Assembly (NCBI GenBank): GCA_963663235.2
Contig: CAXXNO010000006.1
Coordinates: 160,001 to 224,000 of the forward strand
DNA length: 64,000 nucleotides
Direction of reading: 5' to 3'
DNA from: Dehalococcoidia bacterium
Lineage (GTDB): Bacteria; Chloroflexota; Dehalococcoidia; Bin125
Shown: piece by piece, positions 1-64,000 of the stretch
Layout of the letters: each line of letters starts with the position of its first letter
How positions within the stretch are numbered: position 1 is the first letter of the stretch
The notes under the pieces: model-generated
The model's input: only the letters and a program-made list of their open reading frames with translations
The model's database searches: none
What the model was told of the DNA's origin: nothing
Made by a program: the position numbers and the translations under genes

Positions 1-716
1 AGCGCGCCGCAGCAGACCTGGTCCTTTGGAGCCAGCACCTGCACGCCGTTGCGGGCCAAGACGCGGACCGTGGCGTGATGGGTCTCGCCGAAGGTGAGAG
101 GCATCACGCAGCCGGTGAGCAGGGCGACGCGAGCACGCGGCTGCCCGCGCGGAGCGTAGCGCTCGACATCGGCGGGCATGAAGAAGGGCCGGGTGAAGTC
201 CGGGGAGAGGTCATCCAGGCCGGCGAGCGCAGGGGCGAAGCGCCGCAGCAGGCCGGAGTTGCGGAGCGCGTCGCGGAGGCCGCTGCGCTGGACCACGCGC
301 ATACCGATCGCCAGGGCGCGGAGCCGTTCCGGGTAAGGGAACACGCCGTGCATGATGAGGCGCCAGAGGAAGCTCTGCGCGGGTGCGCTTCGATCCTGCT
401 GGAAGAGGTCGGCGCGCGTGCTCTCCATGAGGCGGCCGAAGGGCACGTGCGAAGGGCAAGCGGTCTCGCAAGCGCGACACTGAAGGCAGCGGTCGAAGTG
501 GAGCTGGACGCGGGGGGTGAGGTCGACGCGGCCCTCGTCGAGGGCGCGCATGAGGTAGAGGCGGCCTCGGGGGGACTCGGTCTCGACGCCGAGCTCCAAG
601 TAGGTCGGGCACTCGTTGAGGCAGAAGCCACAGTGGACGCAGAGAGCCAGCTCGCCGCTGTCGGGCTTATCCGGCCCGACGAAGCGGCTGAGCGCCTCGG
701 TTCGGGTCGCATCCAT
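1..716 (-). CDS. glcF: Glycolate oxidase Fe-S subunit GlcF (partial, runs off left edge; not in ORF track)
   Basis: Manual translation from ATG 716: MDATRTEALSRFVGPDKPDSGELALCVHCGFCLNECPTY, a CxxCxxCxxxCP ferredoxin motif; lies directly downstream of glcE. Confidence 0.88.
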   Translation of the reverse strand, partial: MDATRTEALSRFVGPDKPDSGELALCVHCGFCLNECPTYLELGVETESPRGRLYLMRALDEGRVDLTPRVQLHFDRCLQCRACETACPSHVPFGRLMESTRADLFQQDRSAPAQSFLWRLIMHGVFPYPERLRALAIGMRVVQRSGLRDALRNSGLLRRFAPALAGLDDLSPDFTRPFFMPADVERYAPRGQPRARVALLTGCVMPLTFGETHHATVRVLARNGVQVLAPKDQVCCGA

Positions 717-718
717 CT

Positions 719-2047
719 TCAGATGCCCCCCACGAAGCGGCCGGGGCTGAGCGTGCGTTTGGGGTCGAACTCGTGCTTGAGGCGGCGCATGATGGCGAGG
801 CCATCACCGGCCGGTCCCCAGACGTCGATCGCCGCCTTTTGCGGAAGCGGCGCCCACTCGACCACCAGGGAGCCGCCCAAGGCCTCGATCCCGTTGCGCG
901 CCGTGTCCACGATGGGGGCGAGGAGCGAGGGCGTGGGGGCAGCGAGGTGGGCGAAGAGCAGGCCAGAGTCGGCGTAGGCCCAGAGGCGCGCCTGGTCCGT
1001 GGCGCTGCGGAGAGCGGCCACGGCGTCCGGGAGTCGCGCGGGCAGGACGGCGCAGCGGACCAGCAGCGCGCTTCCCCGCGGCGGCATGGCTTCGAGGTCG
1101 GTGACGCTCTGCCAGAACCCAGGCCACGAGGGCTCGGGCTGAACCGTAGCGGCGGCGAGGTCGCGGGCCTGCCCCAGCACCGCCTCTACGGCGCGCTCGA
1201 CCCCTGCACTGCGCAGGAGGAGGAGCGGGCCCTCCCGGCCGAGTGCGCGCGCGGATTCGGCATCGAGGACAACGACGGCGTGCAGGCCGTCGACGCCGGA
1301 GGCGAGGCGCCGGGCCAATCGCAGGGCGTCGTCGAAATCGGAGACGGGCAGGGCCAGAGTCGCGTCCGCGTGCGGCAGGGGACGCAGCTTGAACGTGGCC
1401 TCCACGATGCAGCCCAGCGAGCCGAAGGAGCCCGCGAAGAGCTTGCAGAGGTCGTAGCCGCTGACGTTCTTCACCACGCGGCCGCCCGCGTGGATCAGCG
1501 TCCCGTCAGCCAAGACGACGGCGCAGCCGATCAGCCAGTCGCGGCCGGTCCCGTACGTCGCGCGGCGGGGGCCCGAGCGGGCGGCGGCCAGCGCGCCGCC
1601 GACGGTGGCATCGTCAGCGCGGGGGACATCGAAGGGCACGAACTGGCCGCTCTCGGCGAGCATCGCCTGCAGGCGGCCGAAGCCGACGCCGCTCTGGACG
1701 GTGACGGTGAGATCATCGGGGACGTAGTCAAGCACCTGGTCGAGGCGGCGGGTGTCGATGGCGACGTCGTAGCGCTCGGGTGCGGCGCCGATGTCGATGC
1801 TGGTGCCGCCGCCGCGCAAGACGACCGCCCGTCCGTTCTCATCGGCCTCGCGCAGGGCGGCCGCGAGCGCCTCCGTGGTGGCGGGATGGACGACGGTCTC
1901 AGGAGTGAGGCCGGCCAGCCGGCAGGCGGCGCGCGCGTCAGGGCCGGCCGCGGTCGCATCGCGGGCCGCGGTCGCATCTCTGGCTGCGGCGGCATCGCGG
2001 GCCGCGGCGGCGATCGCGTAGACATCGGGAGCGCCAGGGTTAGACAT
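719..2047 (-). CDS. glcE: FAD-binding glycolate oxidase subunit GlcE
   Basis: GGRVVKNVSGYDLCKLFAGSFGSLG and LKHEFDPKRTLSPGRF; start MSNPG overlaps the glcD stop; short ARDA(A/T)A repeats at N-terminus. Confidence 0.88.
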   Translation of the reverse strand: MSNPGAPDVYAIAAAARDAAAARDATAARDATAAGPDARAACRLAGLTPETVVHPATTEALAAALREADENGRAVVLRGGGTSIDIGAAPERYDVAIDTRRLDQVLDYVPDDLTVTVQSGVGFGRLQAMLAESGQFVPFDVPRADDATVGGALAAARSGPRRATYGTGRDWLIGCAVVLADGTLIHAGGRVVKNVSGYDLCKLFAGSFGSLGCIVEATFKLRPLPHADATLALPVSDFDDALRLARRLASGVDGLHAVVVLDAESARALGREGPLLLLRSAGVERAVEAVLGQARDLAAATVQPEPSWPGFWQSVTDLEAMPPRGSALLVRCAVLPARLPDAVAALRSATDQARLWAYADSGLLFAHLAAPTPSLLAPIVDTARNGIEALGGSLVVEWAPLPQKAAIDVWGPAGDGLAIMRRLKHEFDPKRTLSPGRFVGGI

Positions 2048-3491
2048 ACGCGTCCGAGCCGAAGCGCGCGATGATCTTCTGCGCCTGCGGCCCCGCCTCG
2101 CCGCAGCCGTGGCCGGTGGCGAAGATCTTGCAGGGGTTGAAGTTCTCATCGGAGGCGAATGCGCCCTTGAGCTTCATCATGGCGGCGATGTCGTCGTCGC
2201 TGAAGATCCAGGGCAGGTAGGAGCGCTTCTCCAGTCCGACGCCGTGCTCGCCGGTGATGGCGCCGCCGGCATCGACGCAGAGGCGCATGATCTCGCCGCC
2301 GGCGTCGAGGACGCGTTCGCCCATGCCGGGGATGCGCTCGTCGAAGAGGATGCAGGGGTGAAGGTTGCCGTCGCCGGCGTGGAAGACGTTGGCCACCTGG
2401 AGGTCGTAGCGATCGATGATGCGGTAGACCTCGTCCAGGACGTCGGGGAGTTTCGTGCGGGGCACGACGCCATCCAGGATGTAGTAGTTGGGCTGAATGT
2501 GGCCGAGGGCGCTGATTGCGCCCTTGCGCCCGGCCCAGAGCTTCTCCCGCTCCGCAGTCTCCGTGGCGACGCGGATCTCGCGGGGCTCGAAGCTGCGGAG
2601 AATCTGCTCGACGGTGTCGCCCTCGGCCTCGACCTGGAGCGCGGGGCCGTCGACTTCGACGATCAGGACCGCCTCGGCATCGAGGGGGAAGCCGGTGTGG
2701 AGCACGGGCTCGACCGCGGCGATGGTGAGGCGGTCGATCATCTCCAGCGCGGCCGGGATGATGCCCGCCTTGACGATGGCGCTGACGGTGGAGCTGGCCT
2801 GGCGCACGGAATCGAAGATGGCCAGGAATGTGCGCACGGCCTGCGGCTCGGGCATCAACCTGACGCGGACCTTGGTCACCACGCCCAGCGTTCCCTCGCT
2901 GCCGACGACACAGCCGACCAAGTCGTAGCCGGGGCGCTCGCGGTCGGCGCCGCCGATCCACTGCACTGCGCCGTCCGGCGTGACCACCTCCAGTCCCAGC
3001 ACGTGGTTGGTGGTAGCGCCGTAGGCCAAGCAGTGCGGGCCGCCGGCGTTTTCCGCGACGTTGCCGCCGATGGTGCAGACCTTCTGACTGCTGGGGTCCG
3101 GCATGTAGACCAAGCCGTGCGGGAGAGCAGCGACCGTGAGGTCCATGTTGACGACCCCCGGCTCCACCAAAGCGGTGCGATTCTCCGGATCGATCTCGAG
3201 GATGCGGCGCATGCGGTTGAGCGAGAGCAGCACCCCGCCCTTGACCGCCAGCGCGCCGCCGCTCAGACCCGTGCCCGCGCCGCGCGGCGTGATGGGAACG
3301 CCGTAGCGGTTGGCGATGCGGATCGTCTCGGCGACCTGGTCTACGCCATCCGGGAAAGCGACCGCGTCCGGGTAGCCGCGGTCGAAGGTGCCGTCGTACT
3401 CGTAGACCAGGAGGTCCTCAGGGGCCCAGACGACGGCGTCGTGTCCCAGCGCCTGCTCCAAGTCGCGAACGAGGGGCGTCCGGGTAGGCAT
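2040..3491 (-). CDS. glcD: FAD-linked glycolate oxidase subunit GlcD
   Basis: PRGAGTGLSGG, PDPSSQKVCTIGGNVAENAGGPHCLAYG, HAGDGNLHP, TGEHGVG. Confidence 0.92.
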   Translation of the reverse strand: MPTRTPLVRDLEQALGHDAVVWAPEDLLVYEYDGTFDRGYPDAVAFPDGVDQVAETIRIANRYGVPITPRGAGTGLSGGALAVKGGVLLSLNRMRRILEIDPENRTALVEPGVVNMDLTVAALPHGLVYMPDPSSQKVCTIGGNVAENAGGPHCLAYGATTNHVLGLEVVTPDGAVQWIGGADRERPGYDLVGCVVGSEGTLGVVTKVRVRLMPEPQAVRTFLAIFDSVRQASSTVSAIVKAGIIPAALEMIDRLTIAAVEPVLHTGFPLDAEAVLIVEVDGPALQVEAEGDTVEQILRSFEPREIRVATETAEREKLWAGRKGAISALGHIQPNYYILDGVVPRTKLPDVLDEVYRIIDRYDLQVANVFHAGDGNLHPCILFDERIPGMGERVLDAGGEIMRLCVDAGGAITGEHGVGLEKRSYLPWIFSDDDIAAMMKLKGAFASDENFNPCKIFATGHGCGEAGPQAQKIIARFGSDAYV

Positions 3492-3697
3492 CGGTGGTTG
3501 ATCCCCTTGCATGAGGGTGACGGTCAGGGCGACCGTCGCGACTGGGGGCATGATAGCAACTGTTGAAAGTAGCGCCGCTGCTCATATACTCGCGCGGTGC
3601 TCTCGTTTGTGAGCGAGGGCCCTGCGTTCGTCGTTCAACAGGCGTAGGACGAACGGGACGGGACCGTGGGCGCACGGGTCTTCCGAGAGGAATCACC

Positions 3698-4360
3698 TTG
3701 ACTGTTATCGCACTCCCCCGAGCAGGCAATTGGCGCGCGCTGATCCCGCCGAAGCAGCCCGTACTCGCGGACCTGGCGCCGGCGTACCCGAACGCGCTGG
3801 TGCGGGACGTGGTGCTGATGGTGGCAGCGAGCCTGCTGATGGCGGCGGTGTCGCAGGCGTCGTTCGCCGTGCCGTTCTCCGCGGACCGCACGGGCCAGCT
3901 GGTCCCGATCACGGGCCAGACGTTCGGCGTGCTGGTGATCGGGGTGTCGCTGGGGAGCCGGCGGGCGGCAGGGGGCGTCCTGCTCTACCTGGCGTGGGGC
4001 TGGGCGAATGCCCCGTTCTTCGCGGGGGGCGGATCGGGGCTCACGGCCCTGTACCTGGGAGCCTCGTCCGGCTACTTGTGGGGATTCGTCGTCGGAGCGT
4101 TCGCCGTGGGGTGGCTGTCGGAGCACGGCTTCGACCGGGGGCCGTGGCTGGTGACAGCGATGCTGGTGGGGAACGCGCTGATCTACGTGGGGGGGCTGCC
4201 GGTGCTGGCGCTGTGGATCGGCAACAGCGGTCTGGATCTGAGCGTGTGGGACGCGGGTCTCTGGCCGTTCATCCCCGGGGACATGACGAAATTGATTGCG
4301 GCGGCGATGGTGGTGCCGCTCGTCTGGACAGCAGTGCGCCGATTCCGGCCCGGCGACTAG
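3698..4360 (+). CDS. bioY: Biotin ECF transporter S component BioY
   Basis: VPITGQTFGVL, PFFAGG, GYLWGF, PFIPGDxxK; TTG start after GAGAGG. Confidence 0.88.
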   Translation: MTVIALPRAGNWRALIPPKQPVLADLAPAYPNALVRDVVLMVAASLLMAAVSQASFAVPFSADRTGQLVPITGQTFGVLVIGVSLGSRRAAGGVLLYLAWGWANAPFFAGGGSGLTALYLGASSGYLWGFVVGAFAVGWLSEHGFDRGPWLVTAMLVGNALIYVGGLPVLALWIGNSGLDLSVWDAGLWPFIPGDMTKLIAAAMVVPLVWTAVRRFRPGD

Positions 4361-4848
4361 CCCCGCCGGGCCGCCTGGGCCGCCTCCTGGATCAACACAA
4401 AGGCCCGCTCCACGGTGCGGCGCTTGTTGCCCTCGCGATCGCCGTCCCAGACGTGGCGCTCGGCGACGGAGCGGTCGCCGGGGCCGACGCAGGCGATCCA
4501 GACGGTACCGACGGGATGGTCCGTCGATCCGCCGGTGGGGCCGGTGATGCCGGTCTCGGCGAGGGCGATATCGCTCTGGAGGGCGTCGCGGGCGCCGCGG
4601 GCCATGGCGAGGGCGGCCTCTTCGCTGACGGAGCCGTGCCGTTCGAGGGTGGCGGCGGGAACGTGGAGGAGCCGCCGCTTGGGCGCGTTGTGATAGGGCG
4701 TTGCGCCGCCGAGGAAGACGCGGCTGCAGCCGGGGACATCCGTGAACCAACTGCCGATGAGGCCGCCGGTGTCGGTCTCGGCGAGGGCCAGCGTCAGGCC
4801 TCGCGCCGCCAGGAGATCGACGGTGGCGGCGGCGAGATCGTGCGGCAC
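4357..4848 (-). CDS. CinA C-terminal / PncC (NMN deamidase) family protein
   Basis: LALAETDTGGLIG, GSVSEEAALAMARG, TGITGPTGG, PVGTVWIA. Confidence 0.85.
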   Translation of the reverse strand: MPHDLAAATVDLLAARGLTLALAETDTGGLIGSWFTDVPGCSRVFLGGATPYHNAPKRRLLHVPAATLERHGSVSEEAALAMARGARDALQSDIALAETGITGPTGGSTDHPVGTVWIACVGPGDRSVAERHVWDGDREGNKRRTVERAFVLIQEAAQAARRG

Positions 4849-4857
4849 GGGCCGTCG

Positions 4858-5163
4858 TTACTCGCGGCCCTCGGAGCGGTCGATGCGGAAGACGATCAAG
4901 AGCAGGCCGGTCATCAGCACGATAACGGGGCCGAGGAGGATGGCGAAGAGCATCCAGTCTTCGCTCTTCGCGTTCATCAGGCCGCCGCCGCCTTCGTCCG
5001 GGGGCGTGTTGGGGCTGACCACCTCACGGGCGACGGGCTCCGCCTCGGCGGCGGCCTCGGCGCCGGGGGTGAAGGCCACAGCGCCGCCGAGCGCGATGGC
5101 CGCGAACAGCGCCAGCGCCAGCAGTGAACGAATCAACTGTTGTCTCGATGACGTCCGGCTCAT
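4858..5163 (-). CDS. Small membrane/secreted hypothetical protein
   Basis: N-terminal signal-like hydrophobic stretch and C-terminal TM helix; GGAGG RBS. Confidence 0.6.
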   Translation of the reverse strand: MSRTSSRQQLIRSLLALALFAAIALGGAVAFTPGAEAAAEAEPVAREVVSPNTPPDEGGGGLMNAKSEDWMLFAILLGPVIVLMTGLLLIVFRIDRSEGRE

Positions 5164-5230
5164 GGGCGCCTCCCCGTGCTGTTGTGCCGCACCGTTCGGT
5201 CAGCGTCAAGCCCCCCCGGCGCGGGCGGGA

Positions 5231-5719
5231 TCAGGACCGGTCCTCGGCGATCAACAGAACCGGGCCGTGGAAGCGGCGCACCACCTCGCCGACGCAGCCG
5301 CCCAGAGGGGCACGTCGCAGACCGCGGCGGCCGTGTCCAGCCATGGCGATGAGGTCAACCTGGATCTCCGCGGCCAGGCGGAGGATGGTGTCGCCGGGCC
5401 GACCGGCGACGACACGGGTGTCGATCTCCAAGGGGTGCGCGTCGTCGCAGCCGGCGAGGAGGCGCGCGCGGAGATCGCTGAGGTACTCGGTGGCCGCCTC
5501 GGAGGCTCTGGCGGCGACGCGGGTGGCACCGCCCGCACGGGCCAGCAGCTCCCCCGGAGCCGAGATGCCCGCCGCCTCCGTTATGCGCTCCTCGGCGGTG
5601 GGGACGACGGTCAGAAGGGTCAGGCGCGTGTTCGCGCCGCGAGCGACCTCGATGGCGTGCGGCAGGATCGCTTCGGCCGAAGTGCTCATGTTGAGGGGGA
5701 GCAGGATGTGGCGGATCAT
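5231..5719 (-). CDS. Universal stress protein (Usp)
   Basis: IRHILLPL ... GRPGDTIL ... DLIAMAGHGRRGLRRAPLGGCVGEVVR ... PVLLI. Confidence 0.85.
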   Translation of the reverse strand: MIRHILLPLNMSTSAEAILPHAIEVARGANTRLTLLTVVPTAEERITEAAGISAPGELLARAGGATRVAARASEAATEYLSDLRARLLAGCDDAHPLEIDTRVVAGRPGDTILRLAAEIQVDLIAMAGHGRRGLRRAPLGGCVGEVVRRFHGPVLLIAEDRS

Positions 5720-5780
5720 GGCACCTGGATCCAGTTTAGTGCGTTCGCGCAGACAACGGTGATCCGAGCGGCCGTGCCGG

Positions 5781-7106
5781 TCAGCGCGGGGTGCGGGTGG
5801 CCGGCGGCGGCGGCGCTCCGGGGTGGCGCGGCGGCTTCGCGAACGCAATCAAGACGGCGGCGAGCAGGTAGGCGCCCACGAAGGCGAGAAAGGCCAGGTC
5901 GTAGGAGCCACGGCTGTCGAACACGACGCCCGCGAGCACCGGCCCGGCGGCGTTGAAGCCGAACTGTACGGGGGCCATTGCCCCGCGGATCGCCCCGACC
6001 GACCAGCGGCCGAAGTAGTCGGGGAAGATGACCTGGGTAAGGGGAAGCATCGCCCCGAAGGCCAGGCCGTGCCAGATAGCGAAGAGGTAGGCCATCCAGG
6101 CGTTCTCGATGAGGACGAGCCAGCCGATGGCGATCGCGATCACGACCATGCTCGCCGGTAAGGCCGCGCGAACCGGCAGGCGCTGCCGGAGCTCGCCGCC
6201 GAAGATGCCGCCGACCACGCCCATGGCGGCCCAGACAGTGATGACGGTGATGGCGGTGGTCTGGCCCAAGCCGTTGTCCTGCAGATGCGGGACGATGCTC
6301 AGGTTGACCGCACCGCCGACAAGGAAGATCTGGCTGGTCCCGAACAGGAGCAGCCAGAAAGCGCGGGTGTGCACCGCCTGACGGACGCTCCAGCGCGGGT
6401 CGGCGTCGGCAGAATCTGGGACGGCCCCTCCGTCGGCGGGGGGGAGGGGAGCGGGGTCGCCATCGGGCCGGAGGCCCAAGTCCTCGGGGCGGCGTCGCAC
6501 GAACAGCCAAGGCGGGACCACACCTAGGACCAGCACCAGCACGCCGAGAGCAAGGAAGGCGGCGCGCCAGTCCGCCAGCGACAAGAAGAGGAGCACGATC
6601 AGAGGCATCAGCACGCCAGCGCCGCGAACGCCCACCAAGGTGACACCGGTGGCGCGCCCACGATTGCGGATGAACCAATTCGCGATCACCACCGTGATGG
6701 CCAAGTTGGTGAGGCCGATCACGACCGCGCGCCCGATGGAGAAGAGCACGTAGAACTGCCAGATCTCTTGCACGGCGCTGAGCAGGAGGAGGCAGATCCC
6801 GATCAGCAGGACGGCCACCGTGAGGAAGGCGCGTGCGCCGTGGCGGTCGATGCGGGAGCCGATCAGCGGCGCCAAGACGGCGCCGCACAAGGTTCCGATG
6901 GAGAGCGCGACACCGATCTCGGTGCGGCTCCACCCGAAATCCTCCTGGAGCGGGCCGATGAAGACGCCGAGGACGGGATTGAAGAACGCCACCTGGGAGA
7001 AGGCGACCAGGGTTACGGCGCCCACGACCCACCAGCCGCGGTAGGTCTCGGAGCGGCGCTGCGTGAAGCGGGTGGGGATGAGCGACCGGCCGGAGCTGCT
7101 CGGCAT
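5781..7106 (-). CDS. MFS transporter
   Basis: About 12 TM segments; motif A-like GSRIDRHGAR; ANWFIRNRGRA. Confidence 0.88.
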   Translation of the reverse strand: MPSSSGRSLIPTRFTQRRSETYRGWWVVGAVTLVAFSQVAFFNPVLGVFIGPLQEDFGWSRTEIGVALSIGTLCGAVLAPLIGSRIDRHGARAFLTVAVLLIGICLLLLSAVQEIWQFYVLFSIGRAVVIGLTNLAITVVIANWFIRNRGRATGVTLVGVRGAGVLMPLIVLLFLSLADWRAAFLALGVLVLVLGVVPPWLFVRRRPEDLGLRPDGDPAPLPPADGGAVPDSADADPRWSVRQAVHTRAFWLLLFGTSQIFLVGGAVNLSIVPHLQDNGLGQTTAITVITVWAAMGVVGGIFGGELRQRLPVRAALPASMVVIAIAIGWLVLIENAWMAYLFAIWHGLAFGAMLPLTQVIFPDYFGRWSVGAIRGAMAPVQFGFNAAGPVLAGVVFDSRGSYDLAFLAFVGAYLLAAVLIAFAKPPRHPGAPPPPATRTPR

Positions 7107-7254
7107 AGACCCTCGACGTGCAGTGGCCCCACCTTAGCCAGAGGCCCTCGCAGCCACCAGGCAGTTGCCGTTGTCAGGAGGAGGCCCGGATAATGGCAAC
7201 GCAACCCCCACGAGGCTCGCTGGGTCCAACGAGCGCAGCAAGAAAGATCCCGCA

Positions 7255-8178
7255 ATGCGATGCCGGCCGTTGTCGCTGTTTGCCATCGCCGTGGTGGGGG
7301 GCGCGTTGATCATGGCGTGCGGCGGCGGAGACGACGAGGGCGAGCAGGCAGAGAGCGATCAAGCGACAGCGCCACTGCAGGACGGGGCAGAGGCTGCGGC
7401 GCGCGACGTCGAGAGCGTGTCCGATGCGGGCGTCGTGGAGGCGGACGAGCCAGACGGCACATCGAATCCCCAAGCACAGGAGCCGCCGGAGCCGCCACCG
7501 CTGGAGGTTTTCGAGGAGATCGACTTCGACAGCCTCTTCGGTGAAGGCTTGCAGGTCGTGCCACTGGGGAACCTGGAGAGCTACCGGTATACGTTTGCGT
7601 TCACGAGCGTGGGTACGGATCCGAGATTCCCGGGGCTGGTCGAGCTCACGATCAACTCGGAGGGTAAATCGGTGGGGGCCCGCCTGCATGCAACGTGCAC
7701 CGGGTCGCTGTTCGGGCTGGCGATCGACGAAGAGGTGATCATCATCGGAGAGCAGGCCTGGATTCGGAGCGGCTTGAACGGCGGCGGATTCATGATGGGG
7801 CGTCCCCGGCTCTGCACGCCCGATCGCACGCCGGCCGGGTTCGGCACCGCCAACCTCCTCGACACGTACGAGCAGCTACCGGGTGAGGGAACAGCGGAGA
7901 CGGTCAACGGCGTGGACACCGTTCACTTCACGCTGGACGAAACCGCCCTAGCGGAGCTGGGCGGGATCGGTGATGCGTTGGGTGACTTCGACTCGGATGA
8001 TATCCTCGAGGACCTGATGTTCACGCTCGACGCTTGGCTGGCCGAGGACGGGGGCTGGCTGGTGAAGATCGAGATAGCGGGGGAGAGCAGCAACGCGGAA
8101 GGCGGGTTCTTCAGCACCGTCATGTCGTTGGAGGTGTTCGACATAAACTCGGGCGACATCCGAATCGAAGCGCCGTAG
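7255..8178 (+). CDS. Lipoprotein (LppX/LprAFG-like fold possible)
   Basis: Lipobox LIMAC followed by GGGDD, acidic linker, ETVNGVDTVHF and DINSGDIRIEAP. Confidence 0.65.
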   Translation: MRCRPLSLFAIAVVGGALIMACGGGDDEGEQAESDQATAPLQDGAEAAARDVESVSDAGVVEADEPDGTSNPQAQEPPEPPPLEVFEEIDFDSLFGEGLQVVPLGNLESYRYTFAFTSVGTDPRFPGLVELTINSEGKSVGARLHATCTGSLFGLAIDEEVIIIGEQAWIRSGLNGGGFMMGRPRLCTPDRTPAGFGTANLLDTYEQLPGEGTAETVNGVDTVHFTLDETALAELGGIGDALGDFDSDDILEDLMFTLDAWLAEDGGWLVKIEIAGESSNAEGGFFSTVMSLEVFDINSGDIRIEAP

Positions 8179-8187
8179 GAGGTCGCG

Positions 8188-9423
8188 ATGGCGGGTCCGC
8201 TTTTGGGAGTGCGGGTGCTGGACCTGACCTGGGTGCTGGCGGGGCCGTACGCGTCCATGATCCTCTGCGACCTCGGGGCCGACGTCGTGAAGATCGAGCG
8301 GCCGCCGGACGGCGACGTGGCGCGGACGACGGGGCCGTTCATCAACAACGAGAGCGCGTACTTCCAGAGCATCAACCGGGGCAAGCGCAGCATGGCGATC
8401 GATCTGCGGAGCGAACGGGGCAAGGCGCTGTTCCTCGACCTGGCCGAGCGCGCAGACGTGGTGATGGAGAACTTCAGGCCGGGCGCGATGGAGCGGTTGG
8501 GGCTGGGGTACGAGGCGCTCGCGCAGCGGAACCCTCGCCTGATCTATGCGGCGACGTCCGGGTTCGGCTACACAGGGCCGCTGAAGGAGAAGCCGGCGCT
8601 GGACATCATCGTGCAGGGGATGGGCGGCGTGATGAGCATCACGGGCTATCCCGACGGGCCGCCGGCGCGGCCGGGGACGTCGATCGGGGACATCAGCGCG
8701 GGGCTGTACACAGCCGTGGGAGTGCTGGCGGCGTTGCGCGAGCGTGAGCAGAGCGGGCAGGGGCAGATGGTGGACGTGAGCATGCTGGATTGCCAGATCG
8801 CCATCCTGGAGAACGCCGTCGTGCGCTACTTCGCCACAGGCGAAGAGCCGCAGCGGCTGGGGACGCGGCATCCGTCGGCCACGCCGTTTCAAGCGTTCCC
8901 GACGGCCGATGGCTGGATCGTGCTGGCGCTGGCGTGGGGGGTGGAGAACCAGTGGGCGCTGTTGTGCTCGGCGCTGGAGCGGGTGGACCTGATCGACGAT
9001 CCGCGCTTCGACACGTCGTACAAGCGCACGCAGAACCACGCGGAGCTGGAACCGCTGCTGTTCGAGGCGATGCAGAAGAAGAAGAGCGCGGAATGGCTGG
9101 CGATCTTCGAGAAGTATGACATGCCATCAGGGCCGTTGAACACGATCGGACAGGCGGTGGAGCAGGAGCAGATCCGGCATCGGGAGATGATCACCGAAGT
9201 CGAACACCCAGTGATGGGACGGCTGAAGATGGCGAACTCGCCGCTGAAGCTATCGCGGACGCCGGGCGGCGTGCGCGGGGCGGGGCCCCTTTACGGGCAG
9301 GACACCACAGCGGTCCTGCAAGAGTGGCTGGAAATGAGCGAGGCCGGTGTGCAGCAGTTGGTGGAAGACGACGTGGTGCAGACCAAGGGCGGCCCGGACA
9401 TCGCCGCGTACCTGCGGGCGTAG
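8188..9423 (+). CDS. Family III CoA-transferase (CaiB/BaiF)
   Basis: GVRVLDLTWVLAGPYA, DLGADVVKIERP, NRGKRS, ENFRPG. Confidence 0.93.
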   Translation: MAGPLLGVRVLDLTWVLAGPYASMILCDLGADVVKIERPPDGDVARTTGPFINNESAYFQSINRGKRSMAIDLRSERGKALFLDLAERADVVMENFRPGAMERLGLGYEALAQRNPRLIYAATSGFGYTGPLKEKPALDIIVQGMGGVMSITGYPDGPPARPGTSIGDISAGLYTAVGVLAALREREQSGQGQMVDVSMLDCQIAILENAVVRYFATGEEPQRLGTRHPSATPFQAFPTADGWIVLALAWGVENQWALLCSALERVDLIDDPRFDTSYKRTQNHAELEPLLFEAMQKKKSAEWLAIFEKYDMPSGPLNTIGQAVEQEQIRHREMITEVEHPVMGRLKMANSPLKLSRTPGGVRGAGPLYGQDTTAVLQEWLEMSEAGVQQLVEDDVVQTKGGPDIAAYLRA

Positions 9424-9426
9424 CCC

Positions 9427-10413
9427 GTGAGCGAATGGGACGACGCCCGCGCACGGGCAAGCGAGATCTACCAAATCACGACGCCCCTCCCGTTCCGCCT
9501 TAACCACGTGCACGCGTACGTGCTGCCGACGGACGAGGGGCTGATCCTGATCGACTCCGGCTTTCCGTCGAAGGAGGGGCGGGAAGGGCTGGCCCGCGGA
9601 TTGCAGGAACGATTCGGCGGAGTGGAGCGGGTGCGGGCGGTGATCGTGACGCACTACCACTCGGACCACATCGGCCAAGCGGGATGGATCCAGCAACAAT
9701 CGGGCGCGGCGGTCTACGTGCACGCCCGGGACTGGAGGCCGCTGCCGGATGTCGGGCGCGACGATGCAGCGGACGAGCCGGAGGAGTTCGGCGGGGATCT
9801 AGCAGCGCACCTCACGCCGGAGTTGCGCGCCTCCTCGCGGGAGCTGCGCGCGCGGTATCAGGGCAAGATCCTGCCGGTGGAGCGGCCCACGCTCGTCCAG
9901 GGCGGCGAGCGGCTGGAGATCGGCGGGAGGCGGTTGGAGCTGGTGTGGACGCCGGGTCACACGCAAGGGCACCTCTGCGTGCGGGAGCTGGACCAGGACA
10001 TCCTGTTCACCGGCGACCACATGCTGGAGCGGATCACGCCGCACGTGGGGACCTGGAGCGCGGGCGAGGGCAACGCGCTGCATCGCTACGAGGAGTCGCT
10101 GGAGCTCGTGGCGCGGCTGAACCCGAAGCTGGCGCTGGGGGCGCATCAAGCCGTCATCGAGCAGCCAGCGGAGCGGGTCCAGGAAATCCGAGCGCACCAC
10201 CAGAAGCGACGCGAGACAGCGCTGAGCGCAATCCAGGATGAAGGGAAGCCGGCGCTGGAAGTGATGGCGGCGATGTTCGGCGAGCTGGAGGACGCGATGC
10301 AGACGTTGCTCGCCGTGTCCGAGACGCACGTGCACCTGGAAGCGCTGATCCTGGAGGAGCGGGCCCGGCGCGAGGACGGCGGCGAGCCACCGCGCTACCA
10401 CGCCATGCAATGA
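9427..10413 (+). CDS. MBL-fold metallo-hydrolase
   Basis: THYHSDH, TPGHTQGH, FTGDH. Confidence 0.88.
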   Translation: MSEWDDARARASEIYQITTPLPFRLNHVHAYVLPTDEGLILIDSGFPSKEGREGLARGLQERFGGVERVRAVIVTHYHSDHIGQAGWIQQQSGAAVYVHARDWRPLPDVGRDDAADEPEEFGGDLAAHLTPELRASSRELRARYQGKILPVERPTLVQGGERLEIGGRRLELVWTPGHTQGHLCVRELDQDILFTGDHMLERITPHVGTWSAGEGNALHRYEESLELVARLNPKLALGAHQAVIEQPAERVQEIRAHHQKRRETALSAIQDEGKPALEVMAAMFGELEDAMQTLLAVSETHVHLEALILEERARREDGGEPPRYHAMQ

Positions 10414-10425
10414 CCGCATGAGCGC

Positions 10426-12078
10426 ATGAGCGCCGCGGAATCCGCCGCAGGCCAAGCCGCCCAGGCCGCGGATCCCAACGAGATCCCCGCCGGGATGCTG
10501 TTGCCTCCGCGGCAGAAGGCGCTCGTGATGGTGGGCGTGATGCTGTCGCTGTTCCTGGCAGCGCTGGACTTCACGATCATGGGTGTGGCGATGCCGCGGG
10601 TCGTGGCGGACTTCGGGCGACTGGACCTATTCGCCTGGCCGATCACCGCGTACATGCTGGCGTCCACCGTGATCGTGCCGGTGGGGGGCAAGCTGTCCGA
10701 CGTCTACGGGCGGCGGCCGCTGTTGCTCATCGGCGTGCTGATCTTCCTGCTGGGATCGGTGTTGGCGGGCGCATCGACGAGCATGTTCCAGCTGATCGGA
10801 TTTCGCGCCGTGCAAGGGATCGGCGGGGGGCTGATCATGGCGAACGCGTTCACCGTGATCGGGGATCTGTTCGCTCCCCAGGAGCGGGGGCGCTGGACGG
10901 GGATCATCAGCGGGACGTTCGCCATCGCCAGCGTCGTGGGGCCGCTGCTGGGTGGCACCCTGACGGATCACCTCTCGTGGCGGTGGGTCTTCTTCATCAA
11001 CATCCCGTTCGGCCTGCTGGCGCTGGCGGTGGTGTACCGCTGGATGCCGTCGTTCCGGCGGGGCCGCGCGGAGGCGGTCGACTATCGAGGAGCGATCGCG
11101 CTCATGCTGGCGGTGGGGACGCTGCTGCTGGGGATCTCCTGGGCCGGAAACCAGTACCCGTGGACGGATGTGCACGTGATCCTGCCGCTGACGCTGGCGG
11201 CGGTGTTCGGAGTGACGTTCGTAGTGCTGGAGCGAGGAGCCGTGAACGCGGTGCTGCCGCTGGGGCTGTTCCGCAACCGCGTGTTCGCGGTGTCGGTGGG
11301 AGTGGGGGCGATCGTGGGCGTGGGGATGTTCGGGGCGATCCAGTTCCTGCCGCTGTTCGTGCAGGGAGCGCAGGGCGCCTCGGCGACGGCCTCGGGCACG
11401 GTAACGATGCCGATGATGGGCGGCGTGGTGATCGGGTCGATCACGACGGGGCAGCTGCTGAGCCGCTACGGGCGCTACCGGCTGCTCGCGCTCATTGGGG
11501 GCGCGGTCATGGTGTTGGGCGCGGGAGCGCTCTCGACGCTGGACGCGGACTCGTCGAAGTCGCTGACGCGCGGGTACATGGCGCTGCTAGGGCTGGGGAT
11601 CGGGACGGCGATGCCGCTGTACAACCTGGCGGTGCAGAACACCCTGTCCTACAGGCAGCTGGGGGTGGGGACGGCCTCGCTGCAGTTCTTCCGGCAGTTG
11701 GGCGGGACCATCGGCGTGGCGGTGTTCGGGTCGCTGTTGGCGTCGGGGTTTGCGCGGGAGTTGAGCAAAGCGTTTCCCGTCGGGTTCGATGATCTGAAGG
11801 AGCGGCCGCAGATCTTGCTGGAGCCGGAGTCGCTGGCGGCGTTCCGGGAATCGGTGGAGGTGGACGCGCCGGGGACATCGACGGTGGTGATCGAGACGGC
11901 GCGCGCGGCGCTGGCCTTCTCGATCACGGATCTGTTCTTCATCGCGGCCGTGGCGATGTTGATCGGGCTGGGGGTGGCGTTCTTCCTGCCGCGGATCCGG
12001 GAGCGGCGGCGGGAGGAGTTGCTGGCGGAGACGCCGGGCCCTCCGCCGCCGCTCGGCGGCATCGGAGGGCCCGGCTAG
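10426..12078 (+). CDS. DHA2-family MDR MFS efflux transporter
   Basis: [35 protein letters not shown]; about 14 TMs. Confidence 0.92.
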
Positions 12079-12121
12079 CACGTCGCGCGAGGGCGCGTCG
12101 AGCCGACGGAGGCGCAAGAGC

Positions 12122-12451
12122 ATGGCTTACAGCGAGAAGCTCGCAGAGCGCGTTCACGCGATCCTGGACGACGAGCCGCGGCTGGTGGAGCGGAAGATGT
12201 TCGGCGGGATCGCGTTCATGCTGCGCGGGAATATGTGCTGCGGGGTGGTGGGCGAGGACCTGATGGTGCGCGTGGGGCCGGAGGGGTACGAGGCCGCCCT
12301 GGCGCGGCCACAGGCGCGGGAGATGGACTTCACCGGGCGGCCGATGCGGGGCATGGTGTACGTCGCCGCGGCGGGGCTGCAGAGCAAGCGGGCGCTCAAG
12401 AGCTGGGTGGATCGGGGAGCGGCGTACGCGCTGTCGTTGCCGGCGAAGTAG
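12122..12451 (+). CDS. TfoX/Sxy N-terminal domain protein
   Basis: ERKMFGGIAF, MDFTGRPMRG, SLPAK C-terminus. Confidence 0.85.
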   Translation: MAYSEKLAERVHAILDDEPRLVERKMFGGIAFMLRGNMCCGVVGEDLMVRVGPEGYEAALARPQAREMDFTGRPMRGMVYVAAAGLQSKRALKSWVDRGAAYALSLPAK

Positions 12452-12463
12452 GGGAGGGGGAGG

Positions 12464-12527
12464 CGCTCCGTTCGTGGTTCGACAGGCTCACCACGAACGG
12501 AGCGGTGCCTCTCGACGAACGGAGCGT
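12464..12527. repeat. REP-like palindromic element
   Basis: cgctCCGTTCGTGGttcgacaggctcaCCACGAACGGagcg hairpin; the 33-nt core (12468-12500) is identical to 55757-55789; a partial right arm repeats at about 12514-12527; lies between convergent genes. Confidence 0.85.
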
Positions 12528-12531
12528 GATT

Positions 12532-13980
12532 CTACGTGCGGACGTAGGGGAGGGTGGTGCGGCCCATGAGGAACTTGTCGATGCCGTGGGCGGCGGCGCG
12601 GCCCTCGGCGATGGCCCAGACGACGAGCGACTGACCGCGGGCCATGTCGCCGGCGGCGAAGACGCCGGGGCGGCTGGTCATCTTCATGCGGTCGACCTTG
12701 ACGTTGCCGCGCCCATCGAGTTCGAGGCCCAGCTGGCCCACGGGGCCATCGTGGTCGGGATGGAGGAAGCCCATCGCCAGGAGGACCAGGTCGCACTCGA
12801 CCGTGAATTCGGCCCCCGGCCGTGGCTCCATGGTCATGCGGCCGTTCTCGTCCGTGGCCCAATCCAGCCGCGCGGCGTGGAGCGCCTGCACGCGGCCATC
12901 GCCGCCGGAGAAGGCGGTGGTGGAGATCGCGTAGTCGCTCTCGCCGCCCTCCTCGTGGGCGGCGGAGGGGTGGAGGACGCGTGACCACTGGGGCCAGGGG
13001 TTGTCCTCGGCGCGATCGAGCGGCGGCTCCGGCAGCAACTCGAACTGCTGGACCGAGAGAGCGCCCTGCCGATGGGCCGTGCCGAGGCAGTCGGCGCCGG
13101 TATCGCCGCCGCCGAGGATGATCACGCGTTTGCCCTGGGCGGTGATGCTGGTCTCGGGGTCGACGCAGAGGCCCTCGCCGCGCAGGTTCTGCTGGGGGAG
13201 GTACTCCATGGCGAAGTAGACGCCGTCCAGGTCGCGGCCGGGGACGGGGAGGTCCCGTGAGACGGTGGAGCCGCCGCAGAGGCAGAGGGCGTCGTACTTG
13301 TCGAGGAGATCCTGGACGGGGAGGTTGTGGCCGACGTGGGCATCCGTCACGAACTGGATGCCTTCTTCGGCCATGATGTCGACGCGCCGCTGGACCAGGG
13401 GCTTGGGGAGCTTGAAGTCGGGGATGCCAAGGCGGAGCAGGCCGCCGATGAGCGGATCGCGCTCGTAGACCGTCACCCGGTGGCCGGCGCGATTGAGCTG
13501 CTGCGCGGCGGCCAAGCCGGCGGGGCCGGAGCCGACGACGGCCACCGACTTGCCGGTGCGCGACGAGGGCGGCTCGGGCTTGATCCAGCCCTCCGCGAAG
13601 CCGCGCTCGGAGATGGCCTTTTCGATGAACTCGATGGTGACGGGGTCATCGTTGATGGCGAGCGTGCAGGAAACCTCGCAGGGGGCGGGACAGATGCGGC
13701 CGGTGAACTCGGGGAAGTTGTTGGTGGCGAGGAGCCGGTGGAGCGCGTCTTCCCAGCGGCCGCGATAGACGAGATCGTTCCACTCCGGGATGAGGTTGCC
13801 CAGGGGGCAGCCCTGATGGCAGAAGGGCACGCCGCAGTCCATGCATCGAGCGCCCTGTTGCTGGACCTGCTCAAGGGGCCATTTCTCGTAGACCTCGAGG
13901 TAGTCGTGGATGCGGTCCTGTACGGGCCGCCTGGACGGGAGCCCCCGCTCGAACTCCATGAAGCCGGTGGTCTTGCCCAT
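12532..13980 (-). CDS. gltD: Glutamate synthase small subunit
   Basis: ARCMDCGVPFCH, NNFPEFTGRICPAPCE, GSGPAGLAAA, GGGDTGADC, GQSLVVWAIAEGR. Confidence 0.97.
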   Translation of the reverse strand: MGKTTGFMEFERGLPSRRPVQDRIHDYLEVYEKWPLEQVQQQGARCMDCGVPFCHQGCPLGNLIPEWNDLVYRGRWEDALHRLLATNNFPEFTGRICPAPCEVSCTLAINDDPVTIEFIEKAISERGFAEGWIKPEPPSSRTGKSVAVVGSGPAGLAAAQQLNRAGHRVTVYERDPLIGGLLRLGIPDFKLPKPLVQRRVDIMAEEGIQFVTDAHVGHNLPVQDLLDKYDALCLCGGSTVSRDLPVPGRDLDGVYFAMEYLPQQNLRGEGLCVDPETSITAQGKRVIILGGGDTGADCLGTAHRQGALSVQQFELLPEPPLDRAEDNPWPQWSRVLHPSAAHEEGGESDYAISTTAFSGGDGRVQALHAARLDWATDENGRMTMEPRPGAEFTVECDLVLLAMGFLHPDHDGPVGQLGLELDGRGNVKVDRMKMTSRPGVFAAGDMARGQSLVVWAIAEGRAAAHGIDKFLMGRTTLPYVRT

Positions 13981-13982
13981 CG

Positions 13983-16900
13983 TCAGGCGGAGGCCGCCGT
14001 CTGTTCCCGGCGAGTGGCGCGCTCCTGGAGCACGCGGCGGTAGTCGCGCGGGAAGACCTTGACGAACTTGGGGCGCAGCGTGTCCCAGCGATCGAGGAGG
14101 CCTTGGGCGTAGCGGCTGCCGGTGTAGCGGACGTGGGTCGCGACCATGTCGCGGAGGATCTCGCGGTCCTCCGGCTCCGCGACCGACTCCAGGGCCACCA
14201 TGTCCAGATTGCAGCGGAGGCGGAAGTCACCGGCCTCATCGAGGACGTAGGCGATGCCGCCGCTCATGCCGGCGGCGAAGTTGCGGCCGGTTGGGCCGAG
14301 GACGACCACGAAGCCGGCGGTCATGTACTCGCAGCCGTGGTCGCCCACACCCTCCACCACCGCGCGTGCGCCGCTGTTGCGGACGGCGAAGCGCTCTCCG
14401 GCGAGGCCGTGGACGTAGATCTCGCCGTCGGTTGCGCCATAGAGCGCGACGTTGCCGATGACGATGTTTTCCTGCGGCACGAAGGTGGCCTCGCGGGGCG
14501 GGGTCACGACGATGCGGCCGCCGGAGAGGCCCTTGGCGATGTAGTCATTGGAATCGCCCTCAAGGTTGAAGACGACCCCGCGGGCGAGCCAAGCGCCGAA
14601 GGACTGGCCAGCGGAGCCACGGAAGTTGACCTGAATCGTGTCGGGCGGGAGGCCCTCCTCGCCGTAGCGCTTGGAGATCTCCGAGCTGAGGATGCCGCCC
14701 ACAGCGCGGTTGTGGTTGCGGATGGGGATATCAAACGTGACGGGGCGCTTCTCATCGATGGCGAGGCGCGCTTGTGCGACGAGTTGGTGGTCCAGAGCCT
14801 TGTCCAAGCCGTGATCCTGGGGCTCACAGCAGTAGGTGGCGACATCGGGCAGAACGTCGGGTCGGTGCAGGAGAGCCGAGAAGTCCAGGCCCGCGCCTTT
14901 CCAGTGGTCGATCGCCTGGCGCGGCTCGAGCCGGTCCACGCGGCCCACCATCTCGTTGACAGTGCGGAAGCCGAGCGCGGCCATGATGGAGCGGAAGTGG
15001 TCAGCGACGAAGAGCATGTAGTTGATCACGTACTCCGGCTTGCCGGCAAAGCGGCGGCGGAGCTCGGGGTCCTGCGTCGCGATGCCGACCGAACAAGCGT
15101 TGAGATGGCACTTGCGCAGCATGATGCAGCCGAGCGTGACGAGCGGAAGGGTGGCGAAGCCGAACTCCTCCGCGCCCAGCAGACAGGCGATGGCGACATC
15201 GCGGCCGGTCTTGAGCTGGCCGTCGGTCTGCACCACGATGCGGCCGCGGAGCCCGTTCATCACGAGGACCTGCTGAGTCTCCGCGACGCCCAACTCCCAG
15301 GGCAGCCCCCCGTGCTTGATGGAGGTCTGCGGCGAAGCGCCGGTGCCACCGGAATCGCCGCTGATCAGGACCACATCGCCGTGGCCCTTGGAGACGCCGG
15401 CGGCGATGGTGCCAACGCCGACCTCGGAGACGAGCTTGACGTGGATGCGCGCGTCGGGGTTGCTGTTCTTGAGGTCGTGGATCAGCTCGGCCAGGTCTTC
15501 GATGGAGTAGATGTCGTGGTGGGGCGGCGGCGAGATCAGCTCGACCCCGGGCATGGAGTGCCGGACGCGGGCGATGGTTTCGTCGACCTTGTAGCCGGGG
15601 AGCTGGCCCCCTTCTCCAGGCTTTGCGCCCTGGGCCATCTTGATCTGGAGGTCGGTTGCGTTGATCAGGTAGTTGCTGTTGACGCCGAAGCGGCCGGAGG
15701 CGACCTGCTTAACGGCGCTCTTGCGGGAATCGCCGTTGGGGTCCAGGACGTAGCGGGCGGGATCCTCGCCGCCCTCGCCGGTGTTGCTCTTGGCACCGAT
15801 GCGGTTCATGGCGATGGCGAGCGTCTCGTGCGCCTCTTTGCTGATGGAGCCGAAGGAAGCGGCGCCGGTGGCGAAGCGCTTGACGATCTCGGAGGCGGGC
15901 TCCACCTCATCGATGGAGAGCGGGCGGGCGGCCTGCTTGAACTCCAGCAGGCCGCGGATGGTGGCGAGCTGTTCCGCGTCGCGGTCGACCATCTCAGCGA
16001 ACTGGAGGTAGAGGTCGTAGCGGTTGCGCTGAGCGGCCTCCTGGATCTTGGCGATGGCGTCCGGATGGAGCATGTGGTGCTCGCCATCGCGCCGCCAGTG
16101 ATAGACGCCGCCCGCGTGGAGATCGAGCGCCTCGGAGATGGCGCGCTCCGGGTAGGCGTGGTCGTGGCGGGCGAGGGCCTCTGTCTCGATCACATCGAGG
16201 CCGATGCCGCCGACGCGGGTGGGCGTCTTGGTGAAGTATTCGTCGACGAGTTCCTGGCCGAGCCCGACGGCCTCGAAGATCTGCGCGCCGCGGTAGCAGG
16301 AGACCGTGGAGATGCCCATCTTGGACATGACCTTGACGATGCCCTTGTCCACGGCAGCGATGTAGCGCCCCTCGGTGATGGCTTGGTCCACGTCGTCGGG
16401 GAGGGCGCCTTGGAGGCGGAGGTCCGCGAGGGTCTCCAAGGCGAGGTAAGGGTTGACGGCTCCCGCGCCGTAGCCGATCAACAGGGCGAAGTGATGCACC
16501 TCGCGCGGCTCGCCGGACTCCATGATCAGATCCACGCTGGTGCGACGTCCTTCGCGGATCAGGTGGTGATGGACGGCGGAGAGCGCGAGGAGGCTGGGGA
16601 TGGGGGCATGGGTGGCGTCGATGCCGCGGTCGGAGAGCACGAGGAGGGTGTAGCCCTGGTCCACGGCGGCGGAGGCGGAGGCGCGGAGGGCGTCCAAGGC
16701 GATCTTGAGCGCGCCGGGGCCGGCCTTGGCATCGAAGAGGGTGGGCAAAGTGGCGCAGCGCAGGCCGGGGTGATCCATCTCCTTGATCTGGGCCAGCTGC
16801 GCGTTGGTGATCACCGGCTGCTTGATCTTGAGCTGTCGGCAATGCTCCGGCGTCTCGTCGAAGAGGTTGCGGCGCGCGCCCAGCAGCGTCTCTGTGGACG

Positions 16901-18527
16901 TGACTAACTTCTCCCACTGGGCGTCGAGGGGGGGGTTGCTGACCTGGGCGAAGAGTTGCTTGAAGTAGTTGAAGAGGGACTGCGGCTGGTCCGAGAGCAC
17001 GGCCAGCGGCGTGTCGTTGCCCATAGAGCCGACGGGCTCCTTGGCGTTGAGCGCCATGGCCGTCACGATCATCGCCAGCTCTTCGCTGGTGTAGCCTTGG
17101 GCGCGCTGGCGTTCGCGGAGGGTGGTCAGGTCAGCGGAGGGGATGGAGGCGGGCGGCGGCAGATCGTCGATGTGGAGGCGGTGCTGCCGCAACCAATCGC
17201 CGTAGGGCCGGCGCACGCTGAGGTCCGGCTTGAGCTCATCGTCCGGGACGATGCGGCCCTGATCCATGTCGATGAGGAAGACGCGGCCGGGCCGGACGCG
17301 GGACTTGAGCAGGATGCGGTCCGGGGGGATATCGAGGACGCCGGTCTCGGAGCCCATGACGACGAGGCCGTCCTTGGTGACCAGATAGCGCAAGGGGCGG
17401 AGGCCGTTGCGGTCCAGCACGACGGCGATCTGGTGGCCGTCGGTGGCGGCGATCATGGCGGGGCCGTCCCAGGGCTCCATGAGGGCGGCGTGGTAGTCGT
17501 AGAAGTCGCGGGTCTCCTGCGACATCGACGCGTGGTTCTCGAAGGCCTCCGGGATCATCATCATCAAGCAGTGCGGCAGGGGCCGTCCGGTGTGGAGGAG
17601 CAGTTCGAGGGTGTTATCGAAGGAGGCGGTATCGCTCTGGCCGGGCTGGGCGATCACGGGGAAGAGCGATTGCATTTCCTCGTCGGTGAAGCGGGGCGAG
17701 CGGAGATCCGTCTGTCGCGCGGTCATCCAGTTGATGTTGCCGCGGAGGGTGTTGATCTCGCCGTTGTGTGCGACAAAGCGGTAGGGGTGCGCCAGCCGCC
17801 AGGAGCCGAGCGTGTTGGTGCTGAAGCGCGAATGGACGATGGCGAAGGCGCTGACGACGTCGGGCTCGTGCAGGTCTTGGTAGAACGGCTCGACCTGGGT
17901 GCTGATCAGCAACCCTTTGTAGATCACGCGGTCCGTGAACATGCTGGGGATGTAGAAGTCCTCGGCGTTCTCGATGCCGGCGTCGTCGACGGCGTTCTCG
18001 ATGGAGCGTCGGGCGACGTAGAGTAGGCGGTTGAGATCTGCGCCGTCCGCCAGCTGCGGCCCCGCGCCGATGAAGAGATGCTCGATGCGGGGCATCACGC
18101 TGCGGGCGCCTGCGCCGATGGCATCGGGGTCGATAGGCACCCGGCGCCAGGCGAGGCAAGTGAGGCCGCGCGCGCGGACCTCGCGCTCGACGATGGCGCG
18201 GCAAGCATCGCGCTCCTCGGGATCCTGGGGAAAGAAGACGACGGCGAGGCCGTAGCGGCCGAGCGGGGGCAAGGAGAAGCCGAGCCGCTCCGCCTCGGCG
18301 CGAAAGAAGGCGTCCGGCATCTGGATGAGGACGCCGGCGCCGTCGCCGGTCTCGGGGTCCGAGCCGAGAGCGCCCCGATGTTCGAGGTTCTCGACGATCT
18401 CGATGGCCTGCTGGATGATGCGGTGCGTTTTTCTGCCGCTTAGGTTTGCCACGACGCCGACGCCGCAGGCGTCGTGCTCGAAGGCGGGGTCGTAGAGGCC
18501 CTGCTTAACGAGTCGTCTTGGCGTCAT
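13983..18527 (-). CDS. gltB: Glutamate synthase large subunit
   Basis: HDACGVG, HSRFSTNT, EPWDGP, KMAQGAKPGEGGQLPG, CIMLRKCHLNAC. Confidence 0.98.
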   Translation of the reverse strand: MTPRRLVKQGLYDPAFEHDACGVGVVANLSGRKTHRIIQQAIEIVENLEHRGALGSDPETGDGAGVLIQMPDAFFRAEAERLGFSLPPLGRYGLAVVFFPQDPEERDACRAIVEREVRARGLTCLAWRRVPIDPDAIGAGARSVMPRIEHLFIGAGPQLADGADLNRLLYVARRSIENAVDDAGIENAEDFYIPSMFTDRVIYKGLLISTQVEPFYQDLHEPDVVSAFAIVHSRFSTNTLGSWRLAHPYRFVAHNGEINTLRGNINWMTARQTDLRSPRFTDEEMQSLFPVIAQPGQSDTASFDNTLELLLHTGRPLPHCLMMMIPEAFENHASMSQETRDFYDYHAALMEPWDGPAMIAATDGHQIAVVLDRNGLRPLRYLVTKDGLVVMGSETGVLDIPPDRILLKSRVRPGRVFLIDMDQGRIVPDDELKPDLSVRRPYGDWLRQHRLHIDDLPPPASIPSADLTTLRERQRAQGYTSEELAMIVTAMALNAKEPVGSMGNDTPLAVLSDQPQSLFNYFKQLFAQVSNPPLDAQWEKLVTSTETLLGARRNLFDETPEHCRQLKIKQPVITNAQLAQIKEMDHPGLRCATLPTLFDAKAGPGALKIALDALRASASAAVDQGYTLLVLSDRGIDATHAPIPSLLALSAVHHHLIREGRRTSVDLIMESGEPREVHHFALLIGYGAGAVNPYLALETLADLRLQGALPDDVDQAITEGRYIAAVDKGIVKVMSKMGISTVSCYRGAQIFEAVGLGQELVDEYFTKTPTRVGGIGLDVIETEALARHDHAYPERAISEALDLHAGGVYHWRRDGEHHMLHPDAIAKIQEAAQRNRYDLYLQFAEMVDRDAEQLATIRGLLEFKQAARPLSIDEVEPASEIVKRFATGAASFGSISKEAHETLAIAMNRIGAKSNTGEGGEDPARYVLDPNGDSRKSAVKQVASGRFGVNSNYLINATDLQIKMAQGAKPGEGGQLPGYKVDETIARVRHSMPGVELISPPPHHDIYSIEDLAELIHDLKNSNPDARIHVKLVSEVGVGTIAAGVSKGHGDVVLISGDSGGTGASPQTSIKHGGLPWELGVAETQQVLVMNGLRGRIVVQTDGQLKTGRDVAIACLLGAEEFGFATLPLVTLGCIMLRKCHLNACSVGIATQDPELRRRFAGKPEYVINYMLFVADHFRSIMAALGFRTVNEMVGRVDRLEPRQAIDHWKGAGLDFSALLHRPDVLPDVATYCCEPQDHGLDKALDHQLVAQARLAIDEKRPVTFDIPIRNHNRAVGGILSSEISKRYGEEGLPPDTIQVNFRGSAGQSFGAWLARGVVFNLEGDSNDYIAKGLSGGRIVVTPPREATFVPQENIVIGNVALYGATDGEIYVHGLAGERFAVRNSGARAVVEGVGDHGCEYMTAGFVVVLGPTGRNFAAGMSGGIAYVLDEAGDFRLRCNLDMVALESVAEPEDREILRDMVATHVRYTGSRYAQGLLDRWDTLRPKFVKVFPRDYRRVLQERATRREQTAASA

Positions 18528-18660
18528 CGCCCCACCCCACTACGCAGCGTGCTAGTGCGATCTTGCGGAGGCGCATCCGGCCCCGGCACGCAGCAACCAG
18601 CCCGGATACCTGCTCCCGATCCGAAACGGCGAAAGCCGCTGCGCCCGCAGCGGTTGCGGG

Positions 18661-18700
18661 AGCATAGCAGCGACCGTCGGAATGTGTGAAGATTTTCTCA
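18661..18700 (-). promoter_or_regulatory. Putative gltBD promoter (TTCACA-N18-TATGCT) overlapped by a TGTGA-N6-TCTCA Crp/Rex-like site
   Basis: AT-rich island; tgtgaagattttctca at 18685-18700; agcata at 18661-18666 is TATGCT on the minus strand. Confidence 0.4.
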
Positions 18701-18800
18701 TACTACTGCTGTTAGTGTCGAGGGGCCTATAGAAAGCCTCTATAACACACGATCCGGCACACCGCCAAGGAGGGGCGGGCCCCGCGGGCAGCGAGCGGAG

Positions 18801-18860
18801 GGGCCTCTGTAGGGCCTCTGTAGGGCCTCTGTAGGGCCTCTGTAGGGCCTCTGTAGGGCC
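18801..18860. repeat. 11-bp tandem repeat (GGGCCTCTGTA) x5.5
   Basis: Five perfect copies plus a partial copy, immediately after the aminotransferase stop codon. Confidence 0.95.
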
Positions 18861-18862
18861 CT

Positions 18863-20224
18863 CTACAAGATCTGGGCGGCGCGGAGATCGGCGAGGGCAC
18901 CCTCGAAGGCGTCGACGGTGGCGTCGATGTCGGTGTCGGTGTGGACGCAGGAAACGAGCGCGCCCATGCCGATCAAGTCGACGCCGCGGTTGAGGAGGCT
19001 TCGCCGGAACGGCCAGACGACCGCGGCGGGCGTGGTGGGGACCGTGGCCTGCGGGGCAGCGCCGTCCCAATTCCAGGTGAAGTCATCGATGGGTGGGGGG
19101 ACATCGCGGCCGAGGACGATATGCAGCATGGAGGCGTCGCCGTAGACGGCACCCGGCACCTCAGCGCGCCGGATGGCGGCGTTGAGATCGCCTGCCAAGC
19201 GACGGGCGCGCTCGTTGGCGATGCGGACCGGCTCGCCGGTGGCGACCTCGGCCAGAGTGGCGACGCCGGCCGCGGCGCTCAGGGGGTTGGCGTTGAAGGT
19301 GCCGGGATGGCTGACGCGGCCGGTATTACGCTCGTCGCCTTCGCGGATGGCGATCTGGTCGATGAGGTCGGCGCGCCCGACCACGGCCCCGCCGGGCAGA
19401 CCGCCGGCCAGGACCTTGGCGAGGGTCGTGAGGTCGGGCGTGATTCCGAGACGCTCCTGGAAGCCGCCCGAGGAGGCGCGGAAGCCGGTCACTACCTCGT
19501 CGAAGATGAGAATCGTGCCGGTGGCGCGGGTGCGCTCGCGCATGAGCTCCAGAACAGACGGGTCCAAGGGCCCGCCGCCAAAGTGGTAGCCCCCGGGCTC
19601 ACAGATGGCGGCGGCGATGGTACCGGTGTCGAGGGCGGCGGCGATGGCGTCGGTGTCGTTTTGGTCGACGGTGGTCACGGTGGCCTGCCACTCGGGCGGG
19701 AGGCCAGCGGTGCTGAGCAGCCCCGCGGACATCCGCGCACCGCCCGCCGTGACGCTGTCGTTCCAGCCGTGGAAGTGGTGGCGGAGCTTGAGCAAGCCGG
19801 TGCGGCCGGTGGCGGCGCGGGCCAAGCGGACGGCCATCATGGTGGCCTCGGTTCCCGAGGCCGTGAAGCGGACTCGCTCCGCGCTGGGAAACAAGGCCTG
19901 GACGGCCCGTGCCCAGCGAATCTCCAGATCGTGTGATGCGCCGTAGTGGGTGCCGCGCTCCACCTGGCGCTGCACGGCCTGTACCAACGAGGGGTGCGCG
20001 TGGCCCAGCAGCAGCGCCCCGTGGCCCATCACGTAGTCGATGATCTCATTGCCGTCGGCGTCCCACTTGCGCGCGCCGGCGGCGCGGTCGATGTAGGGCC
20101 CGAAGGGAGGGAAGTAGCGGACGTCATGGGTGACGCCGCCGGGGAAAAAGGTCTCCGCCTCCTCGTGCAGCTCGGCGGAGCGCGGGTGCAGGGCGGTGTA
20201 GCGATCATCGATCGTCGAGGTCAT
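18863..20224 (-). CDS. Class III PLP aminotransferase (GSA-aminomutase-like)
   Basis: DGNEIIDYVMGHGALLLGH, SGTEA, FHGW, FDEVVTGFR, TLAKVLAGG, GTFNANP. Confidence 0.9.
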   Translation of the reverse strand: MTSTIDDRYTALHPRSAELHEEAETFFPGGVTHDVRYFPPFGPYIDRAAGARKWDADGNEIIDYVMGHGALLLGHAHPSLVQAVQRQVERGTHYGASHDLEIRWARAVQALFPSAERVRFTASGTEATMMAVRLARAATGRTGLLKLRHHFHGWNDSVTAGGARMSAGLLSTAGLPPEWQATVTTVDQNDTDAIAAALDTGTIAAAICEPGGYHFGGGPLDPSVLELMRERTRATGTILIFDEVVTGFRASSGGFQERLGITPDLTTLAKVLAGGLPGGAVVGRADLIDQIAIREGDERNTGRVSHPGTFNANPLSAAAGVATLAEVATGEPVRIANERARRLAGDLNAAIRRAEVPGAVYGDASMLHIVLGRDVPPPIDDFTWNWDGAAPQATVPTTPAAVVWPFRRSLLNRGVDLIGMGALVSCVHTDTDIDATVDAFEGALADLRAAQIL

Positions 20225-20369
20225 GGGGCCACCTTTCCGCAGGACCGCAGGCGCCGCGGCTCATGGATCGCGTCAAGCCTAGCGGCTGGCGCGGTCCCCC
20301 ACACGGCCGAAACCCCAGCGAAAGCGGCGGGGTCCGGCGGGGGCGCCAAGCGCGGCGAAACAGGCGGGC

Positions 20370-20584
20370 TCAGGCGGCGTAGGACATCACCCGCTCCCAG
20401 GGACCGAACAGGGCGAAGCCGCCGCAGCGCCCGCAGACCAGCCCCCCCGGCGGGTCTGCGCCACCGGAGCGGCGCTGGGCCGGTCGGGCGCGGGAAGCAG
20501 CCGGGTGTGGCCGTCCTTGCGCTGGACGCTTCCCAAGTTGCGTCCACAAGACAGGCAGGTGATCTCGGCGACCTCAGCGGGCAT
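20370..20584 (-). pseudogene. Small C4 Zn-ribbon protein interrupted by a frameshift in a G7 run
   Basis: First frame MPAEVAEITCLSCGR...QTRRG; second frame LVCGRCGGFALFGPWERVMSYAA*; adding one G at 20442-20448 gives a 71-aa ORF; GGAGGGAGG RBS. Confidence 0.7.
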
Positions 20585-20726
20585 CGTCGCCCTCCCTCCG
20601 CGCATGCCGATCACGCCATAGGGCGATTCTTCACGGGTCGCTTAATCTACGCATCAGGTGCGGACCCGGTTTCGCGGCCGGGAAGCGCCGATCCGGCGGC
20701 CGGTGGGACCGTAGGGGGAAGGGTTT

Positions 20727-21038
20727 TCAAGAGGCGGGCGGGGCGGCAGCCTGGCGGACGATCGCCGCCATCTGGTAGGCCAGATCGGAGGTCGCCAAGG
20801 AGACGTAGACCTGCCCGCGGCGCCGTTCGACGCGAATCAGATCGGCGTGCTCGATGACGCGGAGGTGGCTGGAGACCGCCGGCGGCGTGATGCCGAGTTG
20901 ATCGATGAGCTCGCGGCAGGCGTGGGCCGATCGGTCCGCGGCGAGGGTGCGTATGATCTCGTACCGGGCCTCGCTGGAGAGGGCACGGAAGGCGTTGAGC
21001 CTGCGCCGGTCGGCTGTAGGTCCTCTGCGATCGTTCAT
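20727..21038 (-). CDS. ArsR/SmtB family transcriptional regulator
   Basis: FRALSSEARYEII, ELIDQLGITPPAVSSHLRVI, LIRVERRRGQVYVSL. Confidence 0.88.
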   Translation of the reverse strand: MNDRRGPTADRRRLNAFRALSSEARYEIIRTLAADRSAHACRELIDQLGITPPAVSSHLRVIEHADLIRVERRRGQVYVSLATSDLAYQMAAIVRQAAAPPAS

Positions 21039-21136
21039 CGATTCACTAATAGGTGAACGTCTGTGCTGCGGTCCATCAAGAGACCGCGTGAACGGACAGG
21101 GTGGCCGCGGCGAGGCATCTCGTATGATCGGGCGGC

Positions 21137-21895
21137 ATGGACATCACACGGCGTCAGGCGCTGTTGTTGATCGCGGTCGTCGTGGGCACAATGGCGGCCC
21201 TGGTCATCGCGGATCAGATCGTGGAGCGGTACTCACCGTGGGACTTCGACGACTTCGCCGAGTGGATCGACGGGCTGGGGGCGGCCGGGCCGATCCTCTA
21301 TATCCTCGCGTTCGCGGTCTCGATGGTGATTGCGCCGTTGCCGACGTTCCCAGCGCCGTTCGCGGCGGCGACCGCGTTCGGGAGCGTGGCGGCCTTCTTC
21401 TACACCCTGTTGGGGGGGGCGATCGGGGGGGCGCTGTGCTTCTGGATCGCGCGGCGCTGGGGCCGGCCGGCGCTGCAACGCTTCCTGCCCGAGAAGTTCG
21501 TGAGGGAGATCGACCGAGTCGCGGACCGGATGGGGCTGCGGGTTCTGTTCTTGCTGCGGCTGTTTCCATTGCTGGGCGCGGACGTCGTTTCGTATGGGGC
21601 GGGGCTCACGCCGATCCGCTTTCCGGCCTACCTGGCGATCTCGATCTTGGCGTCGATTCCGGTGTTGCTGTTGATCTCCATCGTTGGGGAAGAGGCGCGG
21701 GAAGACCGCATTGTGGCAGGGATCGCGCTGGCGGCGCTGGCCGCCTTCCTGATCCTGCCGCTTCTGTATGTGGTGGTGCGACGTCGACGGCCGCCGCAGG
21801 CATCGCCGGCCGGAGCGTCGCCGGCTGCCGCGTCGACCGACCCGCCACAGCGCGCGCGTGACTCCGGAGCGGGGGCGGACGGGGAGGGCGGCTAG
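21137..21895 (+). CDS. TVP38/TMEM64 (DedA/VTT) membrane protein
   Basis: GGALCFWIARRWGRP, LLRLFPLLGADVVSYGAGLT. Confidence 0.88.
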   Translation: MDITRRQALLLIAVVVGTMAALVIADQIVERYSPWDFDDFAEWIDGLGAAGPILYILAFAVSMVIAPLPTFPAPFAAATAFGSVAAFFYTLLGGAIGGALCFWIARRWGRPALQRFLPEKFVREIDRVADRMGLRVLFLLRLFPLLGADVVSYGAGLTPIRFPAYLAISILASIPVLLLISIVGEEAREDRIVAGIALAALAAFLILPLLYVVVRRRRPPQASPAGASPAAASTDPPQRARDSGAGADGEGG

Positions 21896-22671
21896 CGCCC
21901 CTGCCAGACGGGCGCCCGGCCCTCCGCGAAGGCGCGCGGCCCCTCGATGGCGTCCTGCGATTGCCACATCAGGCGCACATTGTGGGAGAGGTGCTCGATG
22001 GCGGTGATCAGCGGCATGTCCTGGCCGCGGTAGGCGGCCTCCTTGCTGGCGCGGATGGAGAGCGGGGCGCAGGCGATGATCTCGTCGGCCCAGCGGCGGG
22101 CGGCGGGGAGCAGATCGTCCGCGGGGACTAGCTCGTTGACGAGGCCCCAGCGCAACGCCTCCTCGGCCGGCATGTAGCGGGCAGTCAGGATGTAGCCCAT
22201 GGCGATGCGGGAGGGGATCTGCCGCGGCAGGCGCTGAACGCCGCCGGCGGCGGCCATGAGGCCGACGGTGGGCTCGGGGAGCCCGAGGCGAGCGCCCTCG
22301 GCGCAGATGATGATATCGCAGGCAAGGGCCATCTCCAGCCCGAGACCCAGCGCGTAGCCGTGCACGGCCGCGATCATCGGTTTCCAGCACTCGAAGTCGC
22401 GGGTGATTGCGCCGCCGCCGCCCTTGAGCAGACCGCTTGCGGAGGTCTCGCCGGTGGCGGCGGTGTGCTTGAGGTCGTTGCCGGCGCTGAAGGCGCGTCC
22501 GGCGCCGGTGAGGATGGCGACCCAGGCATCATCGTCGGCCTTGAAGCGGGCCCAGGCGTCGACGAGCTCGGCGGTGGCCGGGGGGTGGATGGCGTTGAGC
22601 CGCTCGGGGCGGTTGAAGGTGATGGTGACGACGCGATCGGTCTGGTCGTAGGTGATGAACTCGTAATCCAC
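21892..22671 (-). CDS. Enoyl-CoA hydratase/isomerase (both catalytic Glu present)
   Basis: NRPERLNAI, FSAGNDL, GLGLEMALACD, GLPEP; GTG start after GGAGG. Confidence 0.92.
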   Translation of the reverse strand: MDYEFITYDQTDRVVTITFNRPERLNAIHPPATAELVDAWARFKADDDAWVAILTGAGRAFSAGNDLKHTAATGETSASGLLKGGGGAITRDFECWKPMIAAVHGYALGLGLEMALACDIIICAEGARLGLPEPTVGLMAAAGGVQRLPRQIPSRIAMGYILTARYMPAEEALRWGLVNELVPADDLLPAARRWADEIIACAPLSIRASKEAAYRGQDMPLITAIEHLSHNVRLMWQSQDAIEGPRAFAEGRAPVWQGR

Positions 22672-22782
22672 GGTGGTCCTCCACTCCGGTCGAAATCCAG
22701 CGAGACGCCCGCAGTCTGGGCGGAGCGCGTCCGCGCCGTCAACCGAACGAGGGGAGACGGCAGCCGATATGCTGAGCCGGCC

Positions 22783-23817
22783 GTGGACAGGAATCGAGAC
22801 CTGGATCGCCTGCCGCCCCTGAGCGTCGAAGAAGAGAGCGCGTACGCGGAAGGCCAGGCGCTGCGCGCGCTGGCCCGCGAGCGGCCGCCGGGCTGGATCG
22901 ACCGCTGCGTGGAGGCGGCGCTGCAGGGGGCGCATCCCTTCCCGCGCGGCGAAGCACGGATCGCGTTGCAGTTCGCGCCCGCGGAGGCGGTGGTCGCGGC
23001 GCTGCTGCCAGCGCTGACGTCGGAAAACCGGCGGCTGCGGCGGCGGGCGATGACGTTGCTGCCGCGGCTGGAGGCCGGCGAGGTGGCGCGGCAGATGGAG
23101 CGATGGCTGCCGACGGCGTCGCGGGAGGGGAAACGAGCGGCGTGCGTGGTGCTGGCGGCGCTGGGTGAAGCGGGGTCGGCGCTGCTGCGCGGCCTGCGCG
23201 ACGATCCGGAGCCGGCGGTGGCGCGTCGGGCCGGGCGGGCGCTCCAGGCGCTGCAGGAGCGGACGTCGTCTGCGACGGCGGGAGAGTTACCGGAGTCGGC
23301 GGAGCGCCCGTTCGGGCTGCGGCCGCCCGAGGGATTGCCGCCGCCGCGCCGTCACCCGTTCGCGGTGGCGGCGTTCAACTTCTCCTACGGCGTCAACCTG
23401 GGCGTGCTGATCCGCAGCGCCGAGGCGGCGGGGGCGCAGGCCGTGTGGATCGTGGGGCGCGATTTCTACTACCGGCCGTCGACGAAGGGGAGCGACTGGT
23501 GGCTGCCGGTGGAGGTGATCCCGAGCCCGCGCGCGTGCATCGAGCGGGCGCGGGAGGAGGGCTACGAGATCGTGGCGGTGCAGCAAGGGGCGGAGGCGCG
23601 ATCGGTCTACGACGTGGACTGGCCGGAGCGGCCGCTGATCGTGGTGGGGAACGAAGGGGACGGGCTCCCAACGGCGTTCCTGGCGGCAGCCGCACGGCAG
23701 ATCAGCATCCCAGTGGCCGGGGTGATCGACAGCCTGAACGTGGCCGTGGCGGCGAGCGTGGCGATGTATTTCTACCTGGCCCATGTGGAGAGCCGAAGCG
23801 CGAAGTTCTCGACATAA
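22783..23817 (+). CDS. SpoU/TrmH-family RNA methyltransferase with N-terminal HEAT-repeat-like domain
   Basis: C-terminal NLGVLIRSAEAAG, VVGNEGDGL, IPVAGVIDSLNVAVA; N-terminal LLPALTSENRRLRRRA and GLRDDPEPAVARRAGRAL; start codon uncertain. Confidence 0.78.
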   Translation: MDRNRDLDRLPPLSVEEESAYAEGQALRALARERPPGWIDRCVEAALQGAHPFPRGEARIALQFAPAEAVVAALLPALTSENRRLRRRAMTLLPRLEAGEVARQMERWLPTASREGKRAACVVLAALGEAGSALLRGLRDDPEPAVARRAGRALQALQERTSSATAGELPESAERPFGLRPPEGLPPPRRHPFAVAAFNFSYGVNLGVLIRSAEAAGAQAVWIVGRDFYYRPSTKGSDWWLPVEVIPSPRACIERAREEGYEIVAVQQGAEARSVYDVDWPERPLIVVGNEGDGLPTAFLAAAARQISIPVAGVIDSLNVAVAASVAMYFYLAHVESRSAKFST

Positions 23818-23917
23818 AGATTCGATGGCCGTGTGGCCCATCGAGAGGCCTGGGACACCGTTAAGCCGACGTAAAGCGAGGCCGACCGCGGGTCGATCCG
23901 GCCCGATCGAGCAGGCT

Positions 23918-24877
23918 ATGTTAAGTCGCGTGCGACGGGGTCGGATCTCTCGAAGGGCGTTGCTGCACCGCGGGCTAAGCACCTCGCTGGGGGCCGCGGC
24001 GCTCGGAATCGGCGTGCCGGTGGCCGCGCGGCGCGCATCGGCGCAGACCTACGTGCCGGGGAGCCAGCAGCCGAGCCTCTACGCAGGGTGGAACGCCGTC
24101 CCGTGGCTGGGACCGGCCGTGGCGGCCGAGGAGGCTTTGCGGGACCTCCCCCTGGTTGTCGCGTACCAGCGGGACAACGACGAAGGCACCTGGCGGTCGT
24201 ACCGGCCGGAGTCGAGCGTCAACGAGCTACGCGAGATCGGCTACACCATGCCGCTCTGGCTGCAGCTCCATCGGGGGGGAGACTGGCAGCAGCAGCCCGA
24301 GCCGCCCGGCCTCCCCGACAACGTGCTGCTGCCGGGCGGTTGGTCATTCGTCAGTTGGACCGGCGACGACGTCCCAGTGTGGACAGTGTTCGGCGAGACT
24401 ACCGCGTCGCCGATCGTGCAGGCGGTGCGATGGAACGCCGCGGAGCAGCGGCACTACGCGTATATCCCTAGTGTCGCGGCCCTGGAAGAGTTCGCCATCC
24501 TGCACGGCGGCGACGCGATCTGGCTGAACATCGACGTCCCGGGCCAAACCTGGAACCCCGCGCTCGGACTGGGGATCGATCCCGTGGAGCCGGGAGTGTT
24601 CCAGGGGCAAGCGACGTTTTTCTGGTCCGGCCTGCAAGGGCAGACGATGTACTGCGGCGGCTCGTACGATCGCCATGACCCGACGATCGCCGCCACGACC
24701 TCGTGGCCGTGCGGGACGCGCCTGCGGATCTGGCGGGGCGAGCGTTCCGTGGACGTGGTGGTGCAGGACCGGGGCGCGCTGGGCCCGTACCACATCGACC
24801 TGTCTGAGGCGGCGTTCCAGCGGATCGCGGATCTGGCCGAGGGGCACATCGACGTGCTGATCGAACCGCTGCTCTGA
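23918..24877 (+). CDS. Tat-exported protein with C-terminal RlpA-like double-psi beta-barrel
   Basis: SRRALL Tat motif and ASA cleavage site; GQATFF ... WPCGTRLRI ... VVVQDRG ... IDLSEAAFQRIA. Confidence 0.78.
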   Translation: MLSRVRRGRISRRALLHRGLSTSLGAAALGIGVPVAARRASAQTYVPGSQQPSLYAGWNAVPWLGPAVAAEEALRDLPLVVAYQRDNDEGTWRSYRPESSVNELREIGYTMPLWLQLHRGGDWQQQPEPPGLPDNVLLPGGWSFVSWTGDDVPVWTVFGETTASPIVQAVRWNAAEQRHYAYIPSVAALEEFAILHGGDAIWLNIDVPGQTWNPALGLGIDPVEPGVFQGQATFFWSGLQGQTMYCGGSYDRHDPTIAATTSWPCGTRLRIWRGERSVDVVVQDRGALGPYHIDLSEAAFQRIADLAEGHIDVLIEPLL

Positions 24878-24947
24878 GCCCCCGCGGCGTCCATTCAGTA
24901 GACTTCGCGTGACAACTTGAGGCATCCGAGTACTGAGGAGCGCAGCC

Positions 24948-25859
24948 ATGGAGTTCGGCATCCATCTCCCGCAGCTGGGTTGGCGGGCGAACCGCGAGAG
25001 CGTCAAAGAGGTCGCGCAGCGCGCGGAGGCGCTGGGCTACGAATCGTGCTGGGTGAGCGACCACATCGCCATACCGGAGAAGATCGAGACGGAATACCCG
25101 ATGGGCGGAAAGTTTCCCGTGAGTCCCGACCTGCCCTGGCTCGATCCGCTGGGCACGCTGTGCTACGCAGCGGCTTGCACAGAGCGGGTGCGGCTGGGCA
25201 CGTCCGTGCTGGTGCTGCCGTGGCGGCTGCCCGTGCAGACCGCCAAACTTATCGCCACACTGGACCAGCTCTCGGGGGGACGCACGATCCTCGGCATTGG
25301 GGCGGGCTGGATGCCCGAAGAGTTCGCGGCGGTGGGGATGCCGTGGGACCATCGTGGGGCGCGGACCGACGAGCAGCTAGAAGTGTTCGACGCGCTCTTC
25401 ACCCAAGAGCGGCCCGAGTATCACGGCAAGTACTACGAATTCGAGCGGATCGGCTTCAATCCCAAGCCGTTCACGGGCAACCTGACCATCTGGGTAGGCG
25501 GTTTCTCCCCCGGGGCGTACCGGCGGGCGGGGCGGTGGGGGCAGGGGTTTCACGCCGCCTACGGCACGCCCGATCGGGTGGCCGCCCAATGGGCCGAGGT
25601 GCGGCGGGAGGCCGAAAAACAGGGACGGGATCCCGATTCGCTGACCCTGAGCACGCGCGTGTGGCTGGGCTACGGGATGGAAGAGCAGAGTGACGGATCG
25701 CTGTGGGGCAGCGATGAGCAGATGATCGACCTGCTGGGGCGCTGGGCGGAGATAGGGATGTCGCACGTGGTCATGGACGTGCTCTCGTCAGGGGGGATCC
25801 CCGGCCGGATCGAATCGATCGAGCGGTTCGCCAAGGAGGTCCGCCCGAAGCTGGGCTGA
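24948..25859 (+). CDS. LLM-class (probably F420-dependent) oxidoreductase
   Basis: AEALGYESCWVSDH, RVRLGTSVLVLP, TLDQLSGGRTILGIGAGW. Confidence 0.9.
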   Translation: MEFGIHLPQLGWRANRESVKEVAQRAEALGYESCWVSDHIAIPEKIETEYPMGGKFPVSPDLPWLDPLGTLCYAAACTERVRLGTSVLVLPWRLPVQTAKLIATLDQLSGGRTILGIGAGWMPEEFAAVGMPWDHRGARTDEQLEVFDALFTQERPEYHGKYYEFERIGFNPKPFTGNLTIWVGGFSPGAYRRAGRWGQGFHAAYGTPDRVAAQWAEVRREAEKQGRDPDSLTLSTRVWLGYGMEEQSDGSLWGSDEQMIDLLGRWAEIGMSHVVMDVLSSGGIPGRIESIERFAKEVRPKLG

Positions 25860-25902
25860 GGCCGCGCGGGCCACGCGCGCCCGTGTAATAGGCTGGGCGG
25901 AG

Positions 25903-26532
25903 ATGAGCAACGACCCCTTCAGCGAGGGTTCGAACGCCGCGCGCGACCGAATCAGCGGCTGGCTGGATTGGCTGCCACAATCGGAGGCGGCGCATCCGGC
26001 CAAGTTGTTGCCGCTGGTATTCCTCACCGTGGGCGGCGTTCTGATCATCATCGGGTCCGTTCTGCCCTGGTTCCAATCGAGCATCCCGATTATCGAGACG
26101 ATCGATGGCATCGATACCGTCACCGCGACGGCCCACACAAGCGAGCTCGGAGTCGAACGGACAAGCGGCCTTGTGGTCCTGGCGTTCGGCTTCGTCTTCA
26201 TCGCGTTCGCGACGGCGGTGTGGCGGTTTGGGCTCAAGGACCTCCTGGGGATCATCGCGCCGGCAATCGCCGGGATCCCGCTTGCCATCGCGCTCTTAGA
26301 GATCGACCGCGTCAGCGATGATGTCGCGACGCTGGAGAGCGTCGGAATCGGCTTGCCGATCCAGATCGACGCGTCGATTGGTGTGGGGATGTATGTTGCG
26401 CCGATCGGCGTGGTTCTGGGGCTGATCGGCGCGGTGCGGATCTTCCTCGCTTCCTACCGACTGCCGAGGCGGCTGGCCGAGCAAGCGCAACGGGACTCCG
26501 CGCAAAGCGGGGGACCGGGCCGACGCCGATAG
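25903..26532 (+). CDS. Hypothetical membrane protein (about 4 TMs)
   Basis: IIGSVLPWF, SIGVGMY; fills the gap between neighbours. Confidence 0.65.
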   Translation: MSNDPFSEGSNAARDRISGWLDWLPQSEAAHPAKLLPLVFLTVGGVLIIIGSVLPWFQSSIPIIETIDGIDTVTATAHTSELGVERTSGLVVLAFGFVFIAFATAVWRFGLKDLLGIIAPAIAGIPLAIALLEIDRVSDDVATLESVGIGLPIQIDASIGVGMYVAPIGVVLGLIGAVRIFLASYRLPRRLAEQAQRDSAQSGGPGRRR

Positions 26533-26553
26533 CAGCTGCCCGCCGGCCGGAAT

Positions 26554-26580
26554 GTAAGCCCAGCGTAAGAGGCCGGTAAG
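26554..26580 (+). promoter_or_regulatory. GTAAG x3 at 11-bp spacing upstream of the HtrA pair
   Basis: GTAAG at 26554, 26565 and 26576. Confidence 0.5.
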
Positions 26581-26694
26581 CGTTCCGATCATTGCGGAGA
26601 TCGGGAGATCTGCGCGCGGAAGCGCTCCGTTAGCATTAACGAGAGCCTCTTTCAGGGTCCCGCGGGGGGACCACAGGGCGGGGAGGAGCCTCCG

Positions 26695-27789
26695 ATGCGT
26701 ACCGCCGTCATTTCCGTGGGGAGCGGGCTGGTCGCGGCCGTTGCGGCCGCCTTTATCGCACTGGCCATCGACGACGGGGGCACGACCGTCATCGAGCAAG
26801 CGGCGCCTGCGACCGAGGTGGTGGCCGACAGTCCGTTGGTCAGCAACACCTTGGAGCCGGAGCCGGCCGCGACGGAAGTCCCGGCCGCCCGTGTGGACGA
26901 TCCGGTCGTCGTGAACGCCTTTGACCCCGTCCAGATCTTCCAGACGGTCGAGGGTTCCGTGGTGAGCGTGCTCACGCCGGAGGGCGGCGGCAGCGGGTTC
27001 TTCATCGACGACGCGGGGCACGTGATCACGAACTACCACGTGGTGCAAGGGCACGACGAAGTCAGCATCGTGCTGAGCGACGGCACGAGCGTGACCGGGC
27101 GTGTGCTGGGCTTCGACAGCGCGAACGACCTGGCCGTGGTGGAGATCGACGCGACGGGAATGGTAATCACGCCGGTGCGGCTGGGAGACTCCAGCGCGCT
27201 GGTGGTCGGCGAGCCGGTTGTGGCGATCGGCAACCCGTTCGGGCTGGAGCGGACGCTGACGACGGGCGTGGTCTCGGCGGTGGGCCGTGTGCGGCCGCCG
27301 CTGCTCGATGGCGGCCGCGCGCAGCGGGGGCTGATCCAGACCGACGCCTCGGTGAACCCGGGGAACTCCGGCGGACCGCTGATCAACCAGGCCGGTGAGG
27401 TGATCGGGGTCAACGCCAGCGCCCAGAGCCCCATCCGCGGCTCGGTGGGCGTGAACTTCGCCATCCCGATTGCCCTGGTGGAGCGGTTCCTGCCGGACCT
27501 GATCGCGGGCGAAGTGATCCAGCACCCGTGGATCGGGATCGCGGGCGCGGCGGCGGACAGCGAGGCGGGCCTGCCAATCGGCGACGTGGTCGCGGACGGC
27601 CCGGCGGCGCAAGCGGGGCTGCAAGCGGGAGACCGCATCGTCGCGGTGGCCGGGGTGAACCTGGACAGTTTCGACGCGCTGGCGGAGTTGATCGATCAGC
27701 GGTCGGTGGGCGAGACGGTGCCGTTCGCCGTGCAGCGCGGCGCCGAGCGGCTCGACATCGCCGTCACGCTGGCGTCCTGGCCTGCTTGA
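26695..27789 (+). CDS. HtrA/DegP-family serine protease with PDZ domain, paralog 1
   Basis: TNYHVV, NDLAVV, IQTDASVNPGNSGGPL; N-terminal TM; PDZ. Confidence 0.93.
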   Translation: MRTAVISVGSGLVAAVAAAFIALAIDDGGTTVIEQAAPATEVVADSPLVSNTLEPEPAATEVPAARVDDPVVVNAFDPVQIFQTVEGSVVSVLTPEGGGSGFFIDDAGHVITNYHVVQGHDEVSIVLSDGTSVTGRVLGFDSANDLAVVEIDATGMVITPVRLGDSSALVVGEPVVAIGNPFGLERTLTTGVVSAVGRVRPPLLDGGRAQRGLIQTDASVNPGNSGGPLINQAGEVIGVNASAQSPIRGSVGVNFAIPIALVERFLPDLIAGEVIQHPWIGIAGAAADSEAGLPIGDVVADGPAAQAGLQAGDRIVAVAGVNLDSFDALAELIDQRSVGETVPFAVQRGAERLDIAVTLASWPA

Positions 27790-27817
27790 TCAGGCAATGG
27801 CGCGCTAGGCTGAGAGC

Positions 27818-28909
27818 GTGAGAACAGCCGTCATCGCGCTGATCAGCGGAGCGGCCGCGGGGATCGCGGCCGCTTTCATCGCGCTCGCGATCGACGACGG
27901 CGGGACCACGACCATCATCCGGGAAGCGCCGCCGGCAGAGGCGACCGTGGAGCCGGCCTCCACCGTGCAGCGGACCGCCGAGATCGGTGAGCCAGCGCCC
28001 GCGGAACCGGAGCCGCCCCCCGCCATCGCGACGGCGTTCGATCCGGCGGCGATCTTCAAGCAGATCGGGCCAGCCGTCGTCAGCATCGAGACGCAACAGG
28101 GGCTGGTGAGCGGCAGCGGCTTCATCGTGGACGGCGACGGCCACATCGTCACGAACTTCCACGTGGTGCAGGGCAGCAACAGTGTGAGCGTGGTCCTGGA
28201 CGACGAGACACGCGTGTCCGGGCAGGTGCTGGGATTCGATCGGGCGAACGACCTGGCGGTAGTGGCGATCGATCCGATCGGCGTGGAGCTGCGGCCGGCG
28301 CCGCTGGGTGACTCCGATGCGCTGATCGTGGGCGACCCGGTCGTCGCGATCGGCAATCCCTTCGGATTGGAGCGCACCCTGACCACCGGCGTGGTTTCAG
28401 CGCTGGGCCGGCTGCGCCCACCGCTCGAGGCCGGCGGGCGGCCGCAACGGGGGCTGATCCAAACCGACGCCGCGATCAACCCCGGGAACTCCGGGGGGCC
28501 GCTGATCAACGCGGCCGGCGAAGTGATCGGCGTGAACGCAAGCGCGGAGAGCCCGATCGACGGATCAGTAGGGGTCGGCTTTGCGATCCCATCGAGCATC
28601 GTGCAGCGGTTCCTGCCCGAGATGATCGCGGGGGAGGAGATCCTGCACCCCTGGCTGGGGATCAGCAGCGTGGAATCGGACGAGCCAGGACTGTTAATCG
28701 AGAGCGTGTTCGCGGACAGCCCCGCGGACGCGGGGGGGCTCCTGCCGGGCGACCGCTTGATCCGCGCGAACGGCGTCGCCATCGAGGGGTTCGAGGACCT
28801 GGCGGATCTGCTGGACGATCAGCGGGTGGGCGCCGTGGTGACGGTGGGGGTGGATCGGCAGGGCGAGAGCGTCGCGATCGAGATCACGCTGGCCGCCTGG
28901 CCGGGCTAA
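27818..28909 (+). CDS. HtrA/DegP-family serine protease with PDZ domain, paralog 2
   Basis: TNFHVV, NDLAVV, IQTDAAINPGNSGGPL; collinear with paralog 1. Confidence 0.93.
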   Translation: MRTAVIALISGAAAGIAAAFIALAIDDGGTTTIIREAPPAEATVEPASTVQRTAEIGEPAPAEPEPPPAIATAFDPAAIFKQIGPAVVSIETQQGLVSGSGFIVDGDGHIVTNFHVVQGSNSVSVVLDDETRVSGQVLGFDRANDLAVVAIDPIGVELRPAPLGDSDALIVGDPVVAIGNPFGLERTLTTGVVSALGRLRPPLEAGGRPQRGLIQTDAAINPGNSGGPLINAAGEVIGVNASAESPIDGSVGVGFAIPSSIVQRFLPEMIAGEEILHPWLGISSVESDEPGLLIESVFADSPADAGGLLPGDRLIRANGVAIEGFEDLADLLDDQRVGAVVTVGVDRQGESVAIEITLAAWPG

Positions 28910-30018
28910 GAGGGCGGCAGCGCGGTGGTGGCGGCCTGCACCGGCGGCGGATAGCGCTGTTCGGCGAAGAACTCCCACGTGATCCGCGAGATCTCCGCGA
29001 CCAAGCGCCAGGAGGATTGCTGGTCCAGATTGCGCTGCGTGTAGATGGCGAGGGCGTAGGCAAGCGGCCCGCCGGGTCGCTCGAACTGGACGAGAGCGAT
29101 GTCGTTGACGGCATCGGCGTTGAGCCAGGCGAGATCGGCGTCGGAGGGGATGATCCAGCCGATCTTGCGACGGAGCCGAACGCCGGGGGGAACGCCGGCG
29201 CTGATGCCATAGTCGACCAAGGTCGAATCCATGCGTTCGAGGAAGGCGTGACTGCCTTCGAGATCGAACACGTCGCCGTACCAGAGCGCGGCCAGCGTGT
29301 CCGTGGAGTCGAGCGCGGTCGAGAGGTTGCTGTTGGCGATGAAGCCGGGCGCCTGCTCCGTCAGGTAGCCGGGGTGGTGCGAGAGCACGGTGCGGTGGGC
29401 GCCGAAAGCCGCCGCCTCCTGGTTGATGGCATCGAAGCCGGCCATCTGAGCGAGGATCTCCGCGGCGAAGTTGGACTGCTCGATGAAGACGCCGTGGAGC
29501 AATCGATCCACGATCACGGGATTGAGAGCGCCATCCAAGAGCAAGCGCCAGGCGGCCAGCCCGATCCAAAGCTTGGCCACGCTGCCACTCACGTGGAGGG
29601 CCTGCCCGTTGATGTGGATGAGGTCGCCGGTCTGGAGATCTACCACCGCCACGGAGACATCGCCGAGGTGGTCTTGGACGAGATCATCGATTTGTCCACG
29701 GAGAGGGAGGAGGTCCGGGGCCTGATCACGATCGACGATGGTGGCGGCGCGCACCAGGAGGGGAGGCTGGGACGTGCGGGCGGCGACAGCATCGGCGAGG
29801 CGCGTATCTATCGCTGTGCTCGTCGCGGTTTCCGGTTCGGTTTGCGCTTCGGTTTGGCTAGACGAGAGGTGGACCAGCACGAGCAGCGAGAGCAGCACGG
29901 TCGCCGATATAGCGCCGAAGGCGAGCGCAGAGCGGAGCGGCACGGGCCCTTCCCTCATTCCGAAGGAAACGGTACCACGCAGGCTCGGGCATCGCGGGAG
30001 GTTAGGCGCGGAAGTCAA
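28906..30018 (-). CDS. Membrane-anchored serine hydrolase, class A beta-lactamase/PBP-like fold
   Basis: SxxK = SVAK, QSN where SDN is usual, KIG where KTG is usual, NDIALV; start may instead be ATG 29958. Confidence 0.7.
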   Translation of the reverse strand: MTSAPNLPRCPSLRGTVSFGMREGPVPLRSALAFGAISATVLLSLLVLVHLSSSQTEAQTEPETATSTAIDTRLADAVAARTSQPPLLVRAATIVDRDQAPDLLPLRGQIDDLVQDHLGDVSVAVVDLQTGDLIHINGQALHVSGSVAKLWIGLAAWRLLLDGALNPVIVDRLLHGVFIEQSNFAAEILAQMAGFDAINQEAAAFGAHRTVLSHHPGYLTEQAPGFIANSNLSTALDSTDTLAALWYGDVFDLEGSHAFLERMDSTLVDYGISAGVPPGVRLRRKIGWIIPSDADLAWLNADAVNDIALVQFERPGGPLAYALAIYTQRNLDQQSSWRLVAEISRITWEFFAEQRYPPPVQAATTALPPS

Positions 30019-30193
30019 CCAGCGCGCCGAGCATGGTATCGGCGGCGCTGATCACCCAGAGAGAGGCCTGGGCGGTATAGGTGGCGACTTGAAGATCGAT
30101 GAGGGCCAAGGAATCGCTGGGAGCATGGTCAAGCGTGGTGGCGTCCGCGACGACGCGAGCGGCGCGCGACATAATCGTGGAGAGGGAGGACAT
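30002..30193 (-). CDS. Small protein resembling the flagellar basal-body rod C-terminal (Flg_bbr_C-like) motif
   Basis: LIDLQVATYTAQASLWVISAADTMLGALVDFRA. Confidence 0.5.
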   Translation of the reverse strand: MSSLSTIMSRAARVVADATTLDHAPSDSLALIDLQVATYTAQASLWVISAADTMLGALVDFRA

Positions 30194-30279
30194 CGACGGA
30201 CGACTGTACGTGAGGGGCTGAGAGTCGACAAGCACAGCTGATCATCGACCGATTGCTGGGCCGGGGACAAAGCAGGCGC

Positions 30280-31005
30280 TCAGGTGGAGAGCGTGAACTC
30301 CCGCGCGAGCTCCTGGGGCTTCACGACGGTCACGCGCTGGCGGCGCAGATCGATGATGCCGCGCTGCCGCCAGATCTGGAGTTGCTTATTCACGGCGACG
30401 CGGCTGGCCCCGATCATGCTGGCGAGGTCCTGCTGACTGATGCGGAGTCCGATCTCCGTACCCGCCTCGGCCGGGACGCCGTGCTGCTCGACCAAGAGCA
30501 GCAGGCGGCGCGCCAGGCGGCCCGGCACGTCGAGCATGTAGGCGTCCTGAATGGAGAGGTTGGTCTGGCGCAAGCGGCGTACCAGGACGCCCACGAGGGC
30601 GCGGCAGGCGTCCGGGTAGCGCGTGAGGACTTGCTGGAAGTCCTGCCGGCTGAGGCTGAGCATCTCCGTGTCGTCCATGGTGGTGGCGGAGGCCGAGCGG
30701 CGATCGTCATCGAGGAGGGACATCTCGCCGAAGACGTCACCGGAGCGGAGGATGGCGAGCAGCACCTCGCGACCGTCGCGAGCCGGCACGAAGATCTTTA
30801 CCGCGCCCTGGACGACGATGTAGAGCATGGAGCCGACATCGTCGACGTGGAACACGGCGGTGCCAGCGCGGAAGCGGACAGGGCGGAGGCGCCGGGCCAG
30901 ATCCTGGAGCAACTCCGGCGACATCTCGCGGAAGAGCGGGACGCGCAAGAGCAGGTCGGACTTCCCGCCGGCGGAGCGGGCTTCGCCGGCCGCGTCAGAG
31001 AGCAT
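30280..31005 (-). CDS. Crp/Fnr family transcriptional regulator
   Basis: cNMP pocket FGEMSLLDDDRRSAS; HTH SQQDLASMIGASRVAVNKQL. Confidence 0.93.
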   Translation of the reverse strand: MLSDAAGEARSAGGKSDLLLRVPLFREMSPELLQDLARRLRPVRFRAGTAVFHVDDVGSMLYIVVQGAVKIFVPARDGREVLLAILRSGDVFGEMSLLDDDRRSASATTMDDTEMLSLSRQDFQQVLTRYPDACRALVGVLVRRLRQTNLSIQDAYMLDVPGRLARRLLLLVEQHGVPAEAGTEIGLRISQQDLASMIGASRVAVNKQLQIWRQRGIIDLRRQRVTVVKPQELAREFTLST

Positions 31006-31093
31006 TGGCTGTGCCGATCACCGTGGCGGCCGCCGGACGTCGACGGCCCCCGGCATGCTAATCGTCAGGCTGAGCCGTGGCGAGCGAACGGGG

Positions 31094-31279
31094 TCAGGCG
31101 GCGCGGCGGCGGGATCGCGGGGTGTAGGTGTCGCGCCGCACGGCGGCCACGGCGGGCAGGCGCTGCGTCTGCGCCCAGGATCTGTGGTCGGCGCCGGCCA
31201 ACAGGCCGCTCCGCCACTGCCAGATGAGCAGGCCCGTCGTGAAGAGCGTTAAGAAGGCAACGAGCACCAGCAAAGCCAT
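31094..31279 (-). CDS. 61-aa single-pass membrane peptide, putatively SOS-regulated
   Basis: MALLVLVAFLTLFTTGLLIWQWRSG...RSRRRAA; GGGGAG RBS; downstream of a consensus promoter carrying LexA-type boxes. Confidence 0.62.
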   Translation of the reverse strand: MALLVLVAFLTLFTTGLLIWQWRSGLLAGADHRSWAQTQRLPAVAAVRRDTYTPRSRRRAA

Positions 31280-31343
31280 AGAATCTCCCCGTCCGGTTGG
31301 ACACAGCCAGTAGAGGGCACCCCGCCACCACATCGGCCATGTG

Positions 31344-31396
31344 GAACAGGTGTTCGGAACAAACGGACTATAGAACGACCGTTCTGCCGTTGTCAA
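31344..31396 (-). promoter_or_regulatory. Sigma70-type promoter with two LexA (SOS) boxes
   Basis: GAACAGGTGTTC 31344-31355; aGAACGACCGTTCt 31373-31384; minus-strand TTGACA (31396-31391) N18 TATAGT (31372-31367). Confidence 0.8.
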
Positions 31397-31409
31397 CGAT
31401 CGGGAGGCC

Positions 31410-31913
31410 ATGCGCGAGAGTGGAAGCGTTTCAGAAGGAGAAACGCCCAGCCCCAGTGAACAGGCGCTGCGCGAGGCAAACCTGGAGCCGGAGCGGCTGG
31501 CGACGCTCATCGCGCTGGGCGAGGGGCTGGCGGCGATCGGGCGGCTGCGGAAGGGCCAGCGGGCGGGCCAGTTCGCCCTGCACAACTTTCTCGTCAGGGC
31601 GGCGTACGAGAGCACCGCAGAGGGCGAGCCAGAGGCGTTGGTCATCCTGATGCGAGCCGGGGTCTTTCGACGTCACACCTGGTTCCTGCACGTGCGGGGC
31701 CAGGGCGAAGCGCTGGATCTCGTCCTGCCGCGGGCGGTGGAGCAGGGCTGGGAGTGGTGGCGCGACATCGAGGAGGTCCGGGATCGGCTGGCGGACGGGG
31801 AGGCGTGGAACGAAGCGGTAGGGCGGCCGTTCGTCGAGGCGCAGCGGGAGCAGCGGCGGCGTCTATCGCAGGCGCGAGTGCAGGTGGGCAAGCGCGCCGA
31901 GGGAGCCGGCTGA
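31410..31913 (+). CDS. Hypothetical protein divergent from the SOS promoter
   Basis: GGGAGG RBS; 167 aa; stop abuts the convergent gene. Confidence 0.65.
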   Translation: MRESGSVSEGETPSPSEQALREANLEPERLATLIALGEGLAAIGRLRKGQRAGQFALHNFLVRAAYESTAEGEPEALVILMRAGVFRRHTWFLHVRGQGEALDLVLPRAVEQGWEWWRDIEEVRDRLADGEAWNEAVGRPFVEAQREQRRRLSQARVQVGKRAEGAG

Positions 31914-31915
31914 GC

Positions 31916-32701
31916 TCAGTCGAACTGGGCGAGGAAGTCGCGCAACAGGTCGACCATGGAGTCCAAGCGCTCAACGGGCATCATATGGCCGCATCCTTCG
32001 AGGATCTCCAGTCGTGCGCCGGGGATACGGCGGCTCATGATCACGCTGCCGCCGGGCGGCGTGATGCGGTCCTGCGCCCCCTGGAGGATCAGGGTGGGAC
32101 AGGAGAGGCCGTCCAGTTCCGCCGTGTAGTTGTAGTCGCTCACGGCGCGACCCCCGGCGGCGTAGGCGAGGGGGTCGTTCTTGAGGCGCTGGGCGTCGTA
32201 GGCGTCCAGCGCGGCCTCGTGGGTTTGCTGGAAGTCCTCCGAGAACTGCAGGGCCGGGCGCTTGCCGACGATGGCGGCCATGCCGTCGCTCTCGAGGCGC
32301 TCGGCGATCAAGTTCCAGCGCTGCGCCGCCTTGGGGCCGACCTCGCTGGAGGTGTTCATGAGGATCAGAGCGCGGGTGCGATCGGGGTAGTCCAGGGCAA
32401 AGCGCTGGGCAACCACGCCGCCCATGGAGAAGCCGAGGACCACGGCGCGCGGAATCGCTAGAGCGTCGAGGAGGCCGGCAAGGTCCCGGGCCCAGACCGC
32501 AGGCGTCACGGGGCCGTGAGGCTTGTCGGAGCGCCCGAAGCCGCGGACGTCCCATCGCAGCACGCGGTACCGCGCCTCGAGCGCCGCGGCCGTAGCGTCC
32601 CAGTCCTGCAGACGGCCGCCCATGCCGTGGGTCAGCACGAGGTCGGGGCCGTCGCCTCCGATCTCGTAGTTGATCGCGATATCGCCCGTCTGGGTGCGCA
32701 T
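31916..32701 (-). CDS. Alpha/beta hydrolase (enol-lactone hydrolase-like)
   Basis: THGMG, DVRGFGRS, GFSMGG nucleophile elbow, QDRITP, GHMM. Confidence 0.9.
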   Translation of the reverse strand: MRTQTGDIAINYEIGGDGPDLVLTHGMGGRLQDWDATAAALEARYRVLRWDVRGFGRSDKPHGPVTPAVWARDLAGLLDALAIPRAVVLGFSMGGVVAQRFALDYPDRTRALILMNTSSEVGPKAAQRWNLIAERLESDGMAAIVGKRPALQFSEDFQQTHEAALDAYDAQRLKNDPLAYAAGGRAVSDYNYTAELDGLSCPTLILQGAQDRITPPGGSVIMSRRIPGARLEILEGCGHMMPVERLDSMVDLLRDFLAQFD

Positions 32702-32740
32702 GTCGCCGGCTCCGATTCTCCAGATCTCTGCGCGGGCTTT

Positions 32741-32756
32741 CTTACGGCGTTCTTAC
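32741..32756. promoter_or_regulatory. CTTAC x2 at 11-bp spacing (reverse complement of GTAAG)
   Basis: CTTAC at 32741 and 32752, upstream of the secreted helical protein. Confidence 0.35.
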
Positions 32757-32857
32757 GATCGCATCACGCAACCGGGGAAGAGCGCAAACATTCCGCGCCT
32801 AACGTCAGTCGTGTCGCAAGTACGACAGGAACAGGAAATGGAAAGAGAGGATAGCAG

Positions 32858-33571
32858 ATGCGAATGCGACAGAGACTGATGATCGGTGTGGTGACGGCGA
32901 CAGCGTTGGTAGGTGCCACGGCGGGCGTCGTGGCGGCGCAAAGCGCACCCGGGGGAGACGATCCCGGGACGGCGAACGCGCAGCAGCGTCCGTCGCGGAA
33001 CGGGGCCGGTCCGGCGGCCGCGGCGGCGGAGCTCTTGGGCATTACGCCGGAGGAGTTCATCGAGCAGGTGCGCGCGGGATCGACGCCGGTCGAGATCGCG
33101 GCGTCGTTGGGTGTCGATGCGGACACGCTGGTGCAGGGCGTGGTGTCCGCGCTGCTGACGCAGATCAGCGAGGATCTGCCGGGGCGGATCGCCGCGTGGG
33201 CAGACGGCGAGCGTCTCGAGGGGCAGCGGTCCGGTCAACACCGCGGGGCTCGCGTCCTGGGGCAGGCGGCCGAATTCATCGGCGTCAGCATCCAGGCCCT
33301 GGTGACGGCCTTGCAAGAGGGCCAAACGATCGCGGACGTGGCGGCGGCCAACGGGTCGTCCGGCGACGCGGTGATCGCGGCGGCCGTGGCTGAGGCCGAG
33401 GCACGGCTGGCGGAGAAGGTCGCGGCCGGCGAGCTAACGCAGGAAGAGGCCGACGCGCGGCTGGCGGAGATCACCGAACGGGTGACGGAGCGGGTGAACA
33501 GCCCCTTCGAGTTCCGCGGCGATGGCCCGCCTCGCGGCGGCGACGGGTTCGCATCGGGGCCGACGCTCTAG
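32858..33571 (+). CDS. Secreted helical-repeat hypothetical protein
   Basis: Signal peptide; repeated AAELLGITPEEF / AAEFIGVSIQAL; GELTQEEADARL. Confidence 0.75.
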   Translation: MRMRQRLMIGVVTATALVGATAGVVAAQSAPGGDDPGTANAQQRPSRNGAGPAAAAAELLGITPEEFIEQVRAGSTPVEIAASLGVDADTLVQGVVSALLTQISEDLPGRIAAWADGERLEGQRSGQHRGARVLGQAAEFIGVSIQALVTALQEGQTIADVAAANGSSGDAVIAAAVAEAEARLAEKVAAGELTQEEADARLAEITERVTERVNSPFEFRGDGPPRGGDGFASGPTL

Positions 33572-33694
33572 CGTCGCGCCTCGTGCGTGCGGGTGGGGCT
33601 CGGGGGGAGACCTCTGGGCCTCGTCCGCGTTTCGCCGCTGCGGCCCCAAGAAGGAGCGCTGCTAGTATCGGCGGAAGGTGGACGGGAGCGGCAC

Positions 33695-34885
33695 ATGGAC
33701 TTTCGGTTTTCCAGCGACGACGAGGCGTTCCGCCGGGACCTAGAGGCGTTCTTGGACGTGGAGGTGCCGGCCTCGTGGACCGATGGCGTCGTGGGGATCA
33801 ATCCCGGGGACGACAATAGAGACTCAGAGTTCGAGTGGCGGTTCATGCGCGGGTTCCAGCGCAAGCTGGTCGACAAGGGCTGGCTGACGCTGGCCTGGCC
33901 CAAGGAGCACGGGGGCGCGGGGGCGGGCTATGTGCGCCAGGCGCTGTTCGCGGAAACGATGGCCGCCCGCCGGGCGCCGGTGTACAACCAGGGCCTGGAC
34001 CGGGTGGGGCCGACGCTCATGCGCTACGGCAGCGCGGAGCAACAAGAGCGGTTCCTGCCGCGCATCGGCAGCGGCGAGATCTTCTTCTGCCAGGGGTTCA
34101 GCGAGCCGGGCGCCGGCTCCGACCTGGCCAGCGTGCAGACGCGCGCGGTCCGCGACGGGGACGACTACGTCATCAACGGGCAGAAGATCTGGACGTCGCA
34201 CGCGCACCGGGCAGAGTGGATGTTCCTACTGACGCGCAGCGACCCGGACGCCCGCAAGCACAAAGGGATCTCCTACTTCCTGGTGGACATGCAGAGCCCG
34301 GGGATCACCGTGCGGCCGTTGCTGGACCTATCGGGCCGGCACCACTTCAACGAGGTCTTCTTCGAGGACCTGCGCGTGCCGGCGATCAACCGGGTGGGCG
34401 AGGAGAACGAAGGCTGGTACGTGGCCGCGACCACGCTGGACTTCGAGCGCTCAGGCATCGCGCGGGTGGTGGCGGCGATCCGCACGCTGGAAGAGCTCAC
34501 CGCGTTCGCCAAGCGTCCGGGTCCGGACGGGCGACGGGCGATCGACAACGAGCGGGTGCGACATCGGCTGGCGGAGATGCACATCGAGTTCGCGGTGGGA
34601 AGGCTACTGGCCTACCGGGTGGCGTCGATGCTGGACGCGGGGGAGCGCCCGGGCGTGGAGGCGAGCATCAGCAAGCTGTTCGGATCCGAAGTGCAGCAGC
34701 GGTTGGCGGGGCTGATCAACATGGTGGGGTTGAGCGGAGCGCTGACGCTGGGGTCGGAGTGGGCGCCGCTGGGCGGGCGTCTGCCGCACGAGTACTTGCT
34801 GGCGGTGCAGTTGACGATCGCCGCAGGGACGAGCGAGATCCAGCGCAACATCATCGCGACGCGGGGGCTGGGGCTACCGCGCTAA
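33695..34885 (+). CDS. Acyl-CoA dehydrogenase
   Basis: CQGFSEPGAGSDLA, NGQKIWTS, FNEVFF, TIAAGTSEIQRNII. Confidence 0.93.
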   Translation: MDFRFSSDDEAFRRDLEAFLDVEVPASWTDGVVGINPGDDNRDSEFEWRFMRGFQRKLVDKGWLTLAWPKEHGGAGAGYVRQALFAETMAARRAPVYNQGLDRVGPTLMRYGSAEQQERFLPRIGSGEIFFCQGFSEPGAGSDLASVQTRAVRDGDDYVINGQKIWTSHAHRAEWMFLLTRSDPDARKHKGISYFLVDMQSPGITVRPLLDLSGRHHFNEVFFEDLRVPAINRVGEENEGWYVAATTLDFERSGIARVVAAIRTLEELTAFAKRPGPDGRRAIDNERVRHRLAEMHIEFAVGRLLAYRVASMLDAGERPGVEASISKLFGSEVQQRLAGLINMVGLSGALTLGSEWAPLGGRLPHEYLLAVQLTIAAGTSEIQRNIIATRGLGLPR

Positions 34886-34909
34886 GTCGTATCGCGGGCG
34901 GGGGCGGGG

Positions 34910-35251
34910 TCAGGAGCTGCCGGCGCGGGCGCGACGGATGAAGGCGTTGCCCAACGCGCCCCAGGTCGTCACGAGAAACGGCACTAGGTAGGTCAACGGA
35001 ATCTGCCAGGCGAGCGAGCCAGAGAAGTCGCCGTCGATCATGCCAGGCACTTGGTTAATCGTCACGAGGATGGAACCGACCACGGCGGCGGTGGCGAGCG
35101 AGCGGCGCAACATGCGGGGATTCCTCAAGGCGCAGAGAGTGCAGCTGAGGACGAAGCCGACGTCGCTGCGCATGCGGAAGGTGAAATGCGCGCCGGGACG
35201 GTCCTCCCGGTGGGGGCAGATCCGTGTTGGAGGGGGCGAGGTCTCCGTCAT
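34910..35251 (-). CDS. NrtS-family small membrane protein with Cys/His-rich N-terminal extension
   Basis: ATAAVVGSILVTINQ ... LTYLVPFLVTTWGA; N-terminal CPH ... CTLC. Confidence 0.7.
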   Translation of the reverse strand: MTETSPPPTRICPHREDRPGAHFTFRMRSDVGFVLSCTLCALRNPRMLRRSLATAAVVGSILVTINQVPGMIDGDFSGSLAWQIPLTYLVPFLVTTWGALGNAFIRRARAGSS

Positions 35252-35260
35252 CGCCGCCGG

Positions 35261-37189
35261 CTACTCGCCGTCGGCGCCGGCCGCGGCGTCGGCATCCCCC
35301 ACTGCGTCAGCGTCTTCGGGAAGGGAGCGATCTGTGGGGTAATCCTCGTGCTCGGTGTCGAGCCAGGTTTTGTCGAATTGGTGCCCGGACCAGGCGAACT
35401 CGAGACTGCGCTCGTCGACGTGGAAATAGGGTCGAGAGATGCCCAGCTGGATGCCGTTGGTGACGTTGACCAGCCAGAAGGGGTCCTCCAGGAAGATCTC
35501 CTGCACCTCCAGCGCCAGCGTGCGTCGTTCCTGCAAGTCGAAGGTGCGCTTCATTTTGTCCACACGATCATCGACGTCCGGGTTGGAGTAGCGCCCCCAG
35601 TTTTCCGGACCGCCGGTGCGCGCCTGGCGTAGCCAGAGACTGGTGGGGTCGGCCTCGGCCTGCTGAAGGGCGACAGGGCCGAGGCCCATGAATGCCGGCA
35701 GCGTTCCAGCGGCCAGCGAATCAAAGATGTCCTGGTAGGAGCGGAAGGAGATCTCCACCGGAAGGTCGAGATTGCGCTGGAGCATGGCCTGGATGGTATC
35801 CGCGATACCGGGGAAGAAGCCCTGGAAGAGGTCGGGGATGACCAGGGGGATCGGGGGGAGGAGGTCGGGGCCGCCGGCGGCGTCCACGAGCGCCCGGATC
35901 TCGGGGAGGTCCTCCTCCTTGTCGGGGCGGTAGCCGGGCCGGGTGAGGAGGTCATCCTCCGGGATCGCCCAGTCGTCGAGGTACCAGGGCACGGGCCCCG
36001 ACAAGCGGCCGTCGCCGAAGTAGAGGCGGTCGATCAACTCGAAGCGGTCGATGGCCAAGTGGACGGCGCGAGCGAGGCGGCGGTCGGCGAAGGGGTTGTC
36101 CGGGTCATCGCTCAAGAGGAAACCGAGCTGCACGGCCGTCTGGATCGGGCGCTCATGGCGGTTGTCGTCCGGAAACGCCTCGCGCAGAGCCAGCGCGGCG
36201 GGGTGGCTGAGCGGGAAGTCGATCAGGTCCACGCTGCCGTTCAAATAGGCGGAGTCGGCAGCGGCGGCAGGCGCTTCGACGAAGCGCCAGCCCTCCGGAA
36301 AGGCCGTGTCCGGCTTCCACCAGTTGCTGGAGCGTTTGAGGAGGAGGTCCAGCCCCTGCGTGAAAGAGACCGGAAGATAGGGCCCCGTGCCGCTGTTGAG
36401 GTCGACGTTGGTGGGTACATCGCGCCAGGAGTCGCCGAACTCCTCAAGAGCCTCGGGGCTCGTCATCCAGGCCCAGGGGCCGGCGTGGACTGTGCCGAGG
36501 TAGGTGGAATCGGGTCCGTCCGTGCGGAGCACTATGGTGCGGTCGCCGGTGACCTCCATTGAGACCGTGCGGGTGTAGTCGGCCTGTCGGAAGAAGAGGA
36601 GGTCGGGATTCTCCTGCGCGTCGAGCCCTTCGATCTGGCGCTGGATGTTGAAGCGGATGTCGTCAGCGGTGAAGGAGCGGCCGTCGGTGGGTGACTGGTC
36701 CCAGAAGCGGGCCTCGGGCTTCACCTGGAAGATGTAGGTCTCTTCGTCCGGCATCTCCGGCAGGCCGGTCAGATCGCCCTCCATGGAGCCGTCCGAGATG
36801 GAATCCCAGCGGACGAGGCGGTTGTACATGAAGCTGTGCCAGAGTTGCGTCTGGGTGAAGCGGCTGCGATGCGGATCCCAGCGGTCGTGGTTCTGCTGAT
36901 CGGTTTGGGCCGGCAGCGCAGCGATCCCACCGGCCACGGGCGCGGTGGGGGGTTCGCGGCGGGGCTCGGGTTCCGATTGCGCTTGGGCCTCGGCCTGCAT
37001 GACCGCCTGGGCAACCTGATCGGCGGCCTGCTCGGCGTCGACGGTCTCGTCCTCCGGCGACGCGGGCTCGTCATCGCCGCCACAGCCGACGGCGGCAATC
37101 GCCGCCGCGCCGATCCCGGCGGAAGCGGCGGCGCGCAAGAGCACCCGGCGCGGCACGCGTGAATGGCGCCAGGAAGATGCGTGGCTCAT
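35261..37189 (-). CDS. ABC transporter substrate-binding protein, family 5 (Tat lipoprotein)
   Basis: PRRVLL Tat motif, AVGC lipobox, GRSFTADDIRF, GTGPY, ENWGRYSNPDVD. Confidence 0.88.
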   Translation of the reverse strand: MSHASSWRHSRVPRRVLLRAAASAGIGAAAIAAVGCGGDDEPASPEDETVDAEQAADQVAQAVMQAEAQAQSEPEPRREPPTAPVAGGIAALPAQTDQQNHDRWDPHRSRFTQTQLWHSFMYNRLVRWDSISDGSMEGDLTGLPEMPDEETYIFQVKPEARFWDQSPTDGRSFTADDIRFNIQRQIEGLDAQENPDLLFFRQADYTRTVSMEVTGDRTIVLRTDGPDSTYLGTVHAGPWAWMTSPEALEEFGDSWRDVPTNVDLNSGTGPYLPVSFTQGLDLLLKRSSNWWKPDTAFPEGWRFVEAPAAAADSAYLNGSVDLIDFPLSHPAALALREAFPDDNRHERPIQTAVQLGFLLSDDPDNPFADRRLARAVHLAIDRFELIDRLYFGDGRLSGPVPWYLDDWAIPEDDLLTRPGYRPDKEEDLPEIRALVDAAGGPDLLPPIPLVIPDLFQGFFPGIADTIQAMLQRNLDLPVEISFRSYQDIFDSLAAGTLPAFMGLGPVALQQAEADPTSLWLRQARTGGPENWGRYSNPDVDDRVDKMKRTFDLQERRTLALEVQEIFLEDPFWLVNVTNGIQLGISRPYFHVDERSLEFAWSGHQFDKTWLDTEHEDYPTDRSLPEDADAVGDADAAAGADGE

Positions 37190-37369
37190 GAATCTCTCAG
37201 CGCTTTGCCCCGGCCGCGGGTTAGCGTAACCGTCTCCGCGGTAGCGTTCCAGCGCGTGGGGAAGCAGGAGGCCGGGGGTACCGCCAAAATGGGGGGGGAA
37301 TCGCTATTATGCCTCGGCCCCCGGGAACGGGGCCGGGACGGCCAAGATTAGCAGCGGCGGGAGGGCTCG

Positions 37370-38344
37370 ATGGCACGGAAGCACCTGGAGGGGAAGGTTG
37401 CGATCGTCACGGGGGCGGGTCACGGCATCGGCCGGGGGGTGGCGCTGACGTTCGCGCGCGAGGGGGCGAAGGTGGTGGTGAACGACTACGGAGGGCCGCC
37501 CAACGAGATTGGGGAGCAGAGCAGCGAGGCGGCCAATGCGGTGGTGGAGGAGATCCGTAAGGGGGGCGGCGAGGCGGTCGCGAATGCGGGCAGCGTGGCG
37601 AAGATGTCGACGGGCGAGGCGTTGGTGCAACTGGCGCTGGACAACTTCGGGAAGCTGGACATCGCGGTCTGCTGCGCCGGGATTTTGCGCGAGCGCATGG
37701 TGTTTAACATGACGGAGGATGAGTGGGACGACATCGTGGCCGTGCATTTGAAGGGGCACTTCGCCGTGACGAAGTACGCCTCGCAGGTGTTCCGGCAGCA
37801 GCGCAGCGGACGGTTGATCTTCATTTCGTCGAATGCGATGTTCGGCAGCCCCGGCCAGCCGAACTACTCGGCGGCGAAAGCGGGGATCTGGGGCTTCATG
37901 CGCTCCTGCGCCAACGCGCTGGGCCGCTACAACGTCACCTGCAACGCCATCCTGCCGGCGGCGTCGACGCGGCTGATGGACCGGACGCCGCAGGCGATGC
38001 AGCAGATGGAGAAAGCCGGAATCGTATCGTCGGAGGTGAACGTGGGGACACGCCGTGACCCCGTGAGCATCGCGCCGTGGCTGGTGTACCTGGCGTCGGA
38101 GGAGGCGCAGGGCGTCACCGGCCAGGCGTTTGGCGTGCGCGGGTACGACGTGGTGCTCTACAGCCACCCGCACGAGAAGTTCCTCCTCCGGAGCGAAGGG
38201 GATCAGCCCTGGGACATGGAGCGGCTGTTCGAGCGGGCTGAGCACGAGATGATGCCGCGGCTGGAAGATCCGCTGCTCGGCCGGGCGGCGGACGTAGGGG
38301 GCTACGCGACGACCGCCGAGGGCGACGCGCGGCCGGGATTGTAG
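37370..38344 (+). CDS. SDR family oxidoreductase
   Basis: TGAGHGIG, YSAAK. Confidence 0.92.
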   Translation: MARKHLEGKVAIVTGAGHGIGRGVALTFAREGAKVVVNDYGGPPNEIGEQSSEAANAVVEEIRKGGGEAVANAGSVAKMSTGEALVQLALDNFGKLDIAVCCAGILRERMVFNMTEDEWDDIVAVHLKGHFAVTKYASQVFRQQRSGRLIFISSNAMFGSPGQPNYSAAKAGIWGFMRSCANALGRYNVTCNAILPAASTRLMDRTPQAMQQMEKAGIVSSEVNVGTRRDPVSIAPWLVYLASEEAQGVTGQAFGVRGYDVVLYSHPHEKFLLRSEGDQPWDMERLFERAEHEMMPRLEDPLLGRAADVGGYATTAEGDARPGL

Positions 38345-38463
38345 CGGGCTGCGCATCGACTGGACGCTCTTGGGCGCTGGACGCTCTGGGGAGGCCGCGC
38401 CATACTGGCGCTGAGCGATGCGCCGGTGCGTTTCGGCGAACGAACCGGCGCGTGTAGGGAGGC

Positions 38464-38874
38464 ATGACGGTGTCGCTGGCGTCAGATCTGAGGGCAGCGG
38501 CGTTCGATCGCAGTCAGCCGATCCCGGTCCAGTTTCTGCTGCTGGCGATGCTGCCGATGATCATCGCCATCGATCGTAGCGTGCCGTTGCCGATCCGGGC
38601 CATGGTGGCACTGCCTGCGCTGATCGTGGGCGGGGTTCTCTTCGTTGTGGTGAACGCGATCATGGTGAATCTGGGCGCGGGGAACCAGCACTTGAGCACC
38701 AACGAGGGCGGGTTCGAGCAGTTGCTGCTGTGGATCATTGTAGGGGCCGGGCTCGCCATCGGGCTGGGGATGGGCGGATTCATCTATTTCGGGGTGCGGC
38801 GCGGCGGCATGGACGCAGCGGGCGACGAGGAAGACGAGGATGCGGGCGGCGAGAGCGGGATGCTGGAGGTCTGA
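38464..38874 (+). CDS. Hypothetical membrane protein
   Basis: Three hydrophobic segments and an acidic tail; GGAGG RBS. Confidence 0.6.
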   Translation: MTVSLASDLRAAAFDRSQPIPVQFLLLAMLPMIIAIDRSVPLPIRAMVALPALIVGGVLFVVVNAIMVNLGAGNQHLSTNEGGFEQLLLWIIVGAGLAIGLGMGGFIYFGVRRGGMDAAGDEEDEDAGGESGMLEV

Positions 38875-38878
38875 TCTT

Positions 38879-39152
38879 TCGGTGATCGCGCCCAACGGGT
38901 GCGGCAAGAGCGGCCGGTCGATCGCGGCGAGACGACTGTCCATCCTCCGTAGCACACGGAATCTTTGTCGGTGATCGCGCCCGACGGGTGCGGTAAGAGC
39001 GGCTGGTCGATCGCGGCGAGACGACCGTCCATCCTCCGTAGCACAGGGAATCGTTTCGGTGATCGCGACCAAGGGGTGCGGTAAGAGCAGTTGATCGATC
39101 GCGGCGCGAAGACCGTCCGATCTCCGTAGCACACGCCGTCGCACACGGAATC
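38879..39152. repeat. About 89-bp imperfect tandem repeat x3
   Basis: Units start tcggtgatcgcg at 38879, 38968 and 39056 and end ctccgtagcaca. Confidence 0.93.
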
Positions 39153-39174
39153 GTCAGGCCGCAGCCGGAGCCGC

Positions 39175-40134
39175 CTAGGTATCGGGCGGGCGGTTGGGGT
39201 TCATATCGCGCGCGAGGGGGGAGCCGGGGACAGCGGCGTCGATGGCGTCGAGGGTCCAGCCGCCCTCGCGGATGAAGGCGGCCTCGACGAGCGGCTCGGC
39301 ATAAAGGCCGATGCGGCCGCCGCCGACGAAGAAGGTGCGGCCGTTGATGCGGGCGGCGTTGTCCGTGCACAGCCACACGACGAAGGGGGCCACAGTGGCG
39401 GGCCGCCAGGCGTCCGCCTTCAGGCCCTCACCGGCGAGGACGATCTCTTCCGGCATAGGGGGGTCGGCGAACTGGCCGGGCCGCTGGCGTAGCTCGCGCA
39501 TGCGCTCCAGATTCGCTTCGAGGTCCGGGTTCACCGTCATGCGTGTGTTGGCGGCGGGCCGGATGGCGTTGCAGGTCACGCCGTAGCGGCCAAGGTCTTT
39601 GGCCACCGTGCGCGTCAGCCCGACGATCGCCTCCTTGGCCGAGGAATAGGCAGCGTGACCCATGGCGCCAAGGCCGGCGGGCGAGGCCGTATTGACGATG
39701 CGCCCCGAGCGCTGCGGCCGAAAGATCTGCGAGGCGAACTTGACGCAGCTGAAAGCGCCCTTGAGGTGCACGTCCAGTTGGCGGTCCCACTCTTCCTGCG
39801 ACACCTTCCAGACCATCTGCTCCCGCAACACCCCGGCGTTGTTCACTAAGATGTCGAGGCGGCCGAAGGAATCGAGGGCCGCCTGGACCAAGTGCTCAGC
39901 GCCGTCATGGAGGGCGACGGAGTCGTAATTCGGGACGGCTTCGCCGCCGGCGTCGCGGATGGCCTGCGCCACGACATCGGCGGGGGTGTGGCTCTCGTCG
40001 CCGGACGCGCTCCCGCCGATGTCGCTGACGACGACGCGTGCGCCTTCGGCGGCGAGGGCCAGCGCCTCCTCGCGCCCGATGCCACCGCCTGCGCCGGTGA
40101 CGATAGCCACGCGCCCCTTGAGCCGGTCGCCCAC
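39175..40134 (-). CDS. SDR family oxidoreductase (tandem paralog)
   Basis: GTG start after GGAGGTG; TGAGGGIG, NNAG, YSSAK. Confidence 0.92.
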   Translation of the reverse strand: MGDRLKGRVAIVTGAGGGIGREEALALAAEGARVVVSDIGGSASGDESHTPADVVAQAIRDAGGEAVPNYDSVALHDGAEHLVQAALDSFGRLDILVNNAGVLREQMVWKVSQEEWDRQLDVHLKGAFSCVKFASQIFRPQRSGRIVNTASPAGLGAMGHAAYSSAKEAIVGLTRTVAKDLGRYGVTCNAIRPAANTRMTVNPDLEANLERMRELRQRPGQFADPPMPEEIVLAGEGLKADAWRPATVAPFVVWLCTDNAARINGRTFFVGGGRIGLYAEPLVEAAFIREGGWTLDAIDAAVPGSPLARDMNPNRPPDT

Positions 40135-40175
40135 CGCGTCACCTCCACATCGGTGCTGCGCCGCGCCCGCCACCG

Positions 40176-41138
40176 CTACTCGTCGATCAGTTGCGGGTTC
40201 ATATCGCGGGCGAGGAAGGAGTTGGGCATGGCGGCGTCGATGGCGTCGACGGTCCAGCCGTCCTCGTGGAACAGCGCCGCCTCCACGATCGGCTCGGTGA
40301 AGAGGCCGATCTGATCGCCACCGACAAGGAAGGTGCGGCCGTTGATGTGCTTCGCCTGTTCGGTGCAAAGCCAGACGACCATGGGCGCGACGTTCTCCGC
40401 CCGGTAGAGGTCGGCCGAGGGCCCACCGCTCAGGAGCAAGAAAGCTTCCTGCTCGGGCGTGGCGAATTGGCCGGGCTTCTTGCGGAGCTCGGCCATGCGC
40501 TCCGAGGCGGCCTTCAACTCCGGATTCAGTGTCATGCGGGTGGCCGCCCGGGGCCGGATGGCGTTGCAGGTGACGTTGTAGCGGCCCAGGTCCTTGGCGA
40601 CGGTGCGCGTCAACCCGGCGATGCCCTCCTTGGCCGCGCCGTAGGACGCCTGACCCATGCTTCCCAACCCCGCCTCCGAGGAGGTGTTGACGATCCGGCC
40701 CCAGCGCTGCTGGCGGAAGATCTGGGAAGCGAAGCGGATGCAGGCGAAGTGCCCCTTGAGGTGCACACCGACCACTCGGTCCCACTCGTCCTCGGGGATG
40801 TTGTAGATCATGCGGTCGCGGAGGATGCCGGCGTTGTTGACGAGGATGTCGAGGCGATCGAAGGAGTCGAGCGCGGCCTGGACGATGCGTTCCGCCCCGG
40901 CCATGTCGGCGACCGACTCGTAGTTGGCGACCGCGTCACCGCCGGCGTCGCGGATCTCCTGGACCACGGCGTCGGCAGGACCGCTGCCGGCGTCGGCGGC
41001 GTCACCGTCCTGGCCGCCTCCGAGGTCGTTGACCACAACCTTTGCGCCCTCGGCCGCGAGGAGCATCGCCTCGCCACGGCCGATGCCGCGACCGGCGCCC
41101 GTGACGATAGCCACCCGGCCCTGCAATCGATCGCTCAT
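40176..41138 (-). CDS. SDR family oxidoreductase (tandem paralog)
   Basis: TGAGRGIG, NNAG, YGAAK. Confidence 0.92.
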   Translation of the reverse strand: MSDRLQGRVAIVTGAGRGIGRGEAMLLAAEGAKVVVNDLGGGQDGDAADAGSGPADAVVQEIRDAGGDAVANYESVADMAGAERIVQAALDSFDRLDILVNNAGILRDRMIYNIPEDEWDRVVGVHLKGHFACIRFASQIFRQQRWGRIVNTSSEAGLGSMGQASYGAAKEGIAGLTRTVAKDLGRYNVTCNAIRPRAATRMTLNPELKAASERMAELRKKPGQFATPEQEAFLLLSGGPSADLYRAENVAPMVVWLCTEQAKHINGRTFLVGGDQIGLFTEPIVEAALFHEDGWTVDAIDAAMPNSFLARDMNPQLIDE

Positions 41139-41251
41139 CAGCGTGCCTCCCTCGACTAGACCAGTCCGCGGGCGCCATTATGGCCGAGGCAGGGCCGGCG
41201 GGCCAGGCGGGGGTAAGGCTGGTGGGTCTGGGCTGTACGAGCGGGGCGGCC

Positions 41252-41283
41252 TTGACAAATTACGTTCAAGTGTGTAAACAATA
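41252..41283 (+). promoter_or_regulatory. Putative sigma70 promoter
   Basis: TTGACA at 41252, 17-nt spacer, then TAAACAAT in an AT-rich island. Confidence 0.45.
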
Positions 41284-41321
41284 AGACAGATCTTGGTGGC
41301 GGGGTCGAGGAGTGACCCCGC

Positions 41322-41633
41322 ATGGTACACGCGCAGGTTCACCGATTCGACCTCGCAGAGCTTCTGCCCGTCGCGAGCGAGTGCACAGTCCTGAGCCCCA
41401 GTGGCACGGTTCTCGGCAAAGGCCGTGTGATCCCGCGCGAGCAGGAGCACACGGAAGAGGCGTACAGCGTGCAGATCGCCGAGGTGACCCCGAAGGGGGT
41501 CCTGGAGTCGCTGATGTACGCCGACAGGCCGGAGGTTGCGCTCCGCCTAGACGGGGGAGCGGAACTGGACGTGCGACTGGACCACATCACCGGCGCGCCC
41601 AGCCGGCGACGGTTCTTCTGCCACTTGCGTTAG
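41322..41633 (+). CDS. Hypothetical protein
   Basis: GAGGAG RBS; 103 aa; follows the promoter. Confidence 0.65.
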   Translation: MVHAQVHRFDLAELLPVASECTVLSPSGTVLGKGRVIPREQEHTEEAYSVQIAEVTPKGVLESLMYADRPEVALRLDGGAELDVRLDHITGAPSRRRFFCHLR

Positions 41634-41675
41634 CGGCGGTCGACGGAGCGGGCAGCGCGACCGTAGGATCGGTCG

Positions 41676-42878
41676 GTGCTGACCGTCGTCACCGGGCAAC
41701 TTCTCGCGAAGAAACTCCGCAGCCTGCTCACCGTCGTCGGGTTCGGCGTCTGCGTGAACCTATACATCGTGGTGACGACGGTGATGAAGTTCATCTCCGA
41801 AGACCTGGACTTGCAAGTGCAGCGGTTCACCGGGCGGCTCATGGTGCAGACACGGTCCGAGCCGGGAGTGACGGGGATCGAATGGCCGCCGATCTCATCG
41901 GTGATCCCGAGTGACACTGCGTACGCGATCCTGGAATCGCCGCACGTCGACCGACTGAACTCGTCGCCGGTGTCGTTCGCGGCGCTGGCACCGCCACCGT
42001 TTCCGACGGCACCGCCGGAGGCGCTTCTGGTGGGGCTGGAGCGCGGGCGGGAGAATACCTTCCTGGCGAACGCGCCGGCGCTGATGGGGGCGAATCACTT
42101 CTCGGGCGACGGGGACCGGAACCAGGTCATCCTGGGCGTGCTATCGGCCCGGTACCTGGCGGGGAAGGCGAGCGCCACCACGCAAGTCGACACGCCCATC
42201 GGCGCGATCACGCTGGCGGCGGTGGGCAGCCGGGTGGAGATCCGCGGGCAAGAGTTCACCGTGGCAGGGATCATCGAGCCGGAGACGAACCAACTGCTGC
42301 GTTCCTGCGTCGTGATGCCGCTCGATGCGGCGCGGGAGATCCTGGGGCAAACGGAGAGCGTCAGCGCGGCGATCGTCACGCCGAAGCGGGCGTCCGACAT
42401 CGCGCCGTTGCAGGAGGAGATCGAGCGGCGGCATCCGTCGCTCATGGTGGTGAACGACCAACAGCTGGCCAGGAACGCCGAGGGGCTGCTGGAGCGCACC
42501 AACCAGTTCTTCGCGGTGATCCGCTGGACCGCGATCGCCGTGGCAGCGCTGCTGATCACCGTCGTGATGTTCGTGGCCGTGCTGGAGCGCACCAAGGAGC
42601 TGGGCACCCTGCGGGCGATCGGCGCACCGGCGTCGGCGATCATGGGCATGATCCTGGCGGAGGCGCTGGCCGTGGCGCTGGCGGGGTCGGCGTTGGGGGT
42701 GCCGCTGTCGCGGCTGGTGATCGCGAAGGCGCTGGGGCCGGATGCGGCGGGGATCCGCAACCGCCGGGTCGAGGCGCAATCTGTGGCGCTGCTGACAGCG
42801 CTGGGGTTGCTGGCGGCCGTGCTGCCAGCGGCGCGGGCCGTGCGCGTGGACCCCATCGTCGCGCTGCGCTACGAATAG
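41676..42878 (+). CDS. ABC transporter permease, MacB/FtsX family
   Basis: KKLRSLLTVVG, VLERTKELGTLRAIGA, PAARAVRVDPIVALRYE. Confidence 0.9.
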   Translation: MLTVVTGQLLAKKLRSLLTVVGFGVCVNLYIVVTTVMKFISEDLDLQVQRFTGRLMVQTRSEPGVTGIEWPPISSVIPSDTAYAILESPHVDRLNSSPVSFAALAPPPFPTAPPEALLVGLERGRENTFLANAPALMGANHFSGDGDRNQVILGVLSARYLAGKASATTQVDTPIGAITLAAVGSRVEIRGQEFTVAGIIEPETNQLLRSCVVMPLDAAREILGQTESVSAAIVTPKRASDIAPLQEEIERRHPSLMVVNDQQLARNAEGLLERTNQFFAVIRWTAIAVAALLITVVMFVAVLERTKELGTLRAIGAPASAIMGMILAEALAVALAGSALGVPLSRLVIAKALGPDAAGIRNRRVEAQSVALLTALGLLAAVLPAARAVRVDPIVALRYE

Positions 42879-42881
42879 GCC

Positions 42882-43592
42882 ATGGGCAACGGCTGGAAGG
42901 CCATTCTCTCGGCGCGAGGGCTGAGCCGCGACTTCCGCGTGGGGGACAGCACCGTTCACGCCCTGCGCGACGCGAACCTCGACGTCAATCCAGGCGACTT
43001 CGTCGCGGTGGTGGGGCCGAGCGGCAGCGGGAAATCGACCCTGCTGTACCTGCTGGGGCTCATCGACTCGCCGAGTCGAGGCGAGGTGTTGATCCTGGGC
43101 AAACCCGCCCAGCATTTCGGGCGGGAGCGTCGCGCGCAGCAACGGCTGACGTTGCTGGGCTTCGTCTTCCAAACGTTCAACCTGCTCCAAGTCCTCACGG
43201 CCCGGCAGAACATCGAGATCGTCCTGCAACTGGCGGGTGTGCCCAAGAAGAAGCGACGGGCGCGCGCGGAAGCGCTGCTGGAGGCGGTGGGGTTGGGCGA
43301 GCGGATGGAGCATCGGCCGACGGATCTCTCCGGCGGCGAACGCCAGCGCGTCGCGATCGCCCGAGCGCTGGCGAACGAGCCGGCGGTGCTGCTGGCGGAC
43401 GAACCCACGGGCAACCTGGATTCGCAGACCGGGCACGAGGTGATGTCGCTGCTGGAGCAGTTGAACCGGGCGGGACAAACGATCGTCATGGTGACGCACA
43501 ACCTGGCGATGGCGCGTCACGCCCGGCGGCTCTTCGTCATGCGCGACGGGTGGCTGGAGGAGCAGAGTCCGGAAGAGATGCCCGCGGACTGA
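42882..43592 (+). CDS. ABC transporter ATP-binding protein (LolD/MacB-like)
   Basis: GPSGSGKST, LSGGERQRVAIARAL, LADEPTGNLD. Confidence 0.95.
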   Translation: MGNGWKAILSARGLSRDFRVGDSTVHALRDANLDVNPGDFVAVVGPSGSGKSTLLYLLGLIDSPSRGEVLILGKPAQHFGRERRAQQRLTLLGFVFQTFNLLQVLTARQNIEIVLQLAGVPKKKRRARAEALLEAVGLGERMEHRPTDLSGGERQRVAIARALANEPAVLLADEPTGNLDSQTGHEVMSLLEQLNRAGQTIVMVTHNLAMARHARRLFVMRDGWLEEQSPEEMPAD

Positions 43593-43653
43593 GCGCGCGG
43601 CGGCGTTGACCGGCCGGAAGGGGCGGGCCTAACCTCTGCGGGCTGGAGGGCGT

Positions 43654-44577
43654 ATGCGTATCGCGATCATCGGGCAGGCGGCGTTCGGGGCGGCGGTGTA
43701 CGAGGGGTTGCGCGCCGACGGGCACACCATCGTCGGGGTGTTCACGGCGCCGGAGGGGGCGCGCCCCGACCCCTTGGCAGAAGCGGCGCGCGGGCATGGA
43801 GTGGCGGTGGTGCAGCCGCAGCGCTGGCAACGCAAAGGGGTGGTCGACGAGGGCGTCTTGGAGGCGTACGCCGCCACGCAGCCCGAGCTCAACGTGATGG
43901 CGTTCGTGACGCAGATCATTCCCGAGCGGGTACTGGACCACCCGGCGCAGGGCACCATCCAGTACCACCCCAGCCTGTTGCCCAAGCACCGGGGGCGGAG
44001 CGCGATCAACCACGCCCTCCTCCAGGGCGACAGCGAGACGGGGATCTCGATCTTCTGGGTCGACGCCGGGATCGACACGGGGCCGATCCTGCTCCAGCGC
44101 CGGTGTCCCATTCGTGAGAACGAGACAATCAACAGTCTGTACCGCGAGCAACTGTTCCCCTTGGGGCTGGAGGCGATGCTGGAGGCGGTGCGGCTTGTGG
44201 CCGCGTCGGATGCGCCGCGGATGCCGCAGGACGAAGCCCAGGCCACCTACGAGGCGCCCTGGGAGGGCGACATCGCGCGGATCGACTGGAGCCAACCGGC
44301 GGCCGTGGTGCACAACTTCATCCGCGGGAGCGACCGTCAGCCGGGTGCGTGGACCACCGCCGAGGAAGAGAAAGTCACGCTCTACGGGTCGTCGCGGGTA
44401 GAGGCGGAGGCCGGACCCGCGGGCTCGATCGCCGCCGTCAGCGACGAGGGGGTCGTGGTGCGCTGCGGCGAGAGCGCCGTGCGCGTGGACACGGCGCTCC
44501 CGGGCGGCGGGAAACGGATCGCGGCGTCGGAGTGGGCCCGAGCTGCCAGCGTCGCGGCGGGGGCGCAACTCAAGTAA
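43654..44577 (+). CDS. Formyltransferase-family protein resembling the N-terminal hydrolase domain of 10-formyl-THF dehydrogenase
   Basis: IAIIGQAAFG, YHPSLLPKHRGRSAIN, IFWVDAGIDTG, LYREQLFPLG, ATYE. Confidence 0.82.
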   Translation: MRIAIIGQAAFGAAVYEGLRADGHTIVGVFTAPEGARPDPLAEAARGHGVAVVQPQRWQRKGVVDEGVLEAYAATQPELNVMAFVTQIIPERVLDHPAQGTIQYHPSLLPKHRGRSAINHALLQGDSETGISIFWVDAGIDTGPILLQRRCPIRENETINSLYREQLFPLGLEAMLEAVRLVAASDAPRMPQDEAQATYEAPWEGDIARIDWSQPAAVVHNFIRGSDRQPGAWTTAEEEKVTLYGSSRVEAEAGPAGSIAAVSDEGVVVRCGESAVRVDTALPGGGKRIAASEWARAASVAAGAQLK

Positions 44578-44694
44578 CGGCGAGCGTCGCTCCCGGGCGG
44601 GCCGGCAGTGATACGCTCAATTCCAGACCCAGGCTTGCAAGGCAGAGCGCCGCCCGCGATCCCGCGCGGCGGATTGGAACGGAACCAAGGCATC

Positions 44695-45591
44695 ATGATC
44701 GGCTGGAACGGGGCGAAGACACTCTTCCTCATCGTGCTGCTGAGCGGGGTGCTACTCGTGGTGGGGCAACTGGTGGGGGGATTCGTGGGGCTAGCTGTGT
44801 TCGCGGTGATCGCGTTCGCGATGAACATCTTCGCGTTCTGGAAGTCCGACAGCGCCGTACTGAAAATGATGCGGGCGCGCGAAGTGAGCCCGCAAGAAGC
44901 GCCGGGGTTGCACCGGATCGTGGAGCGGGCGGCGGATCAGGCGGGGCTGCCCAAGCCCAAGGTCTACGTGATGGACAACCCCGCGCCGAACGCCTTCGCC
45001 ACAGGCCGCAGCCCAAGTCACGCCGCCGTCGCCGCGACCACCGGGATCATGGGGTTGCTGACCGAGCGGGAGCTGGCCGGGGTGTTCGCCCATGAGCTAG
45101 CGCACGTCAAGAATCGCGACACGCTGATCAACACGATCGTGGCGATGCTGGCGACCACGATCATGATCATCGCGATGATCGCTCGCTTCAGTCTGTTCTT
45201 CGGCCTCATGTTCGCCGGCGGCGGCCGGGGCGGGCGGGGCGACCTGGGGCAACTGGCGGGCGTGCTGGCCCTGGCGATTTTGGCGCCGCTGGTCGCCACG
45301 CTGATCCGGTTCGCGATCTCGCGGGCGCGGGAGTTCAGCGCCGACGAGACCGGCGCGCGAAACTCGCAAGATGCGGAGGCGCTGGCGTCGGCGCTGACGA
45401 AGCTGCACATGGCGGCCGAGGGCCAGCCAGAGCGCGCGCGGGCATCGACGGCGACGGCGGCGGCGGCACACCTGTTCATCGTGAACCCGCTGGCCGGGGG
45501 CGCGGGCAAGTGGTTCTCCAGCCACCCGCCGCTGGAGCAGCGAGTGGAGCGGCTGCGGAAGATCGGCAAGGAACAGGGGCAGTGGTTCTAG
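44695..45591 (+). CDS. htpX: Zinc metalloprotease HtpX (M48)
   Basis: PNAFATGR, HELAHVKNRD, SRAREFSAD, SSHPP. Confidence 0.92.
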   Translation: MIGWNGAKTLFLIVLLSGVLLVVGQLVGGFVGLAVFAVIAFAMNIFAFWKSDSAVLKMMRAREVSPQEAPGLHRIVERAADQAGLPKPKVYVMDNPAPNAFATGRSPSHAAVAATTGIMGLLTERELAGVFAHELAHVKNRDTLINTIVAMLATTIMIIAMIARFSLFFGLMFAGGGRGGRGDLGQLAGVLALAILAPLVATLIRFAISRAREFSADETGARNSQDAEALASALTKLHMAAEGQPERARASTATAAAAHLFIVNPLAGGAGKWFSSHPPLEQRVERLRKIGKEQGQWF

Positions 45592-45598
45592 GCCGGGC

Positions 45599-45853
45599 TC
45601 ATGCCACGGGCGCCTTGCCGTGGGCGCGCCGTCCGTGGATGTGAAAGTTCTCTTCCCCCACAAAGGTCTTGCCGCAGACCGGGCAGTCGTAGCGCTTGTG
45701 CTTGGGGAGCAAGCGCTGGACGTAGTGCTCATCGATGAGGCGATCATCGGTGGGCAAGCCGGCGAGATCGAAGAGTTCGCCGCGTTCCAACCGGCGGCCG
45801 CCGTAGATGCAGGGACGGATGGCCCAAGCGCCAGAGGCGGGTCCAGCGTTCAT
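45599..45853 (-). CDS. 84-aa protein with a classical C2H2 zinc finger
   Basis: YDCPVCGKTFVGEENFHIHGRRAH = C-x2-C-x3-F-x5-F-x2-H-x4-H. Confidence 0.72.
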   Translation of the reverse strand: MNAGPASGAWAIRPCIYGGRRLERGELFDLAGLPTDDRLIDEHYVQRLLPKHKRYDCPVCGKTFVGEENFHIHGRRAHGKAPVA

Positions 45854-45866
45854 ATCGACGAGGCGG

Positions 45867-47627
45867 CTAGCTGAGAAAGCGGCGCAGGGTGGGGAGCACG
45901 TCCGACTCCACCAACGAGGGCGCGTGGCCAATGCCGAGCGCCTCGACGAGATGCGCTTCAGTGATGGTGGTGCGGAGCTGCTCCGCCACTTCGGTTGAGA
46001 GGATATCGCTCTTCGCTCCGCGCACGATGATCGTGGGGCACTGCACCAAGCGAGCCGAAGCCCAGAGGTCGACATCCTGGATCATCTGCTGCTCGGTGAG
46101 CTGCTGCCGGAAAGCGGGGTCGAACTTCCACGCCAGAGCGCCATTCTGCTGCGGCCGCACGCTGTACTCGACGAAGGTCTGCAAGACGGCATCGTCGTAG
46201 TCACTGAGGACGGGGTAGTTATCGCGCCACCAGTGGATGGCGGTCTCCATGGAGGGAAACGTGGCGGGCGAATCGCGGATATAGGAGCGGATCCGATCTT
46301 CGCCGACGTGGTTGGCCTCGGGCCCGCTGTCATTGATCACGAGTCGCGTGACCGTGCCGGGCCGGGCGCCGGCGTAGGCCAGCGCGATATCGGCGCCGAG
46401 GGCCGTCCCGATCACTGAGACCGACGACACCTGGAGCTCGACGATGAGTTTGTCCAGATCGCGCACGTGAGTGCTGAGGCGATAGTCCTGGTCCGGGGCC
46501 CAAGCGGAGTCGCCGTGGCCGCGCAAATCGACCGCGACCAAGTAATGGGAGCCGACGAGCTGGTGGGCCAGCGCATCGTAGTTGTGGGCATTGCCGGTGA
46601 GGCCGTGGAGCAAGATGATCGCGGGCTGCTGCGGCGAGCCCCAGGCCAGATAGTGGAGTTGCACTCCCGCCGATGCGAACGCCGAGCGTGGCTCGGCCAC
46701 GACGGGCTCCAGGCTGGGAGTGGGCTCCAGCTCCTCGGCGACCGGCGCCGCCTCAGGCCAGGGGCGGCGCGGTACCGACACCTCGGGCTGCTGGTGGCGC
46801 GTCGCCGCGGATGGCGCGACCTCCGACCAGGGCGCGGGTGGCTCGGCGCTCAGCGAGGGGGCGGGCGGCGGCGGGGCTAGCGGTGGCGCGGGTGGCTCGG
46901 CGATCAGCGAGGGGGCAGGCGGCGGGGCCTGGGGCGGCGCGACGTCCGGCAAGGAGGCGGGGTGGGGCTCGGGCGGCGCGGGCTGGAGAGCCTGGGGCGG
47001 CGAGGGGGCGGGCTCGGGCGGCGCGGGCTGAAGAGCCTGGGGCGGCGCGACGTCCAGCGAGGGCGCGCGCTCTGGCGGCGTGGGGTGGAAATCCTGGGAC
47101 GGCGCGGTCTCCAGAGCCCTGGCTGGGAACGTGATCCGTTCGGGAGCGGCGGGCGTCTCGGGGACGGCGGGCTCCGGCGCGGCGCCCGGCTGTTCGTGGG
47201 AGCCGGGTGCGGGCGCGGCTCGCGCTGCTCGGATCACATCGCGGCCGAGAACGTCGCTTGGGAAGCGGACGCCCTCCGGTCGCGGGGGCACCGGGTGGGT
47301 GATCTGTCCTTCGCGGTAGGGACGACCGGCGGGGGCACGCTGCGTCCATTCCGTGAGTCGCTCACGGGCGCGGGCGGCGACTGCGTCAGTCTCGAGCGCG
47401 GGCTCGGTGGGGGACGGGGGGTTCGCGAGGGAGACAGCGCTCCTCGGGGGCTGGGCTGCGCCTGAGGACGTCGCGGTAGGGATCGGGGCGACGGCCGGCC
47501 GAGCGCGGAGCGAGAGCAGCACCGCCGCGATCAGAAACGACAACACCGCGCCGGTGGCCGCGATGACGATCAGCAGGATAACGACGATCAAACCTGCTGT
47601 GTCGTTGGCGTTGAATGCGATATCCAT
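45867..47627 (-). CDS. Membrane-anchored alpha/beta-hydrolase-fold protein with Pro-rich linker
   Basis: N-terminal TM, about 270-aa Pro/Ala-rich region, LLHGLTG, DLRGHGDS, GTALG, GHAP. Confidence 0.82.
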   Translation of the reverse strand: MDIAFNANDTAGLIVVILLIVIAATGAVLSFLIAAVLLSLRARPAVAPIPTATSSGAAQPPRSAVSLANPPSPTEPALETDAVAARARERLTEWTQRAPAGRPYREGQITHPVPPRPEGVRFPSDVLGRDVIRAARAAPAPGSHEQPGAAPEPAVPETPAAPERITFPARALETAPSQDFHPTPPERAPSLDVAPPQALQPAPPEPAPSPPQALQPAPPEPHPASLPDVAPPQAPPPAPSLIAEPPAPPLAPPPPAPSLSAEPPAPWSEVAPSAATRHQQPEVSVPRRPWPEAAPVAEELEPTPSLEPVVAEPRSAFASAGVQLHYLAWGSPQQPAIILLHGLTGNAHNYDALAHQLVGSHYLVAVDLRGHGDSAWAPDQDYRLSTHVRDLDKLIVELQVSSVSVIGTALGADIALAYAGARPGTVTRLVINDSGPEANHVGEDRIRSYIRDSPATFPSMETAIHWWRDNYPVLSDYDDAVLQTFVEYSVRPQQNGALAWKFDPAFRQQLTEQQMIQDVDLWASARLVQCPTIIVRGAKSDILSTEVAEQLRTTITEAHLVEALGIGHAPSLVESDVLPTLRRFLS

Positions 47628-47748
47628 CGGCTACACCCGCGGCAACTATAGCAATGTCGTACCGAACAGGCCCGTACATCTGGCCCCAGCGCGTCGACCC
47701 CGCGTAGAATCCGGTCGCACCCGCCCGCGCAAAGAGGGGAAGGCGTCG

Positions 47749-49650
47749 ATGGCTGAAGCCAGGAACGGCGAGTTTCGCCACCTCTTGGAAGACACCCAGC
47801 AGATCGCGCCGCCGGATCTGATCCGGGAAGCGGCGCATGTGCCCGATTGGGCATCGCACTACGCAGCCGCCGACGCCGATCTGGACCGCTATTGGGCCGA
47901 CGCCGCGCGCGACCTGGAGTGGATCGAGCCGTGGCGAGCGGTGCGCGAGGAGGACGGGCAGAACCACACGCAGTGGTTTGTGGGTGGGAAGTGCAACATC
48001 ACCCAGAACGTCCTGGACCAACATCTCACGACGAGCCGCCGGACTAAAACGGCGCTGATCTGGGTAGGGGAGGACGGGGAAGAGCGGCGCTTCACGTTTG
48101 ACGAGCTGGCGCGGCTGGTCAACCGATTCGCCAACGTCCTGCGTGCCAGTGGAGTGCGCAAGGGTGAGCGCGTGTGCATCTACATGCCGCTGACGCCGGA
48201 GGGGATAGCGGCGATGCTGGCGTGCGCGCGCATCGGAGCGATCCACTCGGTAGTTTACGCGGGGCTGGCGTCCGTGGCGCTGCGATCGCGGATTGAGGAT
48301 GCCGGCGCCAGCACGCTGATCGTGGCCGATCGGGGCTACCGGCGGGGCAAGGTGGTAGACCTCAAGGTGATCGCGGATCAGGCGATCACCGGCGAAACGC
48401 CGGTGGAGCGGGTGATCGTGCACCGGCGCGATCCGTCGACGCCGCTGCGCGCCGGCGAGATCGATCTACTGCCGGCGCTGGAAGCAGCCGCCGATCAGGC
48501 CGAGGCGGAAGTCATGGACGCGGAGGACCCCCTCTTCATCCTGTACACCTCGGGGACGACGGGCCCGCCCAAGGGCGTCGTCTACCCGCACGGCGGCTAC
48601 GCCGTAGGGACGGCGCACATGACGCGCATCGCCTACGACTTGAAACCGGACACGGTGTACTGGTGCACGAGCGACATCGGCTGGATCGTGGGGCACTCCT
48701 GCATCGTGTACGGGCCGTGGATCAACGGCGTGACGCAAGTAGTGCGGGAAGGAGCGCCGGACTATCCGGACCTGGGCGTGGTGTGGTCGATCGTCGAGCG
48801 GTACGGCGTGACGACGATGTTCACCGCGCCGACGGCGCTGCGGATGTTCATGCGCTTCGGACCGGAGTATCCGGCGCGGCACAGGCTCGACAGCCTGCGG
48901 ATCCTGATCTGCGCCGGGGAGCCGCTGAACCCGGAAGCGCAGTTGTGGGCGTACGAGCACCTCATGGAGCGTCGCGGGCCGGTGTGTGATAACTGGTGGC
49001 AAACGGAGACGGGCGCGCCCACGCTGGGCACGTTGCCGTCCGACGTCGCCAAGCCTGGCAAGGTGGGGCGGCCCATGCCCGGCGTGCACGCGGCCGTGGT
49101 CGATCGCGAAGGGCAGCCCGTGCCGCCGGGGCACGGCGGCTTCCTGGTGCTGTCGAACAGCTGGCCGCACATGATGCAGACGATATGGAACGACGACGCC
49201 CGGTACCAAGAGGCGTACGACCTGATCCCCGGCTACTACACCGCGGGCGACGTAGCCACGCAGGACGAAGAAGGCTACATCACGGTGCTGGGCCGGGCCG
49301 ACGACGTGCTCAACGTGGCAGGGCACCGGATCGGGACAGCGGACGTGGAGAGCGCGCTGGTGGCGCACCCGGCGGTGGGTGAAGCGGGGGTGATCGGGAT
49401 CCCCGACGCGATCAAAGGGGAAGAGATCAAGGCGTTCGTGATCCTGCGCCAGGGCCACGAGGCGAGCGAGGAACTGCGCAAGGAGCTGGTGGCGCAGGTG
49501 CGCAACACGCTGGGGCCCATCGCCACGCCCAAAGAGGTCGAGTTCGTGCCGACGCTGCCCAAGACGCGGAGCGGCAAGATCATGCGTCGGGTGCTGAAGG
49601 CGCAGGAGTTGGGCATCGACCCGGGGGACCTGACGACGCTGGAGGAGTGA
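47749..49650 (+). CDS. acs: Acetate--CoA ligase (acetyl-CoA synthetase)
   Basis: LYTSGTTGPPKG, DNWWQTETG, GRADDVLNVAGHRIGT, PKTRSGKIMRR. Confidence 0.93.
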   Translation: MAEARNGEFRHLLEDTQQIAPPDLIREAAHVPDWASHYAAADADLDRYWADAARDLEWIEPWRAVREEDGQNHTQWFVGGKCNITQNVLDQHLTTSRRTKTALIWVGEDGEERRFTFDELARLVNRFANVLRASGVRKGERVCIYMPLTPEGIAAMLACARIGAIHSVVYAGLASVALRSRIEDAGASTLIVADRGYRRGKVVDLKVIADQAITGETPVERVIVHRRDPSTPLRAGEIDLLPALEAAADQAEAEVMDAEDPLFILYTSGTTGPPKGVVYPHGGYAVGTAHMTRIAYDLKPDTVYWCTSDIGWIVGHSCIVYGPWINGVTQVVREGAPDYPDLGVVWSIVERYGVTTMFTAPTALRMFMRFGPEYPARHRLDSLRILICAGEPLNPEAQLWAYEHLMERRGPVCDNWWQTETGAPTLGTLPSDVAKPGKVGRPMPGVHAAVVDREGQPVPPGHGGFLVLSNSWPHMMQTIWNDDARYQEAYDLIPGYYTAGDVATQDEEGYITVLGRADDVLNVAGHRIGTADVESALVAHPAVGEAGVIGIPDAIKGEEIKAFVILRQGHEASEELRKELVAQVRNTLGPIATPKEVEFVPTLPKTRSGKIMRRVLKAQELGIDPGDLTTLEE

Positions 49651-49767
49651 GCGTCCGAGGAGCGGCGGAGGCGCGACCTCAAAACGTGCAGCCGTTAGTA
49701 TTGGTGGCGGCCTTGCATCGACGCCGGCGGCCGGCCGTCGATGCGCGAGCGCGGGAGGAGCCGAATC

Positions 49768-50742
49768 TTGAGCGCGCAGCGTCGCATCGAATTCGGAGTG
49801 CAGACGAACCTGCACTACACGACCTACGCCGAGGTCCTGGAGACGTGGCAGACCGTCGAGCGGGAGGGGCTGGATCACGCCTGGACGTACGATCACTTCC
49901 TGCCCTGCTTCCGCGATCCGGCCGGGCCGACGCTGGAGGGCTGGACGACGCTCACCGCGCTGATGATGACGGTGCCGCGCATCCGGGCGGGGGTACTGGT
50001 GCCGTGCAACATGTTCCGGCACCCCGTGCTCTCGGCGAAGATCGCCACCACGCTGGACCAGATCACGGGCGGCGAGCGGCTGGAGATGGCGATCGGCGCG
50101 GGGTGGTGGGAGCCGGAGTTCCGGGCCTACGGCTTCCCGTACCCGCCGCTACCCGAGCGGCTGGACATGATGGACGAAGCGATCCGGGTGATGCAGTCGT
50201 TGTGGACGCAAGAGCGGACCACGATCGAGGGGAAGTACTACACGATCACGGACGCGCCGTTCGCGCCCAAGCCAGTGCAAAAGCCGCACCTGCCGCTGTG
50301 GATCGGCGGGATGGGGCCGAAGCGCACGATGCGGGCCGTGGCGCGCTACGCCGACGGCTGGAACGTCTGGACGCAGCCGCGCGAGGGCTACGAGATGCTG
50401 CTGGGCGCGCTGGAGAAGCAGTGCGAAGAGATCGGGCGGGACCCGGCGACGGTGCGTCGATCGGTGGCGTTCCGGTTCGCGGTGGACAAGGACCCGAAGA
50501 CGGCGCAGGCGCGGCTCTTCAAGGAAGCGGAGGACGCCGACCAGGAGCTGCCCGAAGGATTCGAGGAGCTGATCAACCTGGCGCTGACGGGGTCGCCCGA
50601 CGACATCACCGAGCAGCTGTCGTGGTACACGGAGCGAGGCGTCGACCACGTGATCCTGCTGCTGGACGCGCCGTTCCCGCAGGACGAGCTGACGCGGTTC
50701 GCGCGCGAGGTGATCCCGGCGGTGCGCGCGGCGGGAATGTAG
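49768..50742 (+). CDS. LLM-class oxidoreductase, paralog A
   Basis: WTYDHF, LEGWTTLTAL, FRHPVLSAK, AIGAGW; TTG start after GGAGGAG. Confidence 0.9.
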   Translation: MSAQRRIEFGVQTNLHYTTYAEVLETWQTVEREGLDHAWTYDHFLPCFRDPAGPTLEGWTTLTALMMTVPRIRAGVLVPCNMFRHPVLSAKIATTLDQITGGERLEMAIGAGWWEPEFRAYGFPYPPLPERLDMMDEAIRVMQSLWTQERTTIEGKYYTITDAPFAPKPVQKPHLPLWIGGMGPKRTMRAVARYADGWNVWTQPREGYEMLLGALEKQCEEIGRDPATVRRSVAFRFAVDKDPKTAQARLFKEAEDADQELPEGFEELINLALTGSPDDITEQLSWYTERGVDHVILLLDAPFPQDELTRFAREVIPAVRAAGM

Positions 50743-50754
50743 GCGGAGCAGCGG

Positions 50755-51726
50755 ATGAGCGGTCGGCGGCGCATCGAGTTCGGCATCATGACCAACCTGC
50801 ACTACACGACCTATGAAGAGGTGCGCGCCATCTGGCAGACGGCGGAGCAGGAAGGGTTGGATCATGCGTGGGCGCCCGATCACCTGCTGCCGGCGTTCTC
50901 CGACCTCGGCGGGGCCACCCTGGAGGCGTGGACCACGCTGACGGGACTCGTGCACGAAGTGCCGCGGATCCGCGCGGGGGTTTTGGTGTCGTGTAACCCG
51001 TTTCGTCACCCCGCGCTGCTAGCGAAGCAGGCCGTAACGCTGGACGAGATCACCGAGGGCAAACGGCTGGAGGTGGCGATCGGCGCGGGCTGGCTGGAGG
51101 TGGAGTTCCGCGCGTACGGCATCCCGTTCCCGCCGCTGCCCGAGCGGCTGGAGACGATGCACGAAGCGCTCCAGGTCTTGCGATCCCTGTGGACGCAGGA
51201 TCGGACCACGATCCGGAGCGAGCACTACACGATCATCGACGCACCGTTCGCCCCCAAACCGGTGCAGAAACCGTACCCGCCGCTGTGGATCGGCGGGAAG
51301 GGGAAGAACCTTACGCTGAGCGCGGTGGCACGCTACGCCGACGGGTGGAACGTGCTGCGACAGCCTCATGAGGAGTACGCGACGTTGGTGGAGGCGCTCG
51401 AGCGGCACTGCGAGGAGGCCGGGCGGGACCCGGCGACCGTGCGGCGGTCGGTGGCGATGCGATTTGAGGTCGACCGGAACGTGGCGGCCGCGCGGGCGCG
51501 GCTGTGGCGCGAGGCGGAGGAGGCGGGGCAGGAGCCGGCGGAGGTCGAGGAGTTGATCGACATGGCGCTGGCGGGGTCGGCGGAAGAGATCGCGGAGCAG
51601 ATCGTGTCCGACGCCGAACTGGGCATGGATCATGTGATCCTGCTGATGGACCCACCGTTTCGCCACGAGAAGCTGACCCGCTTCGCGCGCGAGGTGATCC
51701 CCGCGGTGCGAGCGGCGGGATTCTAG
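50755..51726 (+). CDS. LLM-class oxidoreductase, paralog B
   Basis: WAPDHL, LEAWTTL, FRHPALLAK; near-collinear with paralog A. Confidence 0.9.
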   Translation: MSGRRRIEFGIMTNLHYTTYEEVRAIWQTAEQEGLDHAWAPDHLLPAFSDLGGATLEAWTTLTGLVHEVPRIRAGVLVSCNPFRHPALLAKQAVTLDEITEGKRLEVAIGAGWLEVEFRAYGIPFPPLPERLETMHEALQVLRSLWTQDRTTIRSEHYTIIDAPFAPKPVQKPYPPLWIGGKGKNLTLSAVARYADGWNVLRQPHEEYATLVEALERHCEEAGRDPATVRRSVAMRFEVDRNVAAARARLWREAEEAGQEPAEVEELIDMALAGSAEEIAEQIVSDAELGMDHVILLMDPPFRHEKLTRFAREVIPAVRAAGF

Positions 51727-51739
51727 AGAGCGGGAAAGC

Positions 51740-52993
51740 ATGACGACGGGCGAGATCGACGCCACGACGCCGAAGTCATTGCGGGACAAGTACGCGATCA
51801 TCGGCGTGGGCGAGACGCCGTTCGTGCGCGGGTCGGGGAAGACGACGCGGGCGCTGGGCACGGAGGCGATTCGCAACGCGATGGCGGACGCGGGGATCGC
51901 CGCGAGCGAGATCGACGGGATGCTGTCGTACTCGATCGGGGACTCGACGCTGTCGCCGTTCATCGCGGGGGATCTGGGGATCCAGCCGAACTTCTACACG
52001 GACATCATCGGCGGGGGGTCGAGCACGGAGGCGTTGATCGGCATCGCGACGGGGGTGATCGAGGCGGGGATGTGCAAGACGGTGTGCATCTTCCGGGCGA
52101 TGAACGGCTTCTCGGTGTCGCGCATCGGGGGAACAGGACGGTCGCCGCGCGTGACCAGCGGCGACGCCCTGCACATGGCTCCGTACGGGATGTTCAGCGC
52201 AGGGCAGCGCTTCGCGTTCTCGTTCATGCGGCATATGCACGACTACGGAACCACGCCCGAGCAGGTGGCGATGGTCAAAGTGATCCACAGCGAGCACGCA
52301 TCGAACAACCCCAAGGCGCTTTACAAGCAGCGGCTCACCGTGGACGACGTGCTGAACAGCCGGATGATCCTCAAACCGCTGCACCTGCTGGACTGCTGCG
52401 TGGAGACGGACAACGGTACGGCGATCATCGTGACCAGCGTGGAGCGGGCGTACGACACCCGGCACAGGCCGGCGCGAATCCTGAGCGTGGCGGGTCGATC
52501 AACGCAGGAACGATCCGACATGCACTTCCAATACGGGCCGATCGCCACCTGGGGCGGGGCGCGACACGGCCGGAAGATCCTGTGGCCGAACGCGGGCGTG
52601 GGGCCGGAAGACGTGGACGTGACCGGCGCCTACGACGCCTTCACGTTCACCACCATGTTTGGCATGGAGGGCTGGGGGATCTGCGAGCAGGGCGAAGGCG
52701 GCGAATACGTGAGCAGCGGGATCATGCGCCTGGGTGGAGCGCGGCCCAACAACACCAGCGGGGGCCACCTCTGCGAGGGGTACACCCACGGCATGAACTT
52801 GGTGATCGAGAACGTGCGGCAGCTGCGCGGCGACGTGGACGACTCCTGTGCGGCCGGGCCGGACGGGCGCCGGGCGCACACGTACGACTACCGCGAGGGC
52901 GGCTGCCGGCAGGTCCGAGACGTTGAAGTCACAGCGAACTTCGGCTGGGCGGGTCCGGTGACCGGCTCCGGCCTGGTGCTGCGGAAGGGTTAG
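51740..52993 (+). CDS. Thiolase-fold protein, SCP2/Ltp2-like (no canonical N-terminal Cys)
   Basis: AIIGVGET, GGGSS, LLDCCVETD, YDAFT, NTSGGHLCEGY. Confidence 0.88.
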   Translation: MTTGEIDATTPKSLRDKYAIIGVGETPFVRGSGKTTRALGTEAIRNAMADAGIAASEIDGMLSYSIGDSTLSPFIAGDLGIQPNFYTDIIGGGSSTEALIGIATGVIEAGMCKTVCIFRAMNGFSVSRIGGTGRSPRVTSGDALHMAPYGMFSAGQRFAFSFMRHMHDYGTTPEQVAMVKVIHSEHASNNPKALYKQRLTVDDVLNSRMILKPLHLLDCCVETDNGTAIIVTSVERAYDTRHRPARILSVAGRSTQERSDMHFQYGPIATWGGARHGRKILWPNAGVGPEDVDVTGAYDAFTFTTMFGMEGWGICEQGEGGEYVSSGIMRLGGARPNNTSGGHLCEGYTHGMNLVIENVRQLRGDVDDSCAAGPDGRRAHTYDYREGGCRQVRDVEVTANFGWAGPVTGSGLVLRKG

Positions 52994-53131
52994 TTCTCAA
53001 TCGAGCGAGGCTGAGGTTGGCCGGAGGCTTACGCGAGAGGATGCGCCCATACCGCATGAGCGTTCGTGCACAGGCAAAAGATCGAGCGGAGATGCTGAGC
53101 ATCGGTGGTGCGGGATGGTAGAGGTGGACGT

Positions 53132-53653
53132 ATGACGGTTGAGGGCGAATACCTGGGAATGCCGCTGGCGGTCCCGGACAACGACGGCGAGAACCTGGAC
53201 TACTTCCGCCATTGCGCCGGGCACGACTTTCGTTTGCAGCAGTGCGCGTCGTGCAGGCTGTTGCGCTATCCACCGACGACCGCCTGTCCCTGGTGCCAGA
53301 GCGCCGAGGCGGAGTGGACGTCGGTGGAGGGCAAAGGCGAGATCCATTCGTACATGGAGGTTCACCACCCGATCCAACCGGCGTTTCAGGGGCGGACGCC
53401 GTACCTGGTGCTGCTGGTGGAGTTGGACAGGCAGAAGGGACAGCCCACAGAGCACGAGGCCCTGCGCGTGGTGGGAAACCTGGTGACGCCTGACGGGGAG
53501 CTGGCGGCGGCGGACGAAGTGCGGCGGGTGGGGATTGGCAACCGGATGCGGATGGTGTTCGTGGACGTGGGGGAGGGGTTGTCGTTGCCGCAGTGGACGC
53601 TGGACGAATCGGCGAGGCAGCCGAGCGAGCCGTGGCGCTACGCGCAGGAGTAG
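53132..53653 (+). CDS. DUF35 Zn-ribbon/OB-fold partner of the thiolase
   Basis: QQCASC...YPPTTACPWC, GKGEIHSY, PYLVLLVEL. Confidence 0.88.
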   Translation: MTVEGEYLGMPLAVPDNDGENLDYFRHCAGHDFRLQQCASCRLLRYPPTTACPWCQSAEAEWTSVEGKGEIHSYMEVHHPIQPAFQGRTPYLVLLVELDRQKGQPTEHEALRVVGNLVTPDGELAAADEVRRVGIGNRMRMVFVDVGEGLSLPQWTLDESARQPSEPWRYAQE

Positions 53654-53663
53654 CGGTGTCGCG

Positions 53664-54077
53664 GTGAGCGGGCGTGTGCGCCTGCCGTTGTTGCTGCTGC
53701 TCGCTCTCGGGATCGTCGCGGCGTCGGCCGGGTGCGGACTGGGCGGGGAGAGAGGCGACATAACGCTGAGCTACGCGGTCGATGAGCGGGTGCCGAGCCT
53801 GCCGATCACGGAGCCGCTGGAGCAGCCGATCCCGGTGGGACGCGAGTTCCTGCTGCGCCTGGAGGTGCCCATGCCGCGCGACGAGGAGATGGTGGTGATA
53901 CGGATATCGAAGCGGGTGGGGGGGAGCTTCTTGCAGAGAGGAGACGTGGAGCGGGCGGTGGAGCCGCCGTGGCGAATAGTGGCGCTGCCGCTGGCGATCA
54001 CGGAGCCAGGAGAGTGGCTGGTGTCGGTGTTTGCGAGCCAGCGGAAGATCACGGACGTCAAGCTCGAGGTGCGGTGA
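53664..54077 (+). CDS. Hypothetical lipoprotein
   Basis: LPLLLLLALGIVAASAGC lipobox. Confidence 0.6.
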   Translation: MSGRVRLPLLLLLALGIVAASAGCGLGGERGDITLSYAVDERVPSLPITEPLEQPIPVGREFLLRLEVPMPRDEEMVVIRISKRVGGSFLQRGDVERAVEPPWRIVALPLAITEPGEWLVSVFASQRKITDVKLEVR

Positions 54078-54133
54078 GGGGCGTGGGACGCTCCGCCGGG
54101 TGCTATCGTTGCGGGCGCTTGGAGGCGAGATAA

Positions 54134-55744
54134 ATGCGGCGGATCGTCGAGGTCGCGGGTGATCTGGGGTTGGGGGAAGACGATCTGGAGCAGTACGGGC
54201 CGTACAAGGCGAAGCTGACCGAGGCAGCGCTGGAGCGGCTGCGGGAAGCGACGCCCGGACGGCTGGTGCTGGTCACAGGGATGACGCCGACCACCGCGGG
54301 CGAAGGGAAGACCACCACCGCGATCGGGCTGACGCAAGGGCTGCGGCTGGGCGGCGCGCGGGCGACGGTGTGCCTGCGAGAGCCATCGGTGGGGCCGGTG
54401 ATGGGGATCAAGGGCGGGGGGACCGGCGGGGGACAGTCGGAAGTGCTGCCGGCGGACGAGATCAACCTGCACTTCACCGGCGACCTGCACGCCGTGACCA
54501 CGGCCAACAACCTCCTCTCCGCGACGCTGGACGCATCGATCTTCCACGGCAACGAACACCGCATCGACGTGCGTCGGGTGACGTGGCGTCGCTGCATGGA
54601 CATGAACGACCGCTCGCTGCGGCACATCGTGGTGGGGCTGGGGGCGCCGGCGGACGGGATTCCGCGGCAGGAGGGCTTCGACATCACCCCAGCGTCAGAG
54701 GTGATGGCGATCCTCTCGGTGGCGCAAGACCTAGAGGACCTGCACCGGCGGCTGCGAGAGGTGATCGTCGGGTACACGCGAGAGTGGGAGCCAGTGCGGT
54801 GCGGGCAGATCGGCGTCGAGGCGGCGATGACCGTGCTGCTGAAGCACGCGATGCGGCCCAACCTAGTCCAAACGAGCGAAGGCGGCCCGGCTCTGGTGCA
54901 CGGCGGCCCGTTCGCCAACATCGCGCTGGGGTGCAACAGCATCAGGGCGACGAAGGTCGCGCTGGCGACGTCGGAGGTGGTGGTGACGGAGGCGGGGTTC
55001 GGCTCCGACCTGGGGGCGGAGAAGTTCTTCAACGTGGTCTCGCGCTTCGGGCAGTTGCAGCCGGAGGCGGCGGTGATCGTCGCGACGGCGCGGGCGCTGA
55101 AGCGGCACGGGGGGCGGCCGGCGAAGGAGCTGGAGGTCGAGGACCTGGGCACGCTCGAGGCGGGGCTGCCCAACCTGGACGCGCACATCGACAACGTGCA
55201 GGGGCACGGGGTTACGCCCGTGGTGGCGGTCAACCGCTTCCCCAGCGACAGCGACGCGGAGATCGCAGCCGTGCTGCGGTACTGTGCGGGTCGCAAGGTG
55301 CTGGCGGCGGAATCGAGGCCGTTCGAGGGCGGAGAGGGATGTTCGGGGCTAGCCGAAGCGGTCGAAACGGCGCTGGCGAACGGCGGCGCCCGGCTACGCC
55401 ACCTCTACGAGCCCGAGCAGCCGATCAAGGCGAAGATCGAGCGGGTGGCGCGCGAGGTCTACGGCGCGAGCGGCGTGGTGTACCAAAGCACGGCGGAGAC
55501 GACGCTGGGGCGGGTGGAGAAGCTGGGCATGGGGTCGATGCCGATCTGCATGGCCAAGACGCAGTACTCGCTATCGGACGACCCGGCGCTGATCGGGCGG
55601 CCGGAGGGGCACGAGCTGCACGTGCGCGAGGTACGGCCATCGGCCGGGGCGGGGTTCGTGGTGATCATCGCCGGCGACATCATGACGATGCCGGGGTTGC
55701 CGCGGGAGCCGGCGGCGACGCGGTTCAGGGTCGACGGCGGGTAG
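54134..55744 (+). CDS. fhs: Formate--tetrahydrofolate ligase
   Basis: TPTTAGEGKTTT, INLHFTGD, HGGPFANIA, TEAGFGSDLGAEKF, IMTMPGLP. Confidence 0.96.
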   Translation: MRRIVEVAGDLGLGEDDLEQYGPYKAKLTEAALERLREATPGRLVLVTGMTPTTAGEGKTTTAIGLTQGLRLGGARATVCLREPSVGPVMGIKGGGTGGGQSEVLPADEINLHFTGDLHAVTTANNLLSATLDASIFHGNEHRIDVRRVTWRRCMDMNDRSLRHIVVGLGAPADGIPRQEGFDITPASEVMAILSVAQDLEDLHRRLREVIVGYTREWEPVRCGQIGVEAAMTVLLKHAMRPNLVQTSEGGPALVHGGPFANIALGCNSIRATKVALATSEVVVTEAGFGSDLGAEKFFNVVSRFGQLQPEAAVIVATARALKRHGGRPAKELEVEDLGTLEAGLPNLDAHIDNVQGHGVTPVVAVNRFPSDSDAEIAAVLRYCAGRKVLAAESRPFEGGEGCSGLAEAVETALANGGARLRHLYEPEQPIKAKIERVAREVYGASGVVYQSTAETTLGRVEKLGMGSMPICMAKTQYSLSDDPALIGRPEGHELHVREVRPSAGAGFVVIIAGDIMTMPGLPREPAATRFRVDGG

Positions 55745-55755
55745 GAGATCGAGCC

Positions 55756-55899
55756 GCCGTTCGTGGTTCGACAGGCTCACCACGAACGGCTGAGGGCTCA
55801 CCCCGAACGGCTGAGGGCTCACCCCGAACGGCTGAGGGCTCACCACGAACGGCTGAGGGCCGACCACGGACGGCTGAGGGTTGGCCACGAACGGCGGAC
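55756..55899. repeat. REP-like palindrome followed by a 21-bp tandem array x6
   Basis: Core 55757-55789 identical to 12468-12500; unit GGCTCACC(A/C)CGAACGGCTGAG at 55774, 55795, 55816, 55837, 55858, 55879, decaying rightwards. Confidence 0.93.
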
Positions 55900-55902
55900 C
55901 TC

Positions 55903-56085
55903 TCAGCCGGGCGGCGGCGGGATCTCGATGCTGTAGCGGGCGGCGGCTTCCGCGAGCTTCGCCGTGTCGGGCGGTCCGGCGTCGCCGGTCTCAGAAGCGA
56001 GGAGCTTCACCTCCATGCGCGAGCCCATCATCCAGACGGTCTGGCCCTCGCCGCTCTTGCGAGCGACCAGGTGATCGACGGTCAT
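55903..56085 (-). pseudogene. Probable internally deleted cupin (quercetinase-like) remnant, 60 aa
   Basis: GEGQTVWMMGSRMEVKLLASETG joined directly to PPDTAKLAEAAARYSIEIPPP; no His-containing cupin core. Confidence 0.5.
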
Positions 56086-56106
56086 GCGATCCCCCGCCTT
56101 TCGTCT

Positions 56107-56949
56107 CTAGGCCTTGGCTTCCGTCTCGATCGGGTGATCGACGGCGTCGCCGTACTCGTGCCAGGAAGCGTCGTAGACGCGGACGTCGTCGTAGCCGAGG
56201 AGCCGGAGGACAAACAGTCCGTGCGCCGCACGGATGCCGCCCTGTCAATAGGTGCTGACGCGCTTGTCCGGGGTGATACCGAGGCCGGTGAGTTGCTTGC
56301 GAATCTCGGCGGGCGGCTTAAGCGTGCGGATCGGGTGGTTGAGGTTGTCCATCCATTCGAGATGGACGGCGGTGGGGATGTGACCGCCGCGCTTGGCGCC
56401 GCGGGCGTTGGCGCCCGTCCACTCGCCGTCGGAGCGGACGTCCCAGAGGATCTCGCCCTGGTTGCCGATGCCTGCGGCGACGTCGTCGATGGTGCAGGAC
56501 CAGTGGTTGTTCTGCGCAGTGGGGGTATAGGTGGTGGGCTTGGGGCGGATGTTTTCGTTGGAGAGAGGGCGCCCGTCTGCGTACCACTGGTCGAGGCCGC
56601 CATCGAGGAGCTTGCAGCCGGCGTGGCCGTAGCGGTCCAGCGTCCACCAGAAGCGGGCGGCGAAGACGCCGCCGGATCCGTCGTAGGCGACGATGGTGTC
56701 ATCGTTGGAGATGCCCATCTTGCCCAGGAGCTCGGCGAACTTGTCGCCCTCGATGCCGAAGATGTCGGTGTCGTTGCCGTCGCCCTTCCAGTAACGGGAG
56801 CGGGCGGCGATGGCTTTGGGGATGTGGAGCCGCTGGTAGGCGGGGAGGAGGTCACAATCGACGACGACGAGGTTGGGGTCGTCGAGGTGGCCGGCGAGCC
56901 AGTCGGTGTCGACCAGGAGTTCGGGGTGGGCCCAGCCGTTGGCGGTCAT
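56107..56949 (-). CDS. Two-domain rhodanese/sulfurtransferase (SseA/TST family) with predicted selenocysteine at the active site
   Basis: LVDTDWL, HIPKA, GHIPTA; in-frame TGA at 56245-56247 in STY-U-QGGIRAA; the frame continues [19 protein letters not shown] to TAG at 56107-56109; 280 aa, U at codon 235; AGGAG RBS. Confidence 0.92.
56209..56247 (-). promoter_or_regulatory. Bacterial SECIS-like hairpin
   Basis: UGA-CAGGGCGGCA-UCCGUGC-GGC-GCACGGA-CUGUUUGUC: perfect 7-bp upper stem starting at nt 11 after the UGA, loop starting with G, and a G-U-rich lower stem. Confidence 0.75.
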
Positions 56950-57168
56950 CGTTGCGCTCCTCTCGGCGGAGTGGGACGTGCGCTGATCTGACGGGTGGCG
57001 CTCCTGCGAACACGCCAACCTGCCCTCCCCTTATAGCCGCAACCAGGCCGGCACGTCATCGTTCCGGGTTCGGCCCCGGCGAGGGAACGCCGCTCGAATC
57101 GGCATCGCTCCGGCCCAGCGCCCGGGCAGGACGCCAGCGAAAGCGGCCGAAGGACCGCAGAGGCATCG

Positions 57169-57714
57169 CTAGGGCTCGGGGATCCAGGCCAAGGCGTCCT
57201 CGGAGTGGCCGTTGGAGGGCGGGCAGAAGTGGGGGTCGCCCTCCAACGGCGTATCACAGAGCGGGCACATGGGGCGGCCGGCGGCCACCGTGGCGCCGGT
57301 CTGGACGGCGAAGAGCCGGCCCTGGTCGCGCGAGAAGGAAGCGCGAAGGGTGGGCTGCTCCGGGTCGGGGGCCTCGGCGTCGGTGGCGTAGATGGCCAAC
57401 CGGCGGGCCTTCTCCTCGTAGCCCAGAGCCAAGCGGGCGACGTGGAAATCGAAGGTGGGGTTGAGGGGGAAAACGCCGAGGGGCGGCGCCAGGGGTTTTC
57501 GAGGGGGGTCGTCATCGTGGCGGCGCTGGGCCAGCACCCGCTCAACGGCGGCAGCCAAAGCCTGCACCTGCTCCTTTTCGAGCCAGAGTGAGGCGCTGCC
57601 AGACTCGGTCACGATGCGGATGCGGAAGGTCCGCTGCCCCGGGGCACCGAGGGCCTCCGTCTCCAGGGAGCGGGTGGGGCCGAGGTCATGCTGAGCGTCG
57701 GCCATAGGGGGCAA
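57169..57714 (-). CDS. DUF3090 family protein
   Basis: ALGAPGQRTFRI, LWLEKEQVQAL, AGRPMCPLC...HFCPPSNGH. Confidence 0.88.
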   Translation of the reverse strand: MPPMADAQHDLGPTRSLETEALGAPGQRTFRIRIVTESGSASLWLEKEQVQALAAAVERVLAQRRHDDDPPRKPLAPPLGVFPLNPTFDFHVARLALGYEEKARRLAIYATDAEAPDPEQPTLRASFSRDQGRLFAVQTGATVAAGRPMCPLCDTPLEGDPHFCPPSNGHSEDALAWIPEP

Positions 57715-57816
57715 GTATAGCCGGGGACCGGCCGACGGCCACCGCCGCGCGGCGGGAAGCGACGCAGGCGCCAGCTTGACCGTTTATTGCAAGTGGGGAA
57801 CAAATGTGCGACGCTA

Positions 57817-57915
57817 GCGGGTACCGGCCCAACTTACCCGAGGCGGGCCGGCATCCTCCCCTGGCGGGGTTGTCCCGGTTCTTTCTCCGTTTCTACCGGG
57901 CGGCCCCGCCTCTTC
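57817..57915 (+). ncRNA. Candidate two-hairpin small RNA with CU-rich single-stranded segments
   Basis: ccggccc/gggccgg hairpin, CATCCTCCCCT linker, about 16-bp stem 57863-57910 with loop TCTTTCTCCGTTTCT; possible promoter TTGCAA-N17-GACGCT upstream. Confidence 0.35.
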
Positions 57916-57976
57916 GTGCGAACGGTAAGCCCGCCGCGACGCCGTCGCAACGGAACGCGCGTCCACATCGCGGTTA

Positions 57977-58003
57977 TTTACTCGCGGTTTACGCGCGGTT
58001 TAC
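57977..58003. promoter_or_regulatory. TTTAC x3 at 11-bp spacing
   Basis: TTTAC at 57977, 57988 and 57999. Confidence 0.45.
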
Positions 58004-58083
58004 GGGGGGCGATCGCATCGCAAAGCCTGGTCCCCGGGCCTGATCTACGGTAGGCGGCGAACGATCATCGCAGCGGAGTCCGC

Positions 58084-58530
58084 ATGCCGTCCGCCGTCTC
58101 AAGCGCCGAACGCAACCTGGCAGCGCGCGCGCACCTGTACGCGTGGCTCAGCATCTTGCCGCTGCTGGGGCTGTTTCCCACGGTCGGTCTCTACAACCGC
58201 TGCAAGGACGGCTCGCCGTGGGTAGCGCAGCAGGCGTTGCAAGCGGTGCTCTTCCAAGTGGTGACGTTCAACGTGCTCCTGGTGGTACTGGCGATCATTG
58301 CGCCGATCGCGCTGGTCGCGTGGAGCACGCGCTACAACGGCGACGCGCTGGCGCTGGCAGTGCTGCTGACCGTGTTGCCGTTCTTCGCGCTGCACTACGT
58401 GGCACAAGGGGTCAGCGCGGTGCGAGCCGCGCGGGCGATCCGGCGTCGGGAAGAGTTTCGCTATCGAGTGATCGGGCGATTAGTGGGAGCGCCGGTGTCG
58501 TCTGATCGCTCGCAAGACGGTGGCGACTGA
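58084..58530 (+). CDS. DUF4870-like membrane protein
   Basis: ERNLAARAHL, SPWVAQQALQAVLFQ, EFRYRVIG. Confidence 0.75.
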   Translation: MPSAVSSAERNLAARAHLYAWLSILPLLGLFPTVGLYNRCKDGSPWVAQQALQAVLFQVVTFNVLLVVLAIIAPIALVAWSTRYNGDALALAVLLTVLPFFALHYVAQGVSAVRAARAIRRREEFRYRVIGRLVGAPVSSDRSQDGGD

Positions 58531-58747
58531 AGGGTTCAAGAACGAACCGCACTGGAACGATCGCAAGTAAACCCGCGGTAAAAGTGTTCGTGCGACGGTT
58601 GACCACATCGGCACCACGAGTGACTCTTAACCATGGTTGTGCCGACCGGACCTACATCGTTCATCTCCCTTTCCCTTGATCACCATGGCGTAGCGACGTC
58701 AGGTGACGCCGATCAGGCGAGTGCGACCGCGCCGAAAGGCTCTTGAG

Positions 58748-59017
58748 ATGACGACATTGACCAGCACCCGTCCCACGAAGTGCATCCACCACTGGGTGGT
58801 CCGGCCACCGGAAGGGGCCACCAGTTGGGCGAACTGCCGCAAGTGCGGACGGCGGCGGCGCTTCAACAACACGTTTGAGGGACGCGACCGCGCGAACAAC
58901 TCGGACATCTTCGTCGAAAACACGACCACGTGGCGGCCCAACTGGCGCACGGAGAGCATTGAACCCCGCGCGCGGGAGGCGTACGAAGCCTCCAAGCTCG
59001 CGGGGGTCAGCGTCTGA
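58748..59017 (+). CDS. Small Zn-finger-like protein (CxHHW...CxxC)
   Basis: CIHHWVVRPPEGATSWANCRKCGRRRRFNN. Confidence 0.72.
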   Translation: MTTLTSTRPTKCIHHWVVRPPEGATSWANCRKCGRRRRFNNTFEGRDRANNSDIFVENTTTWRPNWRTESIEPRAREAYEASKLAGVSV

Positions 59018-59159
59018 CGATCCATCGGCATCACCCGACTTCATTCGTTATCGATCTGAGGGATGGGGGAACGGCGCGTCCGGCGGGCGGCTCCGCATGT
59101 TTGCGGGCCGCCCGCCGTCGCTTCTGGCCCGCGTCCGATCGCTCCGCTAGTATCCGCGC

Positions 59160-59420
59160 ATGAATGAAGAGTCAGCCCGTTCCGACCACGAAGTGCGCCA
59201 TCTTCCGTTTGAAGAGTGGACCGACCTGGATACGCTGATGCATCGGACAGCCGTGACCAGCGGTGACTTCGACTATGTGCTCAGCCCTCTGTGCCCGGAG
59301 TGCGGAATGACGCTGGAGTCTTCGTACAGCGACACGGACGCGGGGGAGTCTGTCTTGGAAGCGTTGATCTGCGAGAGCTGCGCCGTGACGTGGCGGCCGT
59401 CGTCCGCGGAGGAGTCGTAG
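59160..59420 (+). CDS. Small acidic C4 Zn-ribbon protein
   Basis: LCPECG...LICESC. Confidence 0.6.
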   Translation: MNEESARSDHEVRHLPFEEWTDLDTLMHRTAVTSGDFDYVLSPLCPECGMTLESSYSDTDAGESVLEALICESCAVTWRPSSAEES

Positions 59421-59499
59421 GTTTGTAGGGGGTTTGTAGAGGGGTTGTAGAGACGGCCGCCGTGATGCGGGGAGCCGTCGCGGCCCATCGGAAGCACTC

Positions 59500-60522
59500 A
59501 TGGTCATCGTGATGAGCACGGACGCCGCCGAGCAAGACGTGCAGCAGGTGCTGGACCGGCTGGGCGAGCACGGCTGCCGCGGTGAGCTCACCGTGGGAGT
59601 GGAGCGCACGATCATCACGGTCGTAGGGCCGCGGCCAGCGGCCCTGCAAGAGGAGATCCGCACGCTCCCGCACGTCGAGAGCGTGGTGCTGCTGAGCAAG
59701 TCCTACGAGCGCGCCGGCCGGGAGAGCCAGCCCGAGGGCACGGTGGTGGCGATCGGTGAGGCGCGCGTTGGGGACGGCGGCATCGCCATCGTGGCCGGGC
59801 CGGGGGCGGTCGAATCGCAGGCCGAGCTGCTGGCGCTGGCCCAGTCGCTGAAGGAGCGTGGCGTCACGCTGCTCCGAGGCGGCGCGATGCGGCCAAGCCA
59901 GTCGCCCTACGCCTTCCGCGGCCTGGGAGAAGAGGGGTTGCGCTACCTGGCCGAGGCCGGCGGCGCGAGTGGTCTGGGCGTCGTCAGCGAAGTTCCGAGC
60001 GTCGACAACGTGGCGATCGTCGCCGCTTACGTCGACGTGTTGGAGATCGGGCCGTTCAACATGCACAACCACGGACTGCTGGAGGCGGCGGCGGCGACCG
60101 GCAAGCCGATCCTGCTGCACCGGGGCCTCTCGGCCACCGTGGACGAGTGGCTGTTGAGCGCGGAGTACGTCCTGAACGCCGGCAACCCGCAGGTCATCCT
60201 CTGCGAGTCCGGTATCCGCACATTCGATCCCACCACACCGGCGACGCTGGACGTGAGCGCCGTGCCGGTGTTGAAGGAGCTAACCCACCTACCGGTCATC
60301 GTGGATCCGGCGCACAGCGCCGGCCGGGCCGATCTGGTCGCGCCGCTGGCGCTGGCCGCCGTGGCCGCGGGAGCGGACGGGCTGGCGATCCACGTGCACC
60401 CGCAGCCGGGGCATGCGCTAGTCGACGGAGCGCAGTCGCTGGGGCCGGAGCCGTACGGGGAGTTGATCACGCGCTTGCGCACGCTGGCCGCCGCGCTGGA
60501 GCGTCCTTTGTGCTTCGCCTAG
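59500..60522 (+). CDS. Type I-beta DAHP synthase homologue (N-terminal regulatory domain) with a degenerate active site
   Basis: Collinear with AroF I-beta, but AGPG, MRPSQS, IGPFN, LLHRG, CESG and IHVH replace AGPC, FKPRTS, IGARN, LLKRG, CERG and IEVH. Confidence 0.85.
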   Translation: MVIVMSTDAAEQDVQQVLDRLGEHGCRGELTVGVERTIITVVGPRPAALQEEIRTLPHVESVVLLSKSYERAGRESQPEGTVVAIGEARVGDGGIAIVAGPGAVESQAELLALAQSLKERGVTLLRGGAMRPSQSPYAFRGLGEEGLRYLAEAGGASGLGVVSEVPSVDNVAIVAAYVDVLEIGPFNMHNHGLLEAAAATGKPILLHRGLSATVDEWLLSAEYVLNAGNPQVILCESGIRTFDPTTPATLDVSAVPVLKELTHLPVIVDPAHSAGRADLVAPLALAAVAAGADGLAIHVHPQPGHALVDGAQSLGPEPYGELITRLRTLAAALERPLCFA

Positions 60523-60600
60523 GCTGGAGCCGTCCATCCGCCCTCTTTGGGCAGGATGGACGGTGAACCGGGACCGACCACGGGGAGAGAAGGGTTCCGA

Positions 60601-60885
60601 ATGAGCGTGACCGTACGCATCCCGACGCCGCTCCGTAAGATCACCAAAGAGCAAGACCTGGTCACGGCGAAAGCAGGGCAGTTGGCGGCGGTGATCGATG
60701 AGCTGGAACACGCGTACCCGGGACTGGGCGAACGGATCGTGGACGAGCAGGGCGAGATCCGCCGGTTCGTCAACGTGTTCGTGAACGGCGAGGACGTGCG
60801 CTTCCTGAACGGTCTGCGCACCACCGTCCAGGCCGGCGACGAGGTCAGCATTGTGCCGGCGGTGGCCGGTGGAGCCGCGCGATGA
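60601..60885 (+). CDS. Ubiquitin-like sulfur carrier (MoaD/ThiS/CysO family) with a C-terminal extension after GG
   Basis: VRIPTPLR, VNVFVNGEDVRF, DEVSIVPAVAGG-AAR*. Confidence 0.9.
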   Translation: MSVTVRIPTPLRKITKEQDLVTAKAGQLAAVIDELEHAYPGLGERIVDEQGEIRRFVNVFVNGEDVRFLNGLRTTVQAGDEVSIVPAVAGGAAR

Positions 60886-61655
60886 TCCGCGTGGAGCGCG
60901 AGGGACGGGTGGTGCTCCTCACGCTGGACCGGCCGGAGCGGCTCAACGCCCTCACGCCCGACATGTTCGACGACCTGACCCGCTTTTGGGAGGAGTTCGA
61001 GCAGGATGACGCTGCCCACGTCGCGATCGTGACCGGGGCGGGGCGTGCGTTCTGTTCGGGACGTGATCTGGTGCGCAAGGACGCGCTGGATGACGAGCGA
61101 GCGCGAACCGTGTCAGCGGACCCCGATGCTGCTTTTGGGGCAGACCGCACGTCGAAGCCGGTGATCGCGGCGATCAACGGCTGGTGTTTGGCGGGCGGGT
61201 TCGCGCTGGCGCTGGCGTGCGACCTGCGGATCATGGCGGAGAATGCCCGCATCGGGAGCCTGGCGCCGCGGCGGGGGCTGGTCTCGGGCAGCGGGCAGGC
61301 GCAGCGCGTGGTGCGCTACGTGCCGTTCGCGGCGGGCCTGGAGCTGCTGCTGCGCGGAAACCACATCGACGCCGAGGAGGCGTACCGGATCGGGCTGGTC
61401 AACGCGGTGAGGCCGAAGGACGAGGTGCTGCCGACGGCGCACGCCTGGGCCGAAGAGATCGCCTCCAACGCTCCGCTGGCCGTCCGGGCCAACAAGCGAG
61501 CGGCCTACGACGGAGGCCTCAACGCGAACGGTGCGTTCGACGCGGGCAGCCGCATCGAACGGCAGTTGTACGACGACGTGCTGCACTCGGAGGACGTGCA
61601 AGAGGGAGTGCAGGCGTTCGCCGAGGGGCGGCCGCCGGTCTTTCGGGGGCGCTGA
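60882..61655 (+). CDS. Crotonase-fold protein lacking both canonical catalytic glutamates
   Basis: DRPERLNAL, FCSGRDL, GGFALALACD, GSLAPRRGL; ATGA overlap with the Ubl gene. Confidence 0.88.
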   Translation: MIRVEREGRVVLLTLDRPERLNALTPDMFDDLTRFWEEFEQDDAAHVAIVTGAGRAFCSGRDLVRKDALDDERARTVSADPDAAFGADRTSKPVIAAINGWCLAGGFALALACDLRIMAENARIGSLAPRRGLVSGSGQAQRVVRYVPFAAGLELLLRGNHIDAEEAYRIGLVNAVRPKDEVLPTAHAWAEEIASNAPLAVRANKRAAYDGGLNANGAFDAGSRIERQLYDDVLHSEDVQEGVQAFAEGRPPVFRGR

Positions 61656-61672
61656 GCGCGAGGGGCGGCCGG

Positions 61673-62485
61673 CTAGCCGGCTTCCTCCGGCTGCGGGATG
61701 AACAGCAGCTGGTCCACGAGGATCGTGTCGAACTCGTCCATCCCGTTGGCATCCATGATCTCCTCGACCGTGACGCCGTAGGTGATGGCGAGGTCGTAGA
61801 GCGTGTCGCCCTGCACGACCTGGTAGACGATGTTGTTCTCATCCCCGCGCGGCGCATCCACCACGTCGATGGGGCGGGTGAGGACGGGCTGGGGATTGCT
61901 CGGTGTCTCCACGACGATCGGGGCGGAATCCGCCTGGCCCAATTGGGAAGCGGAGACGGTCTCCGCGAGCGGGGGGACCGCGGTGGCATCCGTGGAGGGG
62001 GCGGCCGGGGGAGCGACCGGGACCGCGAAGTCCAGCGCCTCGGTCGATTGAGGGGCGATGGACGCGACCGGCGGGGCGTCGTCGCCGTCGCCGCCACCGA
62101 TGGCACCGCCGATGAAGATCACGAGCGCCAGCAGCCCTGTGAGCCCGGCGATGGCCGCCACGTGAACGGAGCCGGGCATGATCCAGCGACCGTTGGCATC
62201 GGGTCCGGGCAGGCCCAGCACGAGCAGGCGGGAGACGCCGCCACCCGTTTTGCCAAACGGCGAGCGGTTGGGCTTGTGGAACGGGGAGGCGCCCTGGGCG
62301 GAGACGGAGACGGCGCCGACCATGGCGGCTCCGTCCAGCCACCAGGCCAGCGCTCCGGCGGCGATGCTGAGCATCGCAAAGGCCAGCAACCAAGCGCCCG
62401 GGCCGGGCCAGCCCACGCCGAAGATGATGAGGAAGAGGAAGGTCCCGGTGGCGAACAGGGCGGCGGTCTTGGGGTCGAGCCGCAT
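61673..62485 (-). CDS. Membrane protein with C-terminal LysM domain
   Basis: Three TMs; YQVVQGDTLYDLAITYGVTVEEIMDANG...LFIP. Confidence 0.85.
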   Translation of the reverse strand: MRLDPKTAALFATGTFLFLIIFGVGWPGPGAWLLAFAMLSIAAGALAWWLDGAAMVGAVSVSAQGASPFHKPNRSPFGKTGGGVSRLLVLGLPGPDANGRWIMPGSVHVAAIAGLTGLLALVIFIGGAIGGGDGDDAPPVASIAPQSTEALDFAVPVAPPAAPSTDATAVPPLAETVSASQLGQADSAPIVVETPSNPQPVLTRPIDVVDAPRGDENNIVYQVVQGDTLYDLAITYGVTVEEIMDANGMDEFDTILVDQLLFIPQPEEAG

Positions 62486-62618
62486 GCTAGGCCCTCCTTG
62501 CGAGGGCCCCGCCACCAGTGTGATCACTCTAGCCGATGGGTCTCTGCACGCAAGCACGCAAAGCGACCCAACGACTGGCCTAGAATACGGACGGCGACGA
62601 GAGGCGAAGGGAGGGGCC

Positions 62619-62990
62619 ATGCCGATCTTCATCGCGCTGGGGACCGTGACCACGCAAGGGATGCAGAACCTCGATCACCTCGTGGCCCGACACGACGAGG
62701 CGGTGAAGCGGGTCAAGGTGCTGGGGGGCCGCGTCTTAAGCTCGTATGCGGTCATGGGGCAGTACGACTTTATCGTCACCCTGGACTGCCCGGACATCGA
62801 GACGGCCATGCGGGTGCTGAGCCGCGAGGCGGGCGGGGGCAATATCAAGTACGAGACGATGCCCGCCCTGGCGACGCGTGACTTCGCCCGGCTGTTCCTC
62901 CCGGAGTCGGACCTGGCCGACGAGCGTACGGTGCTGCGCATGGGGCGACGGGGGCGGAAGGCCACGAAACGGCCACGCAAGAGCAGCTAG
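62619..62990 (+). CDS. GYD domain protein
   Basis: FIALGTVTTQG, YAVMGQYDF, GNIKYETMPA. Confidence 0.85.
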   Translation: MPIFIALGTVTTQGMQNLDHLVARHDEAVKRVKVLGGRVLSSYAVMGQYDFIVTLDCPDIETAMRVLSREAGGGNIKYETMPALATRDFARLFLPESDLADERTVLRMGRRGRKATKRPRKSS

Positions 62991-63094
62991 GCGGCCGCCG
63001 GCCGGCTCCGCCGTCCCGGGTCCCGGTTGGGCTCCCCTAAGGGTTTTTGCTATGCTTGGCCGCGTCCCGTTGTGTATACCCAAGGCTGGAAACG

Positions 63095-63865
63095 GTGATT
63101 CATACGGCGACCACCCGCCGTCACACGGTCCGGTTCAGCCGCGAGGTGCTGTTGATCGGCGCCGCATACGGCGCCTACCACTTGGTGCGCACCATCTCCG
63201 CCGGCAAGGTGGACGACGCGTTTGCGAACGCGAACATCATCGTCCGGATCGAGCAGAGCCTGGGCATCTTCGTGGAGTTGCCGATCCAAGTGGCGATGCT
63301 CAGTTACGATGTTCTCGTCCAATTCTTCAGCCTGTGGTACTTCTGGGGGCACTTCCCGCTGCTTATAGGGTTCGCGGTGTGGGCGTACTTCCGGCACGCA
63401 AGTGACTATCGCTGGACGCGCAACGCCATCTTCATCGCCGGGGCGCTGGCCCTCATCGGCTACCTGGTCTTTCCGGTTGCGCCGCCGCGGTTGCTGCCGG
63501 CGTCCGGTTTCGTGGACACGTTGCGGGGCGTGTTCGTGCTCCAATACAGCGACTCGGCGCTTGTCAACCAGTTCGCCGCGATGCCCAGCATGCACCAAGG
63601 GTTCAGCCTGATCATCGGCGTCACGCTGTACAAGATCCTCGGCGGCCGGAAGGGGCTCATGGCCGCGGCGGTGATCCCGGCGCTGATGCTGATCAGCATT
63701 GTGGCGACGGGGAATCACTATTTCCTGGACGCGCTCTTGGGCGTTCCCGTCGCGATCGTGGGAATGCTACTGGCGGGCCGGTTGGCGCGGTTCAAGCCTC
63801 GGCTGCCGGCGCTTGTGGAGCGATGGCGGCACCCGGGCGACCGTGGATCGGCCGCGCATGCTTGA
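63095..63865 (+). CDS. PAP2-superfamily (AUR1/IPC-synthase-like) membrane protein
   Basis: FPVAPPRL, NQFAAMPSMH, VATGNHYFLD. Confidence 0.88.
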   Translation: MIHTATTRRHTVRFSREVLLIGAAYGAYHLVRTISAGKVDDAFANANIIVRIEQSLGIFVELPIQVAMLSYDVLVQFFSLWYFWGHFPLLIGFAVWAYFRHASDYRWTRNAIFIAGALALIGYLVFPVAPPRLLPASGFVDTLRGVFVLQYSDSALVNQFAAMPSMHQGFSLIIGVTLYKILGGRKGLMAAAVIPALMLISIVATGNHYFLDALLGVPVAIVGMLLAGRLARFKPRLPALVERWRHPGDRGSAAHA

Positions 63866-64000
63866 GCGGATCGGGGCGGCGTCCAGACGCCTGCGTCCCT
63901 CCGGCGCAGGCGTAGATTTGGGCGCAGGACGCCGCAGCCTCGGGGCTGGTCGGCTGCAGAAACGGGGACGGTCATGACGGAGGCGCAGGACATGTCCGCC

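Follow-up and report, generated by a model that had tools for sequence, protein, structure and literature searches.

Selenocysteine (Sec)-containing rhodaneses have been catalogued since 2005. Table 1 of the Sargasso Sea selenoproteome of that year lists three sequences of a Sec "rhodanese-related sulfurtransferase" assigned to COG2897, and the SECIS of this COG2897-type Sec rhodanese is given in the legend to its Fig. 3 (PMC1088965). The GOS analysis of 2008 holds eight Sec sequences in its cd01449 row and one in its COG2897 row (PMC2398784), and a 2026 review describes a Sec rhodanese form 4 with PF00581 and a UxxG motif (PMC13188914). Dehalococcoidia MAGs with 46–49 selenoproteins appear in a database paper of the same year (PMC13326102). 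Going by these tables, rows and legend, the two-domain Sec rhodanese family is not new (PMC1088965, PMC2398784, PMC13188914), and an earlier, sequence-only reading of the DNA studied here was right that Sec rhodanese-type sulfurtransferases are known, the two-domain type among them. The supplementary tables of the catalogue papers may already list Dehalococcoidia genes of this kind.

Here we examined such a gene on the minus strand of the window, the whole 64,000-nt stretch of a Dehalococcoidia contig that was analysed. Comparison with homologous sequences indicates that this is very probably an intact two-domain rhodanese gene in which the catalytic Cys is replaced by Sec at an in-frame UGA (Table 1). 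The frame does run past the TGA to a TAG, as had been claimed, and yields a 280-residue product when read through. A Pfam search of the read-through protein matched PF00581 (Rhodanese, E 9.5e-33) in two separate stretches, the best covering residues 15–124, so two tandem rhodanese-fold domains are present. Residues 7–276 align with the solved thiosulfate sulfurtransferases 3hwi and 3aax (E about 5e-45), and in this alignment U235 lies opposite the Cys of the YCRIGERSSH active-site loop. This confirms that the TGA sits at the rhodanese catalytic Cys. The catalytic residue that opens the active-site loop of the C-terminal domain would be Sec here, and it is Cys in the homologues P0006, P0007 and L047–L049. 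In NCBIfam there were three matches, all under cut-off and none to a selenoprotein-specific model. The best NCBIfam model, the 3-mercaptopyruvate sulfurtransferase equivalog NF008557, scored 104.9 against a cut-off of 250 bits, and the rhodanese was therefore not filed as a 3-MST.

Table 1 Features of the Sec rhodanese gene (positions in the window) and related Sec-motif genes elsewhere in the genome.
Feature	Position	Strand	Remarks
Two-domain rhodanese CDS, predicted to contain Sec	56107..56949	minus	280 residues including U235
Rhodanese start ATG	56949-56947	minus	same start site in orthologues
Rhodanese end TAG	56109-56107	minus	same frame open from TGA onward
Shine-Dalgarno-like GAGAGGAG	56957..56964	minus	7 nt 5' of ATG; read from sequence
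N-terminal rhodanese domain	56578..56907	minus	PF00581, 58.9 bits (G000:C6:216578-216907)
C-terminal catalytic rhodanese domain	56149..56490	minus	PF00581, 52.6 bits, one TGA inside (G000:C6:216149-216490)
UGA, predicted Sec residue 235	56245..56247	minus	catalytic Cys position, active-site loop U-Q-G-G-I-R-A
SECIS upper stem-loop (predicted)	56218..56234	minus	5' arm UCCGUGC 56234-56228, loop GGC 56227-56225, 3' arm GCACGGA 56224-56218
Invariant 17-nt core AUCCGUGCGGCGCACGG	56235-56219	minus	identity across Sec-form loci
Whole minimum-free-energy hairpin including G-U-rich lower stem	56207..56243	minus	lower stem varies among relatives
Six further Sec-motif genes including SelD	G000:C5:45167-45415, C9:76256-76576, C12:202947-203114, C4:786821-787048, C5:50172-50387, C4:103776-104699		

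Standard annotation truncates this protein, as the sequence-only reading had expected. Among the best 48 database matches, 44 are 223–246 aa long at 79–84% coverage, i.e. fragments of ~234 aa without the active site, and the named NCBI records inspected, at 237–240 aa, are similarly short. The ...TY end was confirmed in P0002, P0036 and P0143. The last of these (431 aa) consists of a DUF3090 frame run into the rhodanese and ends before the TGA. P0014 (288 aa) is a version of this very protein that keeps the true frame for ~143 residues and then continues in the frame of a spurious ORF (56082–56855); this is apparently the same organism's gene, frameshifted in assembly or in gene calling.

Read in one genome alone, a stop codon that interrupts the catalytic domain would be expected of a pseudogene, an ordinary Cys rhodanese inactivated by a nonsense mutation, and the 234-aa product in public databases fits that picture as well. 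The distribution of the codon makes this reading exceedingly improbable. An orthologue at E<=1e-70 was found in 63/65 genomes of the same Dehalococcoidia order (a single family in the genome collection used for this count), and the in-frame TGA is present in 63/63; the two genomes without an orthologue match are 88% and 95% complete. Across 41 related genomes, the orthologue with an in-frame TGA occurs in 24/24 other family members and in two genomes of other families of the class. TGA stands at exactly the catalytic codon in all 27 loci of a first set, in 45/45 Dehalococcoidia/Chloroflexota MAG loci of a second collection and in 20/20 further order-level loci. These three sets share genomes, and the 72 loci of the first two amount to 42 distinct 48-nt sequences. 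The more distant class members L045, L046, L093 and L103 also have TGA at this codon. The relatives are Dehalococcoidia MAGs, in keeping with the earlier guess that the genome belongs to the Chloroflexota.

The protein after the UGA is likewise not that of a decaying gene. Mean pairwise amino acid identity among the 27 Sec forms is 72% downstream of the UGA and 62% upstream, and from codon +11 on the variation by codon position (0.145/0.157/0.304) follows a coding pattern; the compared coding sequences are distinct from one another in 27/27 cases. The TGA is also not an assembly error, since contigs of runs from three studies cover 56225–56671 or 56225–56773 with no differences. The sequencing data were to be checked for TGC or TGT at this codon, and the contigs (rather than raw reads) of all three studies show TGA.

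Alternation of TGA with a Cys codon among relatives, which had been suggested as a check, was seen at exactly the catalytic codon. It is TGC in L047–L049 and in 16/16 distant homologues, 15 of them from Planctomycetota-lineage MAGs (Phycisphaerae, Tepidisphaerales) and one from a Bdellovibrionales MAG. P0006 and P0007, proteins that are 60–62% identical, read YCQGGIRAAQ and YCQGGIRAAE. A maximum-likelihood (ML) tree of 27 Sec and 9 Cys forms requires five Sec/Cys changes, at least two of them forced by strongly supported branches, and places P0006 and P0007 among the Sec forms with moderate support. The Cys forms appear nested among Sec forms in this tree (L020–L049 with P0006 and P0007). This suggests that Sec and Cys were exchanged repeatedly in the rhodanese family, with long branches leaving the details unsure.

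Directly after the UGA lies the hairpin that the sequence-only reading had put forward as a SECIS. Its upper stem-loop, 7 bp (UCCGUGC/GCACGGA) around a GGC loop, occupies nt 14–30, the first base being the 11th after the UGA, and the lower stem contains three G-U pairs. The upper stem, its position, the G-first loop and the G-U-rich lower stem are thus all as described; conservation is confined to the 6–7 bp of the upper stem, and in other genera the lower stem forms different pairs or none. The fold energy is no better than chance (−23 kcal/mol, z −0.68, with 53/200 shuffles as stable) in a genome of 68% G+C. Since the energy is close to that of the shuffles, stability was not used as support, and the significance of the hairpin lies in its conservation. 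The 17-nt core is identical in 91/92 Sec-form loci (71/72 and 20/20), and the sole exception, L024, has the middle loop base changed and nothing else. Covariation, another proposed check, was not observed: the upper stem never varies, so there are no compensatory changes, and RNAalifold on the 42 distinct sequences returned an invariant 6-bp stem only. The structure is supported by invariance, not covariation.

This invariance is seen in the choice of codons. In 107 alignment columns, at least 24/27 Sec forms agree on an amino acid that has synonymous codons, and a single codon is used in only six of them. Five of the six are the consecutive codons +4 to +8, ATC CGT GCG GCG CAC. CGT is rare in this genome, at 8.8% of Arg codons, yet it is invariant in the hairpin, where its U is base-paired to the A of CAC, the His codon. 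The Cys form L047 encodes the same amino acids with the codons ATT CGG GCC GCG CAC, and its stem is broken. P0006 and P0007 lack the His whose CAC codon makes the 3' arm, which suggests that, in Sec forms, this codon is under constraint from the RNA. A scan of species-representative genomes for the DNA of P0006 and P0007 returned Sec forms and distant homologues only, so the codon-level control consists of L047 alone together with the amino acid sequences of P0006 and P0007. Hairpin conservation is therefore borne out as synonymous-site invariance that occurs in Sec forms only. An Rfam search of 55900–57100 at a permissive E-value gave three chance-level matches, none of them to a SECIS family. 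A 17-nt upper stem-loop suffices as a bacterial SECIS in E. coli (PMC11431864), and a small apical loop containing G is described for bacterial SECIS elements (PMC1088965). The stem-loop directly 3' of the UGA agrees with both of these published criteria, as judged from its predicted fold.

A hairpin so strongly conserved as RNA might also be a terminator, attenuator or sRNA, placed behind a UGA that is a genuine conserved stop and a functional 234-residue product, and some termination at the UGA is inevitable in any Sec gene. We regard this as very unlikely: the 45 codons after the UGA keep the frame, the amino acid conservation and the rhodanese C-terminal motif, and third-position variation there is twice that of positions 1 and 2. 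Furthermore, the UGA is aligned with the catalytic Cys, a product ending at Y234 would be without the whole active-site loop, and selA co-occurs with the TGA form. The conserved TGA, its pairing with Cys and the constraint on the downstream protein effectively exclude both a pseudogene and a true stop.

The genome (2.75 Mb in 14 contigs, 92% complete) contains the Sec-decoding machinery for which a search had been recommended. We found a tRNA-Sec with anticodon TCA (70.9 bits, over cut-off), selA (552 bits), selB (359 bits) and selD (358 bits), the last with its own in-frame TGA in the motif AVCGG-U-GSK. One in-frame TGA each is also present in two AhpC/TSA (Prx-like, UxxC) genes reading FWUPYC and FGUVFC, in two AhpD-like CxxU genes reading HGCAFU and HGCALU, and in one SelW-like CxxU gene reading CATU. 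These AhpC, AhpD-like and SelW-like Sec motifs are the same as motifs given in selenoprotein catalogues (PMC13188914, PMC9312934), and the predicted selenoproteome would have at least seven members including the rhodanese. The two AhpD-like genes have CCGUCUC-GGC-GAGACGG after the UGA, a near-identical GGC-loop hairpin. One AhpC gene has a GGU loop and the other an AGUU loop. The hairpin downstream in SelD has the loop CUGAA and the fold of the SelW-like gene is weak; neither has the GGC motif, so a single SelB consensus is not established.

A UGA that is read through need not encode Sec. UGA reassignment exists in some bacteria, and a general reassignment, or near-cognate or suppressor decoding as Trp, Cys or Gly, would also keep the frame open. 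However, TGA is otherwise an ordinary stop in this genome, where it ends 546/1247 long ORFs, and it is the natural stop of several of the orthologues. The codon pairs with Cys, which is a hallmark of Sec sites, the other in-frame TGAs lie in catalogued Sec motifs (UxxC, CxxU and the SelD GGUGSK), and the Sec machinery is complete. Decoding as anything but Sec is thus highly improbable. Among the 27 genomes holding the TGA form, selA was found in 26; the exception, G040, has the TGA form in a genome that is 71% complete. G039, which is 97% complete and has no selA, carries a Cys form with the same loop motif. In G008, a genome with 8% contamination, there are two selA matches with identical scores (C1:1680550-1681896 and C7:5496-6842), probably a duplicated contig rather than two genes. 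The conservation of the UGA, the invariance of the hairpin and the presence of the Sec machinery support the earlier proposal of a 280-aa Sec sulfurtransferase.

The surroundings of the gene vary. A DUF3090 gene (57169–57714, minus strand, E 9e-30) lies upstream of the rhodanese on the same strand, and the order DUF3090, rhodanese and convergent formate-tetrahydrofolate ligase is common to three genera; the DUF3090 gene and the rhodanese may be functionally linked. Among 50 loci, DUF3090 is a neighbour in 8 and the ligase in 10, and the neighbours found in the window are common to 1/44 loci in one set and 8/50 in another. In other genera the rhodanese is preceded by an S41 peptidase gene and faced by convergent thioredoxin-like genes. 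The neighbourhood is not conserved across genera in the 44- and 50-locus sets, and an operon-based functional inference was rejected because of this variation. A 21-nt tandem repeat (55774–55895, 5.8 copies, 91% matches) lies between the ligase gene, which ends at 55744, and a short ORF at 55903. This stretch looks like an insertion, since in relatives with the same arrangement of genes the ligase gene ends right after the rhodanese. The short ORF (55903–56085, minus strand, 60 aa) lies directly 3' of the rhodanese. Pfam gave no match for it, and counterparts were absent from sets of 44 and 49 related loci. Its two ends seem reminiscent of the N- and C-terminus of a small cupin protein, so it may be a deletion remnant.

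Sequencing depth around the active site was unusual. Over 56210–56273 (~60 nt) the summed depth of contigs climbs from one- or two-digit values to thousands in all four metagenome and metatranscriptome runs, hundreds of times the depth over the rest of the gene, and many contigs diverge on both sides. We read this as an active-site/SECIS segment of ~50 nt that is common to many community members and breaks assemblies at this point, a reading in line with the nucleotide invariance of the stretch. The "joints" and loose ends that flank this ~50-nt core at 90% likeness are read as genes of other organisms and not as rearrangements. In RNA run X20, depth was present in only 9/30 bins and the pieces over the UGA region show 3–5 differences per ~50 nt. 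These pieces therefore derive from relatives and are uninformative on transcription of the rhodanese.

Based on homology, the rhodanese is most likely a sulfurtransferase whose active-site residue serves as the carrier of sulfane sulfur. With the ribosome positioned on the UGA, SelB and its Sec-tRNA(Sec) would bind the GGC-loop hairpin, leading to insertion of Sec; with selenium or SelB limiting, termination would instead give an inactive 234-residue product. In the full-length enzyme, the selenolate would attack the sulfane sulfur of a donor (thiosulfate, a persulfide or 3-mercaptopyruvate), and the Se-S intermediate would then hand the sulfur to an acceptor, like the Cys persulfide of ordinary rhodaneses. 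We infer the substrates and the physiological role from family membership only. The loop U-Q-G-G-I-R-A is presumably closer to the thiosulfate-type than to the mercaptopyruvate-type loop. Literature searches that were not aimed at biochemical studies turned up no biochemistry of any Sec rhodanese, and Se-S sulfane-sulfur chemistry is not known to have been characterised for any enzyme of the rhodanese family.

As an example of a selenoprotein still cut short by gene callers, the rhodanese is clean and well supported. Because the ~234-aa records are without the active site, inventories of the abundant uncultured Chloroflexota would miss what is predicted to be an active sulfurtransferase, and the selenium dependence of these bacteria is under-counted. 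Since the UGA form occurs in nearly every genome of the order, it is well suited as a marker of Sec decoding in this lineage. With close Cys forms available for comparison, the gene also lends itself naturally to the question of why a sulfur carrier should prefer Sec to Cys. No new category is opened, the family having been catalogued since 2005. A broader proposal, which we advance tentatively and think somewhat less probable than its opposite, is that Sec-based sulfur transfer is indispensable throughout the order and served by a SECIS of the lineage. If so, Sec sulfur transfer would be an indispensable trait of this Dehalococcoidia order and not an optional variant. The frozen CCGU..C-GGC-G..ACGG hairpin, held in common with the AhpD-like genes, could then define a lineage-specific SelB consensus, and this consensus could be used to find further selenoproteins in the clade.

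The SECIS of E. coli fdhF provides one point of comparison. Its spacing from the UGA is 11 nt, and in both elements the hairpin starts 10–11 nt after the UGA and has a G-first apical loop. The Dehalococcoidia element is a putative SelB ligand of different sequence, and its predicted stem has no bulged base. The minimal fdhF SECIS is a 17-nt hairpin (PMC11431864), as is the one described here (7 bp plus a 3-nt loop). At the protein level, the closest structures are Cys thiosulfate sulfurtransferases (3hwi, 3aax/3aay, 3hzu, 1uar, 1e0c and bovine rhodanese 1rhd), with the same two-domain layout and the same place for the active-site loop. The predicted protein differs from them in having Sec for Cys and the loop U-Q-G-G-I-R-A, where theirs is C-R-I-G-E-R-S. 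With the catalogued Sec rhodaneses it shares PF00581, the two-domain COG2897-type architecture, Sec at the catalytic Cys position, the UxxG motif (here U-Q-G-G) and a predicted SECIS directly after the UGA. This likeness is one of domain, architecture and motif as the catalogues describe them. To these descriptions the present locus and its relatives add retention across the order, with 63/65 Dehalococcoidia genomes holding the gene, a 17-nt core that is invariant at the nucleotide level, and what appears to be repeated exchange of Sec and Cys within the clade.
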